Part shown: positions 1 to 36,410 of the stretch, piece after piece
Layout: every line of letters begins with the position of its first letter
Numbering within the stretch: position 1 is the stretch's first letter
Assembly: GCA_041746575.1 (NCBI GenBank)
Contig: JBGTGT010000091.1
Location: forward strand, 1 to 36,410
From: Microcystaceae cyanobacterium
GTDB taxonomy: Bacteria > Cyanobacteriota > Cyanobacteriia > Cyanobacteriales > Microcystaceae
Direction of reading: 5' to 3'
DNA length: 36,410 nt
Notes under the pieces: generated by a model
Told to the model about the DNA's origin: nothing
Databases searched by the model: none
Seen by the model: only the letters and a program-made list of their open reading frames with translations
Translations under genes and position numbers: made by a program

Positions 1-2
1 TT

Positions 3-141
3 GAAATTCTTTGGCGATTTATGAAGTATCAATGGTTAGATGTCGATGCCTATCAAGATTGGACAAGCTTGGTTTATGCTGTCGAACAAATCTTAAAAGA
101 TTTTGGAACTAAATATGTAATCAATTTTGCCTAAATACTTA
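3..141 (+). mobile_element. 3' end of an IS630-family insertion sequence: transposase C-terminus (stop at 134) plus right terminal sequence; truncated by the window edge
   Basis: Frame from base 3 reads EILWRFMKYQWLDVDAYQDWTSLVYAVEQILKDFGTKYVINFA*, resembling the (I)ExLW-containing C-terminus of cyanobacterial IS630 DDE transposases. It ends in GCCTAAATACTTA (129-141), finishing on a TA dinucleotide, the IS630 target. Not in the ORF track. Confidence 0.8.
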
Positions 142-196
142 ACCTTCCATATCTTTTAATTTATTCCTGAATAGAAACAGGTTTTTCGGTCAAACT

Positions 197-221
197 AAAA
201 GCGCAAGCTAAAAACCTGCGC
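197..221 (-). terminator. Rho-independent terminator of hemH
   Basis: Minus strand GCGCAGG-loop-CTTGCGC followed by TTTT, 30 nt after the hemH stop. Confidence 0.7.
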
Positions 222-251
222 CTCACAATCACTCAAAGTGACTTTGAACCT

Positions 252-1415
252 TTACAACAATCCGACAAAATGAAGGGGTCCGTGACCTGTAATCAACTCA
301 ATTAATAAAGCCAAAAAACCCACCATTGCCAGTCGTCCATTCCAGACTTCGGCGGCTGTTGTCATTCCCCATTCCCATCGTTCTTGAGGATACATCTTCA
401 TATTTTCTTTGGGATGGATTACTTGGTCAAAAGTACAAGGAGACTCCTCTAAAGCGTCTTTGGTCATTTGCGCTAAGGCATTAATAAAGAGGGGATGAGT
501 ATTTAAAGCGGGAACACGCTGAAAATTGTGAATTCCGGCTTCTTCAGCAACTTCTCGATACTCGATATCAATTTCCTGTAAAGTTTCGATATGCTCTGAG
601 ACAAAGCTAATGGGGACAACCACTAAATTTTTAATTCCCCGTTCTCCTAACTCTATTAAAGCGTCTTCCGTGTAGGGTTTTAACCATTCAACGGGGCCGA
701 CTCGACTTTGATACGCTAAGGTGTAATCATTGCCTTTACTAAGGGTTTGCATGATTAAGCGGGTACATTCTTCGATTTCTCGTTGATAGGGGTCTCCTGC
801 TTCGTCAACGTAGCTCTGGGGGACACCATGCGCACTAAAGAAAACGTGAACCTGTTCAGGATGCTCAAATTTCTCTAATTCTTGGGCAATTAAGTCCGCC
901 ATTGCCTGTAAATAGCCCTGGTTATGATACCACGAAGGAATTAAAGTATATTCGATCTGTCTTAAACTGGGGTCTTCTTGCCACATTTCCTCTAGGACTC
1001 GGAAACTTGAACCACTGGTACTAATAGAAAATTGAGGATATAGGGGTAAAATAACCAATTTTTTAATACCATCTCGCTTAATCCTCGCCATTGCTTCCTC
1101 TGTAAAGGGATGCCAATAGCGCATACCAATGTAAACCTGTGCCGTTTGTCCGATTTCTGTCAATTTTTCGGCTAATGCGTCTCCTTGTGCTTCCGTAATC
1201 TGTAGTAGAGGCGAGCCTCCACCAATTTGCAGGTAATTTTCTTGGGATTTATTGGCTCTGAGACTAGAAATAAACCATGCTAACGGTTTTTGTAGCCAAG
1301 GGAAAGGTAAACGGATGATTTCTGGGTCGGAAAATAGGTTGAAGAGGAAAGGACGAACATCCTCTAATTTTTCCGGCCCTCCAAGATTGAGCAATAAGAC
1401 CCCTACGCGACCCAT
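252..1415 (-). CDS. hemH: Ferrochelatase with C-terminal CAB/HLIP-like domain
   Basis: [43 protein letters not shown] and [14 protein letters not shown] motifs; C-terminal [13 protein letters not shown] chlorophyll-binding motif. Start set to the ATG at 1415 (MGRVGV). Confidence 0.97.
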
Positions 1416-1450
1416 AATGTTAGTGTTTCCTGATATCAATTTTCAGATTC

Positions 1451-1499
1451 TTTACCAAGTTTAACAATATATGGCTTCTTCGTTAAAACAAGTAACAGA
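1451..1499. promoter_or_regulatory. Two HLR1-like (RpaB-type) direct-repeat sites in the hemH / methyltransferase divergent promoter
   Basis: TTTACCAA-gt-TTAACAAT (1451-1468) and GTTAAAAC-aa-GTAACAGA (1482-1499) resemble KTTACAWW-N2-KTTACAWW with mismatches. Confidence 0.4.
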
Positions 1500-1535
1500 A
1501 GACACCATTTGTAACATTTATATGGAGAAAAATCA

Positions 1536-2159
1536 ATGGCAACGATTTTACGGACATGGAGTTACCAGTATCCTTGGTTATATGACGGAATCTCTCGTTT
1601 AGCAAGTATTAGCGTGGGAGGAGACCGTCGTTTTCGTCAATTAGCCTTACAAGGATTGACCCTTAATGCCCATAGTACCATCCTAGACCTTTGTTGTGGT
1701 GGAGGTCAAACCACTCGTTATTTAGTCAAAATGTCTGACCAAGTGACGGGATTAGATGCGTCGCCAGTAGCGTTAAAACGGGCAAAAAAAGCCGTTCCGA
1801 AGGCAAATTATGTGGAAGGCTTGGCTGAGGCTCTTCCCTTTGCCGATAACACTTTCGATCTTGTGCATACAAGTGTTGCGTTACATGAAATGACCGAAAC
1901 GCAATTATCGCAGATTTTTCAGGAAGTTTATCGAGTTTTAAAGCCAGAGGGGAATTTTGCTTTTATTGATTTTCATTCGCCGACTAATCCTTTATTTTGG
2001 CCTCCTTTAGCCGTTTTTATGGCACTTTTTGAAACAGAAACGGCTTGGCACTTACTAAAAATGGATTTAGTCCAACAACTACAGGCTATTGGCTTTCGGG
2101 ACTGTCGACAAAAACTTTATGGGGGAGGAAGTTTGCAAGGGGTTCAGGCTAAGAAATAA
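1536..2159 (+). CDS. Class I SAM-dependent methyltransferase (UbiE/Methyltransf_11-like)
   Basis: ILDLCCGGG motif I, GLDAS, LPFADNTFDLV, RVLKPEG. Confidence 0.9.
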   Translation: MATILRTWSYQYPWLYDGISRLASISVGGDRRFRQLALQGLTLNAHSTILDLCCGGGQTTRYLVKMSDQVTGLDASPVALKRAKKAVPKANYVEGLAEALPFADNTFDLVHTSVALHEMTETQLSQIFQEVYRVLKPEGNFAFIDFHSPTNPLFWPPLAVFMALFETETAWHLLKMDLVQQLQAIGFRDCRQKLYGGGSLQGVQAKK

Positions 2160-2230
2160 GATGATGGGGAGGGGTTGATTTTCAATGCCTACTCTTACGA
2201 ACTAATATCTGCATATATTGCCAATTTTTT

Positions 2231-2782
2231 ATGACTAAGGCCAAATTGTTACAGCCTGACTTGATTTTGGGGGATACAATCATCCATCTTACCCCTGCTA
2301 TCTTAAGCCATTATAATCTGCAAGGATTAGTGCTAGATGTGGATGAAACGCTTGTTCCGATGAAGGAATCGATCGCTTCGTCGGAATTACAAGATTGGGT
2401 GGTAACAATAAGGCGTTTTGCTTCGATTTGGCTTGTCAGTAACAACATTAGTGGATATCGCATCAAAAAAATTGCTGAATCTCTTGATTTGCCCTATTTT
2501 TCGGGTGCAGGGAAACCGTCACGGCGTAAGTTACGACAGGCCATTCGAGCAATGGATCTACCCGTTTCGCGAGTTGCTATGGTGGGAGATCGGCTATTTA
2601 CTGATGTTTTAGCGGGAAATCGAATGGGAATGTTTACTATTCTCGTTGAACCCATGGTTGACTCTGCTAAAGCCGTTCGTGCTTATCCAATTCGTAATTT
2701 GGAGGTTTGGATATCGCAAAAATTAGGAGTATCCCTCAGTCATTCGCAACATAAATTTACAAAACCTGACAAATTTTCATAA
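2231..2782 (+). CDS. YqeG-family HAD IIIA phosphatase
   Basis: LVLDVDETL, LVSNN, AGKP and MVGDRLFTDVLAGNRMG motifs. Confidence 0.9.
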   Translation: MTKAKLLQPDLILGDTIIHLTPAILSHYNLQGLVLDVDETLVPMKESIASSELQDWVVTIRRFASIWLVSNNISGYRIKKIAESLDLPYFSGAGKPSRRKLRQAIRAMDLPVSRVAMVGDRLFTDVLAGNRMGMFTILVEPMVDSAKAVRAYPIRNLEVWISQKLGVSLSHSQHKFTKPDKFS

Positions 2783-2848
2783 ATCAAAATATAAAAACAT
2801 TGTTAAGAAATGGGAAAATTACCCTAGTTTGAGTAATACTATCTATTA

Positions 2849-2960
2849 GTTCAAATGGGGTCAGCTAATATAAAGACCCTAACTATAAAAAACGTAAATA
2901 AATAGCGAATGCGCCAGTAAAGAGAATTTAACTCTAGATCTGGCGTGATTTTAGTTTTTA
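2849..2960 (+). ncRNA. Candidate small RNA or structured leader
   Basis: TACTAT -10-like hexamer (2837-2842), hairpin GGGTC/GACCC (2858-2879), GC-rich terminator-like hairpin GCGCCAG..AGAG/CTCT..CTGGCGT (2911-2946) followed by a T-rich tract. Confidence 0.35.
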
Positions 2961-3014
2961 AAACCGAATTTAGCTAAAAATTAATATAATGACTTAGATA
3001 ATTAATTATTATTT

Positions 3015-5138
3015 ATGCTCAAAATATTTGTTGATCGCGGCGGAACATTTACGGATATAGTCGCAGTAACCGATCAAGTTAATCTAATTGATCAATTATC
3101 TGATCGCCCTGAACGCTTTTTAATTGTTCCCTTGACTGAGCGGAAATGGGTAATTCTCTATAAATTGCTCTCAGAAAATCCCGAATCTTATCAAGATGCC
3201 GTTATTCAAGGGATTCGAGACATTTTGGGTTTAAAATCAACCGATAATCTGTCTAGCCAAGAGATTGAAGTGATCAAAATGGGAACAACAGTGGCGACAA
3301 ATGCCTTACTCGAAAGAAAAGGCGATCGCACGGTATTATTAATAACAAAAGGGTTTAAAGATGCCTTACGAATTGGTTATCAAAACCGTCCCAATATCTT
3401 TGCGCGTCAAATTATTTTACCTTCAATGTTGTACGAAAAAGTGATAGAGGTAGAAGAAAGATATGATGCCCATGGTAATGAATTAATTCCCGTAAATATT
3501 GCTCAAGTTGAACAGAATTTAAGTCAAGTTTATACAGCAGGAATTAGAAGTTGTGCTATTGTTTTGATGCACAGTTACCGTTACCCCGACCATGAAAATC
3601 AAGTCGCTGAAATAGCGCAAAAAATGGGTTTTACTCAAATTTCAATTTCCCATCAAGTAAGTCCACTGATGAAATTAGTGGCAAGGGGAGACACAACGGT
3701 GGTGGATGCTTATTTATCCCCCCTTTTAAAGCGTTATATCAATCAGGTTTCCTCGCAAGTACCTGATACCCATTTGATGTTTATGAAATCCGATGGAGGA
3801 TTGATTGATTCAAATAAATTTGAAGGAAAAGATAGTATTTTATCGGGGCCAGCAGGGGGAATTGTTGGCGCAGTTCAAACCAGTTTAAGAGCCGGCTTTA
3901 CTAAGATAATAAGCTTTGATATGGGGGGAACAAGCACCGATGTCTCCCATTTTAAAGGGGACTATGAACGACAAATTGATAATGAAATTGCCGGCATTAG
4001 AATTCGCATTCCTATGTTATCTATTCATACGGTTGCCGCCGGCGGAGGGTCTCTTTTATTCTATGATGGAACTCGTTTTCGAGTAGGTCCAGAATCAGCC
4101 GGTGCTAATCCGGGGCCGGCTTGTTATCGTCGAGGAGGGTCTTTAACTGTTACTGATGCGAATGTGATGTTAGGTAAAATTCAACCTCAATATTTTCCTC
4201 ATATCTTTGGTGAAGCGGGTAATTTACCTTTAGATAAAGAAATTGTTTTAAAGAAATTTAGTCAACTCTGTCAAGAGATTAACCGCACGACTGACCGGCA
4301 AAATGCGCCGGAGGAAATAGCGGCAGGATTTCTAAAAATTGCCGTAGAAAATATGGCCAATGCCCTTAAAAAAGTATCGTTGCAACGGGGTTATGATATT
4401 ACCGATTATACTTTAACTAGCTTTGGGGGTGCAGGCGGTCAAGTCTGTTGTTTAATTGCAGAAACATTAGGCATTAAGACGATTTTTATTCATCCCTATG
4501 CAGGGGTTTTAAGTGCTTATGGGATGGGATTAGCGGATAGTCGTATCATTAAAGAAAGTGCAGTAGAGAAGCCTTGGGATAAAAATTTAGTCTCTGAATT
4601 GATTTCTATTTTTAGCGATTTAGAACAGAAAGGCAGAGAAGAATTGACTCCTTCACGGGATATTCACCAAGAAGAAGTGAGTCGAAAAGTCAGTTTAAAA
4701 TATCAAGGCACCGATTCGACCTTGTTGGTTAATTTCACTGAACTTATAGATAGCATGAGGCAAGATTTTGAAGCTCAGCACCACACTCGTTATGGTTTTA
4801 TTCAACCTCAAAAATCCCTTATTGTTGAGTCTATATCGGTAGAAATAATTCAAAAAATGGATACCCCCAACGAAGCAAAAATCTTACGAACTCGACCGCT
4901 TTCGGAACCCCCACAACCGTTAGAAACGGTACCAATGTTTACCCATCAAACGTGGTATGATACTCCTGTTTATCGGCGAGAAGAATTACAGGCGGGAGAC
5001 GGTATTAAAGGAACGGCGATTATTATTGAAAAAATTAGTACCCTTGTCATTGAACCTCACTGGCACGTTCAATTGACAGAAGATAATCACCTTATCCTAA
5101 CTTTTATGAAATCGATTGAAAGGAAATTTTTTGATTGA
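3015..5138 (+). CDS. Hydantoinase A / 5-oxoprolinase ATP-binding subunit (N-terminal half only)
   Basis: VDRGGTFTD, MGTTVATNALLERKG, SGPAGG, FDMGGTSTDV, AGGGS, GPESAGANPGPACY and FGGAGGQ motifs; no hydantoinase B domain follows. Confidence 0.92.
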   Translation: MLKIFVDRGGTFTDIVAVTDQVNLIDQLSDRPERFLIVPLTERKWVILYKLLSENPESYQDAVIQGIRDILGLKSTDNLSSQEIEVIKMGTTVATNALLERKGDRTVLLITKGFKDALRIGYQNRPNIFARQIILPSMLYEKVIEVEERYDAHGNELIPVNIAQVEQNLSQVYTAGIRSCAIVLMHSYRYPDHENQVAEIAQKMGFTQISISHQVSPLMKLVARGDTTVVDAYLSPLLKRYINQVSSQVPDTHLMFMKSDGGLIDSNKFEGKDSILSGPAGGIVGAVQTSLRAGFTKIISFDMGGTSTDVSHFKGDYERQIDNEIAGIRIRIPMLSIHTVAAGGGSLLFYDGTRFRVGPESAGANPGPACYRRGGSLTVTDANVMLGKIQPQYFPHIFGEAGNLPLDKEIVLKKFSQLCQEINRTTDRQNAPEEIAAGFLKIAVENMANALKKVSLQRGYDITDYTLTSFGGAGGQVCCLIAETLGIKTIFIHPYAGVLSAYGMGLADSRIIKESAVEKPWDKNLVSELISIFSDLEQKGREELTPSRDIHQEEVSRKVSLKYQGTDSTLLVNFTELIDSMRQDFEAQHHTRYGFIQPQKSLIVESISVEIIQKMDTPNEAKILRTRPLSEPPQPLETVPMFTHQTWYDTPVYRREELQAGDGIKGTAIIIEKISTLVIEPHWHVQLTEDNHLILTFMKSIERKFFD

Positions 5139-5901
5139 CGCTGGGTTTAGCAAAACGTTTCCACGCATTTCCCCCTCGTAAAAAGAGTTCCATCCAGCGA
5201 ATTTGAGTTTTGCCGCCATCGACTGACCAACCTGAGCTACCGGGTGCAAAGGCAAGCGTTCCTTCGGGAACTTGAAAACTGCCATCAGAAAAGACAGCAT
5301 CGCTGACTAAATCGCCAATCCGGATAATAACTTTCGTTTGTGGCTCTAAATGAATTCTGTCAGAGGGAATGGTTGTTTTCAGGTTACCATAGCCATCTAC
5401 CCAAGCAATGCGATCGCTGGGGGGATCGGGTATAATATCAGGAGAAAGCGGCTCACCGAGAATAGCCTTATCCCCTTGAGCAATCGCCGCCACCGCTTGA
5501 GGAAACACATCACGAGAGCGAAACTGAGAGCCTCCACGGGAAACATCAAGATTATAAAAGGATTCAGCCGCTTTTTTGATAAATGATAAACTATAACCTG
5601 CCCATACTCCAATGACTTGAACGCCGTTATTGAGCAAGACATAAGTTAACCCTTCCCCTTCATTGTTGGAACGAGATTCAGGGTTATCTTGACGAGGAGC
5701 GCAGTTATGATAGATAAGACGAGAATTAGGGCCAGGATTCAAACCCAGTTGAGCAATCCAAAATCCAGTCGCTAAGGTACTAAAAGGCGGCACCGAAAGG
5801 GGATAAATCGTCGCAGATGGGATTTGTTGTAACAGTCGTTGGCTAACTTCAGCAAAAGCTGGGTCGTTGTTACCATAGTCGGCAATCAGTTGAATGAGCA
5901 T
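5104..5901 (-). CDS. SAM hydroxide adenosyltransferase / chlorinase / fluorinase (DUF62) superfamily protein, atypical active site
   Basis: N-terminal ADYG..DP (cf. TDFG..D), QFRSRDVF (cf. TFHGRDxF), WVDGYGNLKT (cf. IDxFGNxxT), FAPGSSG..MEL; 265 aa, typical length. Confidence 0.8.
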   Translation of the reverse strand: MLIQLIADYGNNDPAFAEVSQRLLQQIPSATIYPLSVPPFSTLATGFWIAQLGLNPGPNSRLIYHNCAPRQDNPESRSNNEGEGLTYVLLNNGVQVIGVWAGYSLSFIKKAAESFYNLDVSRGGSQFRSRDVFPQAVAAIAQGDKAILGEPLSPDIIPDPPSDRIAWVDGYGNLKTTIPSDRIHLEPQTKVIIRIGDLVSDAVFSDGSFQVPEGTLAFAPGSSGWSVDGGKTQIRWMELFLRGGNAWKRFAKPSVNQKISFQSIS

Positions 5902-6007
5902 AAAAACCTTAAAGATGAAGAATAAAAGACTATTTTAATCATAAGGAGCGGAGGTTAAGAAAAGATTGAGATTGTTAGGAAATTCGGCATTTTAGATGAT
6001 GATTATG

Positions 6008-6271
6008 CTAAAATTTTGCCCTTACTGTAAATTCATAATCACTACCCACCTCTAATTGATAGTCGTGGCGTTCCAAAAATCGCCCTAAGGGTTCATAAAT
6101 TAAAGCACGTCCCAAAGAAGGCTGAACAAATAGCTGTCCTCGTCTAAAATACCATTGAAACTGCCATTCATATTGCTCAGCTTTCACTTCTCCGGCCAAC
6201 TTACCCTGTGGCCAAGATTGTTGCGTAATGCGAACATAAGCAATTGTATTTGGTAAATAGTTAGCACCCAC
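6008..6271 (-). CDS. DUF3146-family small cyanobacterial protein
   Basis: PxTIAYVRIT.QSW..G...GEV, WxFxWxF, GRALIxEPLGRFLE..DYQLE.G.DY.F pattern; GTG start. Confidence 0.75.
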   Translation of the reverse strand: MGANYLPNTIAYVRITQQSWPQGKLAGEVKAEQYEWQFQWYFRRGQLFVQPSLGRALIYEPLGRFLERHDYQLEVGSDYEFTVRAKF

Positions 6272-6320
6272 TTGTCTTTTGATTGACCAGAACGTTTAAA
6301 TCATAGCAAAATAACCCTTA

Positions 6321-6766
6321 CTAGTACTTAATGCAGTTATTCATACAAGGTAGTAAATTCTCAAGGGCATAGGGACAAATAGTGGGCAGATGCAGGTCCA
6401 CCCTTTGCCAGTACAATTTCTACAACGTCCTGATAAATTTCTGAAAGCTCCTCTTCTAGTTTGGGTTTCATCGAAGGGCTAATTCGTCGTTTAAGATTCT
6501 TCCTTCCTAAAAGCCACCATTTCCGACTTCCAGTGGCGATCGCACTCAGGTCTATTAGCATAGTCTATCTGTGAACGATGTTCAATCTGTCTTATCAGAA
6601 GACTAGCAACGGTACTGTAATCACTACGCCCCAACGATTCGCTCTCCTCAATCATGTTTTCCCAGTCCAATTTCTCTAAATTTTGCTCCCGCAAAGCTTG
6701 AGCTTGTTTGATTGTCCATTGATAATAGTCCGTCTCGTAAGTTTCTGTCTTCACCGCTTGATTCAT
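6321..6766 (-). pseudogene. DUF29-family protein, two frameshifts
   Basis: YETDYYQW...LDWENMIEE.ESLGRS start; frame shifts at AGGAAG-GAAG-AATC (about 6497-6508, apparent 4-nt duplication) into KNLKRRISPSMKPKL, then shifts again near 6400 into DLHLPTICPYALENLL, the usual DUF29 C-terminal P..CPY.LE.LL motif. Confidence 0.82.
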
Positions 6767-6803
6767 CGGTTAAACTCCTAATACGACTAAGATAATCATT
6801 ATT

Positions 6804-7484
6804 ATGTTTTATCCCTATACAACGGTCATTCTAGCGATAACCTTAGATGGTAAAGTTGCCGATTATCAAAAAAATGCGGCTAGATTTGGCTCAAATAACG
6901 ACAAATTACATTTAGAACATCAAATATCCCTGAGTGATGCTGTTTTATTCGGTGCGGGGACATTAAGAGCCTATCAAACCTCCTTACCCATTACGACCTC
7001 TTCCCTTTTAGAAAAACGACGCCAGCACCATAAGCCCTCTCAACCGATTCATCTTGTTTGTTCGGCTTCTGGTCAGCTTAATCCTCAATGGCGATTTTTT
7101 CAACAACCGATTCCTCGATGGCTATTAACCACGCCGGCAGGACAAAAGAACTGGAATCAGCACAATTATCAGGGGTTTGAACAAATTATCGCCTCAGAAA
7201 GAGTCAGAGATGACTTTGATTGGTCGCACATTTTTAAACATCTTTATTCATGCCATATCGAACGATTAGCAATTTTAGGAGGAGGAACATTAATCGCTAG
7301 TTTACTCGAAGCAGATTTAATTGACGAATGGCAAATTACCCTTTGTCCAGTCATCTTAGGGGGAGAAAATGCGCCAACTTTAGTAGAAGGACAAGGATTT
7401 TTGGCAGAAAAAGCTAAAAAACTAGAACTCTTATCCATAAAAACGATCAGTTCAGAAATATTTCTACATTATCGCAAGAGATAA
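6804..7484 (+). CDS. RibD C-terminal (DHFR-like) reductase-domain protein
   Basis: AITLDGKVA, DAVLFGAGTLR, ILGGGTL, LIDEWQITLCPVILGG; no deaminase domain. Confidence 0.85.
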   Translation: MFYPYTTVILAITLDGKVADYQKNAARFGSNNDKLHLEHQISLSDAVLFGAGTLRAYQTSLPITTSSLLEKRRQHHKPSQPIHLVCSASGQLNPQWRFFQQPIPRWLLTTPAGQKNWNQHNYQGFEQIIASERVRDDFDWSHIFKHLYSCHIERLAILGGGTLIASLLEADLIDEWQITLCPVILGGENAPTLVEGQGFLAEKAKKLELLSIKTISSEIFLHYRKR

Positions 7485-7582
7485 CAGTCATTTAAGAATA
7501 AAGAATCAATGTGAGCCAACTTCTTGAGATATCTAGAAATCACTATATAATAAATAAGGTTATTGTGTGCTAAATAATAAAG

Positions 7583-7783
7583 ATGAACGAATTTTTGGAA
7601 AATGTTTCTCGTTATCCCCGCTATTTTATTACCTTTACTTTAGGAATTTTTTATTCCATTTATGAATGGATTAAACCTTTATTAAAAAATCCATTCACTG
7701 CGATCGCTGTCGGGGGGATTCTCATCGGAGGATTCGCTTTTATCTATTTTACCCTCAAAGCAATGCTAGGATTAACCATTTAA
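7583..7783 (+). CDS. DUF751-family small membrane protein
   Basis: F.ENVSRYPRYFI...LG...FTLKAMLG pattern; usual position upstream of rbfA. Confidence 0.8.
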   Translation: MNEFLENVSRYPRYFITFTLGIFYSIYEWIKPLLKNPFTAIAVGGILIGGFAFIYFTLKAMLGLTI

Positions 7784-7852
7784 GAATTTACCTTCAACAA
7801 GGATTTGTCCAAAATTGAAGCTTAACCTTTAACTAAATTTCTATTGAGCGTT

Positions 7853-8242
7853 ATGGCAACCAGTCGTCGAGTATCCCGCATTTCTTCCTTAATTAAACGG
7901 GAAGTGAGTCAAATGATTTTATCTGAAATTAAAGATGATCGCGTCGGTGCAGGAATGGTAAGTATTACAGATGTAGATGTTTCAGGCGATTTACAACACG
8001 CCACCATTTTTGTCAGCATTTATGGAACGCCTCAAGCCAGAGCAGAAACCATGCAAGGATTGAAATCGTCTTCTGGATTTGTCAGACGAGAATTGAGTCA
8101 TCGGATTCGATTACGACGCTCTCCTGAAATTACCTTTGTTGAAGATACCTCCCTTGAAAGAGGTGATCGCATGATTCACCTGCTCAATCAAATCAAAGAC
8201 ACCTTACCTGATGATACAGAAGATCATGACGAGGAAATTTAA
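7853..8242 (+). CDS. rbfA: 30S ribosome-binding factor A
   Basis: [51 protein letters not shown] at 7853. Confidence 0.95.
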
Positions 8243-8268
8243 GGTAGTTTAATTATATTTATCTAAAA

Positions 8269-9855
8269 ATGCCAGATTTAGACCAACTTAAGCAGAAAAT
8301 CGGTCAAATGATTGTAGTGCGTACCTCTGGTCACTTGTTTGATCATCAAATACGCTACCCCCTTTGGGAAGCCACGCATTTTCAAATAAAACAATGGATA
8401 ACTGAATTAAACATAGGAGGAGTGATCTTATTAGGGGGGAGTGCCGCTGAAGTCAGTCTTAAAACGCAAAAACTACAAAATTGGGCAACAGTGCCTTTAT
8501 TAATCTGTGCCGATGTAGAAGAAGGTGTCGGACAACGTTTCACCGGAGGAACGTGGTTTCCGCCGCCGATGGCGTTAGGAAAAATTGCGCAAAAAGAGTT
8601 AAACTTAGCACAAAATTTAACCCGACAAATAGGAGAAAGCGTCGCTAAAGAAGCGTTAACAATTGGCATCAATTGGATACTGGCACCCGTCGTTGATGTA
8701 AATAATAATCCTGACAATCCTGTGATCAATATTCGTGCTTTTGGTAATGATCCTTATCAAGTTGGTCAATTAGGAAAAGCTTTCATTCAGGGATTACAAA
8801 AATATCCTGTTCTAAGCACCGCAAAGCACTTTCCTGGTCACGGTAATACCACGATTGATTCCCATTTAGAATTACCGATTCTCTCGCAAACGTCAGAAGA
8901 ATTAGAACAAATAGAACTGCCACCTTTTCAAGCGGCTATTACAGCTAATGTTGACAGTATAATGACTGCTCATTTATTGGTAAAAGCATGGGATAATTAC
9001 CTTCCCGTAACCTTGTCAAAAGCTATTTTAACTGACCAACTACGGAAAAAATTAGGGTTTCACGGTTTAATTGTCACTGATGCTTTGGTGATGGGAGGAG
9101 TGACAAAACAGTATTCTGATGAAGAAATTGCGATTAAAGCCGTAGAAGCAGGAGCGGACATTTTATTAATGCCAACCGATCCCGAAGTCGCTATTAATGC
9201 AATCTTCGACGCTGTAAAATCGGGCAGACTAACAATAGAAAGACTAACAGAGTCTTCTAGTCGTATCGCTCAAGCAAAACAGAAAATTTCTTCATTTAGA
9301 CGCCCTCAAGATATCTTTAATTTATCAGAAGAAAAATCAAGAAATCTAGTGGAGACAATCTTAAACTATTCCCTAGAAAAAAGCGAAAGTTTACCCTTAG
9401 CTCAATTAGAGAATAAAGAGGGTCGAAATTTAATTATCATTGATGATTCATTGAATTGCAATTTTTTAGATCGTCAAAGTCCAGCGATTACTATTCCCCA
9501 GCAATATGGCTATGAGTTACAATTAATAGATCATCATTGTTTAAAGAAAATAACTAAAGATAATAAACCTACTTTATTACAAATTTTTCTGAGGGGAAAC
9601 CCTTTTCGGGGTCATGCAGGATTAACTCCAGAAGTCAAAAAAGTTTATCAAAAATTAATTAATTCAGATACAATCAAAGGACTAATAATTTACGGGAGTC
9701 CTTATATTAAAGATTGGTTTTTATCTCAAATTTCCCCAGAAATACCCTATATTTTTACTTATGGACAAATGCTCCAAAGCCAAAAAATTTCCTGTCGGCA
9801 CCTCTTTGGGATGGCAGAAATAAAAGACCCTCAGGATTCTAATTTTGGTTTTTAG
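8269..9855 (+). CDS. Glycoside hydrolase family 3 (NagZ-like beta-N-acetylhexosaminidase / beta-glucosidase)
   Basis: ADVEEG, APVVDVNNNPDNPVINIRAF, KHFPGHG..DSH, IMTAH and IVTDAL motifs. Confidence 0.9.
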   Translation: MPDLDQLKQKIGQMIVVRTSGHLFDHQIRYPLWEATHFQIKQWITELNIGGVILLGGSAAEVSLKTQKLQNWATVPLLICADVEEGVGQRFTGGTWFPPPMALGKIAQKELNLAQNLTRQIGESVAKEALTIGINWILAPVVDVNNNPDNPVINIRAFGNDPYQVGQLGKAFIQGLQKYPVLSTAKHFPGHGNTTIDSHLELPILSQTSEELEQIELPPFQAAITANVDSIMTAHLLVKAWDNYLPVTLSKAILTDQLRKKLGFHGLIVTDALVMGGVTKQYSDEEIAIKAVEAGADILLMPTDPEVAINAIFDAVKSGRLTIERLTESSSRIAQAKQKISSFRRPQDIFNLSEEKSRNLVETILNYSLEKSESLPLAQLENKEGRNLIIIDDSLNCNFLDRQSPAITIPQQYGYELQLIDHHCLKKITKDNKPTLLQIFLRGNPFRGHAGLTPEVKKVYQKLINSDTIKGLIIYGSPYIKDWFLSQISPEIPYIFTYGQMLQSQKISCRHLFGMAEIKDPQDSNFGF

Positions 9856-9883
9856 GGAAATATAATCGAAGGTAAAATAGCAT

Positions 9884-9910
9884 CTAGAGACATTTTCGGA
9901 ACATCCCTAC
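9884..9910. repeat. REP-like GTAG palindrome (copy 1)
   Basis: Reverse complement GTAGGGATGTTCCGAAAATGTCTCTAG, similar to the copy at 36237-36264; lies just after a gene end. Confidence 0.6.
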
Positions 9911-9968
9911 AGCTATAAAATTCCACATTTGAATGAAGACATTTTTTTATTGAATTAAAGATAATCGG

Positions 9969-10471
9969 TTAATGGCATCCTTTAAAAATTAAGGTGTGAA
10001 CTCAATCGTTTTTACAGGTGAAATCGGTTTGTACTACTTCATATTTACCTTGACCACGCGAGTTAATCAGAAAATCTCCGAGACTTCTTTATTTAATTTT
10101 TTTGTGCAGGGGGTTTGGGGGGCTAGTCCCCCAATCAAGAATTTGTTTTTTCCTAATCCCAATTAGAATGAACAAAAGGATTGAGATAATTGCCCTCATC
10201 GAACTCACGTTTGACTCGTGATTATGAGTTGTCCATCTTAAACAATAAGGATTTTAGGAATCCATTGCCGTTCTAACAGTGCGGCAGAGTCTACAAAAAA
10301 ATCCCTGATTTCTTCTTTACCTTTAATTCTTTTCGCTGAAATACGCTCTTGAAAAGCCAAACCATACCAGTCGATATCATCGGTAAAATAATCCAGAAAA
10401 CGCTCGACATCAACCTAATTAATGGCTGAATAAAGCTGTTTAGCAACGGTAATATAAGGATGTTCACTCAT
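9969..10471 (-). pseudogene. SnoaL/NTF2-like family protein pseudogene interrupted by a MITE
   Basis: Manual translation from ATG 10471: MSEHPYITVAKQLYSAIN*VDVERFLDYFTDDIDWYG...KGKEEIRDFF...LIV*DGQLIITSQ; after removing the MITE and one target copy it continues in frame GKYEVVQTDFTCKND*VHTLIFKG. Each stop is one transition from Gln or Trp. Missing from the ORF track. Confidence 0.72.
10055..10211. mobile_element. 157-bp MITE with imperfect terminal inverted repeats and TGAC target-site duplication
   Basis: Left end CACGCGAGTT versus right end AACTCACGTT (reverse complement AACGTGAGTT, 8/10 match); TGAC at 10051-10054 and 10212-10215; internal GGGGG-CTAGT-CCCCC-type hairpin; removal restores the host reading frame. 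Confidence 0.75.
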
Positions 10472-10510
10472 TATTTTTTAGTTAGAAAACTAAAGCACGT
10501 CGCTAGTAGA

Positions 10511-11014
10511 TCAGATTAAGGAATCGGCGGTGTAATCCCCAGACTTTCCCCCCTTTTTACTTAACAAATGAATCCCTTCAATAATCATGGATTTTTCTAA
10601 CGCCTTAGCCATATCATACAGGGTCAAAGCCGCCACCGAAACTGCCGTTAACGCTTCCATTTCTACTCCCGTTTCCCCTTTGGTTTTGACAGTGGCTTGA
10701 ATGTGATAGCTTGATGAATCTGAGTCGGGGGTAATGACGACTTCAATTTTATGCAAAGGGAGAGGATGACACAAGGGAATGAGTTGAGCCGTTTGCTTAG
10801 CGGCCATAATTCCCGCCAGTCTTGCTGTGCCTAAGACATTCCCCTTAGGTGTATTTCCGGCTTCAATGGCTTTAAACGTAGTTTGAGACATTCTCACCCG
10901 ACCAGCCGCAATAGCCTCCCGAATACTCGCTCTCTTATCCGAAACGTCCACCATTTGCGCTTCCCCTTTCGTATTGAGATGGGATAAAGCGGACGTAAAA
11001 TTATTTTCTTGCAT
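10511..11014 (-). CDS. moaC: Cyclic pyranopterin monophosphate synthase
   Basis: [29 protein letters not shown] and YDMAKA motifs. Confidence 0.96.
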
Positions 11015-11059
11015 AAGACTGAATCAGTGTGATACGATAGTTAACTGTTGACAAAACAA

Positions 11060-11133
11060 GGGCTTGTAGCTTAGTGGATTAGAGCGTGTGGCTACGGACC
11101 ACAAGGTCGGGGGTTCGAGTCCCTCCAAGCCCG
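11060..11133 (+). tRNA. trnR-ACG: tRNA-Arg (anticodon ACG)
   Basis: Acceptor stem GGGCTTG/CAAGCCC, D-loop AGTGGATTA, anticodon arm TGTGG-CTACGGA-CCACA, T-arm GGGGG-TTCGAGT-CCCTC; CCA not encoded. Confidence 0.96.
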
Positions 11134-11173
11134 TTAAATTTTAAACCTCACTCCACGAACGTTAACAATAATA

Positions 11174-11213
11174 ACCCAAATTTCCTGAACCACATTTTAT
11201 TCAGAATTTGGGT
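11174..11213 (+). terminator. Hairpin downstream of tRNA-Arg, possible terminator
   Basis: ACCCAAATT(TC)CTGAA / TTCAGAATTTGGGT inverted repeat; the U tract is weak. Confidence 0.4.
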
Positions 11214-11339
11214 CAATCTTAGTTTTTTGGGAAACAAAGATAATTGCCGTTGCCTAAAAATCCTCCTTTAGGCTGATTGACATTAATTTGAGGTTAAAAA
11301 AATAATAGGTCACGCTGAATGGTTTTTGGGGAAAGGCTC

Positions 11340-12983
11340 ATGTTATATCGCTTATTGTTTGCCATCTCGCTGATTTTAACCCTTATTTTGAGCCAAATTT
11401 TACCGCTAAAGGCGAAAGAACCAACTGCACCCCTCTTTTCAAACTTAGGGGATTTCAGCCATAAAATTTCTAGTCAAAACACCCTAGCCCAGACTTACTT
11501 TAACCAAGGAATGATTCTGGCTTATGGCTTCAACCACGCAGAGGCCGCCCGTTCTTTTGCAGAAGCAGCCCGACAAGATCCTCAGTGTGCGATCTGCTAT
11601 TGGGGACTCGCTTGGGTATTAGGACCAAATATTAATGCACCGATGAATGAGCAAGCCAATGATGAAGCATGGAATGCCCTAGAAATAGCCCAACAATTGA
11701 GTCAAAAAGCGTCTGAAACCGAAAAAGCATATATAAAAGCACTATCTGCAAGATATGCGCAAAATCCTCCTAAAGATCGCCACCCCTTGGATTTAGTCTA
11801 TGCCGAGGCAATGCAACAGGTTGCTCAAACCTATCCAGAAGATTTGGATGCAGTGACGATTTATGCCGAAGCGTTGATGGACACCACGCCTTGGGATTAT
11901 TGGCAAGAAGATGGCACAGCCAAGCCCGAAGGAGAAGTGATTATGAAGACCTTAGAATCGGTCTTAGCCAACAGTCCAAAGCATCCGGGAGCAAATCACC
12001 TTTATATTCACGCAGTTGAAAAAGAAAAGCCCGAACTCGCCATAAAATCTGCCGATACCTTACGGGATTTAGTCCCCAACGCTGGGCATTTGCAACATAT
12101 GCCCTCCCATATTTACATCCGTGTTGGTCGCTATGGGGATGCGAATCAAGCTAATCAAAAAGCGATCGCTGCTGATAGTGATTATATTACTCAATGTCAT
12201 GCACAAGGGCTATATCCTCTCGTTTATATGCCTCATAATCATCATTTTCTCTGGTTTGGGGCTTTAATGGCAGGACAAAGCCAAGTCGCCTTAACTGCCG
12301 CCCAAAAAACGGCGCAAGTGAATCCTGATTTAATTCGAGAACCAGAATTAGCGGGAATTTTACAACATTTTTCGGTGATTCCCCTTTATACTCAAGTTCG
12401 CTTTAGTCAATGGACGAATATTCTCGATGCTCCTGCCCCAGAAGCCGACTTAATTTACCCGATGGGAGTATGGCATTATGCCAGAGGAATGGCTTTTGCC
12501 AATTTAGGGAAAATCAGAGAAGCTCAAGCAGAATTAGCAGAATTAAACAAGATAGCGACAAATCCTGCTTTAAAAGACCTCAGTATTCTGGGAACTAATA
12601 CTACCGCTTCCGTTTTAGCCATTGCGACTGAAGTGTTACCAGCAGAAATCGCCTATCGACAGGGGGAGTATAGACAAGCGATCGCCCATTTAGAAACAGC
12701 CGTTAAAATCGAAGATAGTTTAGTCTATACTGAACCGGCAGACTGGTATCATCCTACACGACAGATGTTAGGAAAGACATACCTCAAAACAAGTCAATTT
12801 TCCCAAGCAGAGGCCGCTTATCGTCAAGATTTAGCGATTTATCCCGATAACGGATGGTCACTCTATGGTTTATGGCAGAGTTTATTCGCCCAAGGAAACG
12901 TTAATGAAGCGATGCAAGTGAAACAAAAATTTGATAAGGCTTGGCAAAATGCAGATATTCAGGCATCTTTGACAATGAACTAA
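11340..12983 (+). CDS. Exported TPR-repeat protein with His-rich motifs, function unknown
   Basis: Signal-peptide-like N-terminus (AKE after LPLK); TPR helices; YGFNHAEA, HPGANHLYIH, GHLQHMPSHIY, YMPHNHHF. Start set to the ATG at 11340 behind GGAAAGG. Confidence 0.8.
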   Translation: MLYRLLFAISLILTLILSQILPLKAKEPTAPLFSNLGDFSHKISSQNTLAQTYFNQGMILAYGFNHAEAARSFAEAARQDPQCAICYWGLAWVLGPNINAPMNEQANDEAWNALEIAQQLSQKASETEKAYIKALSARYAQNPPKDRHPLDLVYAEAMQQVAQTYPEDLDAVTIYAEALMDTTPWDYWQEDGTAKPEGEVIMKTLESVLANSPKHPGANHLYIHAVEKEKPELAIKSADTLRDLVPNAGHLQHMPSHIYIRVGRYGDANQANQKAIAADSDYITQCHAQGLYPLVYMPHNHHFLWFGALMAGQSQVALTAAQKTAQVNPDLIREPELAGILQHFSVIPLYTQVRFSQWTNILDAPAPEADLIYPMGVWHYARGMAFANLGKIREAQAELAELNKIATNPALKDLSILGTNTTASVLAIATEVLPAEIAYRQGEYRQAIAHLETAVKIEDSLVYTEPADWYHPTRQMLGKTYLKTSQFSQAEAAYRQDLAIYPDNGWSLYGLWQSLFAQGNVNEAMQVKQKFDKAWQNADIQASLTMN

Positions 12984-12987
12984 TATT

Positions 12988-14421
12988 CTATAATTCCGTC
13001 ATCACCGCCTGATTGCGCCCTTGCCTTTTCGCTTGAAACAGGGCAGTGTCTGCCGCTTCAATGAATTGATGATGGGTGAGCGATGATCGAGGAATCACCG
13101 TTGCTATGCCTAAGCTCATGGTAATATAGGGTTCAACCGGAGAACTTTTGTGGAGAATTTCTAAGAATTTTAGCTGGTTAAGAATTAATTCGGCTATTTT
13201 GTTTGCCCCTGCGACGGGCGTATTGGGCAATAAGATGGCAAATTCTTCTCCACCCCACCGCGCGACTAAATCAGCCGGTCGATTCACTTGAGTGGTAATG
13301 GCATTGGCAACTGCTTTTAGGCAATTATCCCCTTTAATATGACCATAAGTGTCATTATACCGTTTAAAATAATCTATATCTCCCAAAATAAGCGATAAAG
13401 GCTGTTTTTCTCTAAACATACTTTTCCATTGTTGTTTAAAATAGCGATTAAAACTACGACGATTCGCAATTTCAGTTAAACCATCTAAATTCGCCAAACG
13501 ATATAGCTTTTCGTTGAGTTCCTGCAATTCATAGTTAACCCGCTTTAAAGCCGCTTCATAGCGTTGTTTATCCTGCTCTGCTTTAATTCGCTCTGATATA
13601 TCAGTTTGCACCCAAATATAATAATCTAGATCTCCCTCATCATTACGAACAGGAGACAAAGAGATTTCATTCCAGAATAATGAACCATCTTTACGATAAT
13701 TTCTCACCGTAACACAACACGATTCTCCCTGCTGAAGCGTTTGGTAAATTTCTTGAATTCCCGCTTGATTTTTATCTGTTTCTAACAATAAACTAAAATT
13801 ATTTTCTAAAACATCTGCGGCTTCGTATCCTGTCATGCGCTGGAAACCCTCGTTGGCATAAATAATTGGATTTTCGGCTTGACTTGCATCAGTAATCATA
13901 ATGCCATTAAGCGTTGCAGAAACCGCTTTTTGTAATAGATAATTGCTAATTTGAGGATGACGATAAAATTGTTGAGCATTTTCTTGTAAATAGAGTCTTT
14001 TCTTTAATTTTTCATTTTGAAGCGTCAATTCGTTTTGCAAAAAATTAAAGCGAAGTAAATTATTAGCCTTAGCAATGACTTCTTCAGCGTAATAAGGTTT
14101 CGATAGGTAATCAGAACAGCCTAGTTGGAATGCTTTGATTTTATCGTGAATATGAGCAAATCCACTCAAGAAGATGATAGGAATGTTAGCTGTACTAGAT
14201 TGACTTTTAAGCTGTCTACAGATTTTATAACCATCCTGATAGGGAATATCAATATCTAAGAAGATTAAGTCTGGTGTTAAGGTTTTAACGGCAATTAAAG
14301 CCATTTCTCCATCAATCGCTTGACGAGTTTGATGACCCTGACTACTCAAAATTTTCGTTAGAAATCGTAAATTATCAATTTGGTCTTCGACAATTAAGAT
14401 GTCTCCTGTGATTGAATTCAT
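12988..14421 (-). CDS. Diguanylate cyclase: REC - LOV-like PAS/PAC - coiled coil - GGDEF
   Basis: Receiver (ILIVED, LIFLD, KP); PAS with NPIIYAN..F..MTGY, NYRKDG, FWNE, QTD; DGLT, DIDYFK.YND.YGH, RPAD I-site, GGEEF. AAGGAG RBS upstream. Confidence 0.92.
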
Positions 14422-14431
14422 TTTTTCTCCT

Positions 14432-16255
14432 TTAATTTTCTTCTTTTTCGAGTTGCGTTATTTTTCTAATTTTACGAAAATTAAAATGATATATTAAATA
14501 TTTTAGCTGATCAATTAACTCTGTTTGTTCGCTAGGAATTTGTTGAATAAGCTCCGTGAGTTTATTACTATGACCTGCACTAGCCGCCTGATAAACTGAG
14601 ACTTTCCAACTATCAGATAGATTCGCTAAATCAGCCGAGGTTAACGTTATTTTTGTCTCTCCCGCCCAGTGATGTCTGAGCAAATTTTCTTCAGGTAAAG
14701 CATAGCGATATTGAACATGAAGATGGGTGGCAATTTTAGCTAATAAAATCTCTAAATCAAAAGGTTTTCGTAAAATATCATGGCAGTTATTTAATAAAAG
14801 ATTGGTTTGAGGCGTGTCCAGTTTACCTGAAACAACGGCAATAATAATCGTAGAATGGGATTGGATTTCATTATTAATTTGTTCAATCGCTTGATAGCCG
14901 TCCATCTTGGGCATTCGAGTATCCATAAAAATCAAATTGGGTTGCCATTCATGCCAAAGAGTAATCGCATCTTCTCCATTAGTTGCTTCTTGTATTTGGA
15001 ATCCTAATGGCGTTAACAACCGTTTTAATAATTGACGATTTTCTACTTTATCATCCACAATTAAAAGGCGATAGTCTGGTTGATGAGCGGCTAAACCAAC
15101 CACTGCTAAATGAGGCGAGGCGAGGGGAATTTCGGTAGTTTCAGGAATATTGACCTCAACTTTTCCCTGAAATAAAGTACCTTGTCCAACAATACTATTT
15201 ACTTGAAGATATCCCCCCATTAATTGGATGAGTTGCTGACAAATAAATAACCCCAATCCACTGCCTTTAACCATTCCTGAAGCAAAATTTCCCCGCTGAA
15301 AGGGTTCAAAAATTTGACTTAATTTCTCAGTCTCCATTCCCATTCCTGTATCTTCTACTTCAAAAAACAAGGCATAAGCATCGTCTACGGAAAAAAGTCC
15401 CTCCTCTTCTACACTCCAAAGAGAGTCACTGCCCGCAATTCTGAGGGTGACACAACCTATTTCTGTAAATTTGATCGCATTTTCTAGCAAATTAACGAGA
15501 ATTTGCTGTAATTTATTCCTGTCTGCTTTAATATATTGGGGAACGTCGGGTTCAATAGACGATTGGAGTCGAAGGCCTTTTCCTTGTGCTTTTACCTGTA
15601 ACATTTCCAATATGTCTTGTATCAAACATCGTATATTAAAGCAAGTTAACTTCAAACTGGCTTTTCCGGCTTGAATAGACGATATTTCTAAAATTTCATC
15701 AAATAATGTCATCAGATATTGATTTGTTCGGGCAATAACCGCTAAATCCCCCTGCTGTTGGGGCGTTAAACAACCGTCTTGTTGCAAAAGTTGACTATAA
15801 CCTTGAATAACACTAAGAGGGGTGCGTAATTCATGGCTGATATGACTCAGTAAATCACTTTTAGCTTGATTTGAAGATTGGAGTGCTGTAATCTGTGAAT
15901 TGACTTGATTTTCCGACTCAAACTTAGACTGTTCTAGTTCTAACTGCTGCCGCTTGACTACAGCTTCAAGACGCTGTTTTTCTTTTTGAGAGTAACAAAA
16001 ACGATAACCCCAAAAAAACGATAATCCTAAACCAGTACAGCCCAACGTGAGGGGAATCCAAGCATTGTTAAGATATTTAGACGATTTAGCACGATTATAC
16101 ACAATTAAGCTTGGTTCGTCTATTGCGCTCCCACCGGTAGCAGGTAAGGCGAAAAAAAGTCCTCCTAGCATTACCATGCCAGACAACAACCGAAAAAGCT
16201 CAAGGTTGCCTAACCGGCGATGGGAAATCGGTTTATGGTCAAACACCTGAGACAA
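14432..16255 (-). CDS. Membrane-bound hybrid histidine kinase (HisKA - HATPase - REC)
   Basis: Two hydrophobic segments, SHELRTPL H-box, [21 protein letters not shown], receiver LIVDD / IFMD / KPF. Start codon (TTG) uncertain. Confidence 0.9.
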
Positions 16256-16478
16256 GTCAATAATTCCTCAAGAGTAATGAATCTTTCTTATTAAAGTTAA
16301 AAGATTCCCTTAGAATAGTGTAAAAAAAATAGAGAAAAATGACCTCTGTGAAATTCGGGATATTGTGTCAATTTTTAGTTTTCCCAAACCCACAGCAGAA
16401 ATTGATTTTAAGTGAATTCACTTATTTAAATTGATTGGCTATATTTATCTACAAAAAAAGTAAAAGATTTAGCTATTA

Positions 16479-17246
16479 TTAATCAATTAAAACGTCCTCT
16501 TGCCCTTCGATAGGTTCATGTTGCCATTCTAAATTGGGCATCGCTTCAAAGGCTTCACGAACATAAGCTTCCCATAATTTACGAATTTTAGCTAAATAAG
16601 GATCACCTAAACGTAATTGTAAGTTATTCTGAACCACAAAACTATCCGTTTCATACATAACTAAATTAATCGGTGGTCCTACGGAAATATTCGATTTCAT
16701 CGTCGAATCAATCGATAATAAAGCACATTTTGCCACCGCATTTAGAGGAGTATTATACGTAATTGTCCGATCTAAAATGGGTTTACCATATTTCGTTTCA
16801 CCGATTTGTAAAAAAGGGGTTTCTTGGGTGGCTTGAATAAAATTTCCTTGGGAATAAATGCGATACAATTGAGGGTCTTCCCCTTGTACTTGTCCCCCCA
16901 AAATGAAATTACAATGACGATCAATTTTATCTCGTTCCAACCATTCGCGATCGCGGTCTTGAATTTGCCGACTTTTTGAGCCAATATAACGGGCAATATC
17001 GTACATGCTGCTTAAATTATGCAGGTTAACCGTCACCTCATTGTGAATGTCTCGTTTTAATTCTGTAACAACCCCTTGCGTAATTGAAAGATTACCAGAA
17101 GAACATAATAAGATAACTCGATCTTTGACGACCGAAAAATCAAATAACTTGCGATAGACCGAAATATAATCAACCCCCGCATTGGTGCGAGAATCAGCCC
17201 CCATCACGATACCAAAGTGATTAATAATGCCTAGACAGTAAGTCAT
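16479..17246 (-). CDS. Anbu proteasome-type (Ntn-hydrolase) protease
   Basis: M-TYCLG start exposing Thr1, DSRTNAGVD, QIGETKYGKPILDR, DSTMKSNISVGPP; ATG at 17246. Confidence 0.9.
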   Translation of the reverse strand: MTYCLGIINHFGIVMGADSRTNAGVDYISVYRKLFDFSVVKDRVILLCSSGNLSITQGVVTELKRDIHNEVTVNLHNLSSMYDIARYIGSKSRQIQDRDREWLERDKIDRHCNFILGGQVQGEDPQLYRIYSQGNFIQATQETPFLQIGETKYGKPILDRTITYNTPLNAVAKCALLSIDSTMKSNISVGPPINLVMYETDSFVVQNNLQLRLGDPYLAKIRKLWEAYVREAFEAMPNLEWQHEPIEGQEDVLID

Positions 17247-17305
17247 ATGCCTCAAAGAACGGTTTTAAGGTAAAAATCCAAGACTTTCACCGATCACTGA
17301 TCATC

Positions 17306-19495
17306 TTACTCTTTCGCCAATTGTTGTGCAATCTCTGGGTTATAAATGCGTAAATAATTCCAGTAATTGCTAAAAACCGATTCAACATAACCTTTGGTTT
17401 CCTTATAGGGAATTTTTTCGACGAAAACGTCAGGATCTCTCTCATTGAAGCGTTGCATCCATTCTGTCACCTTGGCAGGTCCTGCATTATAACTAGCGAC
17501 CGCTAACATAGAATTATTAAGATATTCCTGATGGGTATGATCCAGATACCACGTCCCTAAATTGACATTATCATCCACTTTTGTTAAAGAGTAATTTTTT
17601 AAGCCAATTTGAGCGGCAACCCATTCCCCGGTTGCTGGCATCACCTGCATTAAGCCCAATGCCCCCACGGGAGAGCGAATTTCAGGTTCAAAACGAGATT
17701 CTTGACGAATTAAGGACGTTACTAGCAAGGGATTAAGCTTGCGTTGTTTTGACCAACGGAAAATAGGATCAGCATAAGGAAAAGGGAAGAGAGCGTGCCA
17801 ATAATCAGAAGTTTGCCGTAATTTTTGCCATTGTTCCTGATTTTCAGGTTCTTCCTTTTGTTTTAACTGCCAAACTAATCCCATTCCTTCTAAATTGCGG
17901 CCTTCTAATAAACGCAATAACCCTAAGGTAAATTGTTCATCTACCGTCAAATCATTTTTACCCCCGATTTCTGCGTTAAACAAGGTAATAGCATCTCCAT
18001 CTTCCCCTAATCGGTATAATTCCCGAAAGGTTTCCGAGCCACCGGCAGGATGAGGGCGTTCAGTCGGTAAGCTGACGTTGGGGGTAAATTCCTTAACGCT
18101 GTTAAAATCCCCCACATCCCAGTTCAACATAACGGCTGATCGCCACGCATAGTAAGATTCAGGATAAGTACCTAAAACGTGACGAAAAGCATTTTCCGCC
18201 TCTTTTTGCTTACCTAATTGTAATGCCCATTTACCCACCCAAAAAGCCGCTTTAGGAGCAATGGGACTATCGGGGTTTTGTACTGTAATGGGTTGCGCCC
18301 ATTCCCACGCTTTGACCAAATTTCCCGCATCCACGAAAATTTTAGCAGTTTTCCAACGATATTCCGCACTAGCATCGGATTGGGGGTATTTTTCCAGTAG
18401 GGTCTTTCTGAGTTGATTGGCGCGGGTTCTATCGCCTTTTTTCGCCAGTAAATCCGCTTTTTCCAATAGAGCATCGGGGGCTTGCTCAGGGAAATTTTGC
18501 ATGATTTGATCGAGATAGGCGATCGCTTGAGCCGTTCCCTTCGGCACTATTTTAGGATCGAGAGACAACCCAGCTAAACGCTTCAAAGCCGTTGCTGTTT
18601 CAGGATCATTAGGATAGTCTTTCACCATTTGTTGATAAATTTTGAAAGCCGCTTTCGGTTGATCACTCACCTGTAAGCTTCTAGCCCAACGATAGCGATT
18701 TTGGGGAGTTGCAGGGGCTTTTCCGTAGCTTTCCGCCGCTTTTTTGTATAACGTGACATCCCAATAGCCATCGGCGATCGCTTGCCAATCTTCGGGGCTT
18801 AACTCATTGGCATAATCTTTCCCTAAAACGGCTCTGACTTCGTTTGTTTTAGCGTTATTTTTCTCATATTTTGCCAAAAGTTTCAACAAATTTACTTGAT
18901 CGGGATTTTTTTCTAATCTTTCTCTGGCGATCTGGTGACTCCGGGGATGACTGGGAAAATCTTTAAGTGCTTGATCCCAGTATTCTGAGTCTTTTTGTCC
19001 CAATTTGTACAACGCTTCAACCCTTACAGGAGAATCGGGGTAATCTTCTAAGATTTTCTGCCATGTTTCTCTTGCTTTCGTTGGTTCGTTACTTAATTCA
19101 TACCCCCGACCTTGTTTAAGCAAGACATAAGGTGCCAGAAGGGGATATTCTTTCTCTAGATTTTCTAACTGCCTTAAAGCCGGTCCTCCTTCGTACTTTT
19201 CTAGTAAATCCGTGGCTAACAAATAACGGGCGCGACTGCGATCAAGAGATAAAGTCGGAGAATCAGCGATGGCTTTGAGTTTAGCATCTCGTTGTTCAGG
19301 GGCAAGCAATACCAAAGGAAGAACCTGAGAGGGTTTTATCGCTTGTTCTGCAAATAATTCTTCAATTCTCGTCTGATTTCGAGTTTCTAACCAATTTAAC
19401 AAGGAGGGCGTTAAAGCTGCCGTACCCATTAATAGTAAGACCGCAACCCCAGCCCCGGCCAATAATGACGGATTTTTTTTGATGTTGTTAAGCAT
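17306..19495 (-). CDS. Soluble lytic murein transglycosylase with TPR repeats
   Basis: N-terminal membrane anchor, TPR helices, SLT motifs IRQESRF, GALGLMQVMPAT, ASYNAGP, ETKGYV. Confidence 0.92.
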   Translation of the reverse strand: MLNNIKKNPSLLAGAGVAVLLLMGTAALTPSLLNWLETRNQTRIEELFAEQAIKPSQVLPLVLLAPEQRDAKLKAIADSPTLSLDRSRARYLLATDLLEKYEGGPALRQLENLEKEYPLLAPYVLLKQGRGYELSNEPTKARETWQKILEDYPDSPVRVEALYKLGQKDSEYWDQALKDFPSHPRSHQIARERLEKNPDQVNLLKLLAKYEKNNAKTNEVRAVLGKDYANELSPEDWQAIADGYWDVTLYKKAAESYGKAPATPQNRYRWARSLQVSDQPKAAFKIYQQMVKDYPNDPETATALKRLAGLSLDPKIVPKGTAQAIAYLDQIMQNFPEQAPDALLEKADLLAKKGDRTRANQLRKTLLEKYPQSDASAEYRWKTAKIFVDAGNLVKAWEWAQPITVQNPDSPIAPKAAFWVGKWALQLGKQKEAENAFRHVLGTYPESYYAWRSAVMLNWDVGDFNSVKEFTPNVSLPTERPHPAGGSETFRELYRLGEDGDAITLFNAEIGGKNDLTVDEQFTLGLLRLLEGRNLEGMGLVWQLKQKEEPENQEQWQKLRQTSDYWHALFPFPYADPIFRWSKQRKLNPLLVTSLIRQESRFEPEIRSPVGALGLMQVMPATGEWVAAQIGLKNYSLTKVDDNVNLGTWYLDHTHQEYLNNSMLAVASYNAGPAKVTEWMQRFNERDPDVFVEKIPYKETKGYVESVFSNYWNYLRIYNPEIAQQLAKE

Positions 19496-19754
19496 GCCAA
19501 CCCCGATACGATGACGATAGGATGCGATGTTTGTCTAACTTCACTTATAGACGGTCAAGGGATTTTAGACAATCTTGAGATCGATCCATTTTGACTGAAT
19601 AATCCCCTGTTAAGTTGCCATCATCATTCATCTTGGGGATCTTTCTAGACTTTTTCATTTTGACGCCTTTTCCCCTGCTTCAAATGCTTGACTCTGAAAA
19701 TCTGTGATCCGCCGTATTTTATCGTTATCTTAGACAAAAGGGAGATAATACAGT

Positions 19755-19781
19755 GAATCCCACGACCTAAGGCCATGGGAT
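19755..19781. terminator. Hairpin 30 nt downstream of metK (terminator or REP/IS-end-like palindrome)
   Basis: Minus strand ATCCCATGGCC-TTA-GGTCGTGGGAT; lacks a good U tract. Confidence 0.45.
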
Positions 19782-19811
19782 AACGCTTGAAACAATCAGA
19801 AGGTAGGCGTC

Positions 19812-21074
19812 TTACACACCGACAGCAGATAGAGGATGGGCGAAAGCCTCTTTAAGTAAAGCCGCTTTATCTGTTTTTTCCCAAGGCAAATCTAAATCGT
19901 TTCGACCAAAATGCCCATAGGCGGCGATATCTTGATAAAAACGACCTTGGCGTTCAAAAGGAAGATGACGCAAACCAAAAGCTTGAATAATGCCTGCCGG
20001 CCGCAATTCAAAGTGTTCTAAGACCACTTTTAAGAGTTTATCTTCATCTACCTTAGCTGTACCAAAGGTTTCAAGCATCACGCTTACTGGACGGGCTACG
20101 CCGATAGCGTAACTCACTTGAACTTCACACTTATCCGCTAAACCAGCCGCTACGATATTTTTAGCCACATAGCGACAAGCATAAGCCGCCGAACGATCTA
20201 CTTTAGTGGGATCTTTGCCTGAAAACGCGCCCCCCCCGTGCCGAGAGTAACCGCCGTAAGTATCAACAATGATTTTCCGCCCTGTCAAACCACAATCGCC
20301 TTGAGGCCCCCCAATCACAAATTTGCCGGTAGGATTGACTAAAAAACGAGTATTGCTATCGGGTTTAATAGCCAAATCGGTAAAAACAGTTTTAACGACC
20401 TTATCCCATAAATCGCTCTTAATTTGGGCTTGAACCGCATTATTATCCGCAATATCACCAATGGTTGCGGTGTGTTGGGTCGAAATCAAGATAGTATCAA
20501 TGCCAACCGGTTTACCATCTTCATAGATGATCGAAACTTGGGTTTTGCCATCTGGCCGAAGATAGCTCAGTTCGCCGCTTTTCCGCACTTGGGAGAGACG
20601 CAAAGAGATACGATGGGCTAAACTAATCGGTAAAGGCATTAATTCAGGCGTTTCACCGCAAGCGTAGCCAAACATTAACCCTTGATCGCCTGCTCCAATA
20701 CTATCAAGTTCATCTTCGCTGAGACGAGTTCGTTGTTCTTGCGCGCTGGTAACCCCTTGAGAAATGTCAGGCGATTGGCGATCTAGAGCGACTAAAACAG
20801 AGCAACTGTCGGCAGAAAAGCCATTATCAGCGTCAGTATAACCGATTTCAGCAATTTTTTTACGAACCAAATCTACATAATTAACATTGGCTTCGGTTGT
20901 AATCTCACCTGTAACTAGAACCAATCCGGTATTAACGACTACTTCTGCGGCAACACGACTATTGGGATCTTCTGCTAATAGAGCGTCTAGTATAGTATCG
21001 GAAATTTGATCACAGATTTTATCGGGATGGCCTTCTGTGACGGATTCTGAACTAAATAAATAACGACGTACCAA
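19812..21074 (-). CDS. metK: S-adenosylmethionine synthetase
   Basis: [39 protein letters not shown] and [10 protein letters not shown] motifs; TTG start with AGAGG RBS. Confidence 0.98.
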
Positions 21075-21136
21075 TTTTGTTTATCCTCTCTATCTAGTAA
21101 ATGATTAACTAATTATCTTACACGTTTCGTTACAAA

Positions 21137-21865
21137 TCAGCCTAAAATCATTTCTGAGAATTGATTGATCACCACATCAGCTTTTAGCACCATCAAGGGA
21201 TAGCGACAAATGCCAACAGTTCCTTGTGCCTGAGCCGATTGAGCCATGGATATATCCCCTTGAGAATCGCCAATCATCAGGGTTCTTTCCACATTAGTCC
21301 CTAATTCTTGGCACATTTTAAGATATAAAGCGGGATCCGGTTTAAAGAGATTGACTTCTATGCCCCAGATCAGATCAATATAATCGGAAAGTGCATTATC
21401 TTGCACAAATAATTGAATATTGGCAGTTGAATCTGAGGAAAGAATGGCAATTTTAAGATCTGATTGCTTTAAAATTTCTAAAAATGGCTTCACATCCGGA
21501 AAAATAGGAGAGTTTTGGTTATTTCGAAAACAGTATTGATCAGCATCTTGAAAAGATTGACGCACAATTGTTAGAGCTTCAAACCACCCTTTTCCTGTTT
21601 CTGCCACATAGGCGGCGGCGGCAATTTCATTTTCTCGGCGACTCCCCACTGCCATTAACCCCATGGGATCAAGTTTATTCTCTTGCCAACCGACAGCCAT
21701 CTGCAGCGGTTCACCCACCCCCGGAATCTGCGCATCTAGCAAACGAGTCCGTTTAAACAATAATTCTTGTAAATAAGGGTGAGAATTTTGGAGCGTTCCG
21801 TCTTTATCAAAGATAATGGCTTCGATGTCGTTAAATTGTTGATTTTTACATTGAATTGTGACCAT
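21137..21865 (-). CDS. HAD-family hydrolase (phosphoglycolate phosphatase-like)
   Basis: IIFDKDGTL, ILSSD, KPDP and MIGDS..D motifs. Confidence 0.88.
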   Translation of the reverse strand: MVTIQCKNQQFNDIEAIIFDKDGTLQNSHPYLQELLFKRTRLLDAQIPGVGEPLQMAVGWQENKLDPMGLMAVGSRRENEIAAAAYVAETGKGWFEALTIVRQSFQDADQYCFRNNQNSPIFPDVKPFLEILKQSDLKIAILSSDSTANIQLFVQDNALSDYIDLIWGIEVNLFKPDPALYLKMCQELGTNVERTLMIGDSQGDISMAQSAQAQGTVGICRYPLMVLKADVVINQFSEMILG

Positions 21866-21870
21866 AAGAG

Positions 21871-21909
21871 TTACAATAAATGAGATATTGATTAACGAAA
21901 TTATTGTAA
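21871..21909. promoter_or_regulatory. Symmetric divergent promoter with mirror TATTGT -10 elements
   Basis: Perfect 9-bp inverted repeat TTACAATAA-N21-TTATTGTAA; each TATTGT lies 7-8 nt before a start codon. Confidence 0.45.
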
Positions 21910-21915
21910 TTATCC

Positions 21916-22614
21916 GTGAGAATTGATGTTATCACACTCTTTCCCGACTTTTTTACCTCTCCGCTTCAGTCGGGCTTACTAGGGAAGGCGTTAGCCAAGG
22001 AAATTGCCCAGATTAATCTCATTAATCCCCGATGTTTTACTCAAGATAAACATCATAAAGTCGATGATGAACCCTATGGGGGTGGGGTGGGTATGGTCTT
22101 AAAACCTGACCCTATTTTTGCGGCTGTTGAGTCTATTCCCCGTTTATCTCCCTCTCAAGTGTTGTTAATGAGTCCACAAGGGAAAACCCTAAATCAAAGA
22201 TTACTACAAGACTGGGGGCAACACTATCAACAATTAATCCTCATTTGTGGTCATTACGAAGGCTTTGATGAGCGAATTCGTTATCTAGCCGATTTAGAAG
22301 TTTCTTTGGGGGATTTTGTCTTAACTTGCGGGGAAATTCCTGCCTTGACAATTATTAACGGCGTAATTCGCCTGTTACCAGGGACAGTGGCTAAGAAAGA
22401 TTCCTTAAAATTAGAGAGTTTCGAGGAAGGACTCTTGGATTATCCCCAATATACCCGTCCGGCGGTTTTTCGAGAATGGACAGTTCCCGACGTGTTAAGG
22501 TCTGGCAATCATCAAGCGATTGACGAATGGCGACGAGAACAACAAATTCAGCGCACCAAAGAGCGTCGTCCGGATTTGTGGCAACAAAAGGAAGAGAAGG
22601 CAGCAGAAACTTAG
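21916..22614 (+). CDS. trmD: tRNA (guanine-37-N1)-methyltransferase
   Basis: ITLFP, VDDEPYGGGVGMV, SPQG, CGHYEGFDER, SLGDFVLTCGE, YPQYTRP and SGNH motifs. Confidence 0.97.
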   Translation: MRIDVITLFPDFFTSPLQSGLLGKALAKEIAQINLINPRCFTQDKHHKVDDEPYGGGVGMVLKPDPIFAAVESIPRLSPSQVLLMSPQGKTLNQRLLQDWGQHYQQLILICGHYEGFDERIRYLADLEVSLGDFVLTCGEIPALTIINGVIRLLPGTVAKKDSLKLESFEEGLLDYPQYTRPAVFREWTVPDVLRSGNHQAIDEWRREQQIQRTKERRPDLWQQKEEKAAET

Positions 22615-22623
22615 GGCTAAAAA

Positions 22624-22686
22624 GGGAATTTTAGGACGAGATACCCATTTTAAAGCCAATTCATAGACGGGGTTTCTCCTGCTCCC
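22624..22686. terminator. Long imperfect hairpin between convergent trmD and ctpB
   Basis: GGGA..AGGA.GAGA.ACCC pairs with GGGT.TCTCCT..TCCC. Confidence 0.3.
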
Positions 22687-22727
22687 TGCGATGATTGATG
22701 ACTGGGGGGTTAATCGCGCACTTTTGA

Positions 22728-24092
22728 TTAATCAACGCGCTGAGGAAAACTCAGACCAACAGGTTTTGGTTGGCTCGGCGTCACTGTTAACGGATTACGA
22801 TAGCGTTGTAACACACTCACCGCCTGTTTATATTGGGGATCAGCATTTGTTCCTAGTAATGAAGGATCATTGCGAAAACGCAGTTTCTGTTCCATGGTTA
22901 AATCGCTGATAATATCAGGTTTGATGCCTTTTTGGTTGATATCCGTGCCACTAGGCGGATAATAACGGGCAATGGTTACGGCTAACCCCGATCCATCTGA
23001 CAGAGAATGAACCGACTGTACGGTTCCCTTGCCATACGTGGTTGTCCCCACAATGGTCGCTCGTTTGTTTTCCTTCAACGCACCCGTTAAAATTTCACTG
23101 GCACTGGCCGACCCTTTATTGACTAAAATAACGAGGGGTAGATTGGTCAATGCTGTATTATTAGCACTAAAGTGACGACTTCCCCCTTTACGGTCAATTG
23201 TGCTAACGATTTCGCCATCGGGCATCCATTGACGAGCAATATCAACACTGGCAAAGAGCAGTCCCCCCGGATTATTGCGCAAATCTAAGACATAGCCTGA
23301 AACCTGTTGATTACTTAACTCTCCAATCGCTTGCTCCATTTGTTCGGCCGCATGGGAGCTAAATTCCTCTAATTTGATATAACCCACCTTGAAATTCCCT
23401 TCTTCTTTGAGGGTATAACTCACTGAGGCGATTTCAATCTGAGAACGCTTCAAGGTGACATTATAGACCTCTTTGTTCGGTCGCATAAGCTGAAGGGTGA
23501 CTTCCGTGCCTAATTCTCCTGAAATCGCGTCTGAGGCTTGTTCTAGGGACATCAGAGCAGTCGGTTTACCATCTACCCGCAAAAGGCGATCGCCCGGTTG
23601 AACACCCGCCATCATAGCAGGAGAACTACGTAGGGTATCCACAATCACAAATTGACTCGTACGCTTATCGAGAGTAAGACGAATCCCTACACCCGACATT
23701 TCCCCTGAGGTTTGATTGGTTAAAATTTGAAATTCACTGGGTTCTAGAAAACGAGTATAGGGATCATTCAGATTTTCTAAGGCTTTACGAATCGCTTTAT
23801 AAGCTTGTTTAGGGTTATCGTAGCTTTCTTTTAGTAAATCTTGCCGAGTTTTCTGCCAATCGGCATGGTGAAAGTCGGGGTCGACATACTCTGAATTCAC
23901 AATCTGCCAGACTTCATCTACAATGGATTTCGGGCTATCTTCTAGGGTAATTCTTTTGTTCTGTGCTACGGTTTCAACAGGAACAAGAAGAGCCGTAGCA
24001 GTGAGTAGCGTTCCGAGGGTTAAAGTCGTGATCGCTCCACCCATAAAGTATTTAGCGAATAAAGGACAACGATTAAAGAACTGCTGATTCAT
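22728..24092 (-). CDS. ctpB: Carboxyl-terminal processing protease (S41A, PDZ), CtpB type
   Basis: DPYTRF, PDZ domain, LDLRNNPGG, SASASEI, YGKGTVQ; ARYYPPSGTDIN and EFSSH segments resemble cyanobacterial CtpB. Paralog assignment is from memory. Confidence 0.8.
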   Translation of the reverse strand: MNQQFFNRCPLFAKYFMGGAITTLTLGTLLTATALLVPVETVAQNKRITLEDSPKSIVDEVWQIVNSEYVDPDFHHADWQKTRQDLLKESYDNPKQAYKAIRKALENLNDPYTRFLEPSEFQILTNQTSGEMSGVGIRLTLDKRTSQFVIVDTLRSSPAMMAGVQPGDRLLRVDGKPTALMSLEQASDAISGELGTEVTLQLMRPNKEVYNVTLKRSQIEIASVSYTLKEEGNFKVGYIKLEEFSSHAAEQMEQAIGELSNQQVSGYVLDLRNNPGGLLFASVDIARQWMPDGEIVSTIDRKGGSRHFSANNTALTNLPLVILVNKGSASASEILTGALKENKRATIVGTTTYGKGTVQSVHSLSDGSGLAVTIARYYPPSGTDINQKGIKPDIISDLTMEQKLRFRNDPSLLGTNADPQYKQAVSVLQRYRNPLTVTPSQPKPVGLSFPQRVD

Positions 24093-24171
24093 AGAAAACT
24101 GAGGCTGTAAGATGGGTAGAAGGATTCATCGGCAGGAGATATTTTTAAGGATAATTCATTTCCTTATTTTT

Positions 24172-24609
24172 TTACTTTACTCTGGACTTTAAAAAATCGA
24201 GTAGAATTTTCTGGTGAACTAAGGCTAGTGGACGATACTGTCGGGCTTTGCTTGAATAACAGTGTCCCGTCTGCAACTTTTCCCTATCTATTAACGCCAT
24301 ATCCCACCCTTCCTGTTGGTTTAATTGACTCAGTGGCACGGTTAATGGGGCATGAAAAACATAACGATAGGCATTTTCGTCGCTATACAGGGCAAAAAGC
24401 TTAAAATCAATGATATTGTAGTTAATTTCTTCCCATATCTCTCTTTTGATTGCTTCTTCTGCCGTTTCTCCCTTTTCAAAATGACCACCGAATAATGCCC
24501 ACTGGCCGGGATAAAGAATCGTGGGAATATCATCCCTTAATTGTAATAAAAACCGATTTTTTTGTGACAATATGGCAATAGCTGCTGTTCGCAAGGGTTT
24601 ACTTGGCAT
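24172..24609 (-). CDS. NUDIX hydrolase
   Basis: LLQLRDD, WALFGG, Nudix box GHFEKGETAEEAIKREIWEEI; the ATG at 24609 overlaps the upstream gene's stop by 11 nt. Confidence 0.88.
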   Translation of the reverse strand: MPSKPLRTAAIAILSQKNRFLLQLRDDIPTILYPGQWALFGGHFEKGETAEEAIKREIWEEINYNIIDFKLFALYSDENAYRYVFHAPLTVPLSQLNQQEGWDMALIDREKLQTGHCYSSKARQYRPLALVHQKILLDFLKSRVK

Positions 24610-25138
24610 TTTGCTTATGGGGTAAGAACAAATCATCGGGAAGAAGGGGAGAATTCGCTGGGGGTTGAGGTTTAGAAGACGGGGAAGCAGGGGGTTCTAT
24701 GATAATATCGTTAGGCGGTTTTACTTCAATTTGCGAGGGAATGGGTGAATTAGGTTCTTGGGCAGGGACATTTGCCACTTTTTCTAATTCAACAAGGTAA
24801 AATTCCCCTAATTCTTGTCCTTCTACGGGAATGGACTGATATTCAACTGTGCCTTTTAAGGCAATTTCTTCACCGGCTTGGGGTAAGAGATCTTGGGTAA
24901 TCACCCACACTTGACCTGTCGTATCTTTCAATAAATAGGCTCCGTTCTCTAGGAATGGAACTTTTTCGGCAACAATTCCACTAACGTATACATTTTCGCC
25001 TTTTTCCTTTCCTTGAAGTTGTCCAATGGAGGCAGACGTTGGAAAAGCCAAACTGAGATAGGTTAGAGGTTGGCATCCTAATAAACCCACACTGAGGGCG
25101 AAGGAGAGCAAGAAACTGCCTATTTTAGAAACAACCAT
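24599..25138 (-). CDS. Putative lipoprotein with OB-fold-like domain and Pro-rich tail
   Basis: Lipobox LLGC; VYVSGIV...YLLKDTTGQVWV...GEEIALKGTV beta-barrel pattern. Confidence 0.65.
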   Translation of the reverse strand: MVVSKIGSFLLSFALSVGLLGCQPLTYLSLAFPTSASIGQLQGKEKGENVYVSGIVAEKVPFLENGAYLLKDTTGQVWVITQDLLPQAGEEIALKGTVEYQSIPVEGQELGEFYLVELEKVANVPAQEPNSPIPSQIEVKPPNDIIIEPPASPSSKPQPPANSPLLPDDLFLPHKQNAK

Positions 25139-25324
25139 AGTTCTTTACTGATGAGGGTTTAATGGATCTTAGATCACGTTTCTGGCGTCGAATCACTATT
25201 GCGAAATTGCAAAAAAAGTTAGGGGTTATTTCGTCAAATTGTTTATGATGACGAGAGATTCACGGGAAAGTTTCGATCCGTCTAAAATGAAAACAAGGTT
25301 TTATGAACTAAACGGGGCTAAATT

Positions 25325-26137
25325 ATGAAAATCTCTGGTAATAAACGCAGTTTTTGGGTATATTTTGGCTTGATTGCCATGGTAATTGCTTTGATTTTAT
25401 TTTCTATTCTGCCGCTTGTGACCAGTATGATGAAAGAGCAAAATCGTCTATCTTCCTCATCTTCTGGGGGAAATTTGCGAAGAGAACAAGAGGCGATGGG
25501 CTATCAATTAGTGATTGAACGAGAACCGGATAATCAAAATGCTTTACGAGGATTATTGAATATTCGCTTGAAACAAGGGGATATTGGGGGAGCAATCGAA
25601 CCCTTATCCCGTTTAGCGCAACTGAATCCAGAGGTTACGGATTATCAGTTACTTTTAGCTCAGACGCAAGCTCAAATCGAAGATTACAGGGGGGCAACTG
25701 CGACCTATCGTCGAGCAATTGAACAAGATCCGAGCAATATGCTCGTTATACAAAGCTGGACAGAAATGCTAATGGGACAAAACCGCTTTGAGGAGGCAAT
25801 TTCAGTCGTAAAACAGGCTATTCTTAGCAAAGACACAAGGGTTGATAGCACTGCCTTGCAATTGCGTTTAGGAGAAATTTATACCGCCCAAGGACAGCCT
25901 CAACAAGCGATCACCCTTTATGAGCAATTAATAAAAACCGCTAGCAAGGATTTTCGACCTATTTTAGCCAAGGCTTTACTACTGAAACAACAGGGCAATG
26001 TCACAGACGCAGAACCGCTCTTTAATACAGCTATCGAACTTGCTCCCGTTGCTTATAAAGATCAAATTAAAGCATTAGCGACAATTTCTTTGCGCCCCAA
26101 GAGTAATCCGTCGATAGTAAGACGCTCTGCTAAGTGA
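25325..26137 (+). CDS. Membrane-anchored TPR protein
   Basis: N-terminal TM helix; repeated TPR-like units (EPDNQNAL, LNPE, QDPSN, DFRP.LAKA). Confidence 0.8.
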   Translation: MKISGNKRSFWVYFGLIAMVIALILFSILPLVTSMMKEQNRLSSSSSGGNLRREQEAMGYQLVIEREPDNQNALRGLLNIRLKQGDIGGAIEPLSRLAQLNPEVTDYQLLLAQTQAQIEDYRGATATYRRAIEQDPSNMLVIQSWTEMLMGQNRFEEAISVVKQAILSKDTRVDSTALQLRLGEIYTAQGQPQQAITLYEQLIKTASKDFRPILAKALLLKQQGNVTDAEPLFNTAIELAPVAYKDQIKALATISLRPKSNPSIVRRSAK

Positions 26138-26209
26138 CTGGCATAAATGAACGTTGGAATCTCTCGATTTTTCTGAGGATTCCCGATTCTCTAACTATGA
26201 CGGCAAAGT

Positions 26210-27082
26210 CTAGTGATGAAAACGAATTCCTAGAAAGACGTCGTACAAAAAACCACCTAAATTCTTTTTTTCCAGCAATCCCAAAGATTGATCACAGCCT
26301 TTTCGATCCAGTAAGGGCTTCATGGTGTGATAGGCTGGCTTGTATTGATACCAAGGAATTGATGGCCATAAATGGTGAATTAAATGATAATTTTGTCCAA
26401 AAATCAAAATATTAAGAATAGCGCTAGGATATACCCTGGCATTTTTCCAGCGATTGGTTTCTTTAAACGGACGATGGGGTAAGTAGTCAAAAAATAGCCC
26501 TAAAGCCACACCGACCACTAAGGCGGGAACAAACCAAAAATTCATGATATAATCCATGAATCCGTAGTGAATTCCCAACAATACGACCGTAAACAAGAAT
26601 AAACGGCTTAAAAACCATTCTAATAGTTCATATTTCTTCCAAAGACGACGCTGAAAAAAATACACTTCATGGTAAAAAAAGCGCGTGGCAATTAACCATA
26701 AAGGTCCCCCTGTGGAAACAAAATGATCGGGATCGTTTTCGGGGTCGTTAACATGGGCGTGATGCTGTAAATGAACCCTTGTAAAGACAGGAAAGGCAAA
26801 ACCCAGCATTAAGGCACTGCCATGACCCAAAATAGCGTTTAAGATACGATTGCGATGAGCAGAATTATGGGAGGCATCATGAATGACCGTCCCTGACAAA
26901 TGCAATGCCAGTACATTTGCTCCGAAACATACCCAAACTGGCCAACTCCACCACCAATAACCGCACACCGAAAGGGTAATTAACGTAAGGGCGGTTAGAA
27001 ACATTAACACATTGGGATTAAACCCTCCGTGAGGTTTCAAGTATTTTTTAGGGATGGTCAGCACCGTCTCAGCTGACTGCAT
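26210..27082 (-). CDS. crtR: Beta-carotene hydroxylase (desaturase-type di-iron)
   Basis: His boxes HDASH, HLQHH, HLIHH; DPENDPDH and FFDYLPHRPF. Confidence 0.95.
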   Translation of the reverse strand: MQSAETVLTIPKKYLKPHGGFNPNVLMFLTALTLITLSVCGYWWWSWPVWVCFGANVLALHLSGTVIHDASHNSAHRNRILNAILGHGSALMLGFAFPVFTRVHLQHHAHVNDPENDPDHFVSTGGPLWLIATRFFYHEVYFFQRRLWKKYELLEWFLSRLFLFTVVLLGIHYGFMDYIMNFWFVPALVVGVALGLFFDYLPHRPFKETNRWKNARVYPSAILNILIFGQNYHLIHHLWPSIPWYQYKPAYHTMKPLLDRKGCDQSLGLLEKKNLGGFLYDVFLGIRFHH

Positions 27083-27252
27083 GGTGTCCGTTTGCTCCTT
27101 TCTATGAGTAACTGCGTTCCTCGCGCTAGTTTACACTAATTTGAGGATTTTATAAAGATTTGTAACATTATCTCAGCTTATATAAGCGGATAAGATAGAT
27201 AACTTCTGTCAGGTTTCGCAGGAGGCAGGATCAGACCGATCAACGTGGGCAT

Positions 27253-27286
27253 AAAAAAAACGCCTGCTTAGTCCAGTAAACAGACG
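27253..27286 (-). terminator. Rho-independent terminator of psbEFLJ
   Basis: Minus strand CGTCTGTTTA-CTGGAC-TAAGCAGGCG followed by T8. Confidence 0.85.
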
Positions 27287-27321
27287 GTTATCAACTGATA
27301 ATAAATCAATCATTGCAAGAC

Positions 27322-27441
27322 TTATAGAGAAGACCCTAGTCCCGCATACGCACCGTAGAAAAATAAACCGACCACAGCGATAACGCCTAGGCCAGCAATC
27401 ACGCCGACGACCCAAAGGGGAATTCTTCCTTCTGACAACAT
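27322..27441 (-). CDS. psbJ: Photosystem II protein J
   Basis: Manual translation [48 protein letters not shown]. Confidence 0.97.
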
Positions 27442-27483
27442 GGTTAATAGCCTCCTAATTGCTCCCAACAAATGTGAAATGAA

Positions 27484-27603
27484 TTAATTGAAGAAATAGC
27501 TAGAAAAGAGAATGCCAAGGACGGCAATCAACAGTAAACCGAGGTAGAGTGAAGTTCGGTTTAGTTCAACGGGTTGGCGGTTGGGATTGTTATTACGATC
27601 CAT
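27484..27603 (-). CDS. psbL: Photosystem II protein L
   Basis: Manual translation [39 protein letters not shown]. Confidence 0.97.
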
Positions 27604-27612
27604 GATGTACTC

Positions 27613-27741
27613 CTATCGTTGAATAAATTGCATAGCGGCGATCGCACCGATAAAAAAAACGGTGGGAATGGCTAAAGCATGAACGGATAGCCAGCGAACA
27701 GTAAAAATCGGATAAGAAATGGGTTCGTTTGGATTTGCCAT
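27613..27741 (-). CDS. psbF: Cytochrome b559 beta subunit
   Basis: Manual translation [42 protein letters not shown]. Confidence 0.97.
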
Positions 27742-27768
27742 GGTTTTTGATGACCTTTTCTCAATTAA

Positions 27769-28014
27769 CTACTTACTAAACTCTTTAATTTGCTGACTCG
27801 CACTGTAGCGATCAGTAATAATCGGTAATTCCTGCCGTTCTTGAGTAAAGTATTGGTCAGGACGGGGTGTCCCAAAAACATCATAAGCTAATCCTGTACT
27901 CACAAACAGCCAACCGGCAATAAACAGCATAGGAATAGTAATGCTATGGATGACCCAATAGCGAATGCTCGTTACAATATCAGAAAAAGGGCGTTCTCCG
28001 GTAGTACCAGACAT
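27769..28014 (-). CDS. psbE: Cytochrome b559 alpha subunit
   Basis: [23 protein letters not shown]...YDVFGTPRP. Confidence 0.98.
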
Positions 28015-28097
28015 TGATTTCTCCTCCTAAGGAAACACGGTAATAAACAATACTTTACATCATAAGGAACGCTTGGCCAGACTTACAAGGCGCATTT

Positions 28098-29102
28098 TTA
28101 CCCAATTTCTTTTGAGGGATGATATTTTAATAAAACACCATCTTGACCCAAAACAAAGCCTTTTTCGGGGTTGACAAAAATTATTTTATAAAAATTCGAG
28201 GCCACCGTTTCAAGGACTCGATCTTTCTGCCACGTTTCGCCTTGATCAAAGCTTACCAGTAAGTTACCACTGCCACCAGATACCCAGAGTTCTTTGGGGG
28301 TACGATAGGCTAAGTCTAATAGTCCCCAACTCGTAGCAGGTTCGGGATAAATAATGTCTTGCCAAGCTTCGGTTTCTCCGGGCAAGCTAAACTGCACTTG
28401 ACCCCCTCTAGCCAATAACCAGAGTTGATCGTCGTCGTTGAAGCCCATGGCTTGTAGGCGACGGGAAGATGTCCGATCATGGAATAACCACTCGGTTTGG
28501 CCGGGTTCCCACGTCGAAAAGAAATTGCCTCGTGCGGAAACGGCTACATATCTCCCATCGGGAGAACGAGTAATATTGCGGGCGACGCCGACTGCTCCCT
28601 CAACAAGAGCTTTCCACGTTTGCCCACCGTTAGTGGTTTTGTAAATTGCCCCTAAATCGGTCACCATTTCGGCGGTTTTATCCCCTAACGCCACGATACC
28701 ATAGGGGGCGCCCGGTAATTTTTCGCTGAGGGGAATGCGTGACCAAGTGATACCGCCATCCTCAGTATGGAGTAGGATGGAAGGTTTACCCGTCACCCAA
28801 CCTTCTTGGCCGGAAAAACTAACTGCCGTAAAGCTAGCTTTTTCTTCGCCTAAGTCTAGAGTCCGCTTTTGCCACGTTTCACCCCCATCAAGGGTTTCAA
28901 AAAGGGTTGCTTTGGTGCCGACTAACCAACCGTGTTGACTCTCGTCGGTAAAGGCAAGGTCAGCGAAGGTGGAATCCGTATCTAAGGTAATGGGTTGCCA
29001 AGGGTTGTCACTGAGAGAGGGAACTTTACTGCAACTGATACAGAAAAAAGCAATAACGACGAATAGGGCAATTTGTTTTAAGGATTTTGTTAATCGGATC
29101 AT
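28098..29102 (-). CDS. ycf48: Photosystem II assembly factor Ycf48/Hcf136
   Basis: Lipobox CISC, repeated T.DGG.TW propeller units, VSARGNF, RRLQ.MG; lies between rubA and psbE. Confidence 0.95.
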   Translation of the reverse strand: MIRLTKSLKQIALFVVIAFFCISCSKVPSLSDNPWQPITLDTDSTFADLAFTDESQHGWLVGTKATLFETLDGGETWQKRTLDLGEEKASFTAVSFSGQEGWVTGKPSILLHTEDGGITWSRIPLSEKLPGAPYGIVALGDKTAEMVTDLGAIYKTTNGGQTWKALVEGAVGVARNITRSPDGRYVAVSARGNFFSTWEPGQTEWLFHDRTSSRRLQAMGFNDDDQLWLLARGGQVQFSLPGETEAWQDIIYPEPATSWGLLDLAYRTPKELWVSGGSGNLLVSFDQGETWQKDRVLETVASNFYKIIFVNPEKGFVLGQDGVLLKYHPSKEIG

Positions 29103-29117
29103 AAACCGTAATTTAGA

Positions 29118-29465
29118 TTAGTTTAAACCATACAAGCTCAGAAAAAAGAGGATAGCCAAAGCTAATCCGCCAAAAATCAGAAGACTTTTTTGTTTTGGGT
29201 TTAGATTGTTTACCCCAAAGCCATAATTAAGATTTTCGGCAAATCCTGAAGGGGCATCGCCTGAACCAGCGTTGACAAACTGATTTTGTTTAGCTCCACA
29301 CACAGGACAACGCCAATCTTGAGGTAAGTTTTCAAAGGGTGTATCAGGGGAAATTTGGGTTTTCCCGTCCCCTTTACTCGGTTCATAGACGTAACCGCAA
29401 ACCCGACATTCATAGTTAGCAGGAGCAAGTTCTGCTAGGGTTTGCTCTTTCGGTCGTTCAGTCAT
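29118..29465 (-). CDS. rubA: Membrane-anchored rubredoxin A
   Basis: [10 protein letters not shown]...[16 protein letters not shown] and C-terminal TM helix; ATG at 29465. Confidence 0.95.
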
Positions 29466-29638
29466 GACCAAAAATCCTGCCATTCTTAAAGGAACTGTTA
29501 CGAATTATATCCTGTTTGTGACATTTCTTAGAATGAGGTTTTGCGCGATTATCTAGGAGCGGGATGAGCGATCGCTGAAGTATTGACACAAGTCTGTTTT
29601 TTCGAGAAAAATTGAATTTTAGGTGACGCCTCAGAATA

Positions 29639-29668
29639 AATTCCCCCACCATCAAAGGTAGGGGAATT
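29639..29668 (-). terminator. Hairpin downstream of psaB
   Basis: Minus strand AATTCCCCTACC-TTTGAT-GGTGGGGGAATT followed by TATT. Confidence 0.65.
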
Positions 29669-29694
29669 GATCTTACTTCAACAAAAGCTTATCT

Positions 29695-31908
29695 TTAACC
29701 GAATTTGCCTGCTGTTGAAGCAATGAGAAAGGCGGCGTAAGTTAAGATGTAACCCACTGTAAAGTGAGCCAATCCGACTAAACGACCTTGCACGATGGAC
29801 ATAGCCACAGGCTTGTCTTTCCAACGAACGAGGTTCGCTAGAGGGGTACGCTGGTGCGCCCAAACGAGTGTTTCAATTAACTCTTGCCAGTAACCCCGCC
29901 AAGAGATGAGGAACATGAAGCCAGTTGCCCAAACAAGGTGTCCAAAAAGGAACATCCAAGCCCAAACTGACAGGTTATTCACGCCATAGGGGTTATAGCC
30001 GTTGATCAACTGAGCAGAGTTTGCCCAGAGGTAATCTCGAAACCAACCCATTAAATAGGTCGAGTTTTCGTTGAACTGAGCTACGTTCCCCGCCCATAAG
30101 GTGAGGTGTTTCCAGTGCCAGTAGAAGGTCAACCAACCGATGGTGTTGAGCATCCAGAACATGGCAAGGTAGAACGAATCCCAAGCAGAGATGTCGCAAG
30201 TACCGCCACGACCGGGGCCATCACAAGGGAAGGAATAGCCGAAGTCTTTTTTATCAGGCATTAACTTAGAGCCGCGAGCATCTAGTGCGCCTTTCACCAA
30301 GATTAAGGTGGTGGTGTGCAGACCTAAGGCAATGGCATGGTGGACTAAAAAGTCTCCGGGGCCAATGGTTAAGAACAGAGAGTTTGCCCCACTGTTAATG
30401 GCATCCAACCAGCCGGATAACCAGACGTTGCCGTAATTAGGATAAGCGGTGTAGGCGATGCTGTCAGGGTTAGACAGTAAGGTATCAAACCCATAAAGGG
30501 CTTTACCATGAGCCGCCTGAATCCATTGGGCGAACACGGGTTCAATTAAGATTTGTTTTTCCGGTGTGCCAAAGGCGACAACCACATCGTTGTGAACGTA
30601 GAGTCCTAAGGTGTGGAAACCCAAGAAAAGGGATACCCAGCTTAAATGAGAGATGAGAACTTCTTTGTGGTCTAACATCCGAGCCAAGACGTTGTTTTTG
30701 TTGGCTTCGGGGTCGTAGTCCCGTACAAAGAAGATCGCACCGTGGGCAAATGCTCCTACCATCAAAAATCCAGCGATGTACTGGTGATGGGTATAAAGAG
30801 AGGCTTGAGTGGTATAGTCTTTTGCTAGGAAAGCATAGGGGGGCATGGCGTACATATGTTGTGCCACCAAAGAGGTCACAACCCCTAAGCAAGCTAAGGC
30901 TAGCCCTAACTGGAAGTGCAGGGAGTTGTTGACGGTGTCATACATATTTTTGTGACCGTCACCCAATTTTCCGGCAGGAGGTTTGTGGGCATTGAGGATA
31001 TCCCGAATGCTGTGACCGATTGCCCAGTTGGTGCGGTACATATGGCCAGCGATGATAAAGATCACTGCGATCGCCAAGTGGTGATGCGCCATATCCGTTA
31101 ACCAGAGAGACTCGGTTTGCGGGTGAAATCCCCCTAAGAAGGTCAAGATTGCGGTCCCTGAGCCTTGGGCGGTGCCGAATACATGACTGGCCGTATCTGG
31201 ATTTTCTGCGTACACACCCCAGTTTCCGGTGAAGAAGGGTAATAACCCTGCCGGATGGGGAGGCGTGGACAAGAAATTATCCCAACCGACGTGCTGACCC
31301 CGGGATTCGGGGATAGCGACGTGAATCAAATGGCCTGTCCAGGCTAAGCAACTGACGCCAAATAACCCTGCTAAGTGGTGATTGAGGCGAGATTCTGCAT
31401 TTTTGAACCAAGAGAGGCTAGGACGAAACTTCGGTTGTAGGTGTAGCCAACCTGCAAAGAGAAACAGAGAAGACAGAATTAACAGGAAGATTGATCCCTG
31501 ATAGAGATCTCCATTGGTTCGCATACCAATGGTGTAAAACCAGTGATAAACCCCAGAATAGGAGATATCTACTGGATAGGATGCACCCGCTTGGGTAAAA
31601 GCATCTACTGCCCCTTTCCCAAATTGGGGATCCCAGATCGCATGGGCGATGGGACGAATGTTTAACGGATCTTTAATCCACTGTTCAAAGTTACCTTGCC
31701 AGGCGACGTGGAACAGGGTGCCAGACGTCCACAAAAAGATAATGGCGATGTGTCCAAAGTGGGAGGCAAAAATCTTTTGATAGAGATTTTCCTCCGTCAT
31801 GCCATCATGGGTTTCAAAATCGTGGGCGGTGGCAATCCCGTACCAAATCCGACGAGTGGTCGGATCTTGAGCAAGATCCTGGCTAAATTTTGGAAATTTA
31901 GTTGCCAT
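29695..31908 (-). CDS. psaB: Photosystem I P700 apoprotein A2
   Basis: [24 protein letters not shown] motif [13 protein letters not shown]. Confidence 0.99.
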
Positions 31909-32033
31909 AGCTATGTAGGAAATTCTCCTTATTGGGCAATTTTAGCAAGCTATTAGATCAAAATGCTGCTTTTGTCCAGAGTTTGTTAACAAAGATAACT
32001 GTTAGGACAGTTACCCTACTTTTGACTGATCAG

Positions 32034-32098
32034 GGTTGGGAGTGTTAGACAACGAGGGTACGAATACCATCGAAGCCTTTCTACCCCTCCCCTTAACC
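32034..32098 (-). other. Long GC-rich stem-loop directly after the psaA stop
   Basis: Minus strand GGTT..GGGGAG pairs with CTCCC.AACC, and GGGGTA pairs with TACCCT. Confidence 0.45.
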
Positions 32099-32104
32099 AG
32101 AAGT

Positions 32105-34360
32105 TTAGCCAATAGATAGGCTTCGTGCTAGGAAGAATGCCCAAGTGGTAACAATTCCCCCTAACAGGTAGTGAGCTACACCTACTGCCCGACCTTGAAT
32201 AATACTCAAGGCGCGAGGCTGAATGGCAGGTGCCAATTTTAGCTTATTGTGAGCCCACACAATGGACTCAATCAGTTCTTGCCAGTAGCCGCGACCACTA
32301 AACAGGAACATTAAGCTAAAGGCGAAGACAAAGTGTCCTGCCAAGAACATAATGCCGTAGGCTGACAGTGCAGTTCCGTAAGAATTGATCACGTTTGCTG
32401 CTTGCGCCCACAGAAAGTCCCGTAACCACCCGTTGATGGTAATCGCACTTTGGGCAAAGTTACCCGCCGTGACATGGTTAATACTGCCATCGGGAGCGAC
32501 GGTTCCCCACACATCCGACTGCATCTTCCAACTGAAGTGGAAAATCACGATGGAGATGGAGTTATACATCCAGAACAAGCCTAAGAAGACATGATCCCAT
32601 CCCGATACTTGGCAAGTACCCCCTCGACCGGGCCCGTCACAAGGGAAACGGAAGCCTAGTTCAGCCTTATCGGGGACAAGGCGAGAGCTACGGGCATACA
32701 GTACCCCTTTGAGCAGGATCAACACGGTAACGTGAATGGTAAAAGCATGGATGTGATGAATCATGAAATCAGCCGTTCCCAAGGCAATGGGCATCACCGC
32801 TACTTTACCGGCCACCGCAATGGTTTCTCCACCAAAAGCATAACTGGCAGGGGCTAAGGCTGAGGGTGCTGTGCCGCCGGGGGCAATGGCGTGGATATGT
32901 TGAATCCACTGGGCAAAGATGGGCTGAAGTTGGATGCCTGTATCGGAGAACATATCTTGAGGACGACCAAAGGCTCTCATGGTGTCGTTATGAACGTACA
33001 ACCCGAAGCTGTGGAAGCCGAGGAAGATACAAACCCAATTCAAGTGGGAAATAATCGCATCTCGATGACGAATCACCCGATCCAGTAGATTATTGACGTT
33101 TTTCGCTGGATCGTAATCCCGTACCATAAAGATTGCGCCGTGAGCGCCAGCACCGACGATCAGGAAGCCGCCAATCCACATATGGTGTGTGAACAAGGAC
33201 AGTTGTGTTCCGTAATCGATCGCTTGGTAGGGATAAGGGGGCATGGCGTACATATGTTGCGCCACGATGATCGTTAGCGAGCCTAACAGGGCGAGGTTAA
33301 TCGCCAATTGGGCGTGCCAAGAGGTGGTCAGGATTTCGTACAGCCCTTTGTGGCCTTCTCCGGTGAAGGGGCCTTTGTGAGCTTCGAGGATTTCCTTCAT
33401 GCTATGGCCGATTCCCCAGTTAGTGCGATACATATGTCCTGCAATGATGAACAGAACAGCAATCGCTAAATGGTGGTGCGCCTGATCCGATAACCAGAGA
33501 CTGCCCGTTACTGGGTTTAATCCACCTTTAAAGGTTAAAAAGTCGGAATAAACGCCCCAGTTAAGGGTAAAGAAAGGGGTCAGTCCTTGGGCAAAACTCG
33601 GATACAGTTCCGCCATCTTACTGGAATCAAGAATGAACTCATGGGGCAAGGGAATGTCCGCAGGAGCCACACCGGCATCTAGAAGCTTGTTAATAGGCAG
33701 GGAGACGTGAATTTGATGTCCCGCCCAACCTAAGGAGCCAAGTCCTAATAAACCGGCAAGATGGTGGTTCATCATGGATTCAACATTTTGGAACCATTCC
33801 AGCTTGGGTGCTCTTTTGTGGTAATGGAACCAACCGGCAAAGAGCATCAGCGCAGCCATCACTAACCCACCAATGGCGGTGCAATAAAGTTGATAGCTGT
33901 TGGTAAAGCCAGAGGCTCGCCAGAGGTAGAAGAATCCAGACGTGATCTGAATGCCGTGGAAACCGCCACCTACATCGGCATTAAGGATGCCTTGTCCGAC
34001 GATTGGCCAGACAACTTGAGCACTAGGCTTAATGTGGGTCGGATCGGTTAACCAAGCTTCATAGTTGGAGAAACGAGCACCATGAAAGTACATTCCGCTT
34101 AACCAAACGAAGACAACGGCTAGATGCCCGAAGTGGGCACTGAAGATTTTACGCGAAATATCTTCTAAATCGCTTGTTTGACTATCAAAATCGTGGGCAT
34201 CGGCGTGAAGGTTCCAAATCCAAGTAGTGGTTTTGGGACCTCTGGACAAAGTGCGGTCAAAATGCCCCGGTTTTCCCCATTTTTCGAATGAAGTAGCCAC
34301 GGGATCGTTATCAACCATCACTTTGACTTTCGCCTCTTTTTCTGGAGGACTGATTGTCAT
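32105..34360 (-). CDS. psaA: Photosystem I P700 apoprotein A1
   Basis: [25 protein letters not shown] motif [13 protein letters not shown]. Confidence 0.99.
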
Positions 34361-34551
34361 GAGGATTCTCCTCTCTCGACAATGGACTAAATAAAGGGTT
34401 TCCTATTTGAGGATAGTTTAATACAAGAACAGCAAAAGTGAGAACTTTTCCCGCTCATTTGGGTTGCTTTATTTGGCTGATTTTCTGAACTTTCAAACCA
34501 AAGCATCAATACAAGATGATAAATCTTTGTCTTCGGTTCTGCGAGGAATGC

Positions 34552-34660
34552 TTAACAATAATTAAAATTCCCTCAAGGCTTGCAAGAACAGCGATCACAG
34601 TTTTCCCCACTTTGGACAAAAGTCAAGAAAAATCCGTTTTTCTTTACAAAAAGTAACAGA
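34552..34660 (-). promoter_or_regulatory. Putative psaAB promoter with HLR1-like sites
   Basis: Minus-strand GAATTTTAAT-TATTGT-TAAG (-10 at 34560-34555); HLR1-like TTTACAAA-aa-GTAACAGA on the plus strand at 34643-34660. Confidence 0.45.
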
Positions 34661-34993
34661 GTCTTTTCCCTCAAAAAATTTTGACTTTTATCATAGAAAA
34701 CTATCAATAGTAACCTTAGCTTGCCTTGTATATTTTTTAACAAAACTCAAAAAAATCATGGGATAGAAAAAGGGTTAGATTCTAAGACTCGATCTCAAAA
34801 ATTCAAAGCCTCAAAAAAGCTAAAATATTCATAATGACCGATTTTCTAAACTGAATTTGGAAAAGTCAGCTACAAATTAATATCACTCCACAAAAGGTTA
34901 GTTATGCCTGTCCAAAGTGAGGGATTACTCAAAAAATAGCCAGTGTATAGGTCTGCTGTCTGTTCTCTATTAGCGTTATATTTAATTTTTAAC

Positions 34994-35022
34994 TTGAATT
35001 ATCCCCTACAGGGGGATAGCAT
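34994..35022 (+). promoter_or_regulatory. Sigma70-type promoter with a CsoR/RcnR/InrS-type operator in the spacer
   Basis: TTGAAT (34994-34999) - 17 nt - TAGCAT (35017-35022); perfect 7-bp inverted repeat TATCCCC-TACAG-GGGGATA at 35000-35018. Confidence 0.65.
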
Positions 35023-35078
35023 TTTAGAATAGTAACAAGATTGAATTTTGAAGTTATCCCGATTGTTAGGACTCATCT

Positions 35079-36224
35079 ATGGTTGCCATTGAACAACACA
35101 TCCATTCCCCCTCGACTGATACCGCTAAAGATCGCGTGGCGGTTCTTTTAATGGGTTATGGCGAAGTCGAAAGTTACGAAGATTTTGCCCATTACAACGA
35201 GCAAGCCCTAAATTTACTCACTGCTAAGTTCGCGCCGGTTCCCACTTGGGTTTATCCCCCTCTTGCTAAGCTTTTAGCGATGTTCGATCTTCATGAATGG
35301 CAACATCAACATGATCACTTTATTTCCCCCCATAATGCCATTTTTGAACGGCAAAGAGCCAAAATTGAAGCAAAACTACAAGAAAAATGGGGCAATCGCA
35401 TTCAAGTTTTTAAAGCCTTTAATTTTTGTCAACCTTTTTTACCTGAACAAGTATTAGGCGAAATTCAGGCACAAGGATTCGATAAGGTCTTAATTTATCC
35501 CTTATTAGTCGTAGATTCGATCTTTACCAGTGGAATTGCCGTCGAACAAGTTAATCAGGCTTTCGGCACAATAACGAGCGATGAGCATTGGGTAAAGGGA
35601 CTGCGCTATATTCCGTCATTTTACAATCAATCTGATTATATTGACCTAATGGCGAACTTAGTTGAACAAAAAATTGCGCAGAGTCTCTCACAAACTTATT
35701 TACCCTCTCAGATTGGCATTATCTTAATGAATCATGGTTGTCCCCATGAAGCGAAAGGATTTACCTCTGGAATTGACGAAAGTCAGGCATTATATGAATT
35801 GGTGCGGGAAAAATTAATTCATCGCTATCCCTTAATTTCTGTCGGTTGGCTAAACCATCAAACGCCGTTAATTAAGTGGACACAACCCAACGCCGAATTG
35901 GCGGCCAAAAATTTAAGGGATTTAGGGGCCAAAGCACTGGTATTTATGCCCATCGGCTTTGCAACAGAAAATCATGAAACCTTGCTCGATGTTGAACATA
36001 TTATCGCCCATTTACGCCAGTCTAATCCTGACCTAGCGTGCATTCAGATGGAATGTGTCAACGATAATGATGAATTTTGTCAAATGGCAGCAAATTGGGC
36101 AGATCCTCAGATTGAAGCGTTATTAGCCGAACAAGGAGTCAGCGTTAATCCCAGTATTCCCATTTCTCATAATCATACCCATGATCATGATCATTCTCAT
36201 GGTAATGGACACCATCATCATTAA
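35079..36224 (+). CDS. Second ferrochelatase-family (class II chelatase) protein with poly-His tail and no CAB domain
   Basis: VAVLLMGYG, SPHN, IYPL, YIPSFYN, MNHG, W.QP and PIGFATENHETL.D align with the ferrochelatase fold; tail HNHTHDHDHSHGNGHHHH. Confidence 0.85.
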   Translation: MVAIEQHIHSPSTDTAKDRVAVLLMGYGEVESYEDFAHYNEQALNLLTAKFAPVPTWVYPPLAKLLAMFDLHEWQHQHDHFISPHNAIFERQRAKIEAKLQEKWGNRIQVFKAFNFCQPFLPEQVLGEIQAQGFDKVLIYPLLVVDSIFTSGIAVEQVNQAFGTITSDEHWVKGLRYIPSFYNQSDYIDLMANLVEQKIAQSLSQTYLPSQIGIILMNHGCPHEAKGFTSGIDESQALYELVREKLIHRYPLISVGWLNHQTPLIKWTQPNAELAAKNLRDLGAKALVFMPIGFATENHETLLDVEHIIAHLRQSNPDLACIQMECVNDNDEFCQMAANWADPQIEALLAEQGVSVNPSIPISHNHTHDHDHSHGNGHHHH

Positions 36225-36236
36225 GGTTTTTTAAGA

Positions 36237-36264
36237 GTAGGGACGTTTCAGGCAACGTCTCTAC
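36237..36264. repeat. REP-like GTAG palindrome (copy 2)
   Basis: GTAGGGACGTT-TCAGGC-AACGTCTCTAC, 12 nt after the stop codon. Confidence 0.65.
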
Positions 36265-36296
36265 AGCAGAAAATGCTTACTTTTTAGCTCACCGCA

Positions 36297-36410
36297 GAGA
36301 AGCCCCGCGCTGTACCCGATAGGGTCAGCGTCGGGATGAAAGGCGGGTCATCGGTACTCCGGCTTGGAAAGCCGAGGCTTCCTCTGACTTCGTCAATTGA
36401 GGGGTTCAAT
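36297..36410. mobile_element. Probable end of an IS200/IS605-family element (subterminal hairpins), truncated by the window edge
   Basis: GAGAAGC-CCCG-CGCTG-t-ACCC-gata-GGGT-CAGCG-t-CGGG-ATGAA bulged hairpin of the kind seen at cyanobacterial IS605/TnpB element ends, followed by two more hairpins; GC-rich relative to flanks; no ORF visible. Confidence 0.5.

Follow-up and report, generated by a model that had tools for sequence, protein, structure and literature searches.

The DNA analysed here, referred to as the window, is a stretch of 36,410 nucleotides from a Microcystaceae cyanobacterium (contig JBGTGT010000091.1 of assembly GCA_041746575.1), which carries a canonical ferrochelatase gene (hemH) and a second, ferrochelatase-like gene that we call hemH2. 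The features of interest in the window, and two that lie on other contigs of the same genome (G000), are as follows.

34994..34999, + strand: TTGAAT, named as a -35 element in the first-pass annotation; present, not conserved in orthologues
35000..35018, no strand assigned: putative InrS-type operator, TATCCCC-N5-GGGGATA; agrees with the nrsD oligonucleotide bound by InrS at 13 of 14 arm positions
35017..35022, + strand: candidate -10 hexamer TAGCAT, in the register that the nrsD -10 has relative to its operator
35020..35030, + strand: two alternative -10 registers, 35020-35025 and TAGAAT at 35025-35030
35079..36224, + strand: hemH2, 381-aa His-tailed ferrochelatase-like protein; H219, W267 and E300 conserved, tail in the last ~25 residues
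252..1439, - strand: canonical hemH, CAB-tailed; control gene that lacks the operator
G000:C47:25924-25944 (L255), strand not given: second putative operator, upstream of a DUF3120 gene; 26.1 bits
G000:C55:39992-40525 (L367), strand not given: small alpha/beta-hydrolase-like gene; FSAG, DGWG and SHD motifs conserved

The palindrome in the window reads TATCCCC-TACAG-GGGGATA, and this exact 7-5-7 repeat occurs in two copies in the 4,216,386-base genome, where about 0.008 copies are expected from base composition (GC 0.403). The layout originally described, with TTGAAT and TAGCAT separated by a 17-nt spacer, is present in full; the repeat does lie in the spacer, but its right arm also extends into the -10 hexamer and forms the initial two bases there, so that the spacer is not simply made of the repeat. 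A palindromic weight matrix, trained on 79 hemH2 loci with the window site as seed (one of 80 loci had no upstream DNA), yielded the consensus ATCCCC-N5-GGGGAT, and the window operator is its top match in the whole genome, at 26.5 bits. Among the upstream regions of 2763 open reading frames, seven score at least 14 bits and two at least 18 bits, and strong promoter sites are confined to hemH2 and the DUF3120 gene. The third-best match in the genome (C20:7323) lies just 3' of a gene end and is terminator-like, and a repeated element, probably an insertion-sequence terminus, has an end that weakly resembles the operator (15.6-16 bits) at many contig ends (e.g. C101:31 and C73:41).

The genome encodes a single CsoR-family protein (PF02583), at C32:31117-31467 on a contig other than that of the window, in keeping with the earlier statement that the window holds no repressor gene. 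Its best match in the PDB is InrS (5FMN, E 1.8e-47), and it carries the His, Cys, His, Cys ligands and a Glu at the position termed 'C', with a Pro before the first Cys and without the 'A' tyrosine. In the accessible text of Foster et al. (PMC4235346), a second-shell tyrosine before the first Cys is tied to copper sensing, and a Cu(I)-sensing CsoR regulon is rejected on this ground. The first-pass annotation had proposed a CsoR-family operator that responds to Ni, Cu or Co; the operator call is upheld and can be narrowed to the InrS type, and of the metals the nickel fingerprint of InrS is found, but the tyrosine of copper-sensing CsoR is not. According to the same source, Cu and Zn free InrS from DNA in vitro and transiently in vivo, and nrsD in adapted cells responds only to Ni. 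The matrix, which had no nrsD in its training set, also finds a site of 25.3 bits in another genome (G197), where it separates nrsC from nrsD at the end of an nrsRS-BACD-type cluster; this site is letter-for-letter the InrS-binding oligonucleotide of PMC3320959 and differs from the window site at one of the 14 arm bases.

The operator at nrsD of Synechocystis PCC 6803 (PMC3320959, PMC4235346) is the closest known counterpart, with 13 of 14 arm bases and the 5-nt spacer shared, an orthologous repressor, and a -10 whose overlap with the right arm corresponds to the register of the candidate TAGCAT at hemH2; according to the accessible part of PMC3320959, the mapped nrsD transcripts start 10 and 14 bp downstream of a TAGAAT hexamer overlapping the InrS site. 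At hemH2, the ATG (35079) lies 56 nt past the TAGCAT hexamer, and the transcription start is predicted at about 35029-35034. In 127 distinct orthologue sites, TAnnnT is found at offset 18 (the TAGCAT register) in 34, at offset 21, 3 nt further downstream and usually after TG, in 95, and at offset 26 (TAGAAT at 35025-35030 here) in 35. The commonest of these, offset 21, is degenerate in this genome (CATTTT), and all three registers overlap or abut the operator. The sigma70 -35 element that had been proposed is not supported, as it is not conserved and its third position is G in 20% of the 127 sites; a generic promoter scan made no call at the hemH2 promoter.

An InrS site has also been reported at the nik operon, and InrS is described as repressing nrsD and enhancing nik expression, in the accessible part of a review (PMC7055735); the same motif is found upstream of nikM/cbiM in several relatives. 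At these nikM/cbiM loci (L372-L391), a TTG (-35) directly follows the site in 15 of 15 site-like matches picked by eye from 30 loci, an arrangement that is likely to be of the activator type. The nik site, for which activation is reported, abuts the -35, unlike the site at hemH2, and it is not retained at nikM of this genome. The two arrangements, with the site followed by a -10 at hemH2 and by a TTG at nikM, fit the reported repression of nrsD and activation of nik, and since hemH2 has the nrsD type of arrangement, we infer that hemH2 is repressed.

Homologues of hemH2 are present in 34 of 41 relatives and in 82 genomes of the phylum (83 of 251 before one genome with a distant paralogue alone was taken out), and inrS is present in 76 of the 82 and in 35 of the 41 relatives. 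Of the 76 genomes with inrS, 68 have an operator of at least 14 bits within 700 nt of hemH2, compared with three of the seven in which inrS was not found (G002, 77% complete, was dropped from this count); genome counts include kin and are not independent, and Fisher values therefore overstate the significance. In held-out hemH2 promoters, from which sequences identical to training loci had been removed, a site within 300 nt is found in 57 of 71, as against one of 1800 shuffles, and none of 30 canonical hemH promoters exceeds 5 bits (maximum 4.5). The operator is conserved across families at varying distance from the hemH2 start codon. The first-pass annotation had said that its reading would fall if the motif were missing upstream of orthologues or a CsoR-family gene from the genome; motif conservation and the genome scan both came out in its favour, the latter with two upstream regions of at least 18 bits and one InrS orthologue.

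In family f11, where inrS was not found in four of four genomes, the best sites score 8.5, 4.9, -0.9 and -2.9. The invariant left-arm C is changed to G in only six loci (four distinct genomes) among 143 sites, and in Microcystis-type loci this change goes with inrS not being found (four of four distinct genomes); close Microcystis-type kin with an intact left arm have inrS in six of seven, and in one locus with a different arm change inrS is broken. These site losses are few independent events, with one in f11 and probably one for the C-to-G change. At the level of sequence, then, the operator is conserved with InrS and decays without it, with exceptions: eight of the 76 genomes with inrS score below 14 bits, three further loci that have inrS (L069, L103 and L135) lack a site, two of the mutated Microcystis-type sites still score 18, and G039 keeps a 14.9-bit site, inrS not being found there. 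hemH2 is itself kept in six of 82 genomes without inrS, and is therefore useful outside this control as well.

Our main reading, to which we give a probability of about 0.82, is that InrS represses hemH2 via the conserved operator and that Ni(II) or Co(II) relieves this repression. Metal-free InrS would bind the palindrome and block the -10 region of hemH2, and Ni(II), or likewise Co(II), would make it dissociate, allowing hemH2 to be induced. Binding and induction by InrS are demonstrated for nrsD only, and hemH2 is a target predicted from sequence; the nrsD target is an exporter, in contrast to the enzyme encoded by hemH2.

The description of hemH2 as a second ferrochelatase-like gene proved correct: its product matches PF00762 with 131.9 bits, the canonical hemH lies elsewhere in the window, and the two are the only ferrochelatase-family members in the genome. 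hemH2 scores 87.3 bits against the hemH equivalog TIGR00109, below the cut-off of 124.6, and 20.9 bits against the CbiX profile PF01903, below the cut-off of 22, and the genome has a separate CbiX. The predicted model (pLDDT 85.7, with a disordered His tail) matches ferrochelatases with TM 0.72-0.77 and CbiK, SirB and CbiX types with TM 0.44-0.49, and H219, W267 and E300 align with the ferrochelatase catalytic positions; as modelled, hemH2 is a ferrochelatase fold with the catalytic His and Glu kept. It thus has the fold and the catalytic His, Glu and Trp in common with PpfC/CpfC (HemH), but differs in its 16-18% identity to solved structures, the replacement of YQS by WLNH, the acidic/His-rich pocket helix, the His tail and its separate clade. 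The class II chelatases CbiX, CbiK, SirB and CfbA, some of which have His-rich tails, share the general class II architecture but are the much weaker structural match, and membership of hemH2 in the CbiX/CbiK/SirB group of cobalt-nickel chelatases is not supported, given the sub-threshold PF01903 score and a TM under 0.5.

A His tail is found in 150 of 150 distinct orthologues, with 6-22 His within the last 45 residues, and D70, H72, E73, H76, H78, C221, H260 and H299 are each at least 98% conserved, over an enzyme body that is 70-84% identical. The pocket helix (residues 66-82) is acidic and His-rich, and D70, E73 and H78 align at the positions of R115, K118 and Y123 of human ferrochelatase, in a register that is uncertain by about 2 and with Arg at 71 in some lineages. 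These human residues bind propionate, and their equivalents are kept in the canonical HemH of the window. The rebuilt helix argues against a plain HemH backup, one of the roles suggested in the first-pass annotation, which is weakened by this loss of the basic ferrochelatase residues. In a quick tree with long branches, the hemH2 clade stands apart from cyanobacterial HemH and beside an uncharacterised group (P0146, P0149, P0159, P0160, P0164, P0171, P0174 and P0181) with YGEP and WLNH motifs; five members of this sister clade have an unannotated C-terminal membrane domain, and P0181 has an N-terminal flavin oxidase domain (PF01593), presumably of the protoporphyrinogen-oxidase type. A further clade of paralogues, about 48% identical (L148-L151, four loci), keeps the catalytic Glu and has neither His tail nor operator; near three of these four loci is a gene that we take to encode a ZIP-like transporter.

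The DUF3120 gene is near-universal (40 of 41 relatives; 122 of 131 genomes), and a site of at least 13 bits precedes it in 32 of the 39 genomes that have inrS and hemH2 together, in none of five (four genera) with inrS but without hemH2, and in none of eight without inrS, in counts that leave out G002, G020, G026 and G032. nrsD was found in one of 41 relatives, and scans of the present genome found neither nrsD nor a match to a NiFe hydrogenase; an operator was looked for, and not found, at its nikM, at inrS itself and at the hydrolase gene where this is separated from hemH2. As the genome lacks both a NiFe hydrogenase match and a nikM site, the need for nickel control is not obvious. The conserved InrS regulon is likely, from these promoter matches, to consist of the hemH2 chelatase and DUF3120, which adjoin in seven of 164 loci (duplicates included). 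DUF3120 was removed from the TmAT clan, as stated in the accessible part of PMC12423673. Its fold is predicted with a pLDDT of 96 and has no clear match: the best Z is 6.7, no Foldseek match was found at E<=0.001, and Atlas returned its own family only. A match between DUF3120 and the membrane domain that some sister-clade chelatases carry, which would have been a clue from gene fusion, was rejected (probability 1.6%). DUF3120 promoters (L255, L271-L300, L316-L335) also contain a direct repeat that we liken to the RpaB HLR1 motif, in 45 of 53 at three mismatches or fewer versus 105 of 530 shuffles; it is likewise present in 26 of 30 canonical hemH promoters, but in 11 of 90 hemH2 promoters.

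The small hydrolase-like gene and hemH2 are divergently oriented neighbours in 40 of 164 loci (duplicates included), and the presence of the two agrees in 40 of 41 genomes, with the broken G020 copy counted as lost. In G020, hemH2 was not found, and DUF3120, the hydrolase and nikM all have stop codons, a pattern that may represent joint decay, or the genome may be eroded in general.

It is therefore a pigment-handling enzyme, and not the metal pump of the model strain, that excess nickel likely switches on, as far as can be read from promoters and gene content. As to the purpose of this regulation, we consider it somewhat short of an even chance that surplus Ni/Co is inserted into a non-heme, probably chlorophyll-derived ring. 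In such a scheme, the His tail of hemH2 would gather surplus Ni/Co, the active site would lock it into the ring, the co-inherited hydrolase would prepare the ring, and DUF3120, likely under the same InrS control, would perform a membrane step. A broader reading, which is tentative and on balance doubtful, holds that switching on this chelatase/hydrolase/DUF3120 module, for metallo-pigment detoxification by locking surplus Ni/Co into chlorophyll-derived rings, is the ancestral and widespread job of InrS, and that it was overlooked because nrsD was acquired, and the module lost, in the model strain.

Other purposes would be served by the same regulation. hemH2 might strip wrongly inserted Ni, Co, Cu or Zn from mis-metalated chlorophyll or porphyrin, with the His tail taking the ion: the acidic/His-rich helix 66-82 would suit a ring without free propionates, the hydrolase is co-inherited, ferrochelatases have reverse activity, and chlorophyll is subject to heavy-metal substitution. 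However, the insertion residues of hemH2 are intact and it is very difficult to remove the metal from Ni or Cu tetrapyrroles, which makes repair unlikely. That hemH2 is a metal-tolerant spare ferrochelatase for when Ni/Co products block HemH, as in the backup suggested at first, appears improbable; the fold and catalytic residues and the fusion of the sister-clade member P0181 to a flavin oxidase domain argue for it, but the hemH2 clade has lost basic pocket residues that the sister clade retains, the TIGR00109 score is below the hemH cut-off, and heme synthesis has no step for the hydrolase, a partner that looks obligate.

A different objection concerns the regulation itself: another regulator might act at the site, or InrS might be released mainly by thiol oxidation or by Cu/Zn pulses. 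This would accommodate the effects of Cu and Zn on InrS in vitro and transiently in vivo, the site-like sequence surviving in G039, and the response of Nostoc alr4616, a possible orthologue of hemH2, to low CO2 and peroxide; with a single CsoR-family gene in the genome, site decay that tracks inrS loss, and adapted cells responding to Ni alone at nrsD, we regard it as rather improbable. If Ni release of InrS is accepted, hemH2 could still be mainly a Ni/Co buffer or chaperone with incidental catalysis, in line with the tail in all 150 orthologues, the surface His cluster and the absence of an nrsD exporter from this genome, but a body identity of 70-84% and invariant catalytic residues exceed the needs of a buffer and leave little room for this option. 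There is only a very slight chance that the site is a fortuitous palindrome, a terminator-like hairpin (as C20:7323 and the 15-16-bit insertion-sequence end might suggest) or an element serving the divergent psaA (the genome carries psaAB and psbE), as it is conserved across families at varying distance from the start codon and psaA, rejected as a target, is adjacent in this genome alone among 170 loci.

Proteins that match hemH2 by description, namely His-rich, CAB-less cyanobacterial ferrochelatase-like proteins forming a second ferrochelatase with a poly-His C-terminus, appear in the accessible parts of PMC8529089 and PMC2853384 (NIES39_M01510), where the His-tailed clade is noted as unstudied, with no regulator, partners or function given. 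Nostoc alr4616, annotated as ferrochelatase-like, is reported, in the accessible parts of the two papers, to rise 8.6-fold at low CO2, as metal-efflux clusters also do (PMC7699953), and to increase when a pkn22 mutant is exposed to peroxide (PMC4518582), a lead towards further inputs if it is indeed the orthologue. Neither of the two Foster papers (PMC3320959, PMC4235346) uses the word 'ferrochelatase' in the text and supplementary material that could be searched, and no paper describing an InrS-ferrochelatase link was found in the open-access literature searched, in agreement with the first-pass annotation; within that literature, the regulator and operator are already known and hemH2 and DUF3120 are not named as targets.

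InrS is a benchmark metal sensor whose known targets come from one strain, of a lineage without hemH2. If its conserved regulon consists of an orphan chelatase and DUF3120, most larger-genome cyanobacteria would couple the sensing of nickel directly to the chemistry of tetrapyrroles. The operator supplies an inducing condition (Ni/Co or inrS deletion) for a clade that a 2021 survey called unstudied, so that hemH2 function becomes directly testable, and it provides a first functional handle on DUF3120. Downstream of hemH2, at the contig end, the last stretch of the window (36225-36410) is structured, repeat-like sequence and is possibly the end of a mobile element.
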